DNA of 64,000 bases from an uncultured Rhodospirillaceae bacterium (GTDB taxonomy: Bacteria; Pseudomonadota; Alphaproteobacteria; MPNO01; UBA830). Below the pieces are notes generated by a model. That model worked only from the letters and a program-made list of their open reading frames with translations. It was not told the DNA's origin and searched no databases. Positions 1 to 64,000 of the stretch are shown here, piece by piece. The stretch covers positions 4,124-68,123 of the forward strand of contig CAXBCP010000024.1 in the NCBI GenBank assembly GCA_963974055.1, written 5' to 3'. Numbering within the stretch: position 1 is the stretch's first letter; the number at the start of each line of letters is the position of its first letter. Both the position numbers and the translations under genes were made by a program.

Positions 1-210
1 CATCCAGCCATGGGTGTTCCAGCTCGTTATCAGGGACTGGCCCCATTCCTCGCGGGTGACGTCGATCAGGCGGGCGAGCGTCCGGCGCGGCAGGGGACCG
101 AGCGAATTGCCGTCGAGATAGATCCCCCCCATGGGCAGGTCGAACTGGTCCCGGAACGGAGCCAGCCTGTCCTCGCGGTCGAGCGCTGAAAGTGCCTCAC
201 TGGTGATCAT
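1..210 (-). CDS. kynU: Kynureninase, 5' part (runs off the window)
   Basis: Hand translation from ATG at 210: [41 protein letters not shown]...[23 protein letters not shown] is the kynureninase N-terminal motif. Not in the ORF track. Confidence 0.9.
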
Positions 211-422
211 GCTGTATCAAATATGAGACGGGGTTTCCGGATCGGGTTACGGGCGGTCGCAATTGTTTGCGTACGAACAAGTCTCTCGGACAGGTCGGCG
301 AGACCGATTAGACCCTACCTGCCCCGACATTTCCACATTTTCGCCGCGGTCGTGCCCCAATCGGGCGGCTTAGTGTCATCCGACGCCTCTCTGAACCCGT
401 CCGAAGACGAAAGGAAAACCCC

Positions 423-1307
423 ATGCCCCTTATAAAAAATACCATGCTCGCTTCCTGCGCCGCCGGCCTGCTCTCCGCCTGCTCGGGAACGCTGATCCAG
501 GCCGAAAACGCCGCCGCCCCCGCAGATCCGTTCGCCCGCGCGCTGCACGCCGGATATCTCGATCTCGCCCGCGGGGAGCTCGACGAAAGCGATTTCGCCG
601 ATACTGCCGCCTTCGCCGCCCGCGCGGTCGCGTCGTCGGCCGGAACCCCGCCACCGCCCGAAAACTTCGGCGCGCGCCGGCTGCCGGCGGAAAAGCTGCC
701 GGAACTCGCGGCGGCGCGAACGCAACTCATGACCGCGCTCGAACGCGGGGCCGCGGGATCCGCGCCCGATCAGGCGGCCCGCGCCCAGCTTGCCTTCGAC
801 TGCTGGATGCAGGAACAGGAAGAAAATTTCCAGGCCGCCGACATCGCCGCCTGCCGTGACCGGTTCGCCGCCGCAATCCGCGGTCTCGACACCAAACCGC
901 TGGCCAGCGTGGAGCCCGCACAACCGCGCGCGACGCCGGCGACGCTGAAGGCCCCGCGCGGCGCAACGCCGCTGAAAACGCGTTTCGTCGTGTATTTCGA
1001 TCTCGACACGGCAAAGCTGGTGCCCGGCGCGGAATCGGAAATCACGCGGGCGGCCGCGGCGGCGCGGCGTTCCGGCGCCGCGATGGTACGGGTTACCGGC
1101 CATGCCGACCGGTCGGGCCCGGACGGCCACAATCTTGCCCTCAGCCGGACACGGGCACGCGAAGTCGTCCGCGCGCTGCGGCGCCTGGGGCTGCCGGAAA
1201 TCGGGGTCGCCACCCAGGCCTTCGGCGAGGAGAAACCGGCCGTGCCCACCGGCGACGGCAAGCCCGAGCCGCGCAACCGCCGGGTGGAAATCGAACTGAC
1301 GCACTAG
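423..1307 (+). CDS. OmpA-family peptidoglycan-binding lipoprotein
   Basis: Lipobox LLSAC. C-terminal OmpA domain: VYFDLD, VTGHADRSG, NLALSRTRA, RNRRVEI. AAGGA RBS. Confidence 0.9.
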   Translation: MPLIKNTMLASCAAGLLSACSGTLIQAENAAAPADPFARALHAGYLDLARGELDESDFADTAAFAARAVASSAGTPPPPENFGARRLPAEKLPELAAARTQLMTALERGAAGSAPDQAARAQLAFDCWMQEQEENFQAADIAACRDRFAAAIRGLDTKPLASVEPAQPRATPATLKAPRGATPLKTRFVVYFDLDTAKLVPGAESEITRAAAAARRSGAAMVRVTGHADRSGPDGHNLALSRTRAREVVRALRRLGLPEIGVATQAFGEEKPAVPTGDGKPEPRNRRVEIELTH

Positions 1308-1343
1308 CCTGTCGAACCGGGCCAGACCGGAAAACGCCAAAAT

Positions 1344-1373
1344 AAAACGCGGGTCCATCGGGCCCGCGTTTTT
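1344..1373. terminator. Bidirectional rho-independent terminator
   Basis: AAAACGCGGGTCC-ATC-GGGCCCGCGTTTTT hairpin between convergent genes. Confidence 0.8.
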
Positions 1374-1396
1374 CGGTTAGTTCTCGGCGATAACGG

Positions 1397-1864
1397 TCAG
1401 GCAGGGGCTGGAATATTGGCGACGAGCTGGGCGACCTTGCCCGTCAACTGCTCGCCGATCGCGCCACCATTCCCCTGAATGTTTTTTTCCAGGACGAAAT
1501 CCATCGCCGCGAAATGCGCCGCAATGACCTTGAGCTGCTTTTCGTCCGCCGACGCCGCTTCCACCCGCAGGTAATCGCACAACGACCCGCCGATTTTCGT
1601 CAGCAGGTCGTATCCGAACGAGCCGCCCTGCCCTTTGACGTTGTGAACGACTTCGAAGATCGCGCGAAGCTCGGGCTGATTGTCGCCGGGCTTTTCCTGG
1701 CCCGCAGCTAGCGCCTCTTTGGCGCGACCGATATCTTCGCCGATCCATTCGAGGAAACTGTCGGCGAGCGCCGCGACCGCCGCCTCGGCAGCGCGGACGG
1801 CATCCGGCACATCGTCTTCATCTGACGGCGACGAAAGCGGCTCTGCGGCTGCGGTGGAATTCAT
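1397..1864 (-). CDS. Stand-alone Hpt (histidine phosphotransfer) domain protein
   Basis: IFEVVHNVKGQGGSFGY matches the Hpt H-x-x-KG motif. ATG at 1864 follows an AGGAGAG RBS. Confidence 0.85.
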   Translation of the reverse strand: MNSTAAAEPLSSPSDEDDVPDAVRAAEAAVAALADSFLEWIGEDIGRAKEALAAGQEKPGDNQPELRAIFEVVHNVKGQGGSFGYDLLTKIGGSLCDYLRVEAASADEKQLKVIAAHFAAMDFVLEKNIQGNGGAIGEQLTGKVAQLVANIPAPA

Positions 1865-1926
1865 ACGGTCTCTCCTGATAACTGTCGGGCTAACGGCTCG
1901 ATACGCACGCAAATTTCCCCGATCCC

Positions 1927-1974
1927 GGAGCGTATTACGTTGGGAACGTATTACATTGGGAGCGTATTACATTT
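1927..1974. repeat. Three tandem 16-bp direct repeats
   Basis: GGAGCGTATTACGTTG / GGAACGTATTACATTG / GGAGCGTATTACATTT. Confidence 0.95.
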
Positions 1975-1988
1975 AATGGCAGCCCCCC

Positions 1989-2004
1989 TTAAGGACAGGT
2001 TAAC
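1989..2004. promoter_or_regulatory. CtrA-binding box
   Basis: TTAA-GGACAGG-TTAAC, exact TTAA-N7-TTAAC consensus. Confidence 0.75.
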
Positions 2005-2054
2005 AGCGGACCGCCGCCCGCCAGCTTGCAAAAGCGCGGGCGGAGTCGTACACC

Positions 2055-2070
2055 GTTAAGAGACAGTTAA
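2055..2070. promoter_or_regulatory. CtrA-binding box
   Basis: GTTAA-GAGACAG-TTAA, the exact consensus read on the minus strand. Confidence 0.75.
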
Positions 2071-2123
2071 TGTCGGAAAAGGGCGGCACCGAATCCGCCT
2101 TCAACATTCTCGAAGGAGCCAAA

Positions 2124-2366
2124 ATGAACAACAGGCTTGGAATTTTCGCGATTGCCGCAGCAACAGCGATCACAACCGCAACCACGGCGCAGGCCCATAA
2201 GAGCACGGAATTCGGCGGCGGTTTTCTGCATCCCGTCAGCGGCATCGATCATCTTATCGCCCTGATTGCCGGTCTCCCGGCGGGCGTCATTGCCGGCGGC
2301 ATCGTCGCCCTGACCGTTGCAGGCTTCGGCGCGATTCGTATGGTGCGGCGCAGCCGCCAGAACTGA
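2124..2366 (+). CDS. Short HupE/UreJ-like membrane protein (80 aa)
   Basis: Signal peptide ending AQA-H, then GGGFLHPVSGIDHL (HupE/UreJ first-helix motif). AAGGAG RBS. Much shorter than full-length family members. Confidence 0.65.
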   Translation: MNNRLGIFAIAAATAITTATTAQAHKSTEFGGGFLHPVSGIDHLIALIAGLPAGVIAGGIVALTVAGFGAIRMVRRSRQN

Positions 2367-2441
2367 TCCGGTCCCCGTTGTCGCCGACCGGCGGGCACGA
2401 ACGACCGTCAGGGCGACAGACCGTGAGACAGACAGCGAAAT

Positions 2442-2471
2442 AAGCCGCCGGGATTCCCTGGCGGTTTTTTT
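2442..2471. terminator. Rho-independent terminator
   Basis: AAGCCGCCGGG-ATTC-CCTGGCGGTTTTTTT hairpin with T tail between convergent genes. Confidence 0.75.
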
Positions 2472-2479
2472 CATGAGCG

Positions 2480-3730
2480 TTACCGGGGTTCTCCGCCGAA
2501 ATCGTCTCGCTCAGCAATCCGGGCGACCGCGTAGCCGAACACCAGCCCCCAGAACGCCGCCCCGATCCCGAATATCGATACCCCGGCCACGGTGATCATG
2601 AATGTCACCAGCGAACCGAGCGAAAACCTGCCGCCAAAACCGCTGACGAATGCAGATTGCAGCACGGGCACCATGGCCAGTCCGGCGAGGGTCGCGATAA
2701 AGGCCGCCGGCAGGGCAATGCCGAGTTGGACGGCGCTGGGCGCGAACAGCCCGAAAGCCAGGATAAACAGTCCGAACCACATACCGCCGACATAGCGCCA
2801 TTCCTTCGCGCCCGACACGTTGAGGATCGCGTTTGCCGGCGCGGTCACAACCGTCGGCACGCAGCCCAGTGCGCCGTAGACCAGAGTCCCGGTGCCGCAC
2901 AGCAGAGTTGCCATGTTTTCCGGCGGACGGTAGCCGGCGTTGCGGGCGATCGCGAAACCCTGGGTATTGTGAATGCCGACAACGGTGACCGTCAGCGGAA
3001 TGACAAGCTCGATAATTGCCGTCAGGTTGAAAACCGGACGGAAGATCAGGGGTTCCGCGGTGCGCAGGACCAGTTGACCATCCGGCACGAACGCCCCGGT
3101 CGCGACGATCGCCACCGTGCCTGTGACCAGTGCCGCAAGGACGGGCGGGAACCGCCGCTTCAATGTCGGCGTGGCAGACACCGCCAGATACCCGGCCGCC
3201 ATCGCGCCGGCAATCCAGGCATTGCTGTCGAACGCGCCGATCATGCGCAGCCCGTAGGGCAGGAACACACCCGCGACCATCGCCATCACGATCGGTTCGG
3301 GCAACGCGGCCGTCACCCGCCGGATCAGCCCGGTCAGGGCAAGCACCAGGATAAGAGCGCCGGTGACGATATAGGCGCCGACCAGTTCCGGCATGGAAAA
3401 GTGCATCAATGCCGGGCCCACGATCACGACGCCCGGCATGCTGTAACCGATAGTCAGCGGCTGGCGGTACAGATAACAGACGCCGATCGACAATACGCCG
3501 CTGAGTCCGTAGGCGGTGAAAAGCCAGGCCGCGATGACGTCATTCGGCAGCGAGGCGGCGGTGCCGACCGCGAGAATCATGGCCCCCGGCCCGGTCGCCG
3601 CAAACAGGAAAGCACTGAAACCGTTGACGAGATTGTGGCCAAAGGCATGACGCAGCATATCGCGCAGGCCCGGCAGCGGCCGGACAACCGGCTCGATCGC
3701 CGCCGTCACCGCGGTTTTATGATCCGTCAT
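2480..3730 (-). CDS. BenE-family benzoate/H+ symporter-like transporter
   Basis: Polytopic membrane protein with YRQPLTIGYSMPG and the C-terminal GIGAAFWGLVFG typical of BenE. Start placed at MTDHK (ATG 3730). Confidence 0.85.
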   Translation of the reverse strand: MTDHKTAVTAAIEPVVRPLPGLRDMLRHAFGHNLVNGFSAFLFAATGPGAMILAVGTAASLPNDVIAAWLFTAYGLSGVLSIGVCYLYRQPLTIGYSMPGVVIVGPALMHFSMPELVGAYIVTGALILVLALTGLIRRVTAALPEPIVMAMVAGVFLPYGLRMIGAFDSNAWIAGAMAAGYLAVSATPTLKRRFPPVLAALVTGTVAIVATGAFVPDGQLVLRTAEPLIFRPVFNLTAIIELVIPLTVTVVGIHNTQGFAIARNAGYRPPENMATLLCGTGTLVYGALGCVPTVVTAPANAILNVSGAKEWRYVGGMWFGLFILAFGLFAPSAVQLGIALPAAFIATLAGLAMVPVLQSAFVSGFGGRFSLGSLVTFMITVAGVSIFGIGAAFWGLVFGYAVARIAERDDFGGEPR

Positions 3731-3977
3731 CGCGTATGCGCCCCCTTCCCGCCGCTGATAGCAGATTCGGCGAATTCGGCAAAGCCGCAGGAATGCATAT
3801 GTGGCCAACGCAAGCGGGCGATTGCGGAAAGGCACCGCGGGATTCGCCGGGAACCGATGGGGACGGCCTGCGGGACGGTACCGTCAACATCCCGTTAACC
3901 GTGAATTTTCATCGTTGCTCAACCCTGTCGGTGTAAACAGAAGGTGAGAGTTTCCAAAGCCATGAAGGCGACAGGAC

Positions 3978-4340
3978 ATGCAGGACCGCAGACCCATCAA
4001 GCGCAGGCAGCGCAGGTTCCGGAAACGGGTCCTGTTCGCGATGGCGTTCGCCGGGTTTTCCGTCCTCTTCTATCAGAGCGCCCTCACCTTCAAACAGGAC
4101 CGGATCGCCGCCGCCGTCATGACGGCGCCGCATCACGATTCCCTGCCGCACGGCGCCGGCGCCGTTTCTGCCGCAACCGTCGGGTCCGATTCAAAAACCG
4201 TGCCCTATGCGGCGGCGCCGCTCCAGGGACCGGTCGCGGTCGGCCTGGCTTTCCGCATAAACGGTACCCCGGGACTCGATGCGGTGGGCGCCCGGATACA
4301 ACGCCGGGACGCCCGCGACGGCGCACCGCGGCCCTTCTGA
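3978..4340 (+). CDS. Hypothetical membrane-anchored protein
   Basis: Basic N-terminus followed by one hydrophobic segment (VLFAMAFAGFSVLFY). No recognisable family. Confidence 0.5.
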   Translation: MQDRRPIKRRQRRFRKRVLFAMAFAGFSVLFYQSALTFKQDRIAAAVMTAPHHDSLPHGAGAVSAATVGSDSKTVPYAAAPLQGPVAVGLAFRINGTPGLDAVGARIQRRDARDGAPRPF

Positions 4341-4391
4341 CAGAACACCGCCGGAGCAACCGGCGCAAGGCGTCTGTCGATTTGGGAAGAA

Positions 4392-4468
4392 TGGCGCACC
4401 CGAAGAGATTCGAACTCCTAACCTCCTGATTCGTAGTCAGGTGCTCTATCCAGTTGAGCTACGGGTGC
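4392..4468 (-). tRNA. tRNA-Arg(ACG)
   Basis: Reverse complement GCACCCGTAGCTCAACTGGATAGAGCACCTGACT-ACG-AATCAGGAGGTTAGGAGTTCGAATCTCTTCGGGTGCGCCA. 77 nt, T-loop GTTCGAATC, encoded CCA. Confidence 0.97.
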
Positions 4469-4984
4469 GCGTGGGCAGGGGTATAACCAATGCGCGGCGT
4501 CGGTGCAATGCGTTCTTTGAACCGAAATAGCCGCGTCCTGTATTCCGTCCGGTTTCGGGCGGCGGCGCCGTTTTGCCCGATTCGGCCAAGCGGTTCGCCC
4601 ATCGGTCAGGGAAATCCCGCCCCGCGGAAAGGCAATCCACCCGGCGCCTACCTGCGGCGAACCGACCCGGCCGGCGCGCCGGGGCCGCCCCGAAATACCC
4701 CGAATATTCGCCGCCGGGGACGGTAGCGCCAGTCACAACCCGCCCGGCAGACCGGAATTCGGTCAAAAACGGGCAAAAAGTTGTGCGCGTGCCCGAATTC
4801 GAATCGAATCGGACAAGCGGGTAGTGCCGTTATTGACACGGACAAGCGCCTTGTGGAGCGCGAATCGTTAAAGTATTATGCCCGCCGGTTGGGGCGGGTT
4901 AGCAGAATCTTACTATTTTCCAATTATTTGCTGTGACTCGTACTATAAACCTATGAACTGAAATATTGGGGGTAAGGCCGAACC

Positions 4985-6172
4985 ATGGCCCGTGTAAGAA
5001 CCCGAACACAAATAGCGAATAACTGCGCAACCCTCGTCCTTGCGGCCGGTCTGCTTGGCGGCTGCTCGATGGCGTCCGATGCGCTATGGCCCTCGCTGAC
5101 CGGCGACGATCCCGCCGGCAACGGCAATGCGCAATCCACAATCCCCGCATCGCAGGCCGAGGCGAACCGGCAACCGACGCTGTCGCCACCGCCGCCGCCG
5201 GCGCTGGGCCGGACGAACTTCGTCCCGCCGCAGATCAGCCAGGGCGTATCGACCGGCACCTATGTCGGTCAGCGCGTGGTCGAACTGCGCGGCGAACTGC
5301 AGCGGCTGCAGGGCCAGATCGGCCAGCAGAACCAGCAGCTTCAGGCAATCCGCAACCTGACGGTTCAGCACTCGCAGAATTATCACGGCACGGTCGCCGC
5401 GGTGAATTCGAAGCTGCAGGTCGGCACGACCCCGGGCAATCCGACACTGGTGAACCAGTGGAACGTCGCCCAGGCGAGCCTCGCGCAGGTTGAAAACGAT
5501 ATCGCGCAGATGAATTCGCTGGCCAACGGCGTTGCCGGCACATCGACGCTGTCGGCGTATCTCCTTGAAACCACCCGCGCCGCTTACGGGCTGTCGGGCG
5601 CGGTCGATGCCGATCATCGCCAGCTCGCGGTGCTCGAAGACGAAGTCAACCGCACCGTCGTGCTGATCGATCGGCTGCTGAACGAACTGAGCGAAGACGT
5701 CAGCCGCCAGAACAATTATCTCAGCGCGGAACGGACCAACCTGACGACACTGGCGCTTGCCATCAAGAATGGCGAGCTGCTGGGATCGAGCCTCGGCAAC
5801 CGGGCGTATTCTTCCTCGGCGCCGGCGTCGAGCGGCTTCCAGGCCGCACCGGCGGCAAGCAGCGGCGGCGTCCGCCGCCCGCTGGTCGTGATCCGGTTCG
5901 ACCGCACGAACGTCCAGTACGAACAGCCGCTCTATAACGCGGTCAGCCGCGCGCTCCAGCGCCGCCCGAACGCGATGTTCGACCTTGTCGCAATTGCGCC
6001 CAACCGCGGCAATGCCGCCCGGGTCGCGCTTGCCACCAGTTCGTCCAAGAAAAACGCCGAGACCGTTCTGCGGTCGCTGTCCGACATGGGCCTGCCGCTC
6101 GACCGGGTCCGCCTGTCGGCCCTGACCAGCAATACGGCAGCCACCAACGAAGTACACGTATACGTGCGCTGA
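4985..6172 (+). CDS. Hypothetical lipoprotein with long coiled coil and possible degenerate OmpA-like C-terminal domain
   Basis: Lipobox LLGGC, Gln-rich heptad helices, C-terminal RPLVVIRFD...NEVHVYVR. Strong codon bias and its own terminator. Confidence 0.8.
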   Translation: MARVRTRTQIANNCATLVLAAGLLGGCSMASDALWPSLTGDDPAGNGNAQSTIPASQAEANRQPTLSPPPPPALGRTNFVPPQISQGVSTGTYVGQRVVELRGELQRLQGQIGQQNQQLQAIRNLTVQHSQNYHGTVAAVNSKLQVGTTPGNPTLVNQWNVAQASLAQVENDIAQMNSLANGVAGTSTLSAYLLETTRAAYGLSGAVDADHRQLAVLEDEVNRTVVLIDRLLNELSEDVSRQNNYLSAERTNLTTLALAIKNGELLGSSLGNRAYSSSAPASSGFQAAPAASSGGVRRPLVVIRFDRTNVQYEQPLYNAVSRALQRRPNAMFDLVAIAPNRGNAARVALATSSSKKNAETVLRSLSDMGLPLDRVRLSALTSNTAATNEVHVYVR

Positions 6173-6190
6173 CGGAGGCCGTTATCCGAT

Positions 6191-6224
6191 AAAAAAACGG
6201 ACGCCCTGCGGCGTCCGTTTTTTT
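6191..6224. terminator. Bidirectional rho-independent terminator
   Basis: AAAAAAACGGACGCC-CTGC-GGCGTCCGTTTTTTT, perfect hairpin. Confidence 0.9.
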
Positions 6225-6273
6225 GTGCGGCGTGCCCCGTTACAGCGCGGGGCCGGATAAATTCCCCGTCGGC

Positions 6274-6954
6274 CTATTCCGCCGCATCCCGGCCATGGGC
6301 GCGGCCTTCCAGTCCGCGGCGGATCTTTTCGATATCCGGACCGCCGGGCGCCATCTCGAACACGGATTCGACGGACGTATAATCGAAATATCCCATCCGG
6401 GCGAGCGGGCGGCATTTGAGAATATCGATCTTGCCCTCGTCGGTAATCACGTCGTCGCTGATATGCACGCCGAGCACTTCGCCGACGACGACATAGACGA
6501 TGTTGTCGACCGAGTTCCCGGGCAGGGTCAGGGTGGTGTGGTATCTGCATTCCAGATGCACGGGGGACGCCTTGACCCGGGGCGGGGCGACCATGTTCGA
6601 CGGAATCATTTCAAGCCCCGCCATCTCTGCCTCGTCGACGTCGGACGGCACCATCTGGGCGGTGGTGTTGATCTGGTCGCGCAGTTCCCAGGTCGCCATG
6701 TTGCACACGAACTCGCCGGTCAGGACCGCGTTGCGCGCGCTGTCCTTCGGCCCGCCATCGCCAAACTGCGACCCGGACGAAAACATCACATAGGGCGGAT
6801 CGTAGCCGAGATTGTTGAACTGGCTGTAGGGCGCCAGATTGACCACGCCGTCGGTATCCAGCGTCGTGATCCAGCCGATCGGGCGGGGAACGACGATCGA
6901 TTTATAGGGATTATAAGGCAGGCCGTGATCGTTCTTGGCGGTTTCGTAGAACAT
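6274..6954 (-). CDS. Flavin reductase-like (DIM6/NTAB) family protein
   Basis: VVPRPIGWITT, NLAPYS, KDSARN, GEFVCN, SPVHLEC, PLARMGY motifs. Confidence 0.9.
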   Translation of the reverse strand: MFYETAKNDHGLPYNPYKSIVVPRPIGWITTLDTDGVVNLAPYSQFNNLGYDPPYVMFSSGSQFGDGGPKDSARNAVLTGEFVCNMATWELRDQINTTAQMVPSDVDEAEMAGLEMIPSNMVAPPRVKASPVHLECRYHTTLTLPGNSVDNIVYVVVGEVLGVHISDDVITDEGKIDILKCRPLARMGYFDYTSVESVFEMAPGGPDIEKIRRGLEGRAHGRDAAE

Positions 6955-7043
6955 AGGCGCCTCCGGCTATCGTATTTTTTTATCGCGCAACGATTATCGG
7001 GGCGGGGTGCGGGTAAGGCAAACTCATTCTCCCCGCGCCGCCG

Positions 7044-7895
7044 TCAGGCGCCTGGCGCATCCGCCGGCACGTTGTCGATCAGCCGGGTCTTTCCGATCCA
7101 TGCGGCGGCAAAAACCCGGAGGCCCGGGCGGTAGCTTTCGGCCGGCGCCAGGGTCGCAGCGTCGCGAATATCGAAATAATCGACACGGTCGAACCCCGAT
7201 TCGAGCAGGGCGCGACGGCCCCATTCGCACTGGGCGGCGATATCGATATCCGGATGCAGCCGGTCGGCGACCGCCGACAGCGTCCCGAACAAACGCGCCG
7301 CGACGGACACCTGCGCCTCGGTCAGATAGTTGTTGCGCGACGACAGGGCGAGCCCGGTGGCCGCGCGGACGATGGGCACGCCGATGATGCGGATGCCGAG
7401 ACCGAGCTGCTCGGTCATCTTTTCGATCACCTTGAGCTGCTGATAATCCTTTTCCCCGAAATAGGCGACATAGGGCTGACAGTGTTCGAACAGTTTAGAG
7501 ACCACGGTGGTCACGCCGTCGAAATGGCCAGGCCGCGCAGCGCCGCACATGCCCTCGGTAACGCCGTCGACGGTCACGGTGATTTCAAATCCGTCAGGGT
7601 ACATTTCATCGACGCCGGGCGCATAGACGATATCCACGCCGTGTTTTTCGAAGAGCGCCAGATCCTGCGCCTCGTCGCGGGGGTAGGAGCTAAAATCCTC
7701 GCCCTCGCCGAACTGGGTCGGGTTTACGAACAGGCTTGCGATCACCAGCCGGCAATCGCGCCGCGCGCGGTTTACCAGCGTCAGGTGACCGGCATGCAGG
7801 GATCCCATGGTGGGAACGAGACCGATGATCGCCCCCTCTTCGCGATAGGGGGCCGTTGCCGCACGCAGTTCCGCGGCGGTGCGCAGGACGATCAT
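7044..7895 (-). CDS. panC: Pantoate--beta-alanine ligase
   Basis: VPTMGSLHAGH, FVNPTQF, RPGHFDGV, FGEKDYQQ, GLALSSRN, RLIDN. Alternative GTG start at 7922. Confidence 0.97.
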   Translation of the reverse strand: MIVLRTAAELRAATAPYREEGAIIGLVPTMGSLHAGHLTLVNRARRDCRLVIASLFVNPTQFGEGEDFSSYPRDEAQDLALFEKHGVDIVYAPGVDEMYPDGFEITVTVDGVTEGMCGAARPGHFDGVTTVVSKLFEHCQPYVAYFGEKDYQQLKVIEKMTEQLGLGIRIIGVPIVRAATGLALSSRNNYLTEAQVSVAARLFGTLSAVADRLHPDIDIAAQCEWGRRALLESGFDRVDYFDIRDAATLAPAESYRPGLRVFAAAWIGKTRLIDNVPADAPGA

Positions 7896-7973
7896 GGGCG
7901 CGTGCTCGATTTCTGCCGACACGGTTTTGTCTGGCTTACGAACGTTGGAGATGGGACATGCCGGGCGCTGAAT

Positions 7974-8828
7974 TCACGGTTTGAGGTGACGTACCTCTGC
8001 GCCGTCCGTCTTGGGCGCGCCGAAGCAGTATTCGGCAGACGGGAACCGGCGGGCGCGGACGTCTTCGGCATAGGCCGCCGCGGCCTTGCCGAGCTCGGCG
8101 CCCAGTTCGGCATACCGTTTGACGAATTTGGGGGTGAAATCGCTGAACATTCCGACAAGGTCTTCGGTCACCAGAACCTGTCCGTCGCAGTCGGCGGACG
8201 CGCCGATGCCGATCGTCGGGACCGGGACGACCTGCGTGATTTCCCGCGCCACCGGCTCCATAACGCCTTCGACCACCATCGAGAACGCGCCGGCATCGGC
8301 GACTGCGCGGGCATCGTCGATCACCTGGCGGGCGACGGCGGTGTCCTTGCCCTGGACCCGGAAGCCGCCATAGGTGTTCACCGATTGCGGCATCAATCCG
8401 ACATGCCCCATCACGGGAATCCCGCGTTTGGCGAGAAATTCGATGGTCGGCGCGAGCGCGACGCCGGCTTCCAGCTTGACCGCATCGCAACCGGTTTCCT
8501 GCATCACGCGGACGGCGTTGCGATAGGCCTGCTCCGCCGATTCCTGGTAGGAGCCGAACGGCATATCGACGACGACGCAGGCGCGCTGCGACCCGCGGAC
8601 CACGGCGGCGCCGTGGTTGATCATCATATCGAGCGTCACGGCCAGGGTCGTATCGAGGCCATAAACCACCATGCCGAGCGAATCGCCGACCAGAAGACAG
8701 TCGACATGTTCGTCGAGAAACTGCGCCATCGGCGCCGTATACGCGGTCAGAACCGCAATCGGTTCTCCGCCCTTGCGCGCCGCGAGTTCCGGCGCTGTAA
8801 TCCGTTTTATCCGGGTAGGGGTGCTCAT
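7974..8828 (-). CDS. panB: 3-methyl-2-oxobutanoate hydroxymethyltransferase
   Basis: [49 protein letters not shown]. Confidence 0.97.
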
Positions 8829-8923
8829 CGTCGCCCTCCGCGAGCTGATCCGGCTGAAGTCGCGGCTTTTCTACCCCCTTTTTCGCACCTGCAAAAGGAA
8901 TTCCTCCGAATGCTGTTATCACC

Positions 8924-10642
8924 TTGATTCACCAACGATATCCAGCTTCGGGATATTGCCGGACCTTGCTGATTGCCGGCATATGCGCCGTGATCTCCGC
9001 CTGTGCGGGCACCACCGAGATGCCGCGGCGGCATATGATTTCCACGGCCAATCCGCTGGCATCGGCGGCGGGACGCGACATTCTGCGGGCCGGCGGCAGC
9101 GCGGTCGACGCCGCGATCGCCGCCCAGGCGGTCCTGACCCTGGTGGAACCGCAAAGTTCAGGCATTGGCGGCGGCGCATTCCTGATGCATTTCCGAAAAT
9201 CCGCCCGCCGCGTCGAAGCCTATGACGGCCGCGAAACCGCGCCCACCGCCATCCGGCCGGACGTGTTCATGACCGCCGACGGCAAGCGCCGCAACTTTCG
9301 CGACGTCAGCACGGGCGGCGCGGCGGTCGGCGTGCCGGGAATCCTGCACATGCTCGCCATGGCCTATCGCGATCACGGCACGCTGCCCTGGGCGCGCCTG
9401 TTCGAACCCGCCATAGCGCTGGCGGAAAACGGCTTCGCGATATCGCCGCGGCTGCACGGCATGATCCGGGCCTCCAAAGACCTGAAAGATTTCCCGGCGG
9501 CACGGGCCTATTTCCTGACACCGGGCGGCGCCGCGAAACCGGCGGGGGCGATTCTCAGAAACCCGGCACTTGCCGATACCTACAAACGCATCGCCAGAGA
9601 CGGCGCAGCGGCGTTCTATGGCGGCGATATCGCCCGCGATATCTCGGCGGCGGTTTCCGGCGCGGCGCGCAACCCGGCGAAGATGACCGTTGACGATATC
9701 GCCGGCTACCGGGCGAAAAAACGCGGGGCAATCTGCCGTCCCTACCGGCAGTGGCGGCTCTGCGCGATGCCGCCGCCGACATCGGGCGGCATTACGACCC
9801 TGCAGATTCTCGGGCTGCTCGAACGGTTCGACATGGCGCGGATTGCGCCGTCTTCGGTCCAGGCGGTCCATTTGATCTCGGAGGCCAGCCGCCTCGCCTA
9901 TGCCGACCGGCGGCGCTATATCGGCGATCCGGATTTCGTGAGCGTGCCGGTGGACGGCCTGCTCGACCGCGACTACCTGCACCGGCGCGGCGCGCGGATT
10001 TCCGCCGGAGAGAGCCTCGGCGTCGTGACGCCGGGCCGCCCGCCCGGCAGCGATACGGCCCGGTTCGCGGACGACGACCGGGAAGGCTTCCCGTCGACAT
10101 CGCACCTGTCGGTGATCGACGGCGACGGCAATGCCGTCAGCATGACCACGACGATCGAGCGCGCCTTCGGCAGCCGGCTGATGGTGCGGGGTTTTCTGCT
10201 CAACAACCAGTTGACCGATTTCGCCTATATCCCGCGGCGCGGCGGGCGCACGGTTGCCAACGCGGTCGCCGCCGGCAAGCGGCCCCGCAGTTCCATGTCG
10301 CCGACCCTGGTATTCGATGCGGACGGCAAACTGTTCGCCACCGTCGGGTCGCCCGGCGGGTCGCGGATCATCGGCTATGTCGCGAAGACGCTGATCGGCC
10401 TGCTCGACTGGAATCTCAGCATGCAGGCGGCCATCGACCTGCCCAACCACATCAACCGCAACGGCGCGACCGAGCTGGAGAAAAACACCATGCTGACCGG
10501 CCATGCCGACGCGCTCCGCCGACGGGGACACAAGATCCGCCTGGGATCCCTGGTGAGCGGCCTGCACGGCATCCGCGTAACCCCCGGCGGCTACGACGGC
10601 GGCGCCGACAGACGGCGCGAGGGCGTGGCCCTTGGGGATTGA
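8924..10642 (+). CDS. ggt: Gamma-glutamyltransferase (probable lipoprotein)
   Basis: GGSAVDAAIA, EPQSSGIGGG, DGRETAP, nucleophile TSHLSVID, LNNQLTDF, KRPRSSMSP, GSPGGSRI. Lipobox ISAC. Confidence 0.95.
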   Translation: MIHQRYPASGYCRTLLIAGICAVISACAGTTEMPRRHMISTANPLASAAGRDILRAGGSAVDAAIAAQAVLTLVEPQSSGIGGGAFLMHFRKSARRVEAYDGRETAPTAIRPDVFMTADGKRRNFRDVSTGGAAVGVPGILHMLAMAYRDHGTLPWARLFEPAIALAENGFAISPRLHGMIRASKDLKDFPAARAYFLTPGGAAKPAGAILRNPALADTYKRIARDGAAAFYGGDIARDISAAVSGAARNPAKMTVDDIAGYRAKKRGAICRPYRQWRLCAMPPPTSGGITTLQILGLLERFDMARIAPSSVQAVHLISEASRLAYADRRRYIGDPDFVSVPVDGLLDRDYLHRRGARISAGESLGVVTPGRPPGSDTARFADDDREGFPSTSHLSVIDGDGNAVSMTTTIERAFGSRLMVRGFLLNNQLTDFAYIPRRGGRTVANAVAAGKRPRSSMSPTLVFDADGKLFATVGSPGGSRIIGYVAKTLIGLLDWNLSMQAAIDLPNHINRNGATELEKNTMLTGHADALRRRGHKIRLGSLVSGLHGIRVTPGGYDGGADRRREGVALGD

Positions 10643-10650
10643 ACCGGCAT

Positions 10651-11502
10651 ATGAGTAACGCGGCGAAAGGTGCGCTATGGATGATCGCGGCAGCGGGAGC
10701 GCTGACCGCGATGGCGGTCTGCATCCGCTATCTGCCCGCCTATTCGGTTCTGCTGATGATTTTCCTGCGCAACGTGATCAACCTGGTCCTGATGGCGCCG
10801 TCGCTTCTCCGCCAGGGCACCCAGATGGTCAAAACCGGACGTCTCGGCACCCATGCGCTGCGCAATGCGTTTCTCTATGGCGGCAATGTCGCGTGGTTTT
10901 ACGGCGTAACGCTGATCGCGCTTGCCGATGTCGCGTCGCTGCAGTTCACATCGCCCCTGTTCACCGCCCTGATCGCCGCGGCGTTTCTCGGCGAGCGGAT
11001 CGGCGGCCACCGCCTGATCGCCATCGTCGTCGGATTCGCAGGCGCGCTGATCATCATCCGGCCCGGCGTTATCCCGATCAATCTCGGCACCGTCATGATC
11101 CTGATCGCGGCATTCCTGTATTCCTGCGCCCATGTAGTGACCAAGCGGCTGTCGGACACCGAATCAGGCTCGACGGTCGTGTTCTACATGAGCGTCACGA
11201 TCCTGGTCTATTCGGCGATCCCGGCGTTTTTCGTGTGGCAGACCCCGGCCTGGGCCGACATGCCAGCCATGATCGGCCTCGGCATCACCGGGTATGCGAC
11301 GCATTACTGCATCACCCGCTCGCTGGCGAAGGGGGATGCGAGCTTCGTGATCGCCTTCGATTTCATGCGCCTGCCGTTTTCGGCGATCCTGGGCTGGCTG
11401 CTGTTCCGCGAAATTCTCGACATCTGGACCTGCGCCGGGGCGCTGATCATCTTCGCCGCCGGGTATTACAGCACGGTCAGCGAGGCGAAAAAGACGGGAT
11501 AG
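10651..11502 (+). CDS. DMT/EamA-family transporter
   Basis: About 10 TM segments, FTSPLF...FLGERIG, PFSAILGWLLFRE. Real start is MSNAAKG at 10651; the track ORF from 9751 is an over-extension. Confidence 0.9.
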   Translation: MSNAAKGALWMIAAAGALTAMAVCIRYLPAYSVLLMIFLRNVINLVLMAPSLLRQGTQMVKTGRLGTHALRNAFLYGGNVAWFYGVTLIALADVASLQFTSPLFTALIAAAFLGERIGGHRLIAIVVGFAGALIIIRPGVIPINLGTVMILIAAFLYSCAHVVTKRLSDTESGSTVVFYMSVTILVYSAIPAFFVWQTPAWADMPAMIGLGITGYATHYCITRSLAKGDASFVIAFDFMRLPFSAILGWLLFREILDIWTCAGALIIFAAGYYSTVSEAKKTG

Positions 11503-11538
11503 ATATCTTCGCGCCCGGATTGGCTGTAGACTGCCGGC

Positions 11539-12771
11539 ATGAATGATATTGCAGATACCGCACCGCCCGAAACCGGCGCTGCCCCCACCGACCGCCCGGT
11601 TATCCGGGTCTCCCCCGGACGCCAGAAACGCGTGCGCGCCGGCCACCCCTGGGTGTTTTCCAACGAGATCGAGATGACGCCGGAAGCCAAGGCGCTGCCG
11701 CGCGGCACCGTGGTCGATGTGGTCGATGCCGCCGGCAGCGCCATCGGCACGGCGATCTTCAACCCCAATACGCTGATCAGCGCGCGGCTGCTGACATCCC
11801 ATTCCTTTGCCGACATCGACGCGGACTGGCTGGCGGCGAAGATCGTGCGCGCCGCCGCCCTGCGCGACCGTCTCTACGACCGGCCGTTTTACCGCCTGGT
11901 CCATGCCGAGGCCGACGGCCTGCCCGGCCTGATCGTCGACCGTTACGGCGATGCCTGCGTGGTCCAGATCAATACCGCCGGGATGGAACTGCTGGTCGCC
12001 GACATCGTCGCCGCCCTGCAGCAGGCAATCGCGCCGACCGGAATCGTGCTGCAGCGGGACAGCGCCGCACGGCATCTTGAAGGGTTGCCGGATGCGGCGC
12101 CGGAAATCGTCGGCAGCGTCCCGTCGCCCGCGCATCTCACCGAAAACGGGGTCGGCTTCCTCGCCGATCTTTCCGAGGGCCAGAAGACCGGCTGGTTTTA
12201 CGATCACCGCGAAAACCGCGCCCGGATAGCCGCTCTTTCCGGCGGCCGGCGTGTTGCCGACGTCTACAGCTATCTCGGCGGGTTCGGCCTGCAGGCCGCG
12301 GCAGCGGGCGCGTCGGACGTGGTCTGTATCGACCGCTCCGAGCCGGCGCTCGACCTCGCGGCGCAGGCCGCAAAAGCCGCCGGGCTCGGCGACATCGCCC
12401 GGTTCGAGAAATCCGAAGCCTTCGCCGCGCTCGAGGCGCTGTCCGACGCGAAGGAGAAATTCGGCGTGGTCATCGCCGACCCGCCCGCCTTCGTGAAATC
12501 GAAGAAGGATCTGAAACCGGGCGCGCGCGGCTATCGCAAGCTGACCCGTATGGCGGCGAAGATCGTCGAACACGAAGGCATTCTGTGCGTCGCGTCGTGT
12601 TCGCATCACATGCCGATGGATGTCTATGCCGAACAGGTCCGGCGCGGCGTTCACGATGCCGGGCGCACGGGCCGTATTCTGCATATCGACGGCGCCGGCC
12701 CGGACCACCCGGTGCATCCGCACCTGCCGGAAAGCGCCTATCTGAAATGTCTGCTGCTGCAGCTGGACTGA
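11539..12771 (+). CDS. rlmI: RlmI-like class I SAM-dependent rRNA methyltransferase
   Basis: GHPWVFSNE, EADGLPGLIVDRY, GQKTGWFYDHREN, DPPAF, SCSHH, DHPV...YLK. Confidence 0.88.
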   Translation: MNDIADTAPPETGAAPTDRPVIRVSPGRQKRVRAGHPWVFSNEIEMTPEAKALPRGTVVDVVDAAGSAIGTAIFNPNTLISARLLTSHSFADIDADWLAAKIVRAAALRDRLYDRPFYRLVHAEADGLPGLIVDRYGDACVVQINTAGMELLVADIVAALQQAIAPTGIVLQRDSAARHLEGLPDAAPEIVGSVPSPAHLTENGVGFLADLSEGQKTGWFYDHRENRARIAALSGGRRVADVYSYLGGFGLQAAAAGASDVVCIDRSEPALDLAAQAAKAAGLGDIARFEKSEAFAALEALSDAKEKFGVVIADPPAFVKSKKDLKPGARGYRKLTRMAAKIVEHEGILCVASCSHHMPMDVYAEQVRRGVHDAGRTGRILHIDGAGPDHPVHPHLPESAYLKCLLLQLD

Positions 12772-12892
12772 CGCGGCAGGACCTGTCCCCCCGGCCTGGT
12801 CGGTGGGTGCGTATTTCTGGACCGCACCCCTTTTCCTGACGCCGAATAGGGGCTATCGAATTCGCAACGGATCAACGGGAGAAATCGGAAAC

Positions 12893-13519
12893 ATGCTGAA
12901 AATTCTGGGACGGGCGACATCGTCCAATGTGCAGAAAGTCGTCTGGCTGTGCGAAGAGCTGGATATTCCTTACGATCGTACCGATATCGGCGGGCCGTTC
13001 GGCGGCAACGACCAGCCGGAATACCTGGCGCTGAACCCGAACGGCGTCGTGCCGACGATCGACGATGACGGGTTCATCCTGTGGGAATCGAATTCCATCG
13101 TCCGCTATCTCGCCGAAAAACACGCCAAGGGGTCGCAATTCTATCCGGACGACCTTCAGGCACGCGCCAGCGCCGGCCGCTGGATGGACTGGACGCTGTC
13201 GATCCTGTCGCCACGCCATGTGCCGGTGTTCCAGGGGCTGATCCGCACCGCCGAAGCCGACCGCGACTACGACAAGATCAACGCCGCCCGCGACCTGTGG
13301 GCGAAAGCGAACGGCGCGCTGGAAAGCTGGCTGGAAACCCACGAATACCTGTCCGGCGACACGTTCGGCATCGGCGACATTCCCGCCTCGCCGTTTACCT
13401 ATCGCTGGTTCAACCTCGATATCGAACGCGAGGAATTCCCGCACCTGAAACGCTGGCACGACACCGTCTGCGCCCGCCCGGCGTTCAAGAAGAACATCAT
13501 CGATCTCGGACTGAGCTGA
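12893..13519 (+). CDS. Glutathione S-transferase (GstB-like)
   Basis: MLKILGRATSSNVQKV, LNPNGVVPTI, LWESNSIVRYL, RWMDW. Confidence 0.93.
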   Translation: MLKILGRATSSNVQKVVWLCEELDIPYDRTDIGGPFGGNDQPEYLALNPNGVVPTIDDDGFILWESNSIVRYLAEKHAKGSQFYPDDLQARASAGRWMDWTLSILSPRHVPVFQGLIRTAEADRDYDKINAARDLWAKANGALESWLETHEYLSGDTFGIGDIPASPFTYRWFNLDIEREEFPHLKRWHDTVCARPAFKKNIIDLGLS

Positions 13520-13535
13520 TCGTGAATGCCGCCTG

Positions 13536-13568
13536 CCCTCTCCCCCCGCGGGGAGAGGGTTTTATTTT
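13536..13568 (+). terminator. Rho-independent terminator
   Basis: CCCTCTCCCC-CCGC-GGGGAGAGGG followed by TTTTATTTT. Confidence 0.75.
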
Positions 13569-13579
13569 GAGGTAACGAC

Positions 13580-14458
13580 ATAGCAACCGCCGCATCGCCC
13601 ACCAACAACACGCTGCGCGGCATCGGCTTCATGCTGATCGCGGTCGCCGTGTGGTCGACCATGATGGTCCTGGTGAAATCGCTGTCGGCGGATTACACGT
13701 CCTTCCAGATACTGTTTATCCGCACGCTGGTCGGTCTTGCGGTTCTGGCGCCGATGATGCGGCGCAGCGGCTTCGCAACCCTGCGCACGCGTCGCCTGCC
13801 GCTGCATCTCTCGCGCGGGATATTCGCCTATTTCGGCATGCTGGGGCTGTTTATCGGCATCAGCGAGATCCCGATCGCCCAGGTCGTATCGCTCAGCTTT
13901 ACCCAGCCGATCTTCATCTGCCTGCTGGCGGCGGTCCTGCTCGGCGAACGGTTCAACGCCGTCCGCGTCGCCGCCATTGTCGGCGGGTTCGCCGGCGTGC
14001 TGGTCATCCTGCGGCCCGGGTTTATCGAGATCGGGTTCGGATCCGCCGTGGTTCTTGGCGGCGCGATGTCCTATGCCGTCTCGAATGTCTGCATCAAAAA
14101 GCTGATGACGACCGAATCCGTCGCGGCGACGACGATCTGGGTGAATATCCTGATGTGCCCGCTGGCCGGCATTCCGGCGGCGTTTTACTGGGTGACGCCC
14201 AGTCTGCCCGACCTCGCCCTGCTTGTCGGCGTCGGAATCACCGGCACGGCGGGCATCTGGTTCATCTCCCGCGCCTATGCGCTGGCCGATATGAGCGCCG
14301 TTGTGCCGTTCGATTTCCTGCGCCTGCCCATCGTCGCCACTGCGGGGTGGCTGTGGTTCAGCGAGACCACGGATATGTGGACATATGCCGGCGCTGCCAT
14401 AATTTTTGCGAGCACCTACGCCCTGGCGAAATCCGAGACGCGGCGGTCAACGCGCTGA
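13580..14458 (+). CDS. DMT/EamA-family transporter (probable ATA start)
   Basis: EamA motifs FTQPIF, LLGERF, PFDFLRLP. First ATG is at 13631, but the frame is open from ATA at 13580, which follows a GAGGT RBS. Confidence 0.88.
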   Translation: MATAASPTNNTLRGIGFMLIAVAVWSTMMVLVKSLSADYTSFQILFIRTLVGLAVLAPMMRRSGFATLRTRRLPLHLSRGIFAYFGMLGLFIGISEIPIAQVVSLSFTQPIFICLLAAVLLGERFNAVRVAAIVGGFAGVLVILRPGFIEIGFGSAVVLGGAMSYAVSNVCIKKLMTTESVAATTIWVNILMCPLAGIPAAFYWVTPSLPDLALLVGVGITGTAGIWFISRAYALADMSAVVPFDFLRLPIVATAGWLWFSETTDMWTYAGAAIIFASTYALAKSETRRSTR

Positions 14459-14478
14459 CCGCCGCGAACCCGGTCGCA

Positions 14479-14760
14479 TCAGTCGGTGCGGCTGGTCACT
14501 TCGAGCAGGTGATAGCCGAACTGGGTTTTTACCGGGCCCTGGACTTCGTTTACCGGGGCGCTGAAGACGACCTGATCGAATTCCGGCACCATCTGGCCGG
14601 GACCGAACGAACCGAGGGCGCCGCCATTTGCGCCTGACGGGCAGGAAGAATGTTCTTTCGCGATGTCGCCAAAATCGGCGCCGTCGGCGATCCTGGTTTT
14701 GAGGTCCGCGCAAAGTTCCTCGGTTTCAACCAGAATATGTCTCGCTTCGGCCTGGGCCAT
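14479..14760 (-). CDS. ppiC: Parvulin-type peptidyl-prolyl isomerase
   Basis: [39 protein letters not shown]. 93 aa. Confidence 0.93.
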
Positions 14761-14852
14761 TAATCTTCTCCTGAATAACTGCTGATCTGTTGTCTCTGCG
14801 CACGTTCTAACCCGTCCGCGCCACCGCGTCTAATCCTGCGGAACAGGCGTCC

Positions 14853-16067
14853 TCAAATAATCCCCCGGTCCAGTAAGGCCGCGATCTCGTCCGGCGAATT
14901 TCCGGCGAGCCGGCCCCAGACATATTCGTTGTGTTCTCCCAGCGCCGGACCGGTGTGGCGCACCGTCCCCTGGGTTTGGGACAGGCGGGGGGCGACATTC
15001 TGCATCGCGACATTGCCGAATTCCGGGTGATCGACGCGGACGATGCTGTCGCGGGCCTGAAACTGCGGATCTTCAAGCATCTCCGGCGCCCGGAAAATCT
15101 TGCCGTTGGGAATGCCGTGTTCGTGAAGCAGTTCTTCGAGGTCCGCCACCGCGAAGCCCCGGGTCCAGTCGGATATCAGTTCGTCCAGTTCGAGCTGGTT
15201 TATCCCCCGTGCGCCGTGGGTGGCATAGCGCTCATCGGCGGCAAGTTCCGGCCGGCCCATCGCTTCGGCCATGCGCGCCCACACCGAATCCTGGTTGGCG
15301 CCGATCACCAGCCAGACGTCGTCCTTCGTGGGATAGACGTTCGACGGCGCGATCTTCGGCAGGAACGAGCCCGTGCGTTCGCGGATATAGCCGCCGACGT
15401 CATATTCGGTAACGGTGTTTTCCATCATGTTGAGAACGGATTCATAGATCGACGCGTCGATAACCTGCCCCCTGCCGGTCAGGTGGACCTGATGCAACGC
15501 CATCATCGCCCCAAGGCATGCATGGGTCGCCGCCAGCGAATCGCCGATCGATATCCCGGCCCGACTCGGCGGCAGGGACGGATCGCCCGTCGTGTAGCGA
15601 AGCCCCCCCATTGCCTCGCCGATGGCGCCGTAGCCGGCGCGCTTCGCATAGGGTCCGGTTTGGCCGAAGCCGGACACCCGGACCATGATCAGCTTCGGAT
15701 TGATCGCCGACAGTTCGTCATAACCGAGGCCCCAGCGCTCCATGGTGCCGGGGCGGAAATTCTCGACCAGGATATCGGCGCCTTCGACCAGTTTTTTCAC
15801 CAGCGCCTGGCCGTCGGCTTCCCGCGCGTTCAGGGTCGCGGACAGCTTGTTGCGGGCCAGTACCGGCCAGAACAGCGCTTTTCCGTGCGGCTTTTCCTTG
15901 CCCCATTCGCGCATCGGGTCGCCGATTCCGGGCTGTTCCAGCTTGATCACCTCGGCGCCGTGATCGGCGAGCAACTGGCCGCAGAACGGGCCCGCGATCA
16001 TGGTGCCCATTTCGATTACGCGAATATCGCTCAGCGGTCCCCTGCGGGGGGCGGATTCGGTACCCAT
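14853..16067 (-). CDS. Family III (CaiB/BaiF) CoA-transferase
   Basis: IAGPFCGQLLAD, ARNKLS, ENFRPGTME, SGFGQTGPY, catalytic IGDS region, GPALGEHN. Confidence 0.93.
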   Translation of the reverse strand: MGTESAPRRGPLSDIRVIEMGTMIAGPFCGQLLADHGAEVIKLEQPGIGDPMREWGKEKPHGKALFWPVLARNKLSATLNAREADGQALVKKLVEGADILVENFRPGTMERWGLGYDELSAINPKLIMVRVSGFGQTGPYAKRAGYGAIGEAMGGLRYTTGDPSLPPSRAGISIGDSLAATHACLGAMMALHQVHLTGRGQVIDASIYESVLNMMENTVTEYDVGGYIRERTGSFLPKIAPSNVYPTKDDVWLVIGANQDSVWARMAEAMGRPELAADERYATHGARGINQLELDELISDWTRGFAVADLEELLHEHGIPNGKIFRAPEMLEDPQFQARDSIVRVDHPEFGNVAMQNVAPRLSQTQGTVRHTGPALGEHNEYVWGRLAGNSPDEIAALLDRGII

Positions 16068-16157
16068 TTTAAAGTCACGTCCCTGTTTCCGGTTATTTTC
16101 GGCGGCAGGATCGCCGACGGGTCTGGACGGGTCAAGCCGCGCGGGCGATAACCCCGC

Positions 16158-17399
16158 ATGGCAGATGGCAGCGACGCCGGCACCTCATCCGGGGAAATCC
16201 GGTCACACACACAATGGCCGATCGTTTGGGTCGCGTTCGGCGCGGGCATCGTGGCCGCGACCCATATCGGCAAGCTGCCGCCGGCCCTGCCGGAAATCCG
16301 CGTGGCGCTCGACGCCGGCCTGGTGACAGGCGGATGGATCGCCTCGATGATCTCCTGCACCGGGTTCGCGCTCGGCCTCTTCTCGGGTGCCGTCGCGGAC
16401 CGGATCGGTCAGCGGACCGTGTTGTTATCGGGACTTGCCGTCATGACTGCCGCCAGCCTGATGGGAGCATTCGCGCTGTCGGGCGAGATGATGCTGATAT
16501 CGCGGTTTTTCGAGGGGCTGGGGTTTACCGCCGCGACGATCTCCGGCGCCGGGATGATTTCCCACGTCACCGCCGATGAAGACCGCAAATGGGCGCTCGG
16601 CGTCTGGTCGTCATACGTGCCGGTTGGATTTTCCGCCATGCTGATTGCCGCCGCACTGATCCTAGAAACATGGGACTGGCGGACGCTCTGGATCGGGAGC
16701 AGCGCGGTCACGGTCGTCTGGGCCGGGGTCGTTTACCGCGTCACCGCCGGCTGGCAACCGCGCCGGCAAAGCGGGGTCGCCGTCAATTCGATGCTGCGCA
16801 ACGTGACGCTCTGCCTGTCGAAACGCGGGGCCGTGCTGGTTGCGGCCTGTTTCGCGCTCTATGCGGCACAGCATATTTCCATGATGGCGTGGTTGCCGAC
16901 CTATATGCACGACGTATACGGATCCGACAGGCTTGCCGCCGCCACGCTGCCGGCGATCGTGTTGCTGTTCAATGCCGGCGGCAACTGGCTGTCCGCCTGG
17001 GCGATGGGGCGCGGTATGACGACATGGTCGCTGCTGGCCCTCGGCGCGGCCGGGATGGGACTGACCCAGATCGGCATTTTCTCCGCCGTGCTGCCCGATA
17101 CGGCCCGTCTGGCCTTTGCAGTGCTGTTCGGCATCTTCGGCGGCATGGTGCCGGCCGCCGCCCTCGGCTCGGTCGCGATCTACACCCCGTCGCCGTCGCA
17201 GATCGGCACGATGAACGGCCTTATGGTGATGGGAACCAATACCGGGATGCTGTTCGGCCCGCCGGCCATCGCCGCCGTCCGTGCGGCCACCGGAAACTGG
17301 CACGATATCGTGTGGCTGGTGGGCGCAATGGCAGGCGCCGGGCTGATCTGCGCAATGCTGTCACGCGCATCGGAACGGCGTGCCAACGGACCGAAATAA
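16158..17399 (+). CDS. MFS transporter (CynX-like)
   Basis: About 12 TM segments, GAVADRIGQR motif A, SRFFEGLG. Confidence 0.88.
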   Translation: MADGSDAGTSSGEIRSHTQWPIVWVAFGAGIVAATHIGKLPPALPEIRVALDAGLVTGGWIASMISCTGFALGLFSGAVADRIGQRTVLLSGLAVMTAASLMGAFALSGEMMLISRFFEGLGFTAATISGAGMISHVTADEDRKWALGVWSSYVPVGFSAMLIAAALILETWDWRTLWIGSSAVTVVWAGVVYRVTAGWQPRRQSGVAVNSMLRNVTLCLSKRGAVLVAACFALYAAQHISMMAWLPTYMHDVYGSDRLAAATLPAIVLLFNAGGNWLSAWAMGRGMTTWSLLALGAAGMGLTQIGIFSAVLPDTARLAFAVLFGIFGGMVPAAALGSVAIYTPSPSQIGTMNGLMVMGTNTGMLFGPPAIAAVRAATGNWHDIVWLVGAMAGAGLICAMLSRASERRANGPK

Positions 17400-17442
17400 C
17401 CGTAAGATAGCCGCTCGCGAGAGACCTGAAGGAAAGACAGCC

Positions 17443-18363
17443 ATGGCCAGCGCCAAACGCAGCGTGGAAATTATCGACGTCGGCCCGCGCGACGGATTGC
17501 AGAACGAACCGGCGATTCTGGACATTGCGACAAAGGTCGATTTCATCGCGCGCCTCGCCGATGCCGGCGTAAAGCGGATGGAAGCGGTCAGCTTCGTCAA
17601 CCCCAAGCGCGTCCCCCAGATGGCGGATGCCGAGGAGGTACTGGCAGCCCTGCCCGCCGACGACGGCGTGACCTATATCGGGCTGGTGCTGAACCGGCGC
17701 GGGCTCGACCGCGCCCTGGCGGCAGGCTGCAAGGAGGTCAATTACGCACTGGTCGCCTCCGACACGTTCAGTCAGAAAAACCAGGGAACGACGATCGAAC
17801 AGGCCGTGGACGTGTATGAGGACATCGCGGCCGCCGCGAAAGACGCCGGCGTGCGGTGCTCGTTGACGATATCGACCGCCTTTGGGTGCCCGTTCCAGGG
17901 CGAAGTGCCGCCGGAACGCGTGATCGGGCTGGTCGAGCGCTGCGCCGGAAACGATACGTTCGAGATCGCGCTGGCCGACACGATCGGCTGCGCCGTACCG
18001 AACCAGGTCGCCGATCTGTTTGGCGCGGTAATGGAAACGGCGCCCGCCGCACGGTTCCGGGCGCATTTTCACAACACCCGCAATACCGGCCTTGCGAATT
18101 GCTATGCGGCGGTGGAGGCCGGGGTCCAGTCGATCGATGCCTCGGCGGGCGGGATCGGCGGTTGTCCGTTTGCGCCGCGCGCCACCGGCAATGTGCCGTC
18201 GGAGGACCTGGTCTACATGCTGGAGCGGATGGGGATCGAAACCGGCATCGATATCGACAAGCTGATCGCCACGGGCGAATGGATCGGCGAACGGCTCGGC
18301 CATGCCGTGCCGGCGATGATCGGCAAGGCCGGCGTATTTCCGCCCCCGGAACTGCGCGCCTGA
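17443..18363 (+). CDS. Hydroxymethylglutaryl-CoA lyase family (DRE-TIM metallolyase)
   Basis: VGPRDGLQNE, SFVNPKRVPQMAD, LADTIG, HFHNTRNTG, GGCPFAPRATGN. Confidence 0.92.
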   Translation: MASAKRSVEIIDVGPRDGLQNEPAILDIATKVDFIARLADAGVKRMEAVSFVNPKRVPQMADAEEVLAALPADDGVTYIGLVLNRRGLDRALAAGCKEVNYALVASDTFSQKNQGTTIEQAVDVYEDIAAAAKDAGVRCSLTISTAFGCPFQGEVPPERVIGLVERCAGNDTFEIALADTIGCAVPNQVADLFGAVMETAPAARFRAHFHNTRNTGLANCYAAVEAGVQSIDASAGGIGGCPFAPRATGNVPSEDLVYMLERMGIETGIDIDKLIATGEWIGERLGHAVPAMIGKAGVFPPPELRA

Positions 18364-18389
18364 TTTCCGTCCCGGCCGTCAGTCGGCGG

Positions 18390-18947
18390 TCAGGAAATCG
18401 CGCCGCTATAATTGCCGTCTTCGCCGGGCGGATTCGAGAACGGCGGCCACACGGCGGCATCGCCCAGTTCGCGCCAGTGTTCGAGCGCCCACCTGACCGA
18501 CGGAAAAGCAATCTCTCCCCACGGAATATCGTCCCAGTCGAACAGATCGAGTTCCAGCGTTTCCTCGCCGATGCCGAACGCGCCGTCGCGGACGGTCGCC
18601 CGGTAAATCAACTGGACCTGACTGATCCGCGGGATGGTGTAGAGCCCGATCAGGCCGTCGATCACGATATCCGCGCAGGCTTCTTCCTTCGCTTCGCGGG
18701 CGGCGCCGGCCTCGGCGGTTTCGTTGAGTTCCATGAAACCGGCCGGGATTGTCCACAGACCGCGCTGCGGATGTATCGCGCGCCGGCACAGCAACACCCT
18801 GCCCTGCCAGCTGCACACGGCGCCGACGACGATTTTCGGGTTTTCGTAATTTATGAAACCGCAATCGGGGCACACCAGGCGTTCCCGGTTGTCCCCTTCG
18901 GGGATATGGCGGACCGTCGGCCCGCCGGGAGAATTTTTCTCTGACAT
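18390..18947 (-). CDS. NUDIX hydrolase with N-terminal zinc-ribbon-like element
   Basis: CPDCGFINYENPK, Nudix box PAGFMELNETAEAGAAREAKEE. Confidence 0.92.
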   Translation of the reverse strand: MSEKNSPGGPTVRHIPEGDNRERLVCPDCGFINYENPKIVVGAVCSWQGRVLLCRRAIHPQRGLWTIPAGFMELNETAEAGAAREAKEEACADIVIDGLIGLYTIPRISQVQLIYRATVRDGAFGIGEETLELDLFDWDDIPWGEIAFPSVRWALEHWRELGDAAVWPPFSNPPGEDGNYSGAIS

Positions 18948-19040
18948 TCCGTCAACATGTGATGCAGACGATCTGCGGGCAAGAAAAATCAGGGCCGCAT
19001 AGAGCTGTATAAATAGCGGGAACGGAGAACTGCGACGCGA

Positions 19041-19289
19041 TCAGGCGATAATATCGAGCACCGATCCGCGGGGAATGTCGCGCCGGGTGAGTGCCGTATC
19101 CGACAGATCCAGTACGGGACGCGTTTCAGGCGCCCGCTGCGCCGGGTCGCCCTGCACGTTCGGCGCAGACGAAGGCGACGCCGACGAAGGCGGAGCCGCG
19201 GGTTGCTGACGCGGCTGCGCCGGCTGCGGATTTGCCGGAATGCTATTACCCGCTGCCCGTGCAGCGGCCTGAAATGCGGGAATATTCAT
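19041..19289 (-). CDS. Small Pro/Gln/Ala-rich protein ending PRGSVLDIIA
   Basis: 82 aa low-complexity ORF that fills the gap. Its C-terminal GS-x-LDI tail looks like that of small motility-associated proteins. Confidence 0.6.
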   Translation of the reverse strand: MNIPAFQAAARAAGNSIPANPQPAQPRQQPAAPPSSASPSSAPNVQGDPAQRAPETRPVLDLSDTALTRRDIPRGSVLDIIA

Positions 19290-19416
19290 ATTGGCGTCAA
19301 GGCTCGTATTTATGCCGAATTTGTCGGGGATTTTAGAGGTCTTCGGTTAACACCCGGTGTATAAACAGGGTTAATACTTTTACAACGTTCCGGAGAGCAG
19401 TAGCGTGCACTGCCCG

Positions 19417-19431
19417 TTAACCCTAATTTAA
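19417..19431. promoter_or_regulatory. CtrA-binding box
   Basis: (G)TTAA-CCCTAAT-TTAA, about 95 bp upstream of the first DUF2336 gene. Confidence 0.75.
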
Positions 19432-19524
19432 GTTCAATCTCAAATACTTGGCGCGAATCCTATACCCGGTCCGAAATCCGGAACGGGGTGGTTCGACACT
19501 ATGTACAAAGTGAATACCGACTGA

Positions 19525-20670
19525 ATGACTGACCCTGAACAGATCGATTACAACGAACTGGTTGGTTTGGCCCGCGACAAGTCGGTTAGCGGTCGCACGC
19601 GCCTGGTCCAGATCGTCGGCGATTTGTTTTTCGACACCGATACCGTCCTGCGCGACGCCGAACGTTCGATCATGTCCGATATTCTGCGGCAGTTGATCCA
19701 CGACGTGGAAATGACCGTGCGCCAGGAACTGTCGGCGCGCATGGCCGGCGAATCGGGCGCGCCGCGCGACCTGGTATCGGTTCTCGCGAACGACCAGATC
19801 GAAGTCGCCCATTCGATCCTGACACAGAGCACGGTGCTTCAGGATATCGAACTCGTTGAGATCGTCGAGCACAGGACGCTCGGTCATCAGCTCGCCATCG
19901 CGATGCGCGAAACGGTTTCGGAAACGGTTTCGGACGCCCTGATCGAGACGGGAAACGTAAATGTCATCAAGACATTGCTGGAAAACGACAACGCCGATAT
20001 CTCCGGCAAGGCGATGGAATACCTCGTCGAACAGTCGGAAAAAATCAACGATATCCAGGTACCGCTGATCAATCGCGGCGATCTGGGTCCCGATCTCGCG
20101 AAACGGATGTACTGGTGGGTCTCCGCGGCGCTCCGCAAGCATATCGTCGAACACTTTCGTATCGACGAAGCGGATCTGGACGACAAGATACAGGATACCA
20201 TCCACGTTATTCTCGGCAGCGACGGCGATCCCAAAACGGCGCCGGCGCGAAAATCCCAGGAATTGGCGGAAAAACTACAGAAGGCGTCGGCCATAACGCC
20301 GCATCTTCTGATCCAGACCCTGCGTCAGGGCGAGGTCGTTCTTTTCGAAGACCTGTTGTCGCAGATCACCGGTCTCCGCACCAACCTGATCCGGCGTTTC
20401 GTCTTTGAACCGGGTGGCGAAGGACTGGCCATCGCCTGCCGGTCGGCGAAAATCGAAAAGCCGGATTTCGCGTCGATTTTCCTGCTCAGCCGCAGCGCCC
20501 GCCCCGGCGACAAGGTCGTCGACCCCAACGAAGTCAGCCGGGTGATGAACTTTTTCGACCGCATCGCCGTGGAAACGGCGCAAAAAGTGGTGAAACGCTG
20601 GCATCTCGATCCGAATTTCCTGTTCGCGCTGAAACAGGTGAACGACGACAAGCGAAGGGCGGCGGAATAG
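19525..20670 (+). CDS. DUF2336 domain protein, paralogue 1
   Basis: DVEMTVRQELS, LANDQIEVAHSIL, HQLAIAMR, LLENDNADIS, YWWVSAALR helical-repeat pattern. Confidence 0.85.
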   Translation: MTDPEQIDYNELVGLARDKSVSGRTRLVQIVGDLFFDTDTVLRDAERSIMSDILRQLIHDVEMTVRQELSARMAGESGAPRDLVSVLANDQIEVAHSILTQSTVLQDIELVEIVEHRTLGHQLAIAMRETVSETVSDALIETGNVNVIKTLLENDNADISGKAMEYLVEQSEKINDIQVPLINRGDLGPDLAKRMYWWVSAALRKHIVEHFRIDEADLDDKIQDTIHVILGSDGDPKTAPARKSQELAEKLQKASAITPHLLIQTLRQGEVVLFEDLLSQITGLRTNLIRRFVFEPGGEGLAIACRSAKIEKPDFASIFLLSRSARPGDKVVDPNEVSRVMNFFDRIAVETAQKVVKRWHLDPNFLFALKQVNDDKRRAAE

Positions 20671-20743
20671 CCCCGCCCGTTCCGGTCGACCGCTATGCAT
20701 TTCAGAATAAATTCCCTCTGAAATTCGGAGATATCGGCGGCAA

Positions 20744-20758
20744 TTAACGTATGATTAA
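20744..20758. promoter_or_regulatory. CtrA-binding box
   Basis: TTAA-CGTATGA-TTAA directly upstream of the second DUF2336 gene. Confidence 0.72.
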
Positions 20759-20782
20759 ACGCCTTCGCCTAAATTTCTATAC

Positions 20783-21967
20783 ATGGCAACGAATCTGACA
20801 TCCGGAGCGCCTATGCTCGCCGGCCTCCCGATCGACAATCCGGAAGACCTCCATACGCTTCTGTCGCTCGCGCGGGACAAATCCGTAGAGGGCCGGACCG
20901 CGCTCGTCAAAGCGCTGGGCGACCTGTTTTACGATTCCCATTCGGAACTCTCGATAGACGAACGCAACCTGATGGGCGACATCCTGCAGCGCCTGATCGG
21001 CGACGTGGAAACGGTTGTCCGAAAGGCGCTGGCGGAAACGCTGAGCGGCATTCCGGACGCCCCGCCCCAGATCATCAGTGCGCTCGCGAACGATTCGCTC
21101 GATATTGCGTACCCGATCCTGATCGAAAGCTCCGTCCTTCAGGATATGGAACTGGTGGAAATCATCCGCCACCGTACCCACGAACACCAGCTGGCCATCG
21201 CCATGCGCGCGTCGGTATCCGAAACCGTGTCGGACGCCCTGGTCGACACCGACAACAACGACGTCATCCGGACCCTGGTCGAAAATCGCGGCGCGCATAT
21301 TTCCGGCGAAACGCTCGAAAAAATCGTCGACCGCTCGGAATCGCAGACCGACCTGCAGGACCCGTTGCTTCGCCGGACCGAACTGTCGCCGACCCTGGCG
21401 AAACGGATGTATTGGTGGGTCTCCGCCGCCCTGCGCAAAAGCATCGTAGACCGGTTCGACATCGATTCGGTCGAACTCGACAAATCCATCGAACGCGCCG
21501 TCAAGGACCTGATGGGCGAGCCCATCGCCAAGGCGGAGAACGCCGACAATATCGATCACATGATCAAATCGCTCATCGGCGCCGGCAAGGTTACGCCGCC
21601 TTTGATGATCCAGACCCTGCGTCAGGGCGAAATCGCGCTGTTCGAGGAAATGCTGTCGGGCCTGTCGAACCTGAATGCCAAACTTGTGCGCCGGTTCGTC
21701 TTCGAACCCGGCGGCGAGGCCCTGGCCATTCTGTGCCGCTCCCTTGAAATCATGAAACCCGATTTCGCGTCGATTTTCCTGCTCAGCCGCAGCGCGCGGC
21801 CCGGCGACAAGGTCGTCGACCCGTCGGAACTGACCCGGGTGCTCGACCTGTACGACCGGATCAAGATCGAAACCGCCAGGAAAGTCGTGGAACACTGGCG
21901 GCTCGACCCCGACTACCTGTTCGCGCTCAAGCAGGTTAACTCCGGGCAGCAGCAAGCGGTCGGTTAA
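20783..21967 (+). CDS. DUF2336 domain protein, paralogue 2
   Basis: Collinear with paralogue 1: LARDKSV, LAND, HQLAIAMR, LAKRMYWWVSAALRK, KPDFASIFLLSRSARPGDKVVDP. Alternative start at 20813. Confidence 0.85.
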   Translation: MATNLTSGAPMLAGLPIDNPEDLHTLLSLARDKSVEGRTALVKALGDLFYDSHSELSIDERNLMGDILQRLIGDVETVVRKALAETLSGIPDAPPQIISALANDSLDIAYPILIESSVLQDMELVEIIRHRTHEHQLAIAMRASVSETVSDALVDTDNNDVIRTLVENRGAHISGETLEKIVDRSESQTDLQDPLLRRTELSPTLAKRMYWWVSAALRKSIVDRFDIDSVELDKSIERAVKDLMGEPIAKAENADNIDHMIKSLIGAGKVTPPLMIQTLRQGEIALFEEMLSGLSNLNAKLVRRFVFEPGGEALAILCRSLEIMKPDFASIFLLSRSARPGDKVVDPSELTRVLDLYDRIKIETARKVVEHWRLDPDYLFALKQVNSGQQQAVG

Positions 21968-22070
21968 CCACCGCTGAAATCGCGGCCGGCGGCCGGGTTT
22001 TTCGCCGTTTGACCCCGGTCGCATGATGACGGCCCCCTCCCGGACCGGTATCCTGTTGCGAAACAGGGGA

Positions 22071-24416
22071 TTGCGGACGGTGTTCGGTCAAAAAGTGAAC
22101 AGGGTTGAAGACCCGGCCTTGCTGCGCGGCAAAGCGCGCTACATCGACGATATCCATCTCGACGGCATGCTTCACGCGGCCTTTGTCCGCGCCCCGGTGG
22201 CGCATGCGCTGATTTCGGGAACGGACAGCAGCGCCGCCCGCGCGCTGGACGGCGTGGTGGCGGTCTACACGCTGGACGACCTGCGCCCGCACCTGACCGA
22301 CCCGGTCTTGCCGGTCGAACAACCTTCCGGCGCGCTGAAGCTTTCGGCAAGCCCGTCGGCGCTCGCCGATGGCGAGGTGCGTTATGTCGGCGAACCCGTT
22401 GCCTGCGTTATCGCGACCACACCCTATATCGCAGAGGACGCAGCGCAGCTCGTTTCCGTCGACTACAGCGATTTGCCGGTATCGTCCGATTACCTCGCCG
22501 CGCTCGAAGACGGCTCGCCGACCGCCCATTCGGCATTCGGCGACAATGTCGTCGCGGGATTTACCCTGGCCTATGGCGACGCCGATTCGGCGTTCGACGA
22601 TGCGGCGCATGTATTCCGGGAAACGTTGCACCAGCACAAGGGTCTGGGGCATGCGATCGAATGCCGGGGCGTTGCGGCCCAGGTCGACCCGCGCGACGGC
22701 GTGCTGACCGTCTGGTCGGCAACCCAGATGGCGCACCGGGCGCAAAGCATCCTGGTCCAGATGCTCGACCTGCCGGAAGACCGCATCCGGGTCGTCACGC
22801 CGACTGTCGGCGGCGGGTTCGGCCCCAAATTCGTCTTCTACCAGGAAGAAGTCGTCATTCCGGTCGCGGCCATGCTGCTGAACCGCCCGGTCAAATGGAT
22901 CGAGGACCGGCGCGAGCATTTCACGGCGGCAACCATGGAACGCGACCAGCTCTGGGATCTCGAAGTTGCCGTTGACGCCGAGGGCCGGTTGCAGGGCGTG
23001 CGCGGCACCATGGCCCACGATCACGGCGCCTATACCCCCTATGGCGTGAACCTGCCCTATAACGCGGCAACGAATTTCCTCGGACCCTACGAACTGCCGA
23101 CCATGTCACTGGACGTCAGGCTGGCCCTGACCAACATGACGCCGGTAACGCCGGTGCGCGGCGCGGGACGGCCGCAGGGCACGTTCGCGATGGAACGCCT
23201 GATGGACCGTATCGCGCGCGAACTGAAGATCGACCGGGTCGAGGCACGCCGCCGCAACCTGATCCCGGCCGACGCGATGCCCTATGACACGCAGATCAAG
23301 ACCCGCGACGGCGCGATCATGACCTACGATTCCGGCGATTACCCGGCGGCGATGGATGCCGCGCTCGACCGCGCCGGATATGGCGGATTCAAAACCCGGC
23401 AGGAAGCCGCCCGCGCCGAGGGCCGCTATCTCGGCATCGGGGTCGCCAATTACGTCGAAGGCACCGGCCGCGGTCCGTTCGAATCCGCCACCGTGCGCGT
23501 CAAACCGTCGGGCAGGATCGTCACCTATACCGGCGCCACCGACCAGGGACAGGGGCTGCAGACGGCGCTGGCGCAGGTCTGCGCGGCCCAGACCGGCGCG
23601 GCGATCGAGGATATCGAGGTCGTCACCGGCGATACCGGCACGGTGTCGCTCGGTCTCGGTGCGTTTGCCAGCCGCCAGGCGGTCACGGCGGGCTCTTCCG
23701 TCCACGTCGCCGCGCTGGAGGTGCGCCGGAAAGCCCTGAAAGTCGCCGCGCACCTGCTGGAAGCGGCGGAGGAAGATCTCGATATCGCCGACGGGAAAAT
23801 CTCCGTGCGCGGCGTGCCCGACCTGTCCGTCACGTTGGGCGATGTCGCCCGCGCGGTGCAGGGGATGCCGGGATTTTCCCTGCCCGGCGGCGTCGATCCG
23901 GGGATGGAGGCGACCGCGCATTTCACGCCGCCGACCCTGACCTATTGCAACGGCACGCACGTGGTGGAGGTCGAAGTCGATCCCGGCACCGGGCATGTCG
24001 AGGTGCTGAACTATGTCATCGTCCATGACAGCGGGCGCTTGATCAACCCGACCATCGTCGAAGGCCAGATCACCGGCGGCGCGACCCACGGGCTGGGATC
24101 GGCCCTGTTCGAGCGCATGATCTACGACGACCAGGGCCAGCCGCAGACGACCAATTTCGGCGAATACCTGCTGCCGTCGGCGCCGGAAGTGCCGCATTAC
24201 GATATTGTCCACATGGCAAGCCCGACCCCGCTGAACCCGCTGGGGGTCAAAGGCGCCGGCGAAGGCGGTACGATTCCGGTGACCTCCGCTATTGCGTCCG
24301 CCGTCGACGATGCGCTCGCGCCCTTCGGCGTCGTGGTCCGCGAGTTACCGATCGAGCCGAAACGGATCGTCGAGATGATCCGGAACACAGAACAGTCGCA
24401 GAGCGCAGCGATTTGA
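22071..24416 (+). CDS. Xanthine dehydrogenase-family molybdopterin-binding large subunit (CoxL-like)
   Basis: RVEDPALLRG, VGGGFGPK, PVKWIEDRREH, PVRGAGRPQ, QGQG, EGQITGG, NPLGVKGAGE. Start uncertain (22023, 22071 or 22080). Confidence 0.92.
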   Translation: MRTVFGQKVNRVEDPALLRGKARYIDDIHLDGMLHAAFVRAPVAHALISGTDSSAARALDGVVAVYTLDDLRPHLTDPVLPVEQPSGALKLSASPSALADGEVRYVGEPVACVIATTPYIAEDAAQLVSVDYSDLPVSSDYLAALEDGSPTAHSAFGDNVVAGFTLAYGDADSAFDDAAHVFRETLHQHKGLGHAIECRGVAAQVDPRDGVLTVWSATQMAHRAQSILVQMLDLPEDRIRVVTPTVGGGFGPKFVFYQEEVVIPVAAMLLNRPVKWIEDRREHFTAATMERDQLWDLEVAVDAEGRLQGVRGTMAHDHGAYTPYGVNLPYNAATNFLGPYELPTMSLDVRLALTNMTPVTPVRGAGRPQGTFAMERLMDRIARELKIDRVEARRRNLIPADAMPYDTQIKTRDGAIMTYDSGDYPAAMDAALDRAGYGGFKTRQEAARAEGRYLGIGVANYVEGTGRGPFESATVRVKPSGRIVTYTGATDQGQGLQTALAQVCAAQTGAAIEDIEVVTGDTGTVSLGLGAFASRQAVTAGSSVHVAALEVRRKALKVAAHLLEAAEEDLDIADGKISVRGVPDLSVTLGDVARAVQGMPGFSLPGGVDPGMEATAHFTPPTLTYCNGTHVVEVEVDPGTGHVEVLNYVIVHDSGRLINPTIVEGQITGGATHGLGSALFERMIYDDQGQPQTTNFGEYLLPSAPEVPHYDIVHMASPTPLNPLGVKGAGEGGTIPVTSAIASAVDDALAPFGVVVRELPIEPKRIVEMIRNTEQSQSAAI

Positions 24417-24628
24417 CCTACCTGAAAAACACCTGATATGTCGCCGCGCAGAGCCATGAGATCACGGACAATCTGCTCGGCCGGGTCGTCTGCGGCGATC
24501 CGGTGGTGCTGTACCGCACCGATGCAGGAACGCCGGCGGCGCTGAAAGACCACTGCTGTCACCGCCATCTGCCGCTGTCGCTGGGCCGGCGCGTGGTCGA
24601 CGCCCTGATCGCGGCGGAAACGCCCTAG
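24413..24628 (+). pseudogene. Remnant of a VanA-like Rieske non-heme iron oxygenase alpha subunit
   Basis: Hand translation from TTG 24413: MTYLKNT*YVAAQSHEITDNLLGRVVCGDPVVLYRTDAGTPAALKDHCCHRHLPLSLGRRVVDALIAAETP*. TGA at the conserved Trp; only the first half of the Rieske motif remains. Confidence 0.85.
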
Positions 24629-25008
24629 CCCTTCGCCGCCCGCTCTTTCAGGATCGTCCGCAGGTTTTCCTTCGGCGGCACGATATCGGTGACCAGGTCG
24701 CGGATCAGCGTCTTATTGGTCAGCGGGCCGACCACGGTGCCTTCGGCGGAAAGCCGGGCCGTGCAGGCATATTCGGTCTTGCCGTTTACCGAGACCATGC
24801 ATTCCTTGCAGGCATTGGCGTTGACGCAGCTATAGCGGAACGCCAGCGACGAATCGACATGGGTGCGAATCCAGACCACCGCGTCCAGCACCGACATCCC
24901 CGCGCGCCACGGCACGTCGAAATCTTCCGTCCACGGTTCTTCGCCGGGCGCGCCGCGCTGGATCGTGATCGGGGCCGTTTGTTCGGCATTCGCGTTATCG
25001 GGCGTCAT
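24625..25008 (-). CDS. 2Fe-2S protein (SdhB/FrdB N-terminal domain only)
   Basis: SVLDA...DSSLAFRYSCVNANACKEC...YAC, IRDLVTD. No 4Fe-4S/3Fe-4S motifs. ATGA overlap with the upstream gene. Confidence 0.85.
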   Translation of the reverse strand: MTPDNANAEQTAPITIQRGAPGEEPWTEDFDVPWRAGMSVLDAVVWIRTHVDSSLAFRYSCVNANACKECMVSVNGKTEYACTARLSAEGTVVGPLTNKTLIRDLVTDIVPPKENLRTILKERAAKG

Positions 25009-26702
25009 GCTGTCGCTCCCTTCGCCACCGGAAGGTAATCGTATGCCAGCACCCCGTTTTCATCGAGACGAAGCCGCTGGTTATATTCCTGTGCCGGGTC
25101 CATTTCCTCGAAATCCTCGCGCTGGTGGGCGCCCCGGCTTTCCCGGCGGTTGATCGCCGCCAAAGTCACCGCTTCCGCCGTCAGCAGGGCGGACCGCAGA
25201 TCGTACCAGTCCTGCAGGGTCATGTTGAACGCCGTGTCCGCCGCGGGGACAAGGGCATGAAGATCGGTACGCATTTCACGGATTCGCGCCAGTGCCGCTT
25301 CCAGTTTGTCGGCCGTTCGCAGCACGCCGACCTTTTCCCACATCAGTCTCTGGAGCTCGAACCACATTTCGCCGAGCACCGCCGGATCGCTGTCATCCGA
25401 CTGGCGCGCGACGAGCCCGTCGAGACGGTCGATATGTTCCGCCGCCGCGTCGTCGGACCACGCCCGGTTCCGCCCGCGGGCATATTCCGCCGCGAACCGT
25501 CCGGCCCGTTCGCCGAACACGAACGCTTCGGGAATCGCGTTGCCCGACAAACGGTTCGCGCCATTGGCGCCGCCGACCACTTCGCCTGCGCCGTAAAGCC
25601 CGGCAACGCTGGTTTCCATCCTGCCGTTCACCCGGATACCGCCCATGTGATAATGGGCGATGGGCGCGACCTCGACGGTATCCTTAGTCAGGTCGATCCC
25701 GTTGGCCGCCAGCTTGTCGATCACCGGGCCGAAGGCTTCGCGCAGCTTTTCTTCAGGGATATGCGTGAAGCTGAGATGCACGCCGCCGTTCTCGGTCGCG
25801 CGGCCGGCCTCGTTCTCCTTGGTGATGCCATAGGAAATGATATCGCGGGTGGTGGTGTATTTTTCCGCGTCCTCGCCGCCATAGCGGTGGAGGAACTCTT
25901 CGCCCTCGGCGTTGAACAGGCGCCCGCCGAGCTTGTAGCGGAACGGATCCCACATGATCGGGTCCATCCCGACCAGCCGCGGCGCCAGGTGGCCGATGGG
26001 GAAGAACTGCGGGAATTCCATGTCGATCAGTTCCGCCCCGGCGCGCAGTGCCATGGCATAGCCGTCGCCGTTCATGTTTACCGATGCCGAGTTGCGCTGA
26101 TACAGCCGCGTCAGCCCGCCCGCCGCAATGACCACCGCATTGGCGGCAATCGTGACCGGCTGTTCGTCTTCGAGATTCCAGCCGACCGCGCCGGTGACGA
26201 CGCCGTCATCGACGACCACGTCGTTGATCGCGAGGCCGCTGACGCGTGTCACCGTATCGGCGCGTGCAACCTGGGTGCGCAGGCATTTGGCGACCGCCGG
26301 GCCGGTATTCAGGAAGTCGACATAGACGCAGCGCGGCACGCTGTGACCCGGGGCCATAACACCGGTGATCTTGCCGTCCTTGCGCGCCCAGCCGACCTTC
26401 CAGTCGTCCATTTCGCGGATCCGGTCGATCGCTTCGCGGCACAGGATGGCCGCCAGTTCCTCGTTGCACAGGCCGCGGCCCGCCTCGAGCGTATCCTGGT
26501 AGTGCTTTTCCCAGCTGTCCGGTTCCTGGTCGCCCAGCGCCGCCGCCGTGGTCATCTGCGCCATGATGGTCGCGCCGCCCCGGCTGATCATGCTTTTATC
26601 GGCAAGGATGACGTCCGCGCCGTTACGGGCGGCGGCAATGGCCGCATACATGCCCGCACCGCCCGCGCCGACGACCAGAACATCGGTCTCAAGATGGATC
26701 AT
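25005..26702 (-). CDS. SdhA/FrdA/NadB-family flavoprotein
   Basis: VVGAGGAG, AAGG, DMEFPQFFP, HYHMGG, GANRLSGN, RRESRGAHQRED. Confidence 0.9.
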   Translation of the reverse strand: MIHLETDVLVVGAGGAGMYAAIAAARNGADVILADKSMISRGGATIMAQMTTAAALGDQEPDSWEKHYQDTLEAGRGLCNEELAAILCREAIDRIREMDDWKVGWARKDGKITGVMAPGHSVPRCVYVDFLNTGPAVAKCLRTQVARADTVTRVSGLAINDVVVDDGVVTGAVGWNLEDEQPVTIAANAVVIAAGGLTRLYQRNSASVNMNGDGYAMALRAGAELIDMEFPQFFPIGHLAPRLVGMDPIMWDPFRYKLGGRLFNAEGEEFLHRYGGEDAEKYTTTRDIISYGITKENEAGRATENGGVHLSFTHIPEEKLREAFGPVIDKLAANGIDLTKDTVEVAPIAHYHMGGIRVNGRMETSVAGLYGAGEVVGGANGANRLSGNAIPEAFVFGERAGRFAAEYARGRNRAWSDDAAAEHIDRLDGLVARQSDDSDPAVLGEMWFELQRLMWEKVGVLRTADKLEAALARIREMRTDLHALVPAADTAFNMTLQDWYDLRSALLTAEAVTLAAINRRESRGAHQREDFEEMDPAQEYNQRLRLDENGVLAYDYLPVAKGATA

Positions 26703-26818
26703 TAGGTAGTATACTCCGTTTTCTCATAGTATCGCCGCCCCGCTATCGGGGCAACTGCTTGCCACGCATACAAGCATGCATAGAATGAAGGCGGGACGGC
26801 AAAAACAAAAGGGCTGAC

Positions 26819-27547
26819 ATGACGGACAATACCGAACAATCGCTGGTCGACACGGCCTGGCCGTACTGGGAATGCGAAGGCGAAATCGCCAAACGCTACT
26901 TTGCCGATGCAACGGACGAAGATCATGCGTTTTACCTGCGCGCCCAGTTGTGGAAGGAACTTCACCCGGTGGACGGGTTCTTCAACGGGCTGCACCGCGA
27001 GCTGAAAGACCTCGTGGATAAATTTCCCGAGGTCGACCGCAGCATCGACCGTCACGAATATCATTTCCTGCTGACCCAGCTGACCGAGGAATTCAATCAC
27101 TACGTCATGCTCGCCGATATCTTCGAACACGTGATGGGCCGGAAAATCACGGCGGAAGACACCGTGCAGCTGGCGGAGGAAAAAAAGCTCGGCGATGTGC
27201 GGCGCGGCTACGTGGAAGGCGGCGACGCGCTGACCCGGGCCGCCGTCGGATTTACCGAGGGCGGGGGCGCGCGGCTGTTCCGCGAAGGCGCGAAACTGTC
27301 GGGATCGACCGTCAACGACATGACCGCCCGCGCCATGGAAATCATCTATGACGACGAAAAGGATCACTATGCCGAACAGGCGAAAATCTGCGTCGGGCTC
27401 ATTCAGTCGGAGGACGACATGGCGCGCATGCAGGATGCGATCCGCGCCATCAGCGCCCAGCGCGTAAAAATGCGCGCCGAAATGTTCCCCGGCGCGATGA
27501 CCGGCGCGGAAATCGACGCATTTATCGCCGAGAATACAAGGGGTTAG
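26819..27547 (+). CDS. Hypothetical ferritin-like diiron protein
   Basis: Helical acidic protein with a four-part ligand pattern: WKE, EEFNH, FTEGG, DEKDH. Confidence 0.7.
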   Translation: MTDNTEQSLVDTAWPYWECEGEIAKRYFADATDEDHAFYLRAQLWKELHPVDGFFNGLHRELKDLVDKFPEVDRSIDRHEYHFLLTQLTEEFNHYVMLADIFEHVMGRKITAEDTVQLAEEKKLGDVRRGYVEGGDALTRAAVGFTEGGGARLFREGAKLSGSTVNDMTARAMEIIYDDEKDHYAEQAKICVGLIQSEDDMARMQDAIRAISAQRVKMRAEMFPGAMTGAEIDAFIAENTRG

Positions 27548-27550
27548 GTA

Positions 27551-28738
27551 TCAGCCCAGCGCCTTGACGCCCGGCAGGTCCTTGCCTTCGAGCCATTCGA
27601 GGAACGCCCCGCCGGCGGTCGAGACATAGGAAAATTCGTCGAGCACGTCGGCGGCGACCAGGGCGGCCACGGTATCGCCGCCCCCGGCGACGGTTTTCAG
27701 TGCGCCCGAGCGGGTCAAATCGGCAGCCACCCGCGCGACCATGACCGTGCCGGCGTCGAAAGGCGGCACTTCGAACGCGCCGAGCGGGCCGTTCCACACC
27801 AGGGTTTTCAGCTCGCTCAGCTTGGCGGCAAGGCCGTTTGCCGTGCCGGGGCCGACATCGAGGATCATCATGTCGCCGGGCACGGCGGAGACCGGTACCA
27901 CTTCGCTGGGCGCACCTTCGGCAAATTCCCGGGCGACGACGGCGTCGGACGGCAGGACGATCTGGCAGCCAGCTTCGTCGGCGCGGCCGAGAATATCAAG
28001 CGCGGTATCCGCCATGTCGTGTTCGCAGAGCGACTTGCCGACATCGGTGCCGAGCGCATGGAGAAACGTATTCGCCATCGCTCCGCCGATTGCCAGCATG
28101 TCGACCTTGCCGACCAGGTTGCCGAGCAGGTCGAGCTTGGTCGACACCTTGGCGCCGCCGACTATGGCGCCTACCGGGCGGTCCGGATTGCCGAGCGCGG
28201 AATCAAGGGCATCCAGCTCGGCCTGCATCATGCGGCCGGCGGCGGCAGGCAACAGGCGCGCCAGCGCCTCGGTCGAGGCATGGGCGCGGTGCGCCGCCGA
28301 AAACGCGTCATTTACATAGATATCGGCAAGCGATGCGAGCCGGGCCGCGAAGTCCGGATCGTTTGCCTCTTCGCCGGCATGGAAGCGCAGGTTTTCGAGC
28401 AGCACCACGTCGCCGCCCCTGGCCGCCGTCACGACCTTTTCCGCCTCCGGCCCGACGCAGTCATTGGCAAAGGCCACATTGCGCCCGCCGAGCGCCGCCG
28501 AGAGCGGCCCCGCGATCGGGCCGAGCGACAGATTGGGGTCGGCTTCGCCGTTGGGGCGGCCGAAATGCGATGCGACGACGACCACGGCGCCCTTGGCGGC
28601 CAGTTCCGCAATGGTCGGGGCCAGCCGGGAAATCCGGGTGGCATCCGATACCGCACCGTCGCGCATGGGTACGTTCAGGTCGGCGCGCAGGAAGACGCGT
28701 TTGCCGGAAACATCGATATCGTCGAGGGTCTTGTGCAT
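27551..28738 (-). CDS. pgk: Phosphoglycerate kinase
   Basis: [56 protein letters not shown]. Confidence 0.98.
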
Positions 28739-28860
28739 GATGAATTCACTTCCCAGAGGTCAGAAACGAAAATCCCCCACCCGTCGGACCGGCCCGGCGG
28801 GCCGCTTCAGGATGGGGGATATTTATCGTGCGGTCCCGAAAGACCGGCCGGCCGACAGGC

Positions 28861-29871
28861 CTATTTCAGTTTCCCCATCGCCACCGCGGTGTCGAGCATG
28901 CGGTTGGAGAAGCCCCATTCGTTGTCGTACCAGCTGACAACGCGGACCAGCTTGCCCTCGACCACCTGGGTCTGGGTGACGTCGAACGTGGACGAGGCCG
29001 GGTCGTGATTGAAATCGCTCGAGACCAGCGGCGCGGCGTTGATGTTGAAGATGCCTTTCAGCCGGGGCGTCGCCGCCGCCTTCATGGCCGCCTCGTTGAC
29101 CGCTTCGACCGTGGTCTTTTTCTTCGGGATAAACGTGAAGTCGATCACCGAGACATTCGCCGTCGGCACGCGGATGGATGTACCGTCGAGCTTGCCGTTC
29201 AGTTCCGGCAGTACCAGGCCGACGGCCTTGGCGGCGCCGGTCGAGGTCGGGATCATCGACTGGGCGGCGGCGCGGGCACGGCGCGGGTCGCTGTGCAGCG
29301 TGTCCAGGATCCGCTGATCGCCGGTATAGGCATGAATCGTCGTCATGTAGCCCTGCTGGATATCGAACGCCTTGTGCATCACCGAGGCGACGGGGGCGAG
29401 GCAGTTGGTCGTGCAGGACGCATTGGAGACAATGGTGTGCGATTTGCGCAGCTTGTTATCGTTGATGCCGTAGACAACGGTAAGGTCTTCGCCGCTGGCG
29501 GGAGCCGAGATCAGGACCTTCTTCGCGCCCGCTTTCAGGTGCATTTCGGCCTGGTCGCGCTTGGTGAAGATGCCCGTGCATTCCAGCACCACGTCGATGC
29601 CGAGCTTGGCCCAGGGCAGGTCTTCCGGATTGCGCTCGGAGAACACCTTGATCACGCCGCTGCCGGCATTGATGCCGGTCGACGTCACCTTGACCTGCTT
29701 GGGGAATTTGCCGTGCGTGGTGTCGTGCTGAAGCAGCAGCGCGTTCATTTCCACCGAGCCGAGATCGTTGATCGCAACGACTTCGATATCCTTGCGGCCC
29801 GATTCCAGCGCCGCGCGCAGCGTCAGCCGCCCGATCCGGCCGAAGCCGTTAATTGCTACACGTACTGCCAT
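28861..29871 (-). CDS. gap: Type I glyceraldehyde-3-phosphate dehydrogenase
   Basis: [38 protein letters not shown]. Start MAVRV at 29871 with GAGGA RBS. Confidence 0.98.
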
Positions 29872-29923
29872 TTTTTCCTCCGATACTGCGTTCTGATCCA
29901 AATCGTGATTCGTCAGTCGATCG

Positions 29924-31912
29924 TCAAATCCGGGCTTTGACCGCGGCGGCGACCGCCGCGGGCGTGATGCCGAATTTCTCGTAGAGCTCTTCCGCCGGGG
30001 CCGACGCACCGAAGCCGGTCATACCGACGAAACTGCCCTCCGGGCCGATCCAGCGGTCCCAGCCGAACGATATCGCCGCTTCGACCGCGACCCGAACGCC
30101 GCTGCCCAGCACGCCCGCTTTATAGGCGTCGTCCTGTGCGTCGAACAGTTCCCAGCACGGCATGGACACAACCGCCGTCGGCACGCCATCGGCCTGAAGG
30201 GCCTCGCGGGCCGCCATGGCGATTTCGACCTCGGAGCCCGTGGCCAGGATCGTCGCTTTCCGGTCGCCGTCGGCTTCCGCCATTACATAGGCGCCCTTGG
30301 CGGACAGGTTTTCATCGGTGTGTTCGGTCCGCAACGTCGGCAGTCCCTGACGGGTCAATGCTATTGCCGCCGGTCCTTCGCGGCGTTCGACCGCGGCCTG
30401 CCAGCATTCGGCGGCCTCGACCGCATCGGCGGGCCGGAACACATGCACATTCGGCATCGCCCGCAACGCAGCAAGGATTTCGACCGGCTGGTGGGTCGGT
30501 CCGTCTTCGCCGAGACCGATTGAATCGTGGGTCAGCACATGGATCGCCCGCACGCCCATCAGGGCTGCCAGCCGCAGGGACGGCCGCAGGTAATCCGCGA
30601 AAATCAGGAACGTGCCCGAGAACGGGATCACCCCGCCATGCAGGGCCATGCCGTTCATCGCCGCCGCCATGCCGTGTTCGCGAACGCCGTAATACATGTA
30701 GCGCCCGGCATAGTCCGGTGGCGCGAGGCCTTCGAAACCGGCGGCCTTGGTATTGTTGGACCCGGTGAGGTCGGCGGAACCGCCGATCATTTCCGGGACG
30801 AACGGCGTGATCGCATCGAGCACCTTGCCGGACGACGCGCGCGTCGCCAGTTTCGGCGCATCAGCGGAAAACGCCTTCTTGACGTCGATAACCGACTTCT
30901 CCCAGCCCGCGGGCAGATCACCGGCCACGGCGCGTTCGAACTCGGCGCGTGCATCCGACGCCGCCAGACGACCCGACCAGGATTCACGGGCGCCGACGCT
31001 GCGGCTGCCCGCTTCGCGCCAGGCGGACACGATTTCGTTCGGAATCACGAAGGGTTCGTGCGGCCAGTTCAGCGCCTTGCGCGCCGCCGCGATTTCGTCG
31101 GCGCCGAGCGGCGCCCCGTGAACGCCGGACGTGCCCTGCTTGTTCGGCGCGCCGAACCCGATCACCGTCTTGCAGGCGATCAGCGACGGCCGGTCGGACG
31201 CCATCGCCGCTTCCATGGCGGCGGCAAGCGCCGCCGGGTCGTGCCCGTCGCAGCGCTGGGTGTGCCAGTGATAGGCATCGAAACGGCCGAGCGCGTCATC
31301 CGACAGCGACATTTCGGTGCCGCCGTCGATCGATATATCGTTGTCGTCATACAGCACGATCAGGCGGCCGAGCTTCATATGCCCGGCCAGCGACGCCGCT
31401 TCGTGGCTGATGCCTTCCATCAGGTCGCCGTCGGACGCGATCACCCAGGTCCGGTGATCGACCAGATCGTCGCCGTAGCGCGCGTTCATCGAGCGTTCGG
31501 CGATCGCCATGCCGACCGCGGTGGAAATGCCCTGCCCCAAAGGACCCGTCGTCATCTCGATGCCGCCGGCTTCGCCGTATTCCGGATGACCCGCGGTCCT
31601 GCTGCCGAGCTGGCGGAAATTGCGGATCTGGTCCATCGTCATGTCGGCATAGCCGGTCAGATGCAGCAGCGAATAGAGCAGCATCGAGCCGTGGCCCGCC
31701 GACAGGACAAAGCGGTCGCGGTCGGGCCAGGCGGGATCGGCCGGATCGTATTTCAGGTACTTGGTGAACAGCACCGTCGCCATGTCGGCGGCGCCCATGG
31801 GCATGCCGGGATGGCCGGAATTTGCGGCCTGCACGGCATCCATCGAAAGAGCGCGGATGGCGTTGGCGAGTTGGGTATGATCGACGTCTGTGGCGGTTGT
31901 TGCTTCAGGCAA
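29924..31912 (-). CDS. tkt: Transketolase
   Basis: [62 protein letters not shown]. Start approximate (TTG 31912). Confidence 0.97.
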
Positions 31913-32130
31913 AACGAAATCTTCATTCTGGCCGGCGCGAACTCGCGCAGACGGGGTTTGGCCAAGGTATTTCAGGACCGGATGCAGAAATCTACGCCGG
32001 ACATTCGCGGTGCCCGGGACAGTCAGACCTTCTCCGATACGGAACGGGCGCAATGTATCCGCCCCGCCGACGGATTCAAGCCCCTTTAGGACGAATCGTC
32101 AGGGTTTTATGGTTAAACACCGTCCTGTCG

Positions 32131-33390
32131 TCAGCTTTTGACCACCATCCCGTCCGCGAGCGATAAACGGAGCGCCCCGAGGGCCGGAACGATGCCGGCA
32201 AGACAGCCCGCTGCCGCAACGCCGGCAAGATATATTCCCTCTGTGAACGTCGGCGGACCGATCGAAATAAACAGTCCGTACCGGGCCTCGATGACGGGTT
32301 GCGCTGCGACGAGACCGGCGTAGAGAAGCGCCAGGCCGACCGCGATACCGATCATGGAAACGAACATCGCTTCGAAGACGAACAGCGCGAAAATATGCGA
32401 CGGCCGCGCGCCGACCGAGCGGAGGATCGCCATTTCCCGGCGTCTTTCGTTGAGACTCGACATCAGCATCGTCATCATGCCGACCAGCCCGGCCACGACC
32501 ACGAAGACCGATATAACGGCAAGCGCGCTTTCCGCGGTGCCCATCAGGGACCAGAGTTCGTGCAGCGCGACGCCGGGCAGAATGGCGAGGAGCGGTTCTC
32601 CCCGGTACTCGTTGATCTTTCGCTGCACCGCGAAGGTCGCAAACCTGGTCTTCAGACCGACCATAAAAGCGGTGATTGCGCGGGGCTGAAGGTTCATGCG
32701 GCGCACCCGCTCCGCATCTATGCGGGCGCCGGGGACCGGCGTGCCGCCCCGCCAATCGATGTGAATCGCCTCGATCGCGCCAAGGCTGACGTGAACGGTG
32801 CGATCCACCGGGGTGCCGGTCCGCGCAAGGATACCCGATACGCGAAACGGTTTGTCCTTGTGGCTGGCGAACCCGATCCGCCCGATGCCGTGGTCCACGA
32901 CGATCTCATCGCCAACGCGATAGCCCAGAGCGGAAGCGACCTCGGCCCCGAGAACGGCATCGAATATGTCGTCGAACGGTTTGCCCGCCGCCATAACCAG
33001 CTTTCGGGCGCGCGCGTACCGGAAGAACCTGAAATAATCCGAATTCGTCCCCAGGACGCGAAAACCCCGATGGGAATCGCCGAGTGACAGGGGAATGGTC
33101 CATGCAACATTCGGATCGGCCGCCAGTTCGCGATAGCTGCGCCACGAGATATTGTTGGTCGCATTGCCGATCCGGAAAACCGAATAAAGAAGAAGCGGCA
33201 CCGATCCGCTGCGCGCACCGACGATGAGATCGGTACCCGATATGGTGTTGGAGAAACTGGCGCGCGCCTCCGTCCGGATGCGTTCGACACCGAGCAGCAG
33301 CATGACGCTCACCGCGATCGCAAAGACGGCGAGCGAAACCGTGAAACGCCGGCTGGCAAGGCTTTTCAGGGCGAGACGGAATACCGGCAT
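32131..33390 (-). CDS. MacB/FtsX-type ABC permease (ZrgC-like)
   Basis: TDLIVGARSG..LLLYSVFRIG, PLSLGDSHRGFRV, ERRREMAILRSVGA, LADG C-terminus. Confidence 0.9.
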   Translation of the reverse strand: MPVFRLALKSLASRRFTVSLAVFAIAVSVMLLLGVERIRTEARASFSNTISGTDLIVGARSGSVPLLLYSVFRIGNATNNISWRSYRELAADPNVAWTIPLSLGDSHRGFRVLGTNSDYFRFFRYARARKLVMAAGKPFDDIFDAVLGAEVASALGYRVGDEIVVDHGIGRIGFASHKDKPFRVSGILARTGTPVDRTVHVSLGAIEAIHIDWRGGTPVPGARIDAERVRRMNLQPRAITAFMVGLKTRFATFAVQRKINEYRGEPLLAILPGVALHELWSLMGTAESALAVISVFVVVAGLVGMMTMLMSSLNERRREMAILRSVGARPSHIFALFVFEAMFVSMIGIAVGLALLYAGLVAAQPVIEARYGLFISIGPPTFTEGIYLAGVAAAGCLAGIVPALGALRLSLADGMVVKS

Positions 33391-34103
33391 CAGGAATCCG
33401 CCCCGGGGCGTGCGGCGCGGTTCAGGTCGGACAGGGCGACATGGCGATCGAAAAGGGGCTCCATCCGGCGGTCGTGACTGACGAAGATCAGGGTCTGTCC
33501 CCCGGCCGCCACCTCGCTGAAAAGCAGGTCGAGAAAGGCGGTCCGGGCATCTTCGTCCAGCGCCGATGTCGGCTCGTCCGCGATCACCAGGTCGGGCGAA
33601 CCGACCAGCGCCCGCGCCGCGGCGACCCGCTGCTGCTGGCCGACGCTCAGATCGGCGACCCGGCGGCCCGACAGGGAATCGACGGGCAGCCCCATGCGTT
33701 GCAGCAACCGCCGGGCCTCGGCCGCCGGATCGCCGTTTCGGCGTTCGGCGCGGGCGCGCCGCCGGGCGGAAAACCGGCAGGGCAACAGCACGTTTTCGAT
33801 CAGAGACAGATAGGGAACCAGGTTGAAGGACTGAAAGATGAACCCGATACGGTCGGCGCGGAACCCGTCCCGCTTCGCCGGCGACAGCTGGTCGAACCGC
33901 GCTTCCCCGACCGATATCCGTCCGGCGTCGGGCACGGCGACGCCCCCGAGAAGATTGAGCAGCGTAGTCTTGCCGCTGCCGCTGGGCCCGCTGACGAAAA
34001 CGCGTTCGCCCGCGCCGACCGAAAAGGCGGGAATATCAAGGACCAGCGGCAGATTCGACCGCCAGCGGAAAGTGACGTCGGTCAGGTCGACGAGTCGATC
34101 CAT
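33390..34103 (-). CDS. ABC transporter ATP-binding protein (ZrgB-like)
   Basis: Walker A GPSGSGKTT, IGFIFQSFNL, LSVGQQQRVA, ADEPTSALD, VSHD. Confidence 0.93.
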   Translation of the reverse strand: MDRLVDLTDVTFRWRSNLPLVLDIPAFSVGAGERVFVSGPSGSGKTTLLNLLGGVAVPDAGRISVGEARFDQLSPAKRDGFRADRIGFIFQSFNLVPYLSLIENVLLPCRFSARRRARAERRNGDPAAEARRLLQRMGLPVDSLSGRRVADLSVGQQQRVAAARALVGSPDLVIADEPTSALDEDARTAFLDLLFSEVAAGGQTLIFVSHDRRMEPLFDRHVALSDLNRAARPGADS

Positions 34104-34135
34104 GTATGAGGACGTTCCGGGTGGTTGGTTCGGCG

Positions 34136-34744
34136 TCAGAGTTTCAGCCGGGCGGCAGTTGGTGTCAATTCCCGCACGATCTGTCCGGCCGGCGCGATGG
34201 CCTGGGCCTCGATCTCCCGTGCCCCGGGAAAGCTCTCGAAGAACCTGGTGTCGATATGGGTCAGTCTTTCCGGCGTCGCGCATCTGAACCGGTAGTGAGC
34301 GTGGAATTCGGAATGAGTGTCTTTTTCCGTATCTGCGTGGGCATGGTGCTTTTCCCCGGCATGGTCGTCAGCCTTCGGGATTTCCACCTCCGCCGAAACC
34401 ATCCTGCACCCGGCGGATGCCGGCATGACAAATAACGCATCGCCCCGCCTGAGCACTGCGGCGGCCTTTTCGACGACCAGCTTATCGGCATCTGTGGACG
34501 GTGCATGCTCGAATCCGACGATATCGGCGCCGGGTGATATGAGTTCGATTTCAAGGCCGGCACCCTCGACCGCCAGTTTCAGTTTACTGACTCCGTGTTC
34601 ATGGGCGCCGTGTTCATAGGCTTTGTCTTCATGGGCCTGATGCTTCGGTTCCACTGCGAATGCCGGGGCCGTCATCAGCAGGGCGATCAGCGTCCAGGCG
34701 CCGGCCGGAAAAATACGGTGCCGGGCGAATGCGGAAACATGCAT
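34136..34744 (-). CDS. DUF2796/ZrgA-like His-rich periplasmic zinc-binding protein
   Basis: Signal peptide, HGAHEHG, SPGADIVGFEHAP, His-rich linker, HSEFHAHYRFRC. Confidence 0.88.
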   Translation of the reverse strand: MHVSAFARHRIFPAGAWTLIALLMTAPAFAVEPKHQAHEDKAYEHGAHEHGVSKLKLAVEGAGLEIELISPGADIVGFEHAPSTDADKLVVEKAAAVLRRGDALFVMPASAGCRMVSAEVEIPKADDHAGEKHHAHADTEKDTHSEFHAHYRFRCATPERLTHIDTRFFESFPGAREIEAQAIAPAGQIVRELTPTAARLKL

Positions 34745-34786
34745 GGCGGGAGTCCTCGAATTTGGAATGGAAATCCGAAATTATAC

Positions 34787-34809
34787 GATATGTTATTACA
34801 TAACAATAT
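34787..34809. promoter_or_regulatory. Zur box
   Basis: GATA-TGTTAT-TAC-ATAACA-ATAT palindrome matching the Zur consensus TGTTAT-N3-ATAACA, about 45 bp upstream of the DUF2796 gene. Confidence 0.85.
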
Positions 34810-34854
34810 ATTTTCGACACTGCGCTCCGCAGGAGTCGTCTGCCGCCGGGAAAA

Positions 34855-35532
34855 TTACTCTTTGTAGGGCTCTACTTTTGCCGCTTCGACGGTGTAGCCC
34901 GCTGTGACCGGCACTTTTCCGTCGGAAAGCGGGACAATCTTCTGGGCGCGTTCGATCGTCATCCGCCCGGTTATCCAGACCGGCAAAAACAAATCGGTAA
35001 TGACAAACGGTTGCGCCAGCTTCACGAAGACCATCTGATTCTGCGGCGGCGGCGGCACATGGATACAGGCGCCGACATAGGGCACCAGCAAAAATTCCTG
35101 AATCGCCGCACCGTCGAATTCGAGCGGCAGCGCATAGCCGGGCAACCGGACGAACTGGCCGGCGAGCCGGTCGTCCACGGCGCTATCCTGCCGCACGGCC
35201 TCGGCCTCGACCTCATCGAAACGCCGAAGCAGGTCTTCCACATCGACCCCCTGGTTTTTCAGGTCATGCGTAGCCTCTACCACCATCTCGTATTCCGGGC
35301 TTACCTCTGACAGAAACCCCTTTTGAAACTGGCGCCGGACCGAGGCAATGCCATAAAGCTTGGCGGCCAGCACCGGTTCGAGATGGGCGAAAGGATCGGG
35401 AAGCGGCGACGATGCTTCCGGTGCAAGATCTTCCCAGGTAATCTGGCGGGCCGTCTGCCCGGCAACCGGTCCGACGGACAGCAGAAAAAGCGCCGCGCCC
35501 GCCGCCAGCAACCTGAACATCGCCATCCTCAT
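34855..35532 (-). CDS. DUF3299 family protein
   Basis: ITWEDL, VRLPGYALPL, EFLLVPYVGACIHVPPPPQNQMV, PVWITG. Start after a GGAGG RBS. Confidence 0.9.
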   Translation of the reverse strand: MRMAMFRLLAAGAALFLLSVGPVAGQTARQITWEDLAPEASSPLPDPFAHLEPVLAAKLYGIASVRRQFQKGFLSEVSPEYEMVVEATHDLKNQGVDVEDLLRRFDEVEAEAVRQDSAVDDRLAGQFVRLPGYALPLEFDGAAIQEFLLVPYVGACIHVPPPPQNQMVFVKLAQPFVITDLFLPVWITGRMTIERAQKIVPLSDGKVPVTAGYTVEAAKVEPYKE

Positions 35533-35627
35533 CTCAGAACCTCCAATCGCCATCGGCACACCCGAAAGGTAGGACCGGGTTTCCCGGAATGCCAGTGGGC
35601 ATTCGGCCGGCCTTGCCATTGCCCATC

Positions 35628-36410
35628 CTATTCCACGTACCAGCCGTGACTGACCACCACCGACTGCCCGGTCAGGGCGTTCGACGGGAAGGCCGCCAGG
35701 AAGATTGCAGTATCGCCGATATCTTCCAGCGTCGTGAATTCGCCGTCTACGGTATCCTTCAGCATCACGTCGCTGATGACCTGCTCCTCGGTGATACCGA
35801 GCGTGCTGGCCTGTTCGGGAATCTGTTTTTCGACCAGCGGGGTGCGCACGAAGCCCGGGCAGATCACGTTCGAACGCACGCCATAGGCCGCCCCTTCGAT
35901 CGCCACCACGCGGGCAAGGCCCAGCAAACCGTGCTTCGCGGTGACGTATGGCGCTTTCAGGGCCGATGCGACCTTCGAATGGGCCGAGCCCATCAGGAGG
36001 ATGGACCCGCCGTTTCCGGCGGCTTTCATCTGGCGCATGCACGCCTTCGTGGTCAGGAACGCGCCGTCGAGATGAATGGCGAGAAGCCTTTTCCAGTCGG
36101 CGAATTCAAGATCGGTGAGCGGCGCGATATGCTGATTGCCGGCATTGCTGACCAGAATATCGACCGTGCCGAAAGCATCGACCGTCGCTGCGACGCCTGC
36201 GTTCACGGCTTCTTCGTCCGTCACATTCATCTCCACCGCCATCGCGACGCCGCCCGCCACGCCGATTTCATCGGCGACGATCCGGCCGGCCTCTATATTC
36301 ATGTCGGCGATACAGACCTTCGCGCCCTCGGCCGCGTATCTCTGGGCAATTTCTTTTCCAAGTCCGCTCGCGGCGCCCGTTATCAGGGCGGTTTTTCCGT
36401 TCAGGCGCAT
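35628..36410 (-). CDS. bdhA: 3-hydroxybutyrate dehydrogenase (SDR)
   Basis: [57 protein letters not shown]. Confidence 0.9.
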
Positions 36411-36578
36411 CGTGAAATCTCCGGTGGGTGGATGGGTCGGGTATCACCGGTATATACGCGCCGTCCGCACGGGAGCAATAGACAGCCCGCGCCGCGGCGA
36501 CGTAGACTGGAAAAAACCGGGGCTGGTAAAAAAACCGGGCCGAACAAGAAAAGACGGGCATAACGGGGCAGCGCGGAC

Positions 36579-37295
36579 ATGGACACGATGATCGTCACCG
36601 GCGCGGGCAGCGGGATCGGCCATGCGCTGACGCGGCGACTGCTGAAAGAGAATTTCCACGTGTCCGCCTGGGACACCGCGCCGGGCGACCTTGCCGGCGC
36701 CAACGACGCCAATCTCGACTTTCACGAAATCGACGTCCGCGATGGGGCGGCCATGGCGGACGCCGTCGCCGCCGCCCGTTCCAGAACCGGCCGCATCGCC
36801 GGGCTCGCAACCTGTGCCGCGATATACCGGGCGGTGCCGTTCCTGGACCTGACCGAAGACGACTGGGACGATCACCTGTCGATCAACCTGAAGGGCACGC
36901 TGCTCGCCTGCCAGGCGGTGCTGCCGGCCATGCTGGCACAGAAATCCGGCAGTATCCTGCTGTTTTCGTCCTCGATCGCCCGCCGCGGCGCTCCGAACAG
37001 CGCTGCCTATGCCGCCACAAAGGGCGGCGTGCTCGGGCTCGCCCGGGCGTTGGCACTGGACCATGCGAGGGCGGGCATTCGCGCCAACACGATGTCGCCC
37101 GGCATCACCGACACGCCGCAGCCGCGCGGCAATATGAGCGAAACCGATATGTATTCCTGGGCCGACAATATCCCGCTCGGGCGCATCGGCGAGCCGGCGG
37201 ACATGGTCGAGACCGCCCTTTTCCTGTTGAGCGACGAGGCCAGCTTCGTCACCGGCCAGGATATCCGCGTCAATGGCGGCGCGGCGCTTTTCTGA
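36579..37295 (+). CDS. SDR-family oxidoreductase
   Basis: TGAGSGIG, YAATKGG, SFVTGQ..VNGG. Confidence 0.9.
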   Translation: MDTMIVTGAGSGIGHALTRRLLKENFHVSAWDTAPGDLAGANDANLDFHEIDVRDGAAMADAVAAARSRTGRIAGLATCAAIYRAVPFLDLTEDDWDDHLSINLKGTLLACQAVLPAMLAQKSGSILLFSSSIARRGAPNSAAYAATKGGVLGLARALALDHARAGIRANTMSPGITDTPQPRGNMSETDMYSWADNIPLGRIGEPADMVETALFLLSDEASFVTGQDIRVNGGAALF

Positions 37296-38047
37296 TGGCG
37301 GATACCCCCACCCTCCTTGTCACCGGCGGCGGCAGCGGGATCGGCCGCGCATCGGCGCTGCGCCTGGCGAAAGACATGCATGTGGCGGTGGCCGACCGGA
37401 ACGCGGACGGCGCCGCCGAAACCGTCGCGGAGATCGAAGCCGCCGGCGGATCGGCGACGGCGATTGAGGTCGATGTCGGCAACCGCGCCAGCGTAACGGC
37501 GATGAAGGACCGCATCGCCGCCGATATCGGCCCGGTCCACAAGGCGTTCCTCGCCGCCGGGATTTTTATCCGGGGCGTAACCGGCGACATCCCGGAAGCC
37601 GACTGGGACCGGATGATGGACGCACACGTCAAGGGCACCTTCCTGTGCTGTCAGGCGGTGCTGCCCGACATGATCGCCGCCGACAAGGGCGCGGTCGTCA
37701 CCATGTCGTCGGATTTCGCGATCATGGCGGTGCCGGGCGCCGCCGCCTATATGGCGGCGAAATCCGCGATCTATTCGCTGACCAAGTCGCTCGCCCTCGA
37801 ATTCGCGCCGCACGGCATCCGGCTCAACGCGCTGGGACCGGGACCGATCGACACGCCGATCCTGTCCGCCGGCAGGACCGAGGCCGAATACGGCGAAGCC
37901 CGCCGTAAACTGGCCGACAGCCTGCCGATGGGCCGCCTCGGCCGGCCGGAAGAGGTCGCGGCGGTACTCGATTTTCTCCTCAGCGACCGGTCGTCCTACA
38001 TGACCGGCCAGATCGTCCACCCCAATGGCGGCCAGTTGATGTGGTAG
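37295..38047 (+). CDS. SDR-family oxidoreductase
   Basis: TGGGSGIG, YMAAKSA, YMTGQ..NGG. TGATG coupling to the previous gene. Confidence 0.9.
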   Translation: MADTPTLLVTGGGSGIGRASALRLAKDMHVAVADRNADGAAETVAEIEAAGGSATAIEVDVGNRASVTAMKDRIAADIGPVHKAFLAAGIFIRGVTGDIPEADWDRMMDAHVKGTFLCCQAVLPDMIAADKGAVVTMSSDFAIMAVPGAAAYMAAKSAIYSLTKSLALEFAPHGIRLNALGPGPIDTPILSAGRTEAEYGEARRKLADSLPMGRLGRPEEVAAVLDFLLSDRSSYMTGQIVHPNGGQLMW

Positions 38048-38069
38048 CCCGGAACACAGGACCGAACGC

Positions 38070-39767
38070 ATGACCGACAAACCACGGATCGCCCATCTTT
38101 CCGGCTCCAACGCCACGATCAGCAACAGCCCGGCACTGGTGACCAGCAACAAGGCCCGCGCCCAGTACGGCCTGCCGGCACGGCCCAACCCCGACGGCAG
38201 CCCGGCCCGGTTCGACGTCCTTCGGGCGCAGCGCCTGGCGGCCCCGGCGACGGTCTATGTCGAACAGTTCAGCGCCCATCCGCTGGAGCGCGACGCCGCA
38301 GAGCTTTACGGCCCGCCCGACGGCTATGTCGATGCATCCGGCGCCTTCCACGCCGAGCGGCAATCCGATGCCGACACGCCGGTCTACCGCGTGGAGCTGA
38401 GACCCGAAGACGGGCTGTATCCCCTGCCCTACATGGCGCGGCAGGCCGACGGCAGCGCGTGGGAGGACGATTGCGCCTTTCCCGGCGCGCCGGCGGCGCA
38501 GTCCCGCCAGGCCTATTACCCGGATGGATCGCGCATGTTCGAGGAAATCGACCGGTTCGGCATCGACGAATACGGCACCGGCAACCTGATCTCGCGCCTG
38601 GCGGAAATCGATTCCTTCCGGGTGCTGCCGTCGGGCGGCTATACCAAGGGCCTTGCCGCCGCCGAGCGCACCGATACCGGGACCGGCGATATCGAACCCG
38701 AAGTCATGGGACAGGACTTCTTCGTCTACCGGCCGGTGCACCTCGCGGTATCGCCGCCGCGCGGCCGGCTGGCGACCGTCGCCAACGACGTGCAGCATAT
38801 TCTCGACAGCGGCGACTATCTCGGCGCGATCTGGACCCAGGGCAGCCCGCGGGTGGAAGAGACGCTGTACTGGCTCAACCTTCTGCTCGACACCACGCTG
38901 CCGGTCTGCGGCAACGCCGCCCAGCGCACCCATGGCGAGATCAGCAATGACGGGCCGAAGAACCTTGTGGACTCGGTCGACTACATCACGTCGCGGGTCT
39001 GGCAGGACGGCGACGGCCGGAACCGCGCCGGCGCGGTGGTGATCCAGGAACAGCAGATCTTCGCCGCGCGCGAGGTGCAAAAGGGCGATGCGCGGCCCGG
39101 CGGCTACGTCGTCACCGGCGGCCATGGCGGGTTGCTGGGCGCGGTGCGCCACGGCCAGGCGCCGATCCTGACCTACCTGCCGGGCGCCAAACACACATAC
39201 CTGTCGGACGTGAACAGGTCGAAGCTGCCGGACAGCGTGACCGGCTTCGTCCTGAAAGACGGCACGCTGACATCGCAGGACGTGCCGATCAAAGACGCCG
39301 CCGGCGACCTGATCGATACCTCCGTGCCGATGGTCACGATTATCAAGGAAGGCAATTACAGCCCCGAGACCGCCGATAGCAGCCCGGACCGCGAGGTCGA
39401 TATCATCGCCCAGACCGCAGACAACCTGGCCAACGCGCCGCTGTCCGGCTTCGTGGTCGAAGGCCAGTCGCCCTATGGGTCGATGACCAATTCGCAGCGC
39501 AACCGGCTGATGGCCAGGGCGGTCTATATGGGCATGCCGGTGGCCCGCGTCGGCCGCGGCAATAACGAGGGATTCTCCGCCCCCGCCGGGGTGTTTCTCG
39601 GCGGCGGCAACCTGACATCGACCAAGGCACGGCTGCTGCTGATCGCCTGCCTGATGAAGTTCGGCGCCCTGCCGCCCGCGGCAGACCCGGATTCCCCGAC
39701 GGCGGACGAAACCGCCGCGGTGATGGAACGGCTTGCGCTATACCAGGCGGTGTTCGACACGCACTAG
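38070..39767 (+). CDS. Asparaginase-fold protein with a large insertion and atypical active site
   Basis: Asparaginase-like segments GAIWTQGS..EETLYWL, PVCGNAAQR, SNDGPKNL, IFAAREVQK and C-terminal GGNLTSTKARLLL...YQAVFD. Confidence 0.7.
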   Translation: MTDKPRIAHLSGSNATISNSPALVTSNKARAQYGLPARPNPDGSPARFDVLRAQRLAAPATVYVEQFSAHPLERDAAELYGPPDGYVDASGAFHAERQSDADTPVYRVELRPEDGLYPLPYMARQADGSAWEDDCAFPGAPAAQSRQAYYPDGSRMFEEIDRFGIDEYGTGNLISRLAEIDSFRVLPSGGYTKGLAAAERTDTGTGDIEPEVMGQDFFVYRPVHLAVSPPRGRLATVANDVQHILDSGDYLGAIWTQGSPRVEETLYWLNLLLDTTLPVCGNAAQRTHGEISNDGPKNLVDSVDYITSRVWQDGDGRNRAGAVVIQEQQIFAAREVQKGDARPGGYVVTGGHGGLLGAVRHGQAPILTYLPGAKHTYLSDVNRSKLPDSVTGFVLKDGTLTSQDVPIKDAAGDLIDTSVPMVTIIKEGNYSPETADSSPDREVDIIAQTADNLANAPLSGFVVEGQSPYGSMTNSQRNRLMARAVYMGMPVARVGRGNNEGFSAPAGVFLGGGNLTSTKARLLLIACLMKFGALPPAADPDSPTADETAAVMERLALYQAVFDTH

Positions 39768-39840
39768 TATCGGTCACCCGCACTCCGCTGCTGGCGCTGC
39801 CCGTCATAATATCTTAGGCTTTCTCCGTCGTCTTCGAGAC

Positions 39841-39870
39841 GCAAACAACGCTGCAAACAATGCAGCAAAC
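39841..39870. repeat. 2.5 copies of a 12-bp repeat in the tctC leader
   Basis: GCAAACAACGCT GCAAACAATGCA GCAAAC directly before the GGAGG RBS. Confidence 0.7.
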
Positions 39871-39882
39871 GGAGGAAACACC

Positions 39883-40902
39883 ATGCGAAAACTAGGATTT
39901 CTGGTCGGGTCGGCGGCACTTGCCGCGACCGCGATGCTGACAACGACATCTGCAAACGCCGCGGATCCCTATTTCAAGGGCAAAACCATCACATTCGTCG
40001 TCGGGTTCGGCGCGGGCGGCGGTTATGACGCCTATGCACGTATGCTGGCCCCCCATTTCGAACGCGAGCTCGGCGCCGATGTCGTCGTCGTCAACAAGCC
40101 GGGCGCCGGCGGGATGAGCGCGCTGAACCGGCTGTACAGCGCGCCGGCGGATCCGCTGCAGATGACGATTGTCAACGGCACCGGCGCAGGGCTGCAGCAG
40201 TTACTGGGGATGAAGGCCGCCAAGTTCGACCTGACGAAGCTCCCGATTCTCGGCATCATCGACCATGCAAGGTGGATATGGCTGGCCAAAAACGATTCGA
40301 AGTTCTCCAGCCCCGCCGAAGCAATGAAAAGCACCAACGTCATCAACTGGGCGGGATACGGCAAGATTTCCGGTATTTCCGACGGGGCGGAGATGACCTG
40401 TCATGCGCTCGCGATGAAATGCAAAGTGGTCATCGGCTACAAGGGCAGCCGGGCGGCGGCGCTCGCGCTCGCGCAGGGAGAAATGGATTCTCTCTATGTC
40501 TCCGAAACGTCGGCCTATAAATACGTGCAGGCAAAGAATGCCAAGGCGGTCGCGACCATGAACCGCAAACGGTCGATCCTGTTTCCCGATCTGCCGACCA
40601 TCTTTGAATCGGTCAAACTGACCAAGGACCAGGAATGGTGGATCGACTACCGGTCGACCGTCGAAAGCCTCGGCCGGATGCTGGTCGTCGCGCCGTCCAC
40701 CCCGGCCGCCGTGGTCGCAAAGATGCGCGCCGCCACCGACCGGATTCTGAGCGATCCCAAGATCGTCGCCGAAGGCGCCAAGAAAAAACGCTACATCAAG
40801 TACATCCCCGCTGCGGAGGCTGCGAAGATGGTCCAGACCGTCATCAACAGCGTCAACGACAAGCAGAAAGCCGAAATCAGCAAGGTCGTTCTCGGCAAAT
40901 AA
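39883..40902 (+). CDS. Bug/TctC-family tripartite tricarboxylate transporter substrate-binding protein
   Basis: Signal peptide, YFKGKTITFVVGFGAGGGYDAYAR, NKPGAGG, GYKGS...GEMD, PDLPTI. Confidence 0.9.
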   Translation: MRKLGFLVGSAALAATAMLTTTSANAADPYFKGKTITFVVGFGAGGGYDAYARMLAPHFERELGADVVVVNKPGAGGMSALNRLYSAPADPLQMTIVNGTGAGLQQLLGMKAAKFDLTKLPILGIIDHARWIWLAKNDSKFSSPAEAMKSTNVINWAGYGKISGISDGAEMTCHALAMKCKVVIGYKGSRAAALALAQGEMDSLYVSETSAYKYVQAKNAKAVATMNRKRSILFPDLPTIFESVKLTKDQEWWIDYRSTVESLGRMLVVAPSTPAAVVAKMRAATDRILSDPKIVAEGAKKKRYIKYIPAAEAAKMVQTVINSVNDKQKAEISKVVLGK

Positions 40903-40917
40903 CGGAGCGTATCGTAA

Positions 40918-40955
40918 CGACGGCCGGGGAAGACCGCCCCGGCCGTCGGTATTTT
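40918..40955 (+). terminator. Rho-independent terminator
   Basis: CGACGGCCGGGG-AAGACCG-CCCCGGCCGTCG followed by GTATTTT. Confidence 0.7.
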
Positions 40956-41006
40956 CAGACAAAACCGCTGGCCCTTCGCGGGCACAGCGGCGGATAATTC
41001 CTCCCC

Positions 41007-41744
41007 ATGGACCCCACCCTTCTCGCGATTGCCTGCGGCGCGTTTTTCTTCGCGGCATTTTCCAAGGGCATCACCGGCATGGGGTTTGCAACCACCTGTC
41101 TGCCGATCATCGCGCTGGCCATGGGGCTGGAGGTCGCGCTGCCGCTGGTGCTGGTGCCGTCGGTCGCCAGCAACATTATCGTCCAGGTCGAGGCGGGGCA
41201 TTTCCGCGAATCCATTCGCCGGTTCTGGCCGATGCTGATCGCCGGCATGCTCGGCGTCGTCATCGGGCTGGTCCTGCTGACCTGGATGGAAGCACGGGCG
41301 GCGGGCGCGGCGCTGGGCGTCGTGCTGATCGTCTACGGCCTGTTCGCCCTGAAAACGCCGAACCTGACATTACCGCCCCGCTATGAGAAACCGCTCGGCC
41401 CGGTAACCGGTTTCGCCACCGGCATTATTAACGGCCTGACGGGATCGCAGCTGATGCCCGTCCTGCCCTATCTGATGGCGCTGCATCTCGACCGCGAACG
41501 GTTCGTGCAGGCCATCAACTGCTCGTTCACCGCGTCCAGCATCGTGATGGCCGTCGGCCTGTCGAAAATCGGCCTGATGACTACGGAGACGGCCCTGGTC
41601 TCGGCCATCGGCATAGCTCCCGTCTGGATCGGCCTGAAGCTCGGCGGCAATATCCGCCGCCGCCTGACGCCGGAGATTTTCCGCAAACTGGTCATCTACA
41701 TGCTGATGGCGTCCGGCGTATTACTGCTTATTCGCGCAGTTTGA
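41007..41744 (+). CDS. TauE/SafE-family (sulfite exporter-like) membrane protein
   Basis: KGITGMGF and GIINGLTG duplicated motifs, about 8 TM segments. Confidence 0.88.
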   Translation: MDPTLLAIACGAFFFAAFSKGITGMGFATTCLPIIALAMGLEVALPLVLVPSVASNIIVQVEAGHFRESIRRFWPMLIAGMLGVVIGLVLLTWMEARAAGAALGVVLIVYGLFALKTPNLTLPPRYEKPLGPVTGFATGIINGLTGSQLMPVLPYLMALHLDRERFVQAINCSFTASSIVMAVGLSKIGLMTTETALVSAIGIAPVWIGLKLGGNIRRRLTPEIFRKLVIYMLMASGVLLLIRAV

Positions 41745-41760
41745 TCCGGCGCCGCGGAAA

Positions 41761-43287
41761 TCAGGCTTCCGGCGTCATCAGTGAAATGCCGAGACGGGCG
41801 CGGCGGGTCAGCCAGGGGCTGGGGCGGTACCGCGGGTCGCCGTAGAAGGCGTGCATCGCCGTCAGGATCGCGTGAATTTTCGCCGCGCCGACGCTGTCGC
41901 CGAATTCAAGCGGCCCCTGCGGGTAGGCGAGGCCGAGACGGACGGCCTTGTTGATGTCTTCCGGCGTCGCGATACGCATCTGCGCGATTTCCGACGCGAT
42001 ATTGACGATGGTCGCGATCGTGCGCTGGGCGATAAAGCCGGGACTGTCGTGGATTACCGTGACCGCGCCGCCGTCGGCGGCCAGTACGGCATGGGCAAGG
42101 TCGCGCACGCCCGTATCGGTGACGCTGGTGGTCATCAGGGTCCGCCGCCCGTCGAGACCGAACAGGGTATCGACCGCGATCGTGCGTTCGGCCTCGATGC
42201 CGAGATCTATCGCCGTCATCGTCGCATCGCGGCCCAGCGGCGCGACCATGCAGATCGCGCGGGCGGACGGCTTGTCGCCGGTCTCGATTTCGACCTTGCC
42301 CTTCAGGAACTCGGCCAGGATTGTCGCACCGTCATGGCCCTGCCCGCCGATCCAGACGGCGTCCGGCAGGTCGGTCGGCGCGGCGGCAACCTTCGGAGCG
42401 ATCTTCTTGTTGTCCTCATAGGCGTAGAAACCCTTGCCGGTCTTGCGGCCGAGCAGGCCCGCAGCCATGCGGTTGCGAATAAAGGCCTGCGGCTTGAAAC
42501 GCTGTTCCTGGTAAAACTGCTCGTAGATCGATTCCATGACGACGCCGGACACGTCGAGCCCGGTCGTATCCATCAGCTCGAACGGCCCCATGCGGAACGC
42601 GGCGCCGCCTTCACGGAGCACGTCGTCGACCTGGTGCGCCTCGGCGATCCCTTCGGCAAGAATGCGCACCCCTTCGGTATACAGCCCGCGCCCGGCGTGA
42701 TTGACGAGAAATCCGGGCGTGTCCTGGGTGCGAACCGGATCGTGCCCGCATTTGCGGGCGATCGCATCGAGCTTGTCGGCAACCCAGGGCGCGGTCAGCT
42801 GACCGTCGACGACCTCGACCACTTTCAGCAGCGGCACGGGATTGAAAAAATGAAATCCCGCAACCCGTTCGGGTTTTGCACAGCCGGCGGCGATCTGGGT
42901 CACGGACAGCGACGACGTGTTGGAGGCAAGGATCGCATCTTCGGCGACGAGACCTTCAAGCTCGCTGAAGACCTTTCGCTTCACGTCCAGGTTCTCGACG
43001 ATCGCCTCGACGACCATGCCGCAATCCGCGAGATCGGCAAGCGAATCCACGATTTCCAGACGTCCGTTGGCGATGGCCGCGGCGTCTTCCGACATCTGCC
43101 CCTTTTCGGCGGCGCGGTTGATCATGCGCGCGATGAATTCCTGCGCCTTGTCCGCCGCACCGTCCTGCGCGTCGAACATCTTGACCGTGAATCCGCCGAT
43201 GACTGCGATCTGGGCGATGCCGCGGCCCATTGTGCCGGTGCCGATGACACCGATAACGAATTTGGATGAATTGACGTCCTGCGCCAT
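41761..43287 (-). CDS. 3-hydroxyacyl-CoA dehydrogenase (PaaH-like)
   Basis: GVIGTGTMGRGIAQ, EAIVE, ASNTSSLS, HFFNPVP, DTPGFLVN, LGRKTG and a duplicated C-terminal domain ending RYRPSPWL. Confidence 0.92.
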   Translation of the reverse strand: MAQDVNSSKFVIGVIGTGTMGRGIAQIAVIGGFTVKMFDAQDGAADKAQEFIARMINRAAEKGQMSEDAAAIANGRLEIVDSLADLADCGMVVEAIVENLDVKRKVFSELEGLVAEDAILASNTSSLSVTQIAAGCAKPERVAGFHFFNPVPLLKVVEVVDGQLTAPWVADKLDAIARKCGHDPVRTQDTPGFLVNHAGRGLYTEGVRILAEGIAEAHQVDDVLREGGAAFRMGPFELMDTTGLDVSGVVMESIYEQFYQEQRFKPQAFIRNRMAAGLLGRKTGKGFYAYEDNKKIAPKVAAAPTDLPDAVWIGGQGHDGATILAEFLKGKVEIETGDKPSARAICMVAPLGRDATMTAIDLGIEAERTIAVDTLFGLDGRRTLMTTSVTDTGVRDLAHAVLAADGGAVTVIHDSPGFIAQRTIATIVNIASEIAQMRIATPEDINKAVRLGLAYPQGPLEFGDSVGAAKIHAILTAMHAFYGDPRYRPSPWLTRRARLGISLMTPEA

Positions 43288-43300
43288 GAGCTGGTCCTTT

Positions 43301-44284
43301 TTAAAGTCTGTTCAACCGGTCGCGCACTGCGGCCGCTTCGGCAACGATGCCGTCGATGATGGATTCGGCGGATTCGATTTCGCCGGCAAAGGCAACCGAC
43401 TGTCCGATGGACGCCGTGCCCTTGGTCCAGTCGCCGTCTTCATAGGCTTCTTTCTGCAGCGTACCCTGCACATGCGGCCGGTACGCTTCGTAATCGGTGA
43501 TTCCCTCGGCTTCGAGTTCCAGCACACGGGCGGCGGAGTCGTTCTTCAGCACGCGCGAACTGTCGCCGAAGATATTCATGATCAGGCTTGTATCGCCGGC
43601 GTCGAGCCCGGCCAGATGCTTCTTGTAATTCGGGTGCGCCCAGATTTCCTCCGATACGATCATCCGTGTCGCCAGCAGCATGCCGTCGGCCCCGAGCGCG
43701 AGACACGCCATCAGCTGGCGCCCGGTCCCCATGCCACCTGCCAGCACCACGGGGATATCGAGCGCCTGCGGCACGGTGGCGCCCTGAACCATGGTCCCGA
43801 TCAGGTCCCGTCCCGGGTGTCCGCCCGCTTCCGCCCCGAGGATCGTGATCGCATCGACACCGGCATTCTGCGCCGACACGGCGTGGCGCAGGGTCGTGCA
43901 TTTGTGGATGACCTTGATGCCCGCATCCCTGATGCGCGGCAGAAACATTTTCGGCGAAAACCCGGCGGTTTCCAGGAATTTCACGTTTTCGTCGATGGCG
44001 ATTTCGAGAAACGTTTCCAGCAACCGGTTGGCTTCGGGCCGGGCCGAAATATACAGGTTCACGCCGAACGGCCTGCCGTCGGACAGATCATGCGCCATGC
44101 GGATCTGTTCGCGGAAATCCTCCGGCGTCGGGAACGACCGCGGCGTGATGAACCCGATCCCGCCGGCGCGCGCGACGGCGCTGACATATTTGGCGTCGGC
44201 AAGCCACATCATGCCGCCGCAGACCAGCGGATGCTCGATCCCGAAAAGATCGGTGATACGGGTGCGGAAGGTCTGCGGGGTCAT
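43301..44284 (-). CDS. Nitronate monooxygenase/FabK-like FMN oxidoreductase
   Basis: TRITDLFGIEHP, PFGVNL, EAGGH, PVVLAGG, LGADG..ATR, GQSVA. Confidence 0.88.
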   Translation of the reverse strand: MTPQTFRTRITDLFGIEHPLVCGGMMWLADAKYVSAVARAGGIGFITPRSFPTPEDFREQIRMAHDLSDGRPFGVNLYISARPEANRLLETFLEIAIDENVKFLETAGFSPKMFLPRIRDAGIKVIHKCTTLRHAVSAQNAGVDAITILGAEAGGHPGRDLIGTMVQGATVPQALDIPVVLAGGMGTGRQLMACLALGADGMLLATRMIVSEEIWAHPNYKKHLAGLDAGDTSLIMNIFGDSSRVLKNDSAARVLELEAEGITDYEAYRPHVQGTLQKEAYEDGDWTKGTASIGQSVAFAGEIESAESIIDGIVAEAAAVRDRLNRL

Positions 44285-44290
44285 GAATCC

Positions 44291-45061
44291 CTACTTCCGG
44301 AAAACCGGCGCCCGTTTCTCCATAAAGGCGGAGAACCCTTCCTGGAATTCGCCGGCGCCGAAACAGCCTGCCTGGGCCAGCGCCTCCATTTCGAGCGCTT
44401 CTTCCAGCTTGACCGGCGCAAGCCCGAGCTGCTGTTTCGCGATGGCAAAAGCGAAGGGCGGCATCGCCGCGAGGGTCAGCGCACGTTCGATCGCGGTCTC
44501 TTCCGCCTTGCCCTCGGCGACCAGTTCGTCGGCAAGACCCATTCCGACGGCGTCCGGCGCCTTGACCATTTTCGCATAGAGCAATAACTGGCGCGCCTTC
44601 GCCCCGCCGGCGCGGCGCGGCAGCGTATGCAGAATGCCGTAATCCGGGATCAGGCCGACCTTGAAAAACGGAAAGCCGATGGTGCCGCCTTCGGCGATCA
44701 CCGCGGTGTCGCCCAGCATCGCAAGCCCGGCCCCGGCGCCGACCGCAAAACCTTCGATGGCGGTGACGACCGGCTTTTCGGCCTCGGCGATCATGCGGAC
44801 GATACGGTGATTGGCCTTCATCCGGGCGCGCGCACCTTTGGAATCGAGGCCTTCCATGCTGGCGATGTCGCCGCCCGCGCAGAAATGCCCTCCTTCGCCG
44901 GTGATCAGGACGGCGTGAACCGCGTCGTCGGCCAAAAGCCGGGGAAGTTCCGCAATCAGGGTGTTCCGCACATCGTCGTTCAGCGCGTTGCGCTTGTCCG
45001 GGCGGTTGATCGCGACGCGGCCGATCCCGTCGGCGCGGCGTTCAATGTTCACGACTGCCAT
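44291..45061 (-). CDS. Enoyl-CoA hydratase/isomerase
   Basis: NRPDKRNAL, FCAGGDI, GFAVGAG, GLIPDYG, AFMEKRAPVF. Confidence 0.92.
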   Translation of the reverse strand: MAVVNIERRADGIGRVAINRPDKRNALNDDVRNTLIAELPRLLADDAVHAVLITGEGGHFCAGGDIASMEGLDSKGARARMKANHRIVRMIAEAEKPVVTAIEGFAVGAGAGLAMLGDTAVIAEGGTIGFPFFKVGLIPDYGILHTLPRRAGGAKARQLLLYAKMVKAPDAVGMGLADELVAEGKAEETAIERALTLAAMPPFAFAIAKQQLGLAPVKLEEALEMEALAQAGCFGAGEFQEGFSAFMEKRAPVFRK

Positions 45062-45118
45062 CTGTGCATCCCTGTTGTTCCGAGAAGTCCCTCGGGCCGC
45101 AATATTGCCGTTTTGAAA

Positions 45119-45526
45119 TCAGTCGGCAAGGCGAACGAGATGCGCCGCACAGCCGCGGCAGTCCGAACTGCCGAATCCGGCGACCGGCACCGTCGCACCC
45201 GCTTCCAGAAGCGCCGCGACCAGATCGCATTCCCGTCCGCCGGGATAGGTTTTCACATCGACACATTCGGCGCGTGCCGACAGATGATCGATATGCCAGT
45301 GCGGTTTCTTGTCGGCCCGCAGGTGCCGTGCCACCCGGGCGCGGATGCCGCCGGGACCGAACGCACTGCCGGCATAAACGTACGCCCCGGGAGGGAGCGC
45401 CGGCGAATTCAGCCGGGCGACGGGGAGCGTAAGCGGTTTTTCCAGCCGGAATGTCAGGGCATAGGCGCCCGGCCCGGCCGGAAGCAGGTCCGACGGCAAG
45501 TCCGGACTTCCGTGGGCCGCAATCAC
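45119..45526 (-). CDS. DUF123/GIY-YIG-type nuclease-like protein
   Basis: GAYAL..GAYVYAGSA, RVARH..KPHWHIDHL, REC, GFGSSDCRGCAAHL. GTG start overlaps the upstream TGA. Confidence 0.8.
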   Translation of the reverse strand: MIAAHGSPDLPSDLLPAGPGAYALTFRLEKPLTLPVARLNSPALPPGAYVYAGSAFGPGGIRARVARHLRADKKPHWHIDHLSARAECVDVKTYPGGRECDLVAALLEAGATVPVAGFGSSDCRGCAAHLVRLAD

Positions 45527-46632
45527 CCCGCCGGCTTCTGGTCCGCCAGCGCCTTGACGAAGGCCGACATCAGGTCGTCGGTCTCGACGCTCGCGAATTC
45601 GACGTCGTCGCGCTCCATAAACGCCGTGACCCGGGCGCGAAGGTCGGCTTCGCTGGCGGGACAGCCCGCAAGCGCGTCTTCCAGCCAGCCGACGGAATCG
45701 ATCGGGCGCGGATGCCAGTCCCCGTTGAGGATGGCGTGCAGCACCGCGCCGTCGCGGACCACCAGCGTTGCCCACAGCATGCCGCCGACCGCCTTGTGAC
45801 GGCCGCGTCCGACGGTATCGCCGGCCCCGACAAGATCGCCGAAGCGCACTTTCTCGCTTTTGCCGTACAGCCAGGTGTCGTTGTCGTATTCGGCACGGAA
45901 TTCTTCGGCATAGCCGCGCTCGGCATCGGTCAGTTCGCCGGGTTCGAGCACCACGTCGCTGAAGGCATGCGCCACCGCAGCGCGGGCCATGCTTTCGAGA
46001 TCGCCGGCCATGATTTCCCGCCCGGCTTCGCGTTCAAGACAGGTAAACCGGGACTGCAGGTCCTTGTGCACCTTGTCCTGCACTTTTTCGGGCGGCATCG
46101 GCATCGCGGTGCCTGCGATTTCGGTGTTCATTTCCTTCACGTTGACGACGAAGCGGAACGTCATCACGCCGTTTTCGATTTTGAGCGAGGTCGGCACCAG
46201 CTTGCGGCCCTCGACCTGCACGTCGTTGAGCGGCCGGTATTCGGCGGGAAAGCCGAACTGGTCGCTCAGCGTTTCGGCGAAGGCGGTCAGGATTTTGGGG
46301 AACGCCTCTGTCGTGGTTTCGGGCACGTCCGGGTGCGACGTCGGCACGAAATAGACCATGAACGCGGACCCGGTGCCGGTATAGATAGCGCCGCCGCCGT
46401 TCACCCGGCGGCGGAAATCGATATCGTTGTCGCGGCAGAAATCCAGGTTGAGCACCTGTTCCGGGTCTTCGTTGACGCCGATGGTGATCGAATCGCGGTC
46501 GAACACGTTGAGGAAGATCGTCGGCGGCGCATCGCCGTTCACGACCGCTTTTTCCACGGCGGGGGAAACGGACACCGAAAAATCGGCATAGGAATTTCTG
46601 TCGACGATCAGCCGCCATGCGTTTTCGGTCAT
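45523..46632 (-). CDS. Lipoate--protein ligase family protein with C-terminal accessory domain
   Basis: RRVNGGGAIY, PLNDVQVEGRKL, C-terminal HKAVGG..ILNGDW. Confidence 0.88.
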   Translation of the reverse strand: MTENAWRLIVDRNSYADFSVSVSPAVEKAVVNGDAPPTIFLNVFDRDSITIGVNEDPEQVLNLDFCRDNDIDFRRRVNGGGAIYTGTGSAFMVYFVPTSHPDVPETTTEAFPKILTAFAETLSDQFGFPAEYRPLNDVQVEGRKLVPTSLKIENGVMTFRFVVNVKEMNTEIAGTAMPMPPEKVQDKVHKDLQSRFTCLEREAGREIMAGDLESMARAAVAHAFSDVVLEPGELTDAERGYAEEFRAEYDNDTWLYGKSEKVRFGDLVGAGDTVGRGRHKAVGGMLWATLVVRDGAVLHAILNGDWHPRPIDSVGWLEDALAGCPASEADLRARVTAFMERDDVEFASVETDDLMSAFVKALADQKPAG

Positions 46633-46653
46633 TGAATACAATCCATCCTGAAT

Positions 46654-47826
46654 CTAAGTGCGCTCATCGACGGCAAGGGGGCCTTCTTCCAGCTTCTCGG
46701 CGAAGGCAATCTCGTCGGCCGAAATCAGCGTCTGGTTCTTGAAGCGCCGGGCGATTTCCCCGGCGACATCGTCGCCGCCAGCGCCCTCGATGGCGAGCGC
46801 CAGCCGGTCGCCGCCGCCGGCCTTTGCGGACACTGTCAGCCGGTACGCGCCCGTCGGCCCGTCGAGTCCCAGCAGCACGGCGCGGATTTCCGACGGATAG
46901 ACCTTCACGCCCTTCACCTTGATCATGTTATCGGTACGCCCGAACACGACGCGCGGCAGGTTGACGGTCCGGCCACGGACCGGGTCCGTCGTCCGGCGGA
47001 CCGTCAGATCGCCGGTGCGATAGCGGATCAGCGGCTGCGCCTCCTTTTTCAGATGGGTCAGCACCAGTTCGCCGCGCTCGCCGTCGGCGACGGGTTCACC
47101 GGTCGCCGGGTCGATCACCTCGGCATAGACCAGTTCGTCGAAAACATGCACGCCCTCGCCGCCGGGAAACGTGCGCGCAACCGGCAGGAATTCCGACAGC
47201 GAAAAGGAATCGACCAGCACGGTATCGGGCATCGCCGCCTTGACCGCGCCGTAGAGTGCGGGATTACCGGTAAACGCCTCGCCGCCGGCGAAAAATACCT
47301 TCGGCGGCTTGAGACCGGCTTCGATCAGCTTCAGGGAAAACGACGGATTTCCGGCCAGCACAGTCACGTTGTGGCGGACGCAGACATCGACCGTGCGCTC
47401 GGCGTCTCCCGGTCCCAACGGAATACAGCCGACGCCATGGGCTTCCATCTGGGTCTGGTAGAACAGCCCGGCGACGAACATGTGATAGCCGAACGTCACC
47501 GCGCAGACATCGCCCGGCCCGATGCCGCAGGCGTCGAGATGGGTGCGGGCGGCGGCCACCATGTTGGCGATATCCCCCGCCGTCTGCATGGCGGGGACCA
47601 GCGACGCCCCCATCGGGCTCAGATTGATCCGCACCGGATTGCTGCCGCCAAAGGCGCCGTAGCCCGGCTTTTCCATTTCCGCCACCAGGTCGGCCCGCCC
47701 CATCAGAGGCACGTTGGCCGCAAAATCGGCGGCGTCGGCGATATGGGGCGGCAGACGTCCCGCGTAGAACGGGTGCGCCGCCAGCCGCCCGAGCTGTGCG
47801 TTCAGGGCATCAGCCGGAACGCCCAT
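46654..47826 (-). CDS. Phenylacetate--CoA ligase-like (PaaK family) adenylating enzyme
   Basis: FGYHMFVAGL, GERGELVLT, PLIRYRTGDL, GRTDNMIKVKGVKVYPSEI. Confidence 0.85.
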   Translation of the reverse strand: MGVPADALNAQLGRLAAHPFYAGRLPPHIADAADFAANVPLMGRADLVAEMEKPGYGAFGGSNPVRINLSPMGASLVPAMQTAGDIANMVAAARTHLDACGIGPGDVCAVTFGYHMFVAGLFYQTQMEAHGVGCIPLGPGDAERTVDVCVRHNVTVLAGNPSFSLKLIEAGLKPPKVFFAGGEAFTGNPALYGAVKAAMPDTVLVDSFSLSEFLPVARTFPGGEGVHVFDELVYAEVIDPATGEPVADGERGELVLTHLKKEAQPLIRYRTGDLTVRRTTDPVRGRTVNLPRVVFGRTDNMIKVKGVKVYPSEIRAVLLGLDGPTGAYRLTVSAKAGGGDRLALAIEGAGGDDVAGEIARRFKNQTLISADEIAFAEKLEEGPLAVDERT

Positions 47827-49577
47827 CACCGCTTGGCGTCTGCAATCGCCGCCGCGTCGTCATAGGTTGTATGAACGTTGATGACCGCCTGGCGCTTGTC
47901 GACGTCAACCGCCTTCAGGCCGCGTTCGATCGCTGCCTGCAGCTCGGCGGGGTCTTCGACTTCCTCGCCGTAGCCGCCGGAGGCCTCGACGATCTTGTGA
48001 TATTCCGGCGCCGGGTCGAGATAGGTCAGCGGCGCCTGGTTGGCGCTGGACGCCGCGCCGTCCGGGTAGAGCCCCAGGGTCGCCTTGCGCACCGAGCCCC
48101 ACATCTTGTTGTTCATGATCACGGTCAGCACCGGCAGATTATAGGCCGCCGACACAAAATGCGCCGGGGTCGGGTTGCCGAACATGTAGGAACCGTCGCC
48201 GACGACGCAGAACACGCGCTTGTCCTGCTGGCCGAGCTTGACCCCGTGGGCCGCGCCGAGCCCCCAGCCAAGCCCGCCCGACGGCGATGTGCCGAAGAAA
48301 CTGCCGGGTTCGCGGATCGCCATATTGCCGAGCGCGAGCTGGGATTCGGACACGAGAATGTCCTCATCCTGTTTCACCTGGTTCAGGCAATGCGCCACCC
48401 AGGAATTGTCCATGGCGGCGGCGCCGGACGCGATCTTTTCGATCCGCGTCTGATTGGCGGCGGCCTGGTCGCCCTTGATGCCGGCGATCTTGGCGCGACG
48501 CGCATCGATGCGCCCCTTCGCCGATTTCTCACGGCTCGCCATCGCTTCTTCGAGAAGCGGCAGGGACGTGCCGGAGCTGCCGCGGATGCCCAGGTCGCAC
48601 TGGAAGCCGCGCACCGGATAGTTTTCGTAAAGCGGGTCGGCGCCGAGGTGAATGACCTTCGCGTCGGGATTGAGCTTGTGCAGCGACGGAATCCACGGCA
48701 CGTCGCAATCGAGGACAAGGATCGCATCCGCGTCGGGCAGATAGGCGCCGGGCTCGTAGCCCAGATGCATCGGGTGGTCGGACGATATGTTCACATAGCG
48801 CGGACGATAGGTGATGACCGGTATCGCAAACCGCTCGGCCAGGGATTCGAGCGCCGGAACGGCCGCCCGGTTCTGTCCCATGCTGGCGGTGATGATCAGC
48901 GGATTTTCAGCCGCCGCGAGAATTTCCGCCGCCTCGTCGAGGGCATTGGCGTCGGCGGATGCCGCCCGCGCGGCCACCCGGCGGGTCGGCGACTGGAAGG
49001 TGAATTCGCCGGGATTTTCGGCAAGCACTTCGCGCGGCAGCGACAGGTAAACCGGGCCGCGCGGCTCGGTCATGGCCACGGTTACCGCGCGGTCGACGAT
49101 GGTCTCGATCTGCTTGGCGTTGCGCAGTTCGTAGTCCCACTTGACCATTTCGCGCATCACACCGCCCTGGTCGAACATTTCCTGTCCCCAGTGGATATAC
49201 AGCGACCGCGATCCGTCGAAGCCTTCTTCAGTAAGCGGCGTACGGCCCGACGTCATGAGGATCGGCACATTCTCGCGCGACGCGTTCATGACGCCGCAGA
49301 TTGCATTCGCCGTGCCGACATTGACATGCACCATGACCGAGGCGAGCCGGCCGGTCGCGACGTAGTAGCCATGCGCCATCGCCACCGCGAGGTTTTCGTG
49401 CGGCACGGTCATCGGTGTCGGCGAGCTGCTTTGTCCGGCCACGGATTTCGACAGCGCTTCGATGATCGAGGGAAAATCGGTGCCGGCATTACCGAACAGG
49501 TAATCGACGTCACGGTCTTTCAACAGGGTCAAATAAGCTTCGGCGGCGCTATCGGCCTTGATTGTCTTGGCTGGCAT
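47826..49577 (-). CDS. Thiamine pyrophosphate-dependent enzyme (decarboxylase/acetolactate synthase superfamily)
   Basis: FGNAGTDF, PHENLAVAMAHGY, GPVYLSLP, TPP motif GDGSYMFG...NN. Confidence 0.92.
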   Translation of the reverse strand: MPAKTIKADSAAEAYLTLLKDRDVDYLFGNAGTDFPSIIEALSKSVAGQSSSPTPMTVPHENLAVAMAHGYYVATGRLASVMVHVNVGTANAICGVMNASRENVPILMTSGRTPLTEEGFDGSRSLYIHWGQEMFDQGGVMREMVKWDYELRNAKQIETIVDRAVTVAMTEPRGPVYLSLPREVLAENPGEFTFQSPTRRVAARAASADANALDEAAEILAAAENPLIITASMGQNRAAVPALESLAERFAIPVITYRPRYVNISSDHPMHLGYEPGAYLPDADAILVLDCDVPWIPSLHKLNPDAKVIHLGADPLYENYPVRGFQCDLGIRGSSGTSLPLLEEAMASREKSAKGRIDARRAKIAGIKGDQAAANQTRIEKIASGAAAMDNSWVAHCLNQVKQDEDILVSESQLALGNMAIREPGSFFGTSPSGGLGWGLGAAHGVKLGQQDKRVFCVVGDGSYMFGNPTPAHFVSAAYNLPVLTVIMNNKMWGSVRKATLGLYPDGAASSANQAPLTYLDPAPEYHKIVEASGGYGEEVEDPAELQAAIERGLKAVDVDKRQAVINVHTTYDDAAAIADAKR

Positions 49578-49742
49578 GGTTGTCCCTCATCCCTTTAATT
49601 TATCTTATGGGTTTATCGATGAATGTTGAGTTTCGATAGCACGGACCGGCAGGTTTATCTAGCGGTCGCCGGGAAAACCCGACGGCCCCGTTCCGGCCGA
49701 TGCCGTTTCGGTCCGGAATCGTGCTAAAGCTTCGGGATCATC

Positions 49743-50888
49743 ATGGCCATACGATTTTCCTTCTATTATGCGGCGATATTTCTGGCGGTCGGCATTCACC
49801 TGCCGTTCTGGCCGGCATGGCTTAAATATCGCGGGCTCGATGCGGCGGAGATCAGCCTGATCCTGTCGGTCGGGGTTTGGATCCGTGCGTTCGCCAATCC
49901 GCTGATCGCCCATTTCGCCGACCGGTCCGGCGCCCACAGGAAAATCATTATGATCTCGGCCGGCGGCGGCATAATCACCTACGCGCTTTTCGGCATCGCC
50001 GACGGGTTCTGGGCCCTGTTCGCCGTCAACGTGCTGGCGAGCGCGATGTTCATGGCCCTGATCCCGCTGGGCGAAAACCTCGCGTCGCGCGCCTCTGTCG
50101 AACACGGATTCGATTACGGCCGGGTGCGTCTCTGGGGATCGATCACCTTTATCCTTGCGGCCTATGCGGGCGGATGGGTTGTGGAACGGTCGGGCGATGC
50201 CGCAATCCTGTGGATGATCGTCGCCGCCATGGTGGCTGCGTTCATCGCCGGGTTCGGCCTGCCGGAGCGCCCGGCCCGCGACCGGCCGCATGTCCGTTTT
50301 CCGGCCTTCGTGCTGCTGCGCCAGAAGCCCTTTCTGGTATTCATCGCCGCCGTCAGCCTGCTGCAGTCCAGCCACGCGGTGCTCTACGTATTCGGTACCA
50401 TTCACTGGCGCAACGCGGGCCTGCCGGACGACGTGATCGGCGCGTTGTGGGCCGAAGGGGTCATTGCCGAAATTATCCTGTTCGCGTTTTCCGGTGCGGT
50501 CGTCGCGCGGATCAGCCCGATACGGCTGATGTGGATCGCCGCCGCGGCCGGCATCGTGCGCTGGGCCATTCTCGCCAATACGACCGACATGGGCATGCTG
50601 TTCGCCACCCAGTGGCTGCACGGCCTGACCTTCGGCGCGGCGCACCTGGCCGCCATGCATCACCTGCTGCGCACGGTTCCCGAACACATGTCGGCATCGG
50701 CGCAGAGCCTGTATTCGGGTCTCGCCATCGGGCTGGTCATGGGGCTGGCAATGCTCGTCACCGGCGGGCTATACGAGCGGTTCGGCGGCGGCGCCTTTTA
50801 CGCGATGATCACGATGTCGGCGGCCGGCGGCATCACGGCAATTTACCTGATGCGGATGAACGGCCGCCTGGCGGACAAAACGCCCTAG
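49743..50888 (+). CDS. MFS transporter (HcaT-like)
   Basis: GIHLPFWPAWL, DYGRVRLWGS, LQSSHA, GVIAEI, QWLHGLTFG. Confidence 0.88.
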   Translation: MAIRFSFYYAAIFLAVGIHLPFWPAWLKYRGLDAAEISLILSVGVWIRAFANPLIAHFADRSGAHRKIIMISAGGGIITYALFGIADGFWALFAVNVLASAMFMALIPLGENLASRASVEHGFDYGRVRLWGSITFILAAYAGGWVVERSGDAAILWMIVAAMVAAFIAGFGLPERPARDRPHVRFPAFVLLRQKPFLVFIAAVSLLQSSHAVLYVFGTIHWRNAGLPDDVIGALWAEGVIAEIILFAFSGAVVARISPIRLMWIAAAAGIVRWAILANTTDMGMLFATQWLHGLTFGAAHLAAMHHLLRTVPEHMSASAQSLYSGLAIGLVMGLAMLVTGGLYERFGGGAFYAMITMSAAGGITAIYLMRMNGRLADKTP

Positions 50889-51073
50889 TGGCGCTGTTCT
50901 TCGTGGTCGAGGGACGTGCGGATCAGGAGGAAAACGAACGCGACGCCAAACACGAACATCGCGAGACCGCCGTAATAGCCGAGCCCTTCGCCGGCCCGGG
51001 CGGCAACAAACAGCCCGGCGATTCCCATCACGATTGAGAAGAATCCCAGAATCCAGTTTGAAAAATTTTCCAT
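50885..51073 (-). CDS. Small two-TM membrane protein
   Basis: 62 aa, two hydrophobic segments and a charged tail. Confidence 0.65.
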   Translation of the reverse strand: MENFSNWILGFFSIVMGIAGLFVAARAGEGLGYYGGLAMFVFGVAFVFLLIRTSLDHEEQRH

Positions 51074-51165
51074 ATTCTAATCCGCCGTCAATCTATTCGG
51101 TAACAGGATAAATAACGATTAAGACGCGCAATCGCAACGTTGTCATGGACAGAATCCCGGCTGCG

Positions 51166-52629
51166 CTATTCTGCCGCGTTGGCGGGCGATCCCGGGGCGG
51201 CGGACCGCCCGAACCGGGGGCGTTCGCGCTTTTCCTCGATCGGCAGGCTGAGGACGAATACCGTGCCGTCTTCGTCGCTCCGCCCGAGTTCCGCATCGCC
51301 GCCATGGCCGCGCATCAGGTCCCGCGCGATCGCGAGCCCCAGCCCCGTGCCGCCGACCCGCGCCGAGCCCTGGAACGGCTCGAACAGATGCTCTTTTACC
51401 CTGTTCGGCAGGCCCGGGCCGTTATCGGCGATCTCGATAAGGTTCGCATTCAGATCGGAATCGGCCGATGCCGCAACCGACACCTTGGTCGCGCCGGCCT
51501 GGAACGCGTTCAGCACCAGGTTCGAAATCACGCGGTAAAGCTGGTCGCGGTCGGCAAATATAGCAAAGTCGCGCGGCACCGAATTTTCGATCATGCCGGT
51601 CTGGCTTTCGCGAACAGATATTTCCGTGGCGATATCGCTGACCAGCGCGGCGAGATCGAAATGCGTCAGTTCGGGCGCCGGCGTGCCTTCATTGGCGAAG
51701 GTAAGCGTCCGGCTGCACAGCGCAGCGGCGCGATCGAGCGCGCCGAGCAGCGTCGGCGCAATCCGCCGCACGTTCGGGTCGTCGCTGTCGGAGACGTGGT
51801 CGGACACCAGCTGGGCCGTGGCGAGGATGTTCCGCAGATCGTGGTTGATCTTGGTGACCGCCGTGCCGAGGGCGGCAAGCCGCGCCCGCTGTTTCAGCGC
51901 ATCGCGCAGCCGGCTCTGCATCTGGGCGAGTTCGCGCTGGGCGCTGCCGATCTCGTCGCGGCGGCGGCCGGGCTGGATCAGCCGGCGCGCGTCGTCCGGA
52001 TTGCGGCGAAAATTGATCATGCTGTCCGTGATGCCGAGCATCGGGCGGACGAACATCCATTGCAGGCTGAGATATACAAGCGTCGCCGTCACCAGCGAAA
52101 TCACGATCGACAGCCACAGGATGCGCGCCGAATAATCGAGCATCATCTCGCGCAGGACCCATTCGTTGATGACCGTCTCGACCAGCACTTCGGGATTGGT
52201 GGGCGACGGCGCAACGACGCGGACCATCCGGCGCTCGGTCCGCCACATGACCGACAGCGCTTCGCCGATCAGTCCGAAGAATTCGTTGTCGCGCATGTCG
52301 AACGTCTCGTGAACCTTCGGCGGCATGTTGCGGCTGAGCATCAGAGCCTTGGATTTCGGCCGGCGCAGCACGATGCCGTACGACTTGGCGCTTTTCAGAA
52401 GCTCTTCGAGAAGCGCGCTGCTAACCCGGTTGTCGCTGGGGGCTTCGAGCGCCAGACTCGCCAGATGGGCGGCGGCGATGCGTTCCTGCATATAGGCGAC
52501 GCGGTAGCGGCCGATGGACGGCGCATAGATGAACACCTCGCTCAGCATCACGAAAAAGACCGTGAGCAACAGCAGCCGTGCGGACATTCCGGTCAGCAGC
52601 AACGGCAAACGTCTTGGCTTTTCATCCAT
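51166..52629 (-). CDS. HAMP-domain sensor histidine kinase (no response regulator in the window)
   Basis: Two TM segments, HAMP (RRDEIG), H-box INHDLRNIL, NLVLNA, DNGPG, LFEPF, GTGLGLAI. Confidence 0.92.
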   Translation of the reverse strand: MDEKPRRLPLLLTGMSARLLLLTVFFVMLSEVFIYAPSIGRYRVAYMQERIAAAHLASLALEAPSDNRVSSALLEELLKSAKSYGIVLRRPKSKALMLSRNMPPKVHETFDMRDNEFFGLIGEALSVMWRTERRMVRVVAPSPTNPEVLVETVINEWVLREMMLDYSARILWLSIVISLVTATLVYLSLQWMFVRPMLGITDSMINFRRNPDDARRLIQPGRRRDEIGSAQRELAQMQSRLRDALKQRARLAALGTAVTKINHDLRNILATAQLVSDHVSDSDDPNVRRIAPTLLGALDRAAALCSRTLTFANEGTPAPELTHFDLAALVSDIATEISVRESQTGMIENSVPRDFAIFADRDQLYRVISNLVLNAFQAGATKVSVAASADSDLNANLIEIADNGPGLPNRVKEHLFEPFQGSARVGGTGLGLAIARDLMRGHGGDAELGRSDEDGTVFVLSLPIEEKRERPRFGRSAAPGSPANAAE

Positions 52630-52685
52630 ATGCGGACTATAGCGAAGCGGCCGGGCGGTCTCTATGCCCCTGATACTTTTGATAC

Positions 52686-52719
52686 AAAAGAAAACGCCCT
52701 CCCCGGTGGGGAGGACGTT
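52686..52719 (-). terminator. Rho-independent terminator of the Cys-rich peptide gene
   Basis: Minus strand AACGTCCTCCCC-ACC-GGGGAGGGCGTT followed by TTCTTTT. Confidence 0.75.
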
Positions 52720-52752
52720 CGATCATACGCTCCACAGAACGAATGGACGTCT

Positions 52753-53013
52753 TTAGTTTTTCTTCGCAGCACAGGGGCTGCACGGGTTTTTCGCCGCGCA
52801 CGGGCTGCACGGGTTCTTTGCCGCACAGGGATTCTTCGCCGCGCACGGGCTGCACGGATTCTTCGCCGCACAGGGATTCTTCGCCGCGCACGGGCCGCAC
52901 GCCGCGATCTGGACGGGGGTGCCGGCGGAAATGCCGGCCGCGGCGGCGGGCAGCGCGGCGGTGCCGGCGGCGAGTGCAACAACGCTGAGGGTGGTAATCG
53001 TTTTCTTGATCAT
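52753..53013 (-). CDS. Secreted Cys-rich repeat peptide (NPCAAK/NPCSPC repeats)
   Basis: MIKKTITTLSVVALAAGTAALPAAAA signal peptide, then ...CGPCAAKNPCAAKNPCSPCAAKNPCAAKNPCSPCAAKNPCSPCAAKKN. GGGAGA RBS, own terminator, and DNA repeats that differ mostly at third codon positions. Confidence 0.85.
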   Translation of the reverse strand: MIKKTITTLSVVALAAGTAALPAAAAGISAGTPVQIAACGPCAAKNPCAAKNPCSPCAAKNPCAAKNPCSPCAAKNPCSPCAAKKN

Positions 53014-53177
53014 ATCTGTTCTCCCATTGACGATACGGAAACCTGGGACCGCGGAGGAATTCCGCTGTCCCAATGATTAGATGGGGATTCCACACATCAC
53101 ACAACGCACACTATGCTCACCGTCTCTCAACTAGTTGTGAGCGCAGGGTTTTCGCGGGCGGCGCAGGGTCCCGGCCG

Positions 53178-54602
53178 TCAACCGAGGCGCAGCAGAAACC
53201 TGACGATTTTTTTCGTCTTCTCGCTGAACAGCTTCGGCGTGTAATAGCTGCCGGCGGCGCGCTTGTTGACCTCGCCCAGGGTCGGATAGGGAATGATGAG
53301 CCCCGCGACGGCGCCGATCTTCATTTTCTTCTGGATCGGCAGAATCCAGCTTTGCAGCAATTCGCCCGCATGCGGCCCGACGATCGACGCCCCGACGATA
53401 ACGCCCTTGGCGGTCGTGACGATCTTGGCGAGCCCGTCGGTATCGCGCTCCGCCTGCGCCCGGTCGTTCTCGGCGAAGGGATGGCGAAGGATGCGGATAT
53501 CGCCGTATTTTTCCCGCGCCTGGGTCTCGGTCATGCCCACATGGGCAAGCTCGGGATCGGTATAGGTGACCCATGGCAGGGCCGAATAGTCGACCCTGGC
53601 CGGCAGGCGGAACAGGATGTTCCGCAGGACGATCCCGGCGTGATAGCCGGCGACATGCGTGAACTGAAAGCCGCCCGCCGCATCGCCGATGGCGTACACT
53701 TTCCTGTTGGATGTCCGCAGACGCGCATCCACCGTGACCCCGCGCTTGTCGTATTCTATTCCCGCCGCTTCGAGGTCGAGCCCGTCGAGATTGGGCACCC
53801 GCCCCGCCGATACAAGCAGGTCGGACCCTTCGATGCGTTCTTCCCTGCCGTCGTCCTTGATGATGACGGCAATTCCGCTGTCGGTTCGTTCGGCCCGGAC
53901 GACCTTGATGCCTTCACGCATCGCGATCCCTTCGGACAGCATCCGGTTTTTCACGATCTCCGTCAGTTCCGGGTCGTCCTTGCCGAGCACGCTGAACATC
54001 TCGAGGATCGTCACCCTGCAGCCGAGCCGCCGGTGCGCCTGGGCGAGCTCGCTGCCGATCGGCCCGCCGCCGAGAACGATCAGATGATCGGGCGCGGATT
54101 TTTTATCGAACACCGTTTCGTTGGTCAGGTAGGGCACGTCTTCCAGCCCGGGGACCGGCGGCACGCCGGCGCGGGAGCCGGTGGAGATAACGACGCGCTT
54201 GACGGTGATGACGGTGTCGCCGGCCTGCACCCGGTTGGGGCCGACGAACTTGCCGTGCTCCTGGATAACCCGCACGCCGAGCCCTTCGAAGCGCTCGACG
54301 GAATCGTGCGGCGCGATGGCGCCGATGACGCCGTGAACGTGATCGTGGACTTTTTCGAAATCGATCGCCGGTTCCGCAGCGGCGATCCCGAACCGGCCGG
54401 CCCTGCGCACGGCGTGGGCCGCATGGGCCGCCGCGATCATCGCCTTCGACGGAACGCAGCCGTAGTTCAGGCAATCGCCGCCCATCTTCGCCTTTTCGAG
54501 CAGCACCACCTCGGCGCCCATCTGCGACGCGCCGGCGGCGACGGACAAACCCCCGGAGCCGCCGCCGATGACAACGATATCAGCGGTAATTTCATTCGAC
54601 AT
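53178..54602 (-). CDS. Class I pyridine nucleotide-disulfide oxidoreductase (mercuric reductase/LpdA-like)
   Basis: VIGGGSGG, GGDCLNYGCVPSK, LGGGPIG, FTHVAGY, IIPYPTLGE. No C-terminal Cys-Cys and no His-Glu pair. Confidence 0.92.
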   Translation of the reverse strand: MSNEITADIVVIGGGSGGLSVAAGASQMGAEVVLLEKAKMGGDCLNYGCVPSKAMIAAAHAAHAVRRAGRFGIAAAEPAIDFEKVHDHVHGVIGAIAPHDSVERFEGLGVRVIQEHGKFVGPNRVQAGDTVITVKRVVISTGSRAGVPPVPGLEDVPYLTNETVFDKKSAPDHLIVLGGGPIGSELAQAHRRLGCRVTILEMFSVLGKDDPELTEIVKNRMLSEGIAMREGIKVVRAERTDSGIAVIIKDDGREERIEGSDLLVSAGRVPNLDGLDLEAAGIEYDKRGVTVDARLRTSNRKVYAIGDAAGGFQFTHVAGYHAGIVLRNILFRLPARVDYSALPWVTYTDPELAHVGMTETQAREKYGDIRILRHPFAENDRAQAERDTDGLAKIVTTAKGVIVGASIVGPHAGELLQSWILPIQKKMKIGAVAGLIIPYPTLGEVNKRAAGSYYTPKLFSEKTKKIVRFLLRLG

Positions 54603-54619
54603 TTTCGACACCTTAGTAT

Positions 54620-55396
54620 TCAGGCGGACGGAACGGCTTTCCGCGCTTTGATCTTTTTATAGACGATCGGTATGCAGGCAAGAACCGCGAGGCCGATGAT
54701 CGGGGCCAGGAAACGCGGCGCGAAGATGATCCCGATATTCAGATCGCCCCCGGCGTCGAGCACCGCACCGGCGCCGTCTCCCACGAGCGAATAAACGAAC
54801 GCGCCGGGGACGATGCCGAGAAACGTGCCGATCAGATAGGTGCGCAGGCTGACGCCCAGGAAGGCCGGGACCAGATTGACCAGCCAGAACGGAAACAGCG
54901 GCACCAGACGCAGGATCAGCAGGTAGCTCAGCGCGTTTTCGCGAAAACCCGCTTCCATGCGTTTGATCGCCGGGCCGGCCTTGGCGCGCAGGACGTCGCC
55001 GAGCGCGCATTTCGCCGCGAGGAATACGCCGACGGCGCCGGTCGTCGCACCGATAACGACATACACCGTGCCGAGATAGGGTCCGAACATGAACCCGCCG
55101 GCGATGGTGATAAACACCGCCCCGGGGATGGAGAACGCGACCGCGAGGGCATAAACCGCAATGAATACGATGGCGGACATCGCACCGTAATTCTCGACCC
55201 AGGACTGGAGCACTTCCCGGTGGGTCTTGAGCGCGCCGAGGGAAACATACTGATTGAGATCGAAGTAAAAAAACGCCGCCAGACCCGCGACCAGCACGGT
55301 CAGGGGCAGGACCCGCCCGAGCGAAAAGGCGGATTTTCTGCCGCCCTGCCCGGTCCCCGGTTGGTTTGCGGAGTCTGCCTGTGTCGCTTTGTCCAT
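54620..55396 (-). CDS. TVP38/TMEM64 (DedA/SNARE-associated) membrane protein
   Basis: SIPGAVFITIAGGFMFG, GATTGA, YLLILRLVPLFPFWLVNL, TFLGIVPG. Alternative start at 55411. Confidence 0.92.
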   Translation of the reverse strand: MDKATQADSANQPGTGQGGRKSAFSLGRVLPLTVLVAGLAAFFYFDLNQYVSLGALKTHREVLQSWVENYGAMSAIVFIAVYALAVAFSIPGAVFITIAGGFMFGPYLGTVYVVIGATTGAVGVFLAAKCALGDVLRAKAGPAIKRMEAGFRENALSYLLILRLVPLFPFWLVNLVPAFLGVSLRTYLIGTFLGIVPGAFVYSLVGDGAGAVLDAGGDLNIGIIFAPRFLAPIIGLAVLACIPIVYKKIKARKAVPSA

Positions 55397-55587
55397 CGCA
55401 GCGCCTTTCATGGCTGTTGTCTTATGCCGTTTGGCGGATGTGGCGGGTTTCCCGGACAGAATACCATACAAAACTTCCGCGTTTTTCCGTCCGGCCGCGC
55501 CCAGAGGCCCGTTCCGGTCCCGGGATATCTGGATTTCCGCCGTTCCCAAGGCCAATCAACACCCTCTCAACAAAGCGTGAAGTCCCC

Positions 55588-55625
55588 GATTCAGGCCGGA
55601 TTCAGGTCGGATTCGGGCGGGATTC
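55588..55625. repeat. 11-bp tandem repeat carrying four GATTC (GANTC) sites
   Basis: GATTCAGGCCG GATTCAGGTCG GATTCGGGCGG GATTC. Confidence 0.85.
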
Positions 55626-55666
55626 GCCCTTAATCGGCGCAATATCGCGGAGGTGTCGCTGTTTCG

Positions 55667-55695
55667 TTGACTTGGCCGCGCCGAAACCTTATACA
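55667..55695 (+). promoter_or_regulatory. Sigma70-type promoter of the rpmH operon
   Basis: TTGACT-N17-TATACA, 40 bp upstream of rpmH. Confidence 0.7.
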
Positions 55696-55735
55696 CCGGG
55701 CCTGTTTTTCGACCAGATCGTAGCCGGAGTCAGCC

Positions 55736-55870
55736 TTGAAACGTACATTCCAACCTAGCGTCCTCGTACGCAAACATCGGCACGGTTTCCGCGCGCGCAA
55801 ACAAACCGTAGGCGGTCGCCGGGTGTTGTCCCGTCGTCGTGCAAAGGGTCGCAAGCGTCTTTCCGCATAA
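55736..55870 (+). CDS. rpmH: 50S ribosomal protein L34
   Basis: TTG start after [48 protein letters not shown]. Too short for the ORF track. Confidence 0.97.
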
Positions 55871-55874
55871 CCGG

Positions 55875-56261
55875 ATGGGCGCCGTTCTTCAGCGCCTGAA
55901 AACCCGCCGCCAGTTTTTAAGAGTGGCAGCGGGCAAACGGAAATGGGCCGCGCCGGGCATTGTGCTTCAGGTTGCGCCCCAGCCGTCCGACGACCGGGCG
56001 GCGCCGGATGGACCTCGCTACGGCCTTACGGTAAGCAAGCGCGTCGGTAACGCCGTGGTTCGCAATAGAGCACGCCGCCGTCTTCGGGCAGCGGCGGAAG
56101 AAGTGTTGCCGCGCTGTGCCGTTGCGACACACGACTATGTGCTGATCGGCCGCCAGGGAACCCCTGCGCGCGACTTCAGCGCCCTGAAAAACGATCTGGA
56201 AACAGGTCTGCGCAAACTCGGAGCTTTCCGACAGACCGCTGAGGAAAACCAAACGGCATGA
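55875..56261 (+). CDS. rnpA: Ribonuclease P protein component
   Basis: [39 protein letters not shown]. Confidence 0.95.
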
Positions 56262-56503
56262 TCGTTCTGACCAGAATTCTGAGCCTGCTGTTGATCGGTC
56301 TGGCCCGTGGCTATCAGTTGCTGATATCGCCGGTTCTGCCGCAGACATGCCGCTTTCACCCGACCTGTTCAGGTTACGCAATAGATGCAATCCGGTTGCA
56401 CGGCCCCGGCCGCGGCGGCCTGCTCGCGCTCCGGCGTATCGCCCGCTGCCACCCGTGGGGCGGCCAGGGATACGACCCGGTACCAGATGGAGACGGACGC
56501 TAA
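56258..56503 (+). CDS. yidD: Membrane protein insertion efficiency factor
   Basis: [35 protein letters not shown]. Confidence 0.95.
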
Positions 56504-56506
56504 ATC

Positions 56507-58480
56507 ATGGATCAACGCAACCTGATACTCGCCATTGTCCTGTCGGTGTCCATCCTGCTCGGCTTCCAGCTGTTCATCGAAGGTCCGCGGATCGAAAAAG
56601 AACGCGCCCTGCAGGAAGCGCAGAAAGCCAGGGAATCCGCACAGACGGTCAAGCCGGGCACCGGCGGTCAGATGCTCGCCCCCGTGCCGGGCCAGGCCCC
56701 GGCGCAGATTCCCGGCGCCACCGCAATTCCGACCCCGGGCGCCGTGCCGCCGGGCGCAGGCGCCCCGGTTGCCGGACAACCCACGGTCCCGGCAAGCATC
56801 TCCCGCTCGGCCGTCCTTGCGAGCACGCCGCGCGTCGCGATCAACACCAAGCGGGTGATCGGATCGATCCGGCTGAAAGGCGCGCTGATCGACGACCTCA
56901 CGCTGCTCGACTATCGCCAGACACTGAAAAAAGACAGCGAAAACATCGTGATGCTGTCGCCGCAGGGGACCGAAAACCCCTATTACGCGCAGTTCGGCTG
57001 GACCACCACGTCGGCGGGCATCACCATGCCGGGCCCCGATACGGTCTGGACCGCCGACAAGCCCACGCTGTCGTTCGGCGACCCCGTAACGCTGCGCTGG
57101 ACCAACCCCCAGGGTATCGAATTCGCCCAGACGATCTCCATCGACCGGAACTTCATGTTCACGGTCAATCAGCGGATTACGAATACCGGCGCCCAGACAG
57201 CGGTGATGCATCCTTACGGCCTGATTTCGCTTTCCGGCATGCCGGAAACGTCCGGGTTCTGGATTCTGCACGAGGGCATGATCGGGGTGTTCGACGAAAC
57301 CCTGACCGAGGTCGATTACAGCGACCTGCCGGATGAAGCCAATGGCGTCAAATCGCTGGAGGGCGCCGGAAAGTGGCTCGGCATTACGGCCAAGTATTTC
57401 GCGACGGCGCTTGTTCCCGACCAGAAAACACTGAACAAGGGCCGCTTCGTGCATACGGCACCCGGCGGCAAGGACAAGTTCCAGGCCGATTACCTCGCCG
57501 CCGCCAGTACCCTGGCGCCGGGCCAGACGGTCGAATTCGCAACCCGGCTGTTCGCCGGCGCAAAGGAAGTGAAGCTTCTCGATTCCTACGAGGAAAAGCT
57601 CGGCATCCCGCGTTTCGACCGGTTGGTCGATTTCGGCTGGTTCTATTTCCTGACCAAGCCGATCTTCTACGCCATCGACTATTTCTACCTGCTTCTCGGA
57701 AATTTCGGCCTGGCGATCCTGCTGCTGACGGTGCTGATCAAGCTCGCCTTCTTCCCGCTGGCCAACAAGTCCTACAAGTCGATGAGCCGGCTGAAAAAGC
57801 TGCAGCCGAAGATGGTCGAAATCCGCGAGCGTTATAAGGACGACCGCCAGCGCCAGAACACGGCGATGATGGAACTGTACAAGAAGGAAGGCGCCAACCC
57901 GATGTCGGGTTGCTTCCCCATCCTGATCCAGATCCCGGTGTTCTTCGCCCTGTACAAGGTGCTGTTCGTCACCATCGAAATGCGCCATGCGCCGTTCTTC
58001 GGCTGGATTCAGGATCTGTCGGCCCCCGACCCGCTCGGCCTGCTGATGGCGTTCGGGCTCGTCCAGTGGGACGTGCCGCAAAGCCTGCAGATCGTCAATA
58101 TCGGCATCTGGCCCATCATCATGGGCATCACGATGTACCTCCAGCAAAAGCTGAATCCGCAGCCCGCGGACCCGATGCAGCAGAAGATTTTCATGCTGCT
58201 GCCGATCGTGTTCACGTTCCTGCTGGGCAGCTTCCCGGCCGGGCTGGTGATTTACTGGGCCTGGAACAACACGCTGTCGATCGCCCAGCAATGGGTCATC
58301 ATGCGCCGGATGGGGGTCTCCGCTTCGGGGGCGAGCATCAACGAAGAACCGCCAAAGGCGCCGCCGCGCGGCAACCGCAAGGCGAAGGAAGCCGCCGAAG
58401 AAGACGACAAGCCCGCCACGCCCAAAGGCCCCGTAAAGGGCAAGGGCAAAACGACCCGCCGTCAGCGCAAGAAGCGTTGA
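56507..58480 (+). CDS. yidC: Membrane protein insertase
   Basis: NLILAIVLS, DFGWFYFLTKP, GNFGLAI, GCFPILIQIPVFFALY, WIQDLSAPDP, AGLVIYWAWNN, basic C-terminal tail. Confidence 0.97.
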   Translation: MDQRNLILAIVLSVSILLGFQLFIEGPRIEKERALQEAQKARESAQTVKPGTGGQMLAPVPGQAPAQIPGATAIPTPGAVPPGAGAPVAGQPTVPASISRSAVLASTPRVAINTKRVIGSIRLKGALIDDLTLLDYRQTLKKDSENIVMLSPQGTENPYYAQFGWTTTSAGITMPGPDTVWTADKPTLSFGDPVTLRWTNPQGIEFAQTISIDRNFMFTVNQRITNTGAQTAVMHPYGLISLSGMPETSGFWILHEGMIGVFDETLTEVDYSDLPDEANGVKSLEGAGKWLGITAKYFATALVPDQKTLNKGRFVHTAPGGKDKFQADYLAAASTLAPGQTVEFATRLFAGAKEVKLLDSYEEKLGIPRFDRLVDFGWFYFLTKPIFYAIDYFYLLLGNFGLAILLLTVLIKLAFFPLANKSYKSMSRLKKLQPKMVEIRERYKDDRQRQNTAMMELYKKEGANPMSGCFPILIQIPVFFALYKVLFVTIEMRHAPFFGWIQDLSAPDPLGLLMAFGLVQWDVPQSLQIVNIGIWPIIMGITMYLQQKLNPQPADPMQQKIFMLLPIVFTFLLGSFPAGLVIYWAWNNTLSIAQQWVIMRRMGVSASGASINEEPPKAPPRGNRKAKEAAEEDDKPATPKGPVKGKGKTTRRQRKKR

Positions 58481-58499
58481 TAACAGGGAGCACCCGGTC

Positions 58500-59174
58500 A
58501 TGACCGATGCGCCGGAAAACAGCCGGGACGATGCCGGGCAGGAATACGATGCCGCCGCGCTCGAGCGCGGCCGCTGGCTGTTCGCCCAGGAATGCGTCTT
58601 CGTTTCCGGCGCCGCCGATTATGACGGCGTGCCCGATACGACCATGCCCGAGATCGCCTTTGTCGGCCGGTCCAACGTCGGAAAATCCAGTCTTATCAAT
58701 GCGTTGACGGGGCGAAAAACACTGGCCCGGACGTCGAACACGCCGGGACGCACCCAGCAGATCAACTTTTTCTCGCTGCTGGATGCGCTGATGCTGGCCG
58801 ACCTGCCGGGCTACGGATATGCCAAGGCGTCGAAAATGGATATCGAACGCTGGACCGTCATGATCTTCGACTATCTCCGCGGGCGGCCGTCGCTGCGCCG
58901 GGTGTGCCTGCTGATCGATGCCCGGCACGGCCTGAAGGACAGCGATATCGGCGTCATGAAAGACCTCGACACATCCGCGGTGTCCTACCAGATCGTCCTG
59001 ACCAAGTGCGACAAGGTGAAAGCCGCCGCCATGGAACGGCTCCTGGCCGACACGCAGGCCCGGATCGCCAAGCATGTCGCCGCCCACCCGGTCGTCGTGC
59101 AGACCAGTTCTGCAAAGGGCACCGGTATCGAGTGCCTGCGCGCGGAACTGGCAATGATCGCCGATATCCGCTAA
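58500..59174 (+). CDS. engB: Ribosome biogenesis GTPase EngB/YihA
   Basis: GRSNVGKSSLIN, SNTPGRTQ, DLPGYG, LTKCDK. Confidence 0.95.
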   Translation: MTDAPENSRDDAGQEYDAAALERGRWLFAQECVFVSGAADYDGVPDTTMPEIAFVGRSNVGKSSLINALTGRKTLARTSNTPGRTQQINFFSLLDALMLADLPGYGYAKASKMDIERWTVMIFDYLRGRPSLRRVCLLIDARHGLKDSDIGVMKDLDTSAVSYQIVLTKCDKVKAAAMERLLADTQARIAKHVAAHPVVVQTSSAKGTGIECLRAELAMIADIR

Positions 59175-59228
59175 ACGCGGTGCGCTAGGCGCAATTCGCG
59201 CTCCCTATTTCGTTGCCGAGAGCAGAAG

Positions 59229-60158
59229 ATGGCAGAGACCAAGAAGAACGAGCCGAAAAACCTGTCGGAGATCAAATCCCTGATCCGGACCGCGGAAACG
59301 CTGACCGAAGCCCTGCCCTACCTGCAGAAATTCGGCGGCAAAACCTTCGTCATCAAGTATGGCGGGCACGCCATGGGCGACGCCCGCCTTGCCGAACAGT
59401 TCGCGAGCGATATCGTCCTGCTCAAGCAGGTCGGGATCAATCCGGTGATCGTCCATGGCGGCGGCCCGCAGATCGGCGAGATGCTTCGCCGCCTCAAGAT
59501 CGAAAGCGAATTCATCGACGGGCTGCGGGTGACCGACAAGCGCACCGTTGAAATCGTCGAAATGGTGCTCGCCGGCTCGATCAACAAGGAAGTTGTCACG
59601 GCGATCAACGATGCCGGCGGCACCGCGGTCGGCATTTCCGGCAAGGACGGAAACCTGATCCGGGCACAGAAGCTCCAGCACCGGCGCAAGACGGATTCGA
59701 ATATCGAAAAAGTCGTCGATCTCGGCTTTGTCGGCGAACCGGTCGCGATCAACACCATGGTGCTCGACACCCTGGCCGGATCGCACATGATCCCGGTCAT
59801 CGCGCCGCTTGGCATCGGCGAAGGCGGCACGACCTACAATATCAACGCCGACACCGCTGCCGGCGCCATTGCCGGCGCCATCGGCGCGACCCGCCTGCTG
59901 ATGCTGACCGACGTCACCGGCGTGCTCGATAAAAAAGGCAGCCTGATCACCGACGTCACGGCCCGTCAGGCAAAGACGCTGATCAAGAACGGGACAATCT
60001 CCGGCGGCATGATTCCCAAGGTCGAAACCTGCCTCGATGCGGTCAAAGAGGGTGTCGAGGCGGCCGTTATCATGGACGGCCGCGTGCCCCACGCGCTGCT
60101 GCTCGAAATATTTACCGAACACGGGGCCGGCACGATGATCCGGTCGGCAAAAAGCTAG
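59229..60158 (+). CDS. argB: Acetylglutamate kinase
   Basis: [45 protein letters not shown]. Confidence 0.97.
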
Positions 60159-60164
60159 AACGCT

Positions 60165-61433
60165 CTAGCCGCCGAGGAATTCGACCTGCCAGTTCATGTC
60201 GCTTTCCGGCAGGCTGTAACCGCCGCCGGCGGGCTTGATCGCTTCTGACGGCGCAACTTTCGCCAGGCGAAGCTGGAGCTGAAGCGCCAGGTCGGCGGAC
60301 AGCCCGGCCTTCCAGGCCAGCGCGGTAACGCCCTTGGCGCTTGCCAGCGAGAACGCCTTGCGGACGGCCTGCGCGCCGGTCTCCCCGAGCAATGCCACGG
60401 CTTCGATCACGAACTGCCGGTCCCCGCGCAACATCGCGGCCTTGACCGCGCCTTCGTCGAGTTCGTTCTCCGAGAACAACCTGTGCGCTTTGTCGGTGGC
60501 GGATTCCGGATCTTCCGCCGCGCCGGGCCCGGGGTCATCCTTGGCGAGGCGGCGGCGAACACCTTCGCCGATTGCTTCCGTCACGGCGGGATCGAGATCG
60601 TCCCGCGCCATCAGTTTTTCAAGAAGCGCATCGGTGACGAAACGCGACAGCGAGGTGACGGCATGCGCCGACAACGACGGCCGGGCGACCAGCGGGCTGT
60701 GCCAGTCGTCGATATCGGCGGCGCCGTCGACCAGCCGGTCAAGCGTTTCTTCCCGGATCTGAGCGCTTTCATTCGACAAAAGCGTCGTGATCGCGTCGCG
60801 GTCGTCGGTGGCGGCAATCGCATCGGCAACCCCCGCGCCGAGCGCCGGACGGCCGGAAATGGCCTGCAACGCCGCCTGGACCGGGCCGCTTTCGATGAAT
60901 TCCGCAAGAAACGAATCCGACAACAGGGGCGAATTTGCGAGAACCGGCACGGAAACCGCCTCGTCGTGATCGCGGGCCAGCTGCTCGACAACCGATGCAG
61001 ACACGCCGTCGGCGTTCCGAAGCTCGCTCGCCAGAATCCGGCGGACTTTGACGGCTTCGTCGCGGGCCAGCGTTTCGAGAATGCCGGTAACGATATCCCC
61101 CGCCCGCCCGCGGTCGGATTCCGACAGTCCGGGCGCCAGCCGGGCGATCTTTTCGGCGATCCGGCAACGGACGTTTTCGTCCGCATCCCGGGCAAGGATT
61201 TCATCGGCCTGAACAGGCGTCGACGGGTTGGTCGCAATTTCACAGCGGACGCCCGCATCGGCGTCTCCGGCGAGGAAATAAAGAATTTCGGGCTGAACGT
61301 TGGCGCGCCGGGCAAGCTTCCGGCGAACCCCGGCACTGGCGTCGGACGCCCGCAATTTCGCGTCGACGTAATCCATCGGGGCGCCGCCGTCCCTGCGCCC
61401 CAGCGACAGCAGCCCGGAAAGCAGGCTGCTCAT
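60165..61433 (-). CDS. DUF2336 domain protein, paralogue 3 (N-terminal LRV/HEAT-like repeats)
   Basis: PEILYFLAGD..VR..IATNPSTP, LARDEAVKVR, PVLANSPLLSD, LLSNESAQIRE. ATG at 61433 overlaps the upstream TGA. Confidence 0.85.
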   Translation of the reverse strand: MSSLLSGLLSLGRRDGGAPMDYVDAKLRASDASAGVRRKLARRANVQPEILYFLAGDADAGVRCEIATNPSTPVQADEILARDADENVRCRIAEKIARLAPGLSESDRGRAGDIVTGILETLARDEAVKVRRILASELRNADGVSASVVEQLARDHDEAVSVPVLANSPLLSDSFLAEFIESGPVQAALQAISGRPALGAGVADAIAATDDRDAITTLLSNESAQIREETLDRLVDGAADIDDWHSPLVARPSLSAHAVTSLSRFVTDALLEKLMARDDLDPAVTEAIGEGVRRRLAKDDPGPGAAEDPESATDKAHRLFSENELDEGAVKAAMLRGDRQFVIEAVALLGETGAQAVRKAFSLASAKGVTALAWKAGLSADLALQLQLRLAKVAPSEAIKPAGGGYSLPESDMNWQVEFLGG

Positions 61434-63010
61434 GCAGACAGCTTCCGATCCGCATCGGGCGTGTCGACCGGCGCCGGCGCCGCGAACGGCGCGGCGATCA
61501 CAAAACCGGATTTTCCGCCATGCTTGATCTCGTACATGGCCGCATCCGCCCGCGCGGTCAGGTCGCCGACCGTCTCGACGCCGCGCTTTGCATCGAACAC
61601 GGCGACCCCGACGGATATGCCCAGGGGCTTGTCGGACGCGCCGGAGAAAACCCGGAGCCCGCCGGATTCGGCGATCAGCCCGGCCGCCCGCTTTTGCGCC
61701 GCGGATATATCGGTGCGATCGAGCCACATCGCAAATTCGTCGCCGCCGAGCCGCGCGACCAGATCGCCCGGACGGGTATGGGTGACCAGCAGGTCCGCAA
61801 GCGCGATCAATGCCTCGTCGCCGCGCTGGTGGCCGTGCACGTCGTTCACCGCCTTGAAATTGTCGAGATCGACATAGAACAGGCTCCCGTCGGTGCCGCC
61901 ATCCCCGGCGCGCGCGATGCGGTCCGACAGCTCCGCCATGAATGCCCGCCGGTTCAGCAGCCCGGTCATTTCGTCTGTCCGCGCCATCGCTTCGAGCTTT
62001 CTGTGACTGTCGAACTGGGCGAGCAGAATGGCAAACTGGGCGGCGAGCTCGTCGCAGAATTTACGCTCTTCGTCCGAAAACGCGTTGTCGTCGAGGCGTC
62101 GCGAGATCAGGAGCGCGCCGATGACATCGCCGCGATAAACCGCCGGGGCGCACAGGTGGAAATGGTCGCTGTCGGCGGCGGTCACCAGAGACCGGCTTTC
62201 GGAAACGCGCCCGAACACCGTCTTCAGGACCGGCGCATCCGCCGCAACGCCGTCTTCGTCGCAGGACAAAACGTGAAAGATACCGTCTTCTCCCGGCCGC
62301 CGGATATCGGCGTATGCCGCACCGAGCGTATTCCGCGTCTCGGTCAGCGCGGAACAGAGCATCGCATCGGGATCGACCTCGCTGCTTGCCGCGCGCACGA
62401 TGCGGGCCATGGATGCCTCGCGCTGCTGCAACGCGGCGAAGGCGGCATTCTGACGGCGTTCTTCGGTGATATCGCGGCACACGCCGCGCGCGCCGCCGCA
62501 CGCGCCCTGGTCGTCCCGGACGGGAATCGCCGACGTGCTCAGACAGGCTTCGCCGCCGTCGCGCGTCCGGAACCAGATATCGATGTCGCGCACAGGTTGA
62601 CGCGTCTGAAACGGCGTCTCCGATACAGCGCCCACGCCTTCGGCCAGGAACCGCGATGCCGGCGCCCCGATCATCTCGTCGGGCCGGTATCCGAGGGTCA
62701 GCCCCGGCGAGACGAACACGAAAGCACCGGCGGCATCCGTTTCCCAGGCGAAGTCGCCGGACACTTCGACGATTTCCTTGAACCGGCGGCGCGATTCGAC
62801 GAGCGCATCGACGAGCGCGTTGTCCGGTTTCGGCGCGCGGTCGGGCGGATTGTCCGGGGACGGTTCTGCGATTTCGACGGCGGCCGGCACGGGCCGGGCG
62901 GCGGCACGATCCTGCAGCGGTTTCCCGGCCCGAATATCCGCCGGCCTTTCCGCCGGCCTTTCTAACGTCTCAAGCGCCGTTTCACGCGGTTTGAACAGGC
63001 CGAACAACAT
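61430..63010 (-). CDS. PAS-GAF-GGDEF diguanylate cyclase
   Basis: PAS (DFAWETD..GVCRDIT), GAF-like middle, DEMTGLLNRR, DLDNFKAVND, I-site RPGD, RLGGDEF, ADAAMY. Confidence 0.93.
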   Translation of the reverse strand: MLFGLFKPRETALETLERPAERPADIRAGKPLQDRAAARPVPAAVEIAEPSPDNPPDRAPKPDNALVDALVESRRRFKEIVEVSGDFAWETDAAGAFVFVSPGLTLGYRPDEMIGAPASRFLAEGVGAVSETPFQTRQPVRDIDIWFRTRDGGEACLSTSAIPVRDDQGACGGARGVCRDITEERRQNAAFAALQQREASMARIVRAASSEVDPDAMLCSALTETRNTLGAAYADIRRPGEDGIFHVLSCDEDGVAADAPVLKTVFGRVSESRSLVTAADSDHFHLCAPAVYRGDVIGALLISRRLDDNAFSDEERKFCDELAAQFAILLAQFDSHRKLEAMARTDEMTGLLNRRAFMAELSDRIARAGDGGTDGSLFYVDLDNFKAVNDVHGHQRGDEALIALADLLVTHTRPGDLVARLGGDEFAMWLDRTDISAAQKRAAGLIAESGGLRVFSGASDKPLGISVGVAVFDAKRGVETVGDLTARADAAMYEIKHGGKSGFVIAAPFAAPAPVDTPDADRKLSA

Positions 63011-63013
63011 GGC

Positions 63014-64000
63014 TCAGACGCCTGTGGAACGTTTGCGGCTCCAGCCACCGCCCAGGGGTTTTTTCCGCGGGGCCTGCTTCGGCTCGAAACTGAAGATATC
63101 CGGCGACGGCTTGCCGTAGAGATAGCCCTGCGCGTAGGGAATGCCGCAGTCGGTGAGAAATGCGACCGTCGCCTCTTCCTCGACCATCTCGGCGATCGTG
63201 TCGATATCGAGTTCCCGGCACAACCCGGCGATGGCCTTGATAAACGCCCGCAGCTTCCGGTCGTCATGCGCCTGCTGAATATACGCGCCGTCGATTTTGA
63301 CGATATCGACATCGAGCGCATGAAGATATTTCAAGGCGGCCGCCCCCGCCCCGAAATCGTCGAGACAGACGTCGTGACCGGCGGTCCGCAGGCTCTGGAT
63401 GATCCCGTTCACCCGCATCAGATCGTTGATTCGCGCCGATTCCGTGATTTCGATACTGATCTGCTTGCGCAGATTTTCGTGTTTCGCGAGCAGTTTGAGC
63501 AACGCCTCGACGAAAGCTTCGTTTTCGATCGAACGGCCCGACATATTGACCGCCAGATTGACGATCTTGCCCTTCTTGCGCCAGCCGTTCAGTAACCCGA
63601 TCACCTTGCGGAACATGGCAAAGTCGAAATCGCAGATCAGCCCCATGTTTTCGGCGAAAGTGATCAGTTCGTAGGGCGACCGGTCGAGACCGCCCGAAAA
63701 TCTGGCCAGCACTTCGTAGTGATGGACCGCCCTGGTCGGCAATGCGACGATCGGCTGGAAGACGGCGTCGAAACTGTCGGCAGAGACCATTTCCCGGAAT
63801 TCGACCATCTTGGCGGATGCATCCGCCGTCAGCGCGTCCAGGTTCTCGCCGAGATTCCTGATCGCCGGTTCGCTGCTGGGATCGGCGCAATACTGATTGA
63901 TGGTATAGAGCAGCGCCTTGATCGCATCTTTGCTGTCGGCGCCATTGACGCTGGCCGCCGCCGTGCTGCTGTTGACGCGGATGCCGACACCCTCCGGATC
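63014..64000 (-). CDS. EAL-domain c-di-GMP phosphodiesterase (5' end outside the window)
   Basis: FQPIV, EVLAR, AVNMS, IEITE, LDDFGAG, VKIDG, AEMVE, QGYLYGKP. Frame is open to base 64000. Confidence 0.92.
   Translation of the reverse strand, partial: DPEGVGIRVNSSTAAASVNGADSKDAIKALLYTINQYCADPSSEPAIRNLGENLDALTADASAKMVEFREMVSADSFDAVFQPIVALPTRAVHHYEVLARFSGGLDRSPYELITFAENMGLICDFDFAMFRKVIGLLNGWRKKGKIVNLAVNMSGRSIENEAFVEALLKLLAKHENLRKQISIEITESARINDLMRVNGIIQSLRTAGHDVCLDDFGAGAAALKYLHALDVDIVKIDGAYIQQAHDDRKLRAFIKAIAGLCRELDIDTIAEMVEEEATVAFLTDCGIPYAQGYLYGKPSPDIFSFEPKQAPRKKPLGGGWSRKRSTGV

Follow-up and report, generated by a model that had tools for sequence, protein, structure and literature searches.

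The 86-residue peptide encoded on the minus strand at positions 52753 to 53013 of the window (the whole stretch of 64,000 nucleotides that was analysed) is, judged by its sequence, the stand-alone form of a widespread and undescribed periplasmic module, here called the NPC-repeat module. Its gene is real and under purifying selection. As to function, we tentatively regard the peptide as an unstructured, metallothionein-like periplasmic poly-thiol binder of soft metals, a reading to which we give somewhat less than an even chance. The features of the locus are the following.

50885 to 51073, minus strand: conserved 62-residue membrane protein downstream of the kinase gene, no Pfam family
51166 to 52629, minus strand: sensor histidine kinase (two transmembrane segments, HAMP, HisKA and HATPase domains), downstream of the peptide gene, from Pfam and NCBIfam scans
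52682 to 52720, minus strand: intrinsic-terminator-like hairpin (13 pairs, eight of them G-C) with a T run, between the peptide and kinase genes
52753 to 53013, minus strand: coding sequence of the peptide (P0001), 86 residues, stop codon included in the span, from translation, homologues, pN/pS and GC3
52756 to 52899, minus strand: Cys-repeat core, residues 39-86, with CGPC, five AAKNPC, three SPC and an AAKKN tail, from the translation
52900 to 52932, minus strand: linker, residues 28-38, ending in the family-wide V-Q-[ILV]-A-A motif before the first Cys, from alignment A1
52933 to 53013, minus strand: putative Sec-type signal peptide, residues 1-27 (MIKKT, hydrophobic core, PAAAAG), by inspection, with a presumed cleavage site
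53020 to 53025, minus strand: ribosome-binding site GGGAGA, 6 nt before the ATG, from the sequence
53026 to 53140, minus strand: strongly conserved 5' leader or promoter region, many invariant columns in an alignment of nine same-family genomes
53045 to 53071, minus strand: leader hairpin
53076 to 53091, minus strand: leader block GAATCCCCATCTAAT
53128 to 53137, minus strand: perfect 10-bp palindrome CAACTAGTTG in the leader
53178 to 54611, minus strand: FAD-dependent pyridine nucleotide-disulfide oxidoreductase with a CxxxxC motif, cytoplasmic, upstream of the peptide gene, from Pfam and NCBIfam scans
54620 to 55555, minus strand: VTT/DedA-like membrane protein (PF09335), start codon uncertain, paired with the oxidoreductase

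By inspection of the translation the N-terminus is a Sec-type signal (a KK n-region, a 16-residue hydrophobic stretch, then P-AAAA-G), and the peptide is thus probably exported. The ten Cys stand at residues 39, 42, 48, 54, 57, 63, 69, 72, 78 and 81, with spacings of 3, 6, 6, 3, 6, 6, 3, 6 and 3, and every one except C39 is preceded by Pro (9/10); the translation agrees here with the earlier note, which had described an 86-residue peptide with a Sec-type signal and Cys every three or six residues. The first Cys motif is CGPC. Besides Cys, the 48-residue core is made up of Ala, Lys, Asn, Pro and Ser and is free of aromatics, and His and Met are absent from the peptide. A tandem repeat with a period of 45 and 95% matches was detected by the repeat scan at 52790-52901. 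Because the AlphaFold2 model reaches a mean pLDDT of only 45.3, the core is predicted to be disordered, and the mature peptide is probably intrinsically disordered as a whole.

Neither Pfam nor NCBIfam has a family matching the peptide (0 and 0), in line with the distinct family that had been proposed for it. A PDB sequence search gave nothing meaningful, the ESM Atlas returned unnamed clusters only, and a tblastn search against plasmids found no match, probably owing to the low-complexity filter. A solenoid or beta-helix was ruled out because the repeat period varies (3, 5, 6 and 9) within the family. Reading the string 'IAAC' as a lipoprotein signal was likewise ruled out, this Cys being located 17 residues past the hydrophobic core and absent in several homologues. 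A canonical lipobox is present in one distant member (L165).

The five AAKNPC and three SPC units are identical at the protein level, and their DNA differs only at third codon positions, with synonymous swaps between CCC and CCG, TGT and TGC, AAT and AAC, AAG and AAA, and GCG and GCA; the mainly synonymous variation noticed before in the repeat DNA is thus entirely synonymous between units. The GC content at codon positions 1, 2 and 3 of the gene is 0.53, 0.68 and 0.80. Over the first 42 codons of six ungapped orthologues pS is 0.37-0.48 as against a pN of 0.03-0.10 (two further orthologues were left out, one of them misaligned through an indel), which bears out the earlier suspicion of selection. 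The number of repeats is free to vary among close relatives, in which the peptide measures 56 to 87 residues, as expected of a capacity module and not of a fold. Homologues can be recognised at the protein level in genomes with a GC content of 46-55% and unrelated DNA; the repeat peptide is therefore more than a product of chance.

The gene was said to have its own ribosome-binding site and terminator, and both were recovered. In nine aligned orthologous upstream regions five of the six positions of GGGAGA are invariant, and the sixth differs in a single genome. The terminator-like hairpin lies 33 nt past the peptide stop codon; the terminator scan gave two sites where 1.2 are expected, so that the scan by itself is weak and it is the position that counts. 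Within the leader no covariation was seen in the predicted helices of the alignment, and a 15-mer from it proved to be confined to same-family relatives. Rfam reported no family at threshold for the leader, just a sub-threshold ctRNA match over the terminator.

The NPC-repeat module was defined by a signal peptide, a junction of the V-Q-[ILV]-A type and three or more [NSG]-P-C units with 0-4 small or basic residues between them. The peptide fits this definition and matches the A1 profile with E = 5.6e-30, and the family alignment A1 itself has no conserved stretch of 7-10 columns. Its homologues comprise 406 short and 398 longer proteins, with 495 representatives at 50% identity out of 1.84 billion sequences. 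In 196 short members the residue make-up is 21% Ala, 20.5% Cys, 16% Pro, 15% Asn and 14% Lys, any aromatic residue occurs in just 30, and Cys follows Cys after three residues 988 times and after six residues 519 times; by a crude rule 179 of them have a signal-like N-terminus. The NPCAAK repeats of Gamma- and Betaproteobacteria have single, evenly spaced Cys and not CxxC pairs. In one family with 26 carrier genomes the repeats are enriched in His and Met beside each NPC unit (MNPCNPC[AS]MKKH) in 8/8 fetched loci. Carriers are found in Alpha-, Beta- and Gammaproteobacteria as well as in other phyla. Stutzerimonas stutzeri, Zobellella aerophila, Marinobacter, Psychromonas and Denitrobaculum are cultured carriers, and Sinorhizobium meliloti is probably another.

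The longer proteins link the module to haem. Of the 120 longer proteins listed, 95 carry the repeat at the flanks of a haem domain of the cytochrome P460-like or SoxA/TsdA type, namely 69 P460-like fusions and 26 with the SoxA/TsdA cytochrome domain PF21342, the latter with repeats on both sides of the domain. The V-Q-[ILV]-A-A motif precedes the repeats in the long fusion proteins too, the repeat-bearing haem proteins are 250-450 residues long, and DM13 is also among the fusion partners. Literature searches on Asn-Pro-Cys repeats, on periplasmic or secreted metallothioneins and on P460 with Cys-rich repeats returned nothing relevant. The haem-protein fusions, DUF6969 as a recurrent partner and YeeE-type transporters as frequent neighbours are absent from the earlier note.

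The neighbourhood of the gene was studied in this genome, in twelve relatives and in a survey of 106 loci with roughly 8-kb flanks, which were sought with a single protein as query. The upstream flavoprotein is MerA/RclA-like, below both cut-offs (365 bits against TIGR02053, cut-off 454) and without the C-terminal Cys pair. It adjoins the peptide gene in 12/12 relatives, and an orthologue is found in 19 of the 106 loci; the VTT/DedA-like gene is present in 11 of the 12 relatives, the contig of the twelfth ending before it. The pair is met again in distant lineages, among them Marinobacter with a VTT::oxidoreductase fusion. The flavoprotein is a possible partner of the peptide. The sensor histidine kinase, which has no adjoining response regulator, is a possible regulator of the peptide gene: in 20 of the 106 loci the gene that directly follows the peptide gene codes for an orthologue with 40% identity or more, and in two of these 20 (L070 and L077) it is present with the oxidoreductase absent from the fetched stretch. 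The 62-residue membrane protein has a tblastn match in 10 of the 12 relatives. One genome (G017) has a 1-kb gap without recognisable gene between oxidoreductase and kinase.

According to the metal-binder reading, the mature Asn-Pro-Cys string would be exported via Sec and stay disordered, and its thiolates would bind or buffer soft metal ions multivalently in the periplasmic space; Cu(I)-type ions are our first guess for the ligand. It would be a metallothionein-like envelope peptide free of MNIO modification. In this genome its gene has the MerA/RclA-like flavoprotein with its VTT membrane partner on one side and the sensor kinase on the other. In other bacteria the module is fused to c-type haem domains, and it seems to be co-transcribed with DUF6969 and often with a YeeE-type transporter. 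Cys combined with Lys in the absence of aromatics is the metallothionein pattern, and His and Met are typical periplasmic metal ligands. In Zobellella a CusR-like regulator, 70% identical to E. coli CusR, is encoded directly upstream of the cluster (TIGR01387, 347 bits, cut-off 279), with a heavy-metal kinase nearby (TIGR01386, 500, cut-off 293). MerR-family metal-type regulators occur in 4 loci, the pair of MerA-like flavoprotein and VTT protein in 19 of the 106 loci, and in one genome (G359) an NPC-like lipoprotein peptide and DUF6969 lie inside a bufferin cluster with an ECF sigma factor, NrsF and an HMA protein.

Against this stands the rarity of copper genes in the flanks of the 106 loci (CopA-like 1, CueO-like 1, CusA-like 2, CusF 0); overall, metal genes may be no commoner near NPC loci than by chance. 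Periplasmic Cys pairs may also simply be oxidised to disulfides. The peptide of the window itself lacks His and Met, and the commonest neighbours, namely YeeE/YedE, DUF302 and the haem fusions, point elsewhere. The thiol-rich metal(loid) or oxidant buffer that had been suggested from the sequence stays plausible from composition and scattered context: the His/Met-enriched variants and the metal-type regulators in a few loci speak for it, the scarcity of canonical copper genes nearby speaks against it.

A second and less probable reading is that of a sulfur carrier: the NPC Cys may hold sulfane sulfur or thiosulfonate in the periplasm, in the manner of the swinging arm of SoxY, with the fused His/Cys-haem SoxA/TsdA-type (or P460-like) domains loading or unloading them and a link to YeeE-type transport into the cytoplasm, the site of DUF6969 action. 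YeeE/YedE (PF04143, 'sulphur transport') is encoded in 29, DUF302 in 21 and a SoxA/TsdA-type or P460-like haem fusion in 57 of the 106 loci. On pSymB of S. meliloti a sulfurtransferase, YeeE, a secreted APCAAG-type Cys peptide and a DUF6969-like gene follow each other in this order. The double-sided repeats around PF21342 and the single, evenly spaced Cys of the gamma- and betaproteobacterial repeats would also suit a carrier. However, this genome possesses the peptide and DUF6969 but neither YeeE above cut-off nor PF21342; no P460 was found in it either, in a search whose control was silent as well. Among the 120 longer proteins listed the P460-like fusions outnumber the TsdA-like ones, and to our knowledge P460 has no sulfur role. 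The His/Met enrichment of one lineage would have no obvious role in a sulfur carrier, and the SoxY hallmarks, the GGCGG end and the Ig-like fold, are missing.

DUF6969 (PF22308) is the recurrent partner of the module. It is present in 50 of the 52 carrier genomes of the class sample as against 40 of 349 non-carriers. Of the 106 loci 52 contain it, 40 of these at a distance of at most 300 bp from the NPC gene, and where it lies within 1 kb (46 loci) the two genes share a strand in 42. The single copy of this genome (G000:C3:94000-94611, 285 bits) is unlinked to the peptide gene, as it is in the relatives. From its sequence it is taken to be a His-rich cytoplasmic protein, having six invariant His together with an Asp and a Glu that are likewise invariant, and lacking a signal peptide. 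The predicted structure is confident (pLDDT 86.7). Against PDB sequences no relative was found, the lone hit (E = 0.054) being to an unrelated ligase; Foldseek gave no match at E <= 0.001 and the best VIA Z was 3.4, so that a fold match may still exist. A complex prediction of DUF6969 with the peptide (score 0.01, mark 0.32) counts neither for nor against binding, and a literature search on DUF6969/PF22308 turned up no paper.

It is conceivable, if unlikely, that DUF6969 is a cytoplasmic metalloenzyme which acts on NPC-repeat proteins as MNIO enzymes act on bufferins, modifying their Cys or residues close by ahead of export through Sec. The NPC peptides and the NPC tails of haem proteins would then be its substrates, with the Cys altered prior to export by a second, MNIO-independent route parallel to that of the bufferins. 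In favour of this reading are its co-occurrence with carriers, its position adjoining many NPC genes, the invariant His, Asp and Glu in a protein without signal peptide, and a confident model for which the PDB gave no match by sequence or fold, and the pairing is kept even with the strongly diverged peptide of S. meliloti. Nevertheless, DUF6969 is absent in 28 of the 32 carrier genomes of the phylum sample, 26 of them from one family, and the repeats can thus exist without it. Moreover, neither in this genome nor in its relatives are the two genes linked, no catalytic family could be assigned, and the repeats occur as tails on haem proteins of 250-450 residues. A modification of this kind is compatible with metal binding as the end function, and both can coexist. 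If the substrate reading is true, the products would act jointly with cytochromes of the P460-like and TsdA-like kinds in the handling of metal or sulfur.

Rather improbable, in our view, is a redox module, in which CxxC and Cx5C would cycle between thiol and disulfide, either scavenging periplasmic oxidants (HOCl, H2O2, NO) or passing electrons on to the attached haem domains and to soluble cytochrome c. The spacing seen most often is CxxC, and CGPC comes first in the peptide; P460, SoxA/TsdA and DM13 are electron-transfer domains; a cytochrome c2-like gene adjoins DUF6969 in this genome and several others; and the flavoprotein encoded upstream is of the disulfide-reductase type. The flavoprotein, however, is cytoplasmic, we know of no thiol relay by a VTT protein, many family members are devoid of any CxxC, and Dsb- or CcdA-type genes do not recur in the neighbour clusters inspected.

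That the product is non-functional, either a reading frame arisen by chance where the DNA is repetitive and GC-rich or an inert linker of low complexity set free as a fragment, is very improbable: several overlapping frames do exist in the repeat DNA, the repeat number is unstable, and the gene is missing in some same-family genomes, in one of which the adjoining kinase is also truncated, but the low pN, the high GC3 in the frame of the peptide, the conservation of ribosome-binding site, terminator and leader, and homologues in several phyla with unrelated DNA all contradict it. Close to refuted is an MNIO (DUF692)-modified RiPP precursor of the bufferin or oxazolin kind, which the Sec signal with a Cys-rich core, as in the precursors described in PMC12452194, and an NPC-type gene near an MNIO cluster in two loci (L126 and L165) had made worth considering: as stated before no MNIO is encoded in the window, and a search of the whole genome (96.7% complete) for PF05114 found none either, with the Caulobacter control detected; MNIO is encoded by 15 of 52 carriers as against 135 of 349 non-carriers; MNIO, DUF2063, DoxX and DUF2282 are near the NPC gene in 1 of the 106 loci; the MNIO operon of L165 has a DUF2282 precursor of its own; and the peptide lacks a DUF2282 match.

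A simple Asn-Pro-Cys repeat thus occurs in hundreds of sequence clusters, and we found neither a database family nor a paper naming it. In the oxidising periplasm Cys-rich proteins are a rarity, and each of the few known ones (bufferins, MerP, Csp1) opened a field. Since the NPC repeats are widespread and form tails on periplasmic haem proteins, they point to an unstudied thiol-based system of the bacterial envelope, tied to DUF6969 with its confident predicted structure lacking a known fold match. As cultured carriers exist, the ligand of the NPC thiols can be determined by routine genetics, metal titration and mass spectrometry, and the answer would be a first functional handle on the many P460-like and single-domain TsdA-like cytochromes of organisms that are neither nitrifiers nor sulfur oxidisers.

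Among known systems the metallothioneins of the SmtA/BmtA type are close in composition: about 20% Cys, CxxC, Lys beside Cys, few aromatics and no stable fold predicted without ligand. With ten Cys in a 48-residue core, no aromatics and a low pLDDT, the peptide has the composition of a metallothionein. Unlike these proteins it is probably exported and not cytoplasmic, and it is a regular tandem repeat; it falls outside every Pfam metallothionein family and has no PDB sequence relative. MerP, MerT and MerA offer a similar arrangement, a periplasmic CxxC binder whose gene adjoins those of a membrane protein and a MerA-like flavoprotein. In contrast to MerP, the peptide shows neither an HMA fold nor a PF00403 match (the scan does detect HMA in L165), the flavoprotein differs from MerA by its missing C-terminal Cys pair and its subthreshold score, and the membrane protein is VTT/DedA-like instead of MerT. 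In SoxY an Ig-like fold bears a GGCGG end with a single Cys, and SoxZ is the partner. With SoxAX/TsdA, SoxY resembles the NPC fusions in presenting a flexible Cys arm to a SoxA/TsdA-type cytochrome domain, whereas the peptide ends in AAKKN, with no GGCGG, no predicted fold and no SoxZ pairing. The small proline-rich (cornifin/SPRR) proteins share a Pro/Cys/Lys-rich tandem repeat, and two NPC family members have a precomputed PF02389 match; these proteins are, however, eukaryotic and intracellular, and the match is compositional only. The bufferins and oxazolins (BufA1/DUF2282, BufA2 and EGKCG repeat proteins) are MNIO-modified periplasmic copper-binding RiPPs. Like the NPC peptides they have a Sec signal where a leader would be, a Cys-rich core that is repetitive in some cases and varies in length up to hundreds of residues, and an adjoining gene for a dedicated cytoplasmic partner (PMC12452194). 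Unlike the bufferins, the NPC peptide has no MNIO, DUF2063 or DoxX partner and no DUF2282 match, and its module is distinguished by the N-P-C motif, the DUF6969 partner and the fusions to haem domains.

The repeat peptide encoded in the window belongs to a family without a name. Its Asn-Pro-Cys (NPC) repeat is a module that occurs on short secreted peptides and on haem proteins. Three elements of the window are considered here:

52753-53013, minus strand: gene of the 86-aa secreted NPC-repeat peptide
53026-53140, minus strand: 165-bp region upstream of this gene
50885-51073, minus strand: gene of a 62-aa two-helix membrane protein, downstream of a kinase gene

Translation of the peptide gene gives MIKKTITTLSVVALAAGTAALPAAAAGISAGTPVQIAACGPCAAKNPCAAKNPCSPCAAKNPCAAKNPCSPCAAKNPCSPCAAKKN. 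The earlier note had described a Cys-repeat peptide with a Sec-type signal, and indeed the ten Cys are spaced by 3 or 6 residues and nine of them follow a Pro; export is predicted from the classical n/h/c layout of the signal. The gene also possesses the ribosome binding site and terminator ascribed to it, namely a GGGAGA box with a gap of 6 nt to the ATG and, 3' of the stop codon, a hairpin of 13 base pairs and a T run. The claim that the repeat DNA varies mainly at synonymous sites and that the peptide is probably under selection could be substantiated: among the copies of the AAKNPC unit (five) and of the SPC unit (three) all differences are synonymous and fall on third codon positions (GC3 = 0.80), and in the first 42 codons of six gap-free orthologues pS is 0.37-0.48 versus a pN of 0.03-0.10, two further orthologues, one of them indel-shifted, being excluded. 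In nine same-family genomes the upstream region is far more conserved than the synonymous sites of the gene. It includes a GGGAC..GCGG/CCGC..GTCCC hairpin, a possible RBS-sequestering helix, an invariant GAATCCCCATCTAAT block and the perfect palindrome CAACTAGTTG. Because neither covariation nor an Rfam family was found for it, this region may function as a leader RNA or as an operator.

A single NPC gene is present in the genome (G000; 4.9 Mb, 96.7% complete). All 12 relatives examined share the order yidC, rnpA, VTT, FAD oxidoreductase, peptide, kinase and 62-aa membrane protein, some genes being cut at contig ends. In other families of the class seven of 20 loci have this order, and in nine of the 20 the kinase follows the peptide. 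The membrane protein, which has no Pfam family, shows 55-82% identity in 10 of the 12 relatives. In one relative (L032, G003:C7, 2752-4171) the kinase orthologue lies in four pieces in different frames beside the shortest peptide variant (57 aa), which points either to gene decay or to a fault in the assembly. Among all 106 loci studied, 20 have an orthologue of the kinase and 19 the oxidoreductase. Hyphomicrobium, Sedimenticolaceae and Marinobacter likewise have the oxidoreductase/VTT pair close to NPC clusters, Marinobacter as a single VTT::oxidoreductase fusion. Same-family genomes without the peptide retain the pair; one of these lacks most of the kinase too.

No Pfam or NCBIfam entry matches the peptide, yet a search of 5.8 billion proteins returned 406 short homologues (47-151 aa, E <= 0.01) and 398 longer ones (152-2000 aa, E <= 0.001), which confirms the distinct family proposed before; with a profile, 495 of 1.84 billion representatives matched at E <= 0.001, 116 of them at E <= 1e-10. 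Where the sources name these proteins they are all "hypothetical", except for "LysM repeat protein" and "c-type cytochrome" on some long forms, and a literature search for the NPC motif, DUF6969 or periplasmic metallothioneins of the NPC kind found nothing. In 196 short members A, C, P, N and K constitute 87% of the core, the median number of Cys is 11 (range 4-18), and Pro precedes Cys 1502 times versus 232 times for the runner-up. AlphaFold2 with the family alignment gives the peptide a mean pLDDT of 45.3. Carriers in public records include Rhodospirillales, Sneathiellales, Kiloniellales, Burkholderiales, Rhodocyclaceae, Gallionella, Pseudomonas/Stutzerimonas, Marinobacter, Hahella, Psychromonas and Zobellella, and also Rokubacteria, Gemmatimonadota and Myxococcota.

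Among the 120 longer homologues listed, 69 contain Cytochrome_P460 (PF16694; 18 of them with LysM, one with PF01471) and 26 the SoxA/TsdA cytochrome domain (PF21342; ten also with PF03150), while seven have LysM only, one PF02389 only and 17 no domain. Independent domain scans were consistent with this, giving P460 at 25.7-28.2 bits (cut-off 27) in four of five proteins of the P460 type, PF21342 in two proteins and DM13 in one. The P460-type fusions have two repeat blocks with a conserved C-[VEM]-[VI]-P-R-[LI] segment in between, and in the TsdA-type fusions repeats flank the haem domain on either side. Among 106 non-duplicate loci the short peptide stands alone in 46 and the haem fusion in 32; 25 have the two together, usually side by side. 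At L053 (G046:C1) and L136 (6525-7424 and 7503-8360) the repeat has further fusion partners, namely a DM13 "electron transfer" domain, an unassigned beta-rich middle domain with NPCAK pentapeptide repeats on either side, and another CxxCH cytochrome that bears its repeat tail at the C-terminus.

ORFs around the 106 loci were clustered and the neighbours then counted by tblastn.

Neighbours of NPC genes (number of 106 loci)
DUF6969 (PF22308): 52
YeeE/YedE (PF04143): 29
DUF302: 21
Secreted ~163-aa protein, no Pfam family: 20
DUF3179: 15
FGE-sulfatase-like: 9
Cytochrome c2-like: 9
MNIO/DUF2063/DoxX/DUF2282: 1

A typical order is YeeE, secreted 163-aa protein, FGE-like, NPC-haem protein, NPC peptide and DUF6969, sometimes followed by DUF302 and DUF3179. 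At three gammaproteobacterial loci (L152, 6319-7323, and two others) the NPC-DUF6969 pair has a radical SAM protein with DUF3641 at a distance of a few kb; as three loci are too few, we do not call it a partner.

We tentatively favour the view that the NPC peptide is a soft-metal ligand. This is suggested by its Cys-rich composition and predicted disorder, by the His/Met-enriched repeats of one lineage, by a CusR orthologue that in Zobellella lies immediately upstream, with a heavy-metal kinase in the vicinity, by a true MerR and three metal-type MerR relatives near the clusters, and by a recurrent MerA/RclA-like flavoprotein. In addition, a bufferin cluster (G359) encloses an NPC-like lipoprotein peptide, DUF6969, an ECF sigma factor, NrsF and an HMA protein. 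However, canonical copper genes are nearly absent from the flanks of the 106 loci (CopA 1, CueO 1, CusA 2, CusF 0). The bufferin cluster itself is complete (L165, G359:C8:11500-19500; DoxX, DUF2063, MNIO, DUF2282 precursor), and is flanked by the NPC-like peptide, which has a canonical lipobox (3654-3875, minus), and by an operon of ECF sigma factor, NrsF, DUF6969 and HMA genes.

That the NPC cysteines act as sulfur carriers is a more doubtful reading, to which, instead of to metal binding, the frequent neighbours YeeE and TsdA-like haem and a sulfurtransferase in S. meliloti point. There, on pSymB (CP140948.1, L184 5625-5999, plus strand), an ORF encoding a secreted 124-aa peptide, which has Cys repeats of the APCAAG type and a tail rich in Pro, is situated between a YeeE/YedE gene and a DUF6969-like gene, with the sulfurtransferase upstream. 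The ORF is absent from the gene table shown, which is incomplete for plasmid records. In the genome of the window there is no PF21342 and no YeeE that exceeds the cut-off, and P460 was not found in a search whose control was silent.

It is unlikely, although compatible with the other readings, that the peptide is modified in a DUF6969-dependent manner. Of the 52 loci with DUF6969, 40 have it no more than 300 bp from an NPC gene and 46 no more than 1 kb away; in 42 of these 46 the two genes share a strand. In a class sample of 401 genomes 52 matched the NPC profile, 90 had DUF6969 and 150 MNIO (DUF692, PF05114). DUF6969 occurs in 50 of the 52 carriers versus 40 of 349 non-carriers (without G279, flagged unpublished and bearing on these counts only, 89 of 400 genomes and 39 of 348 non-carriers), figures which, like those for MNIO, are descriptive because related genomes are not independent. 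The two carriers without it are G121 (79% complete) and G390. Some non-carriers probably have diverged peptides; secreted Cys-repeat ORFs missed by the profile lie beside DUF6969 at L174 and on pSymB. Evidence against an obligatory DUF6969 comes from a second sample, of 371 genomes of the phylum, in which only four of 32 carriers have it. One family accounts for 26 of the remaining 28; the eight loci of it that were examined (L175-L182) all encode a His/Met-rich MNPCNPC[AS]MKKH repeat, and in six of them, by visual judgement, a TsdA-like cytochrome accompanies a short peptide; DUF6969 was found neither in these stretches nor in their genomes, which are small with a GC of 46-55%.

The DUF6969 protein has 13 invariant positions in 36 sequences (G000 numbering: H85, D90, D93, Q99, Y102, H103, H105, R110, E113, H116, H118, R122, H150), six of them His, and none of the 36 has a signal peptide. 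Its AlphaFold2 model is confident (pLDDT 86.7, pTM 0.85), and comparison with the PDB by sequence, Foldseek or VIA gave no match (best VIA Z 3.4). The protein may represent a new metal-binding fold. Homologues on plasmid or chromid records of Azospirillum, Sinorhizobium and Burkholderia are all annotated as hypothetical. The single copy in the genome of the window (G000:C3:94000-94611; L162 7854-8666, plus) adjoins genes for a cytochrome c2-like protein, a universal stress protein and a TAXI-TRAP transporter.

A thiol/disulfide redox role of the Cys repeat ranks next and is improbable, and an artefact, to be set against the low pN of the orthologues, is very improbable. Least probable of all is an MNIO-modified RiPP precursor, which the earlier note had raised as one candidate: the genome has no MNIO, and MNIO is found in 15 of the 52 NPC carriers versus 135 of the 349 other genomes of the class sample.

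Background to the readings above is what is known of MerP/MerT/MerA, of RclA as a Cu(II) reductase, of SigF-NrsF, of SoxY/SoxAX/TsdA haem ligation, of FGE motifs and of the composition of metallothioneins. The C-[VEM]-[VI]-P-R-[LI] segment of the NPC-P460 fusions (L015, L017, L018, L035, L036, L041, L055, L058, L060) and the secreted FGE-sulfatase-like gene often found upstream of such a fusion (L084, L101, L111, L157) are further observations. FGE enzymes oxidise the motif CxPxR, to which this segment is similar without being identical.
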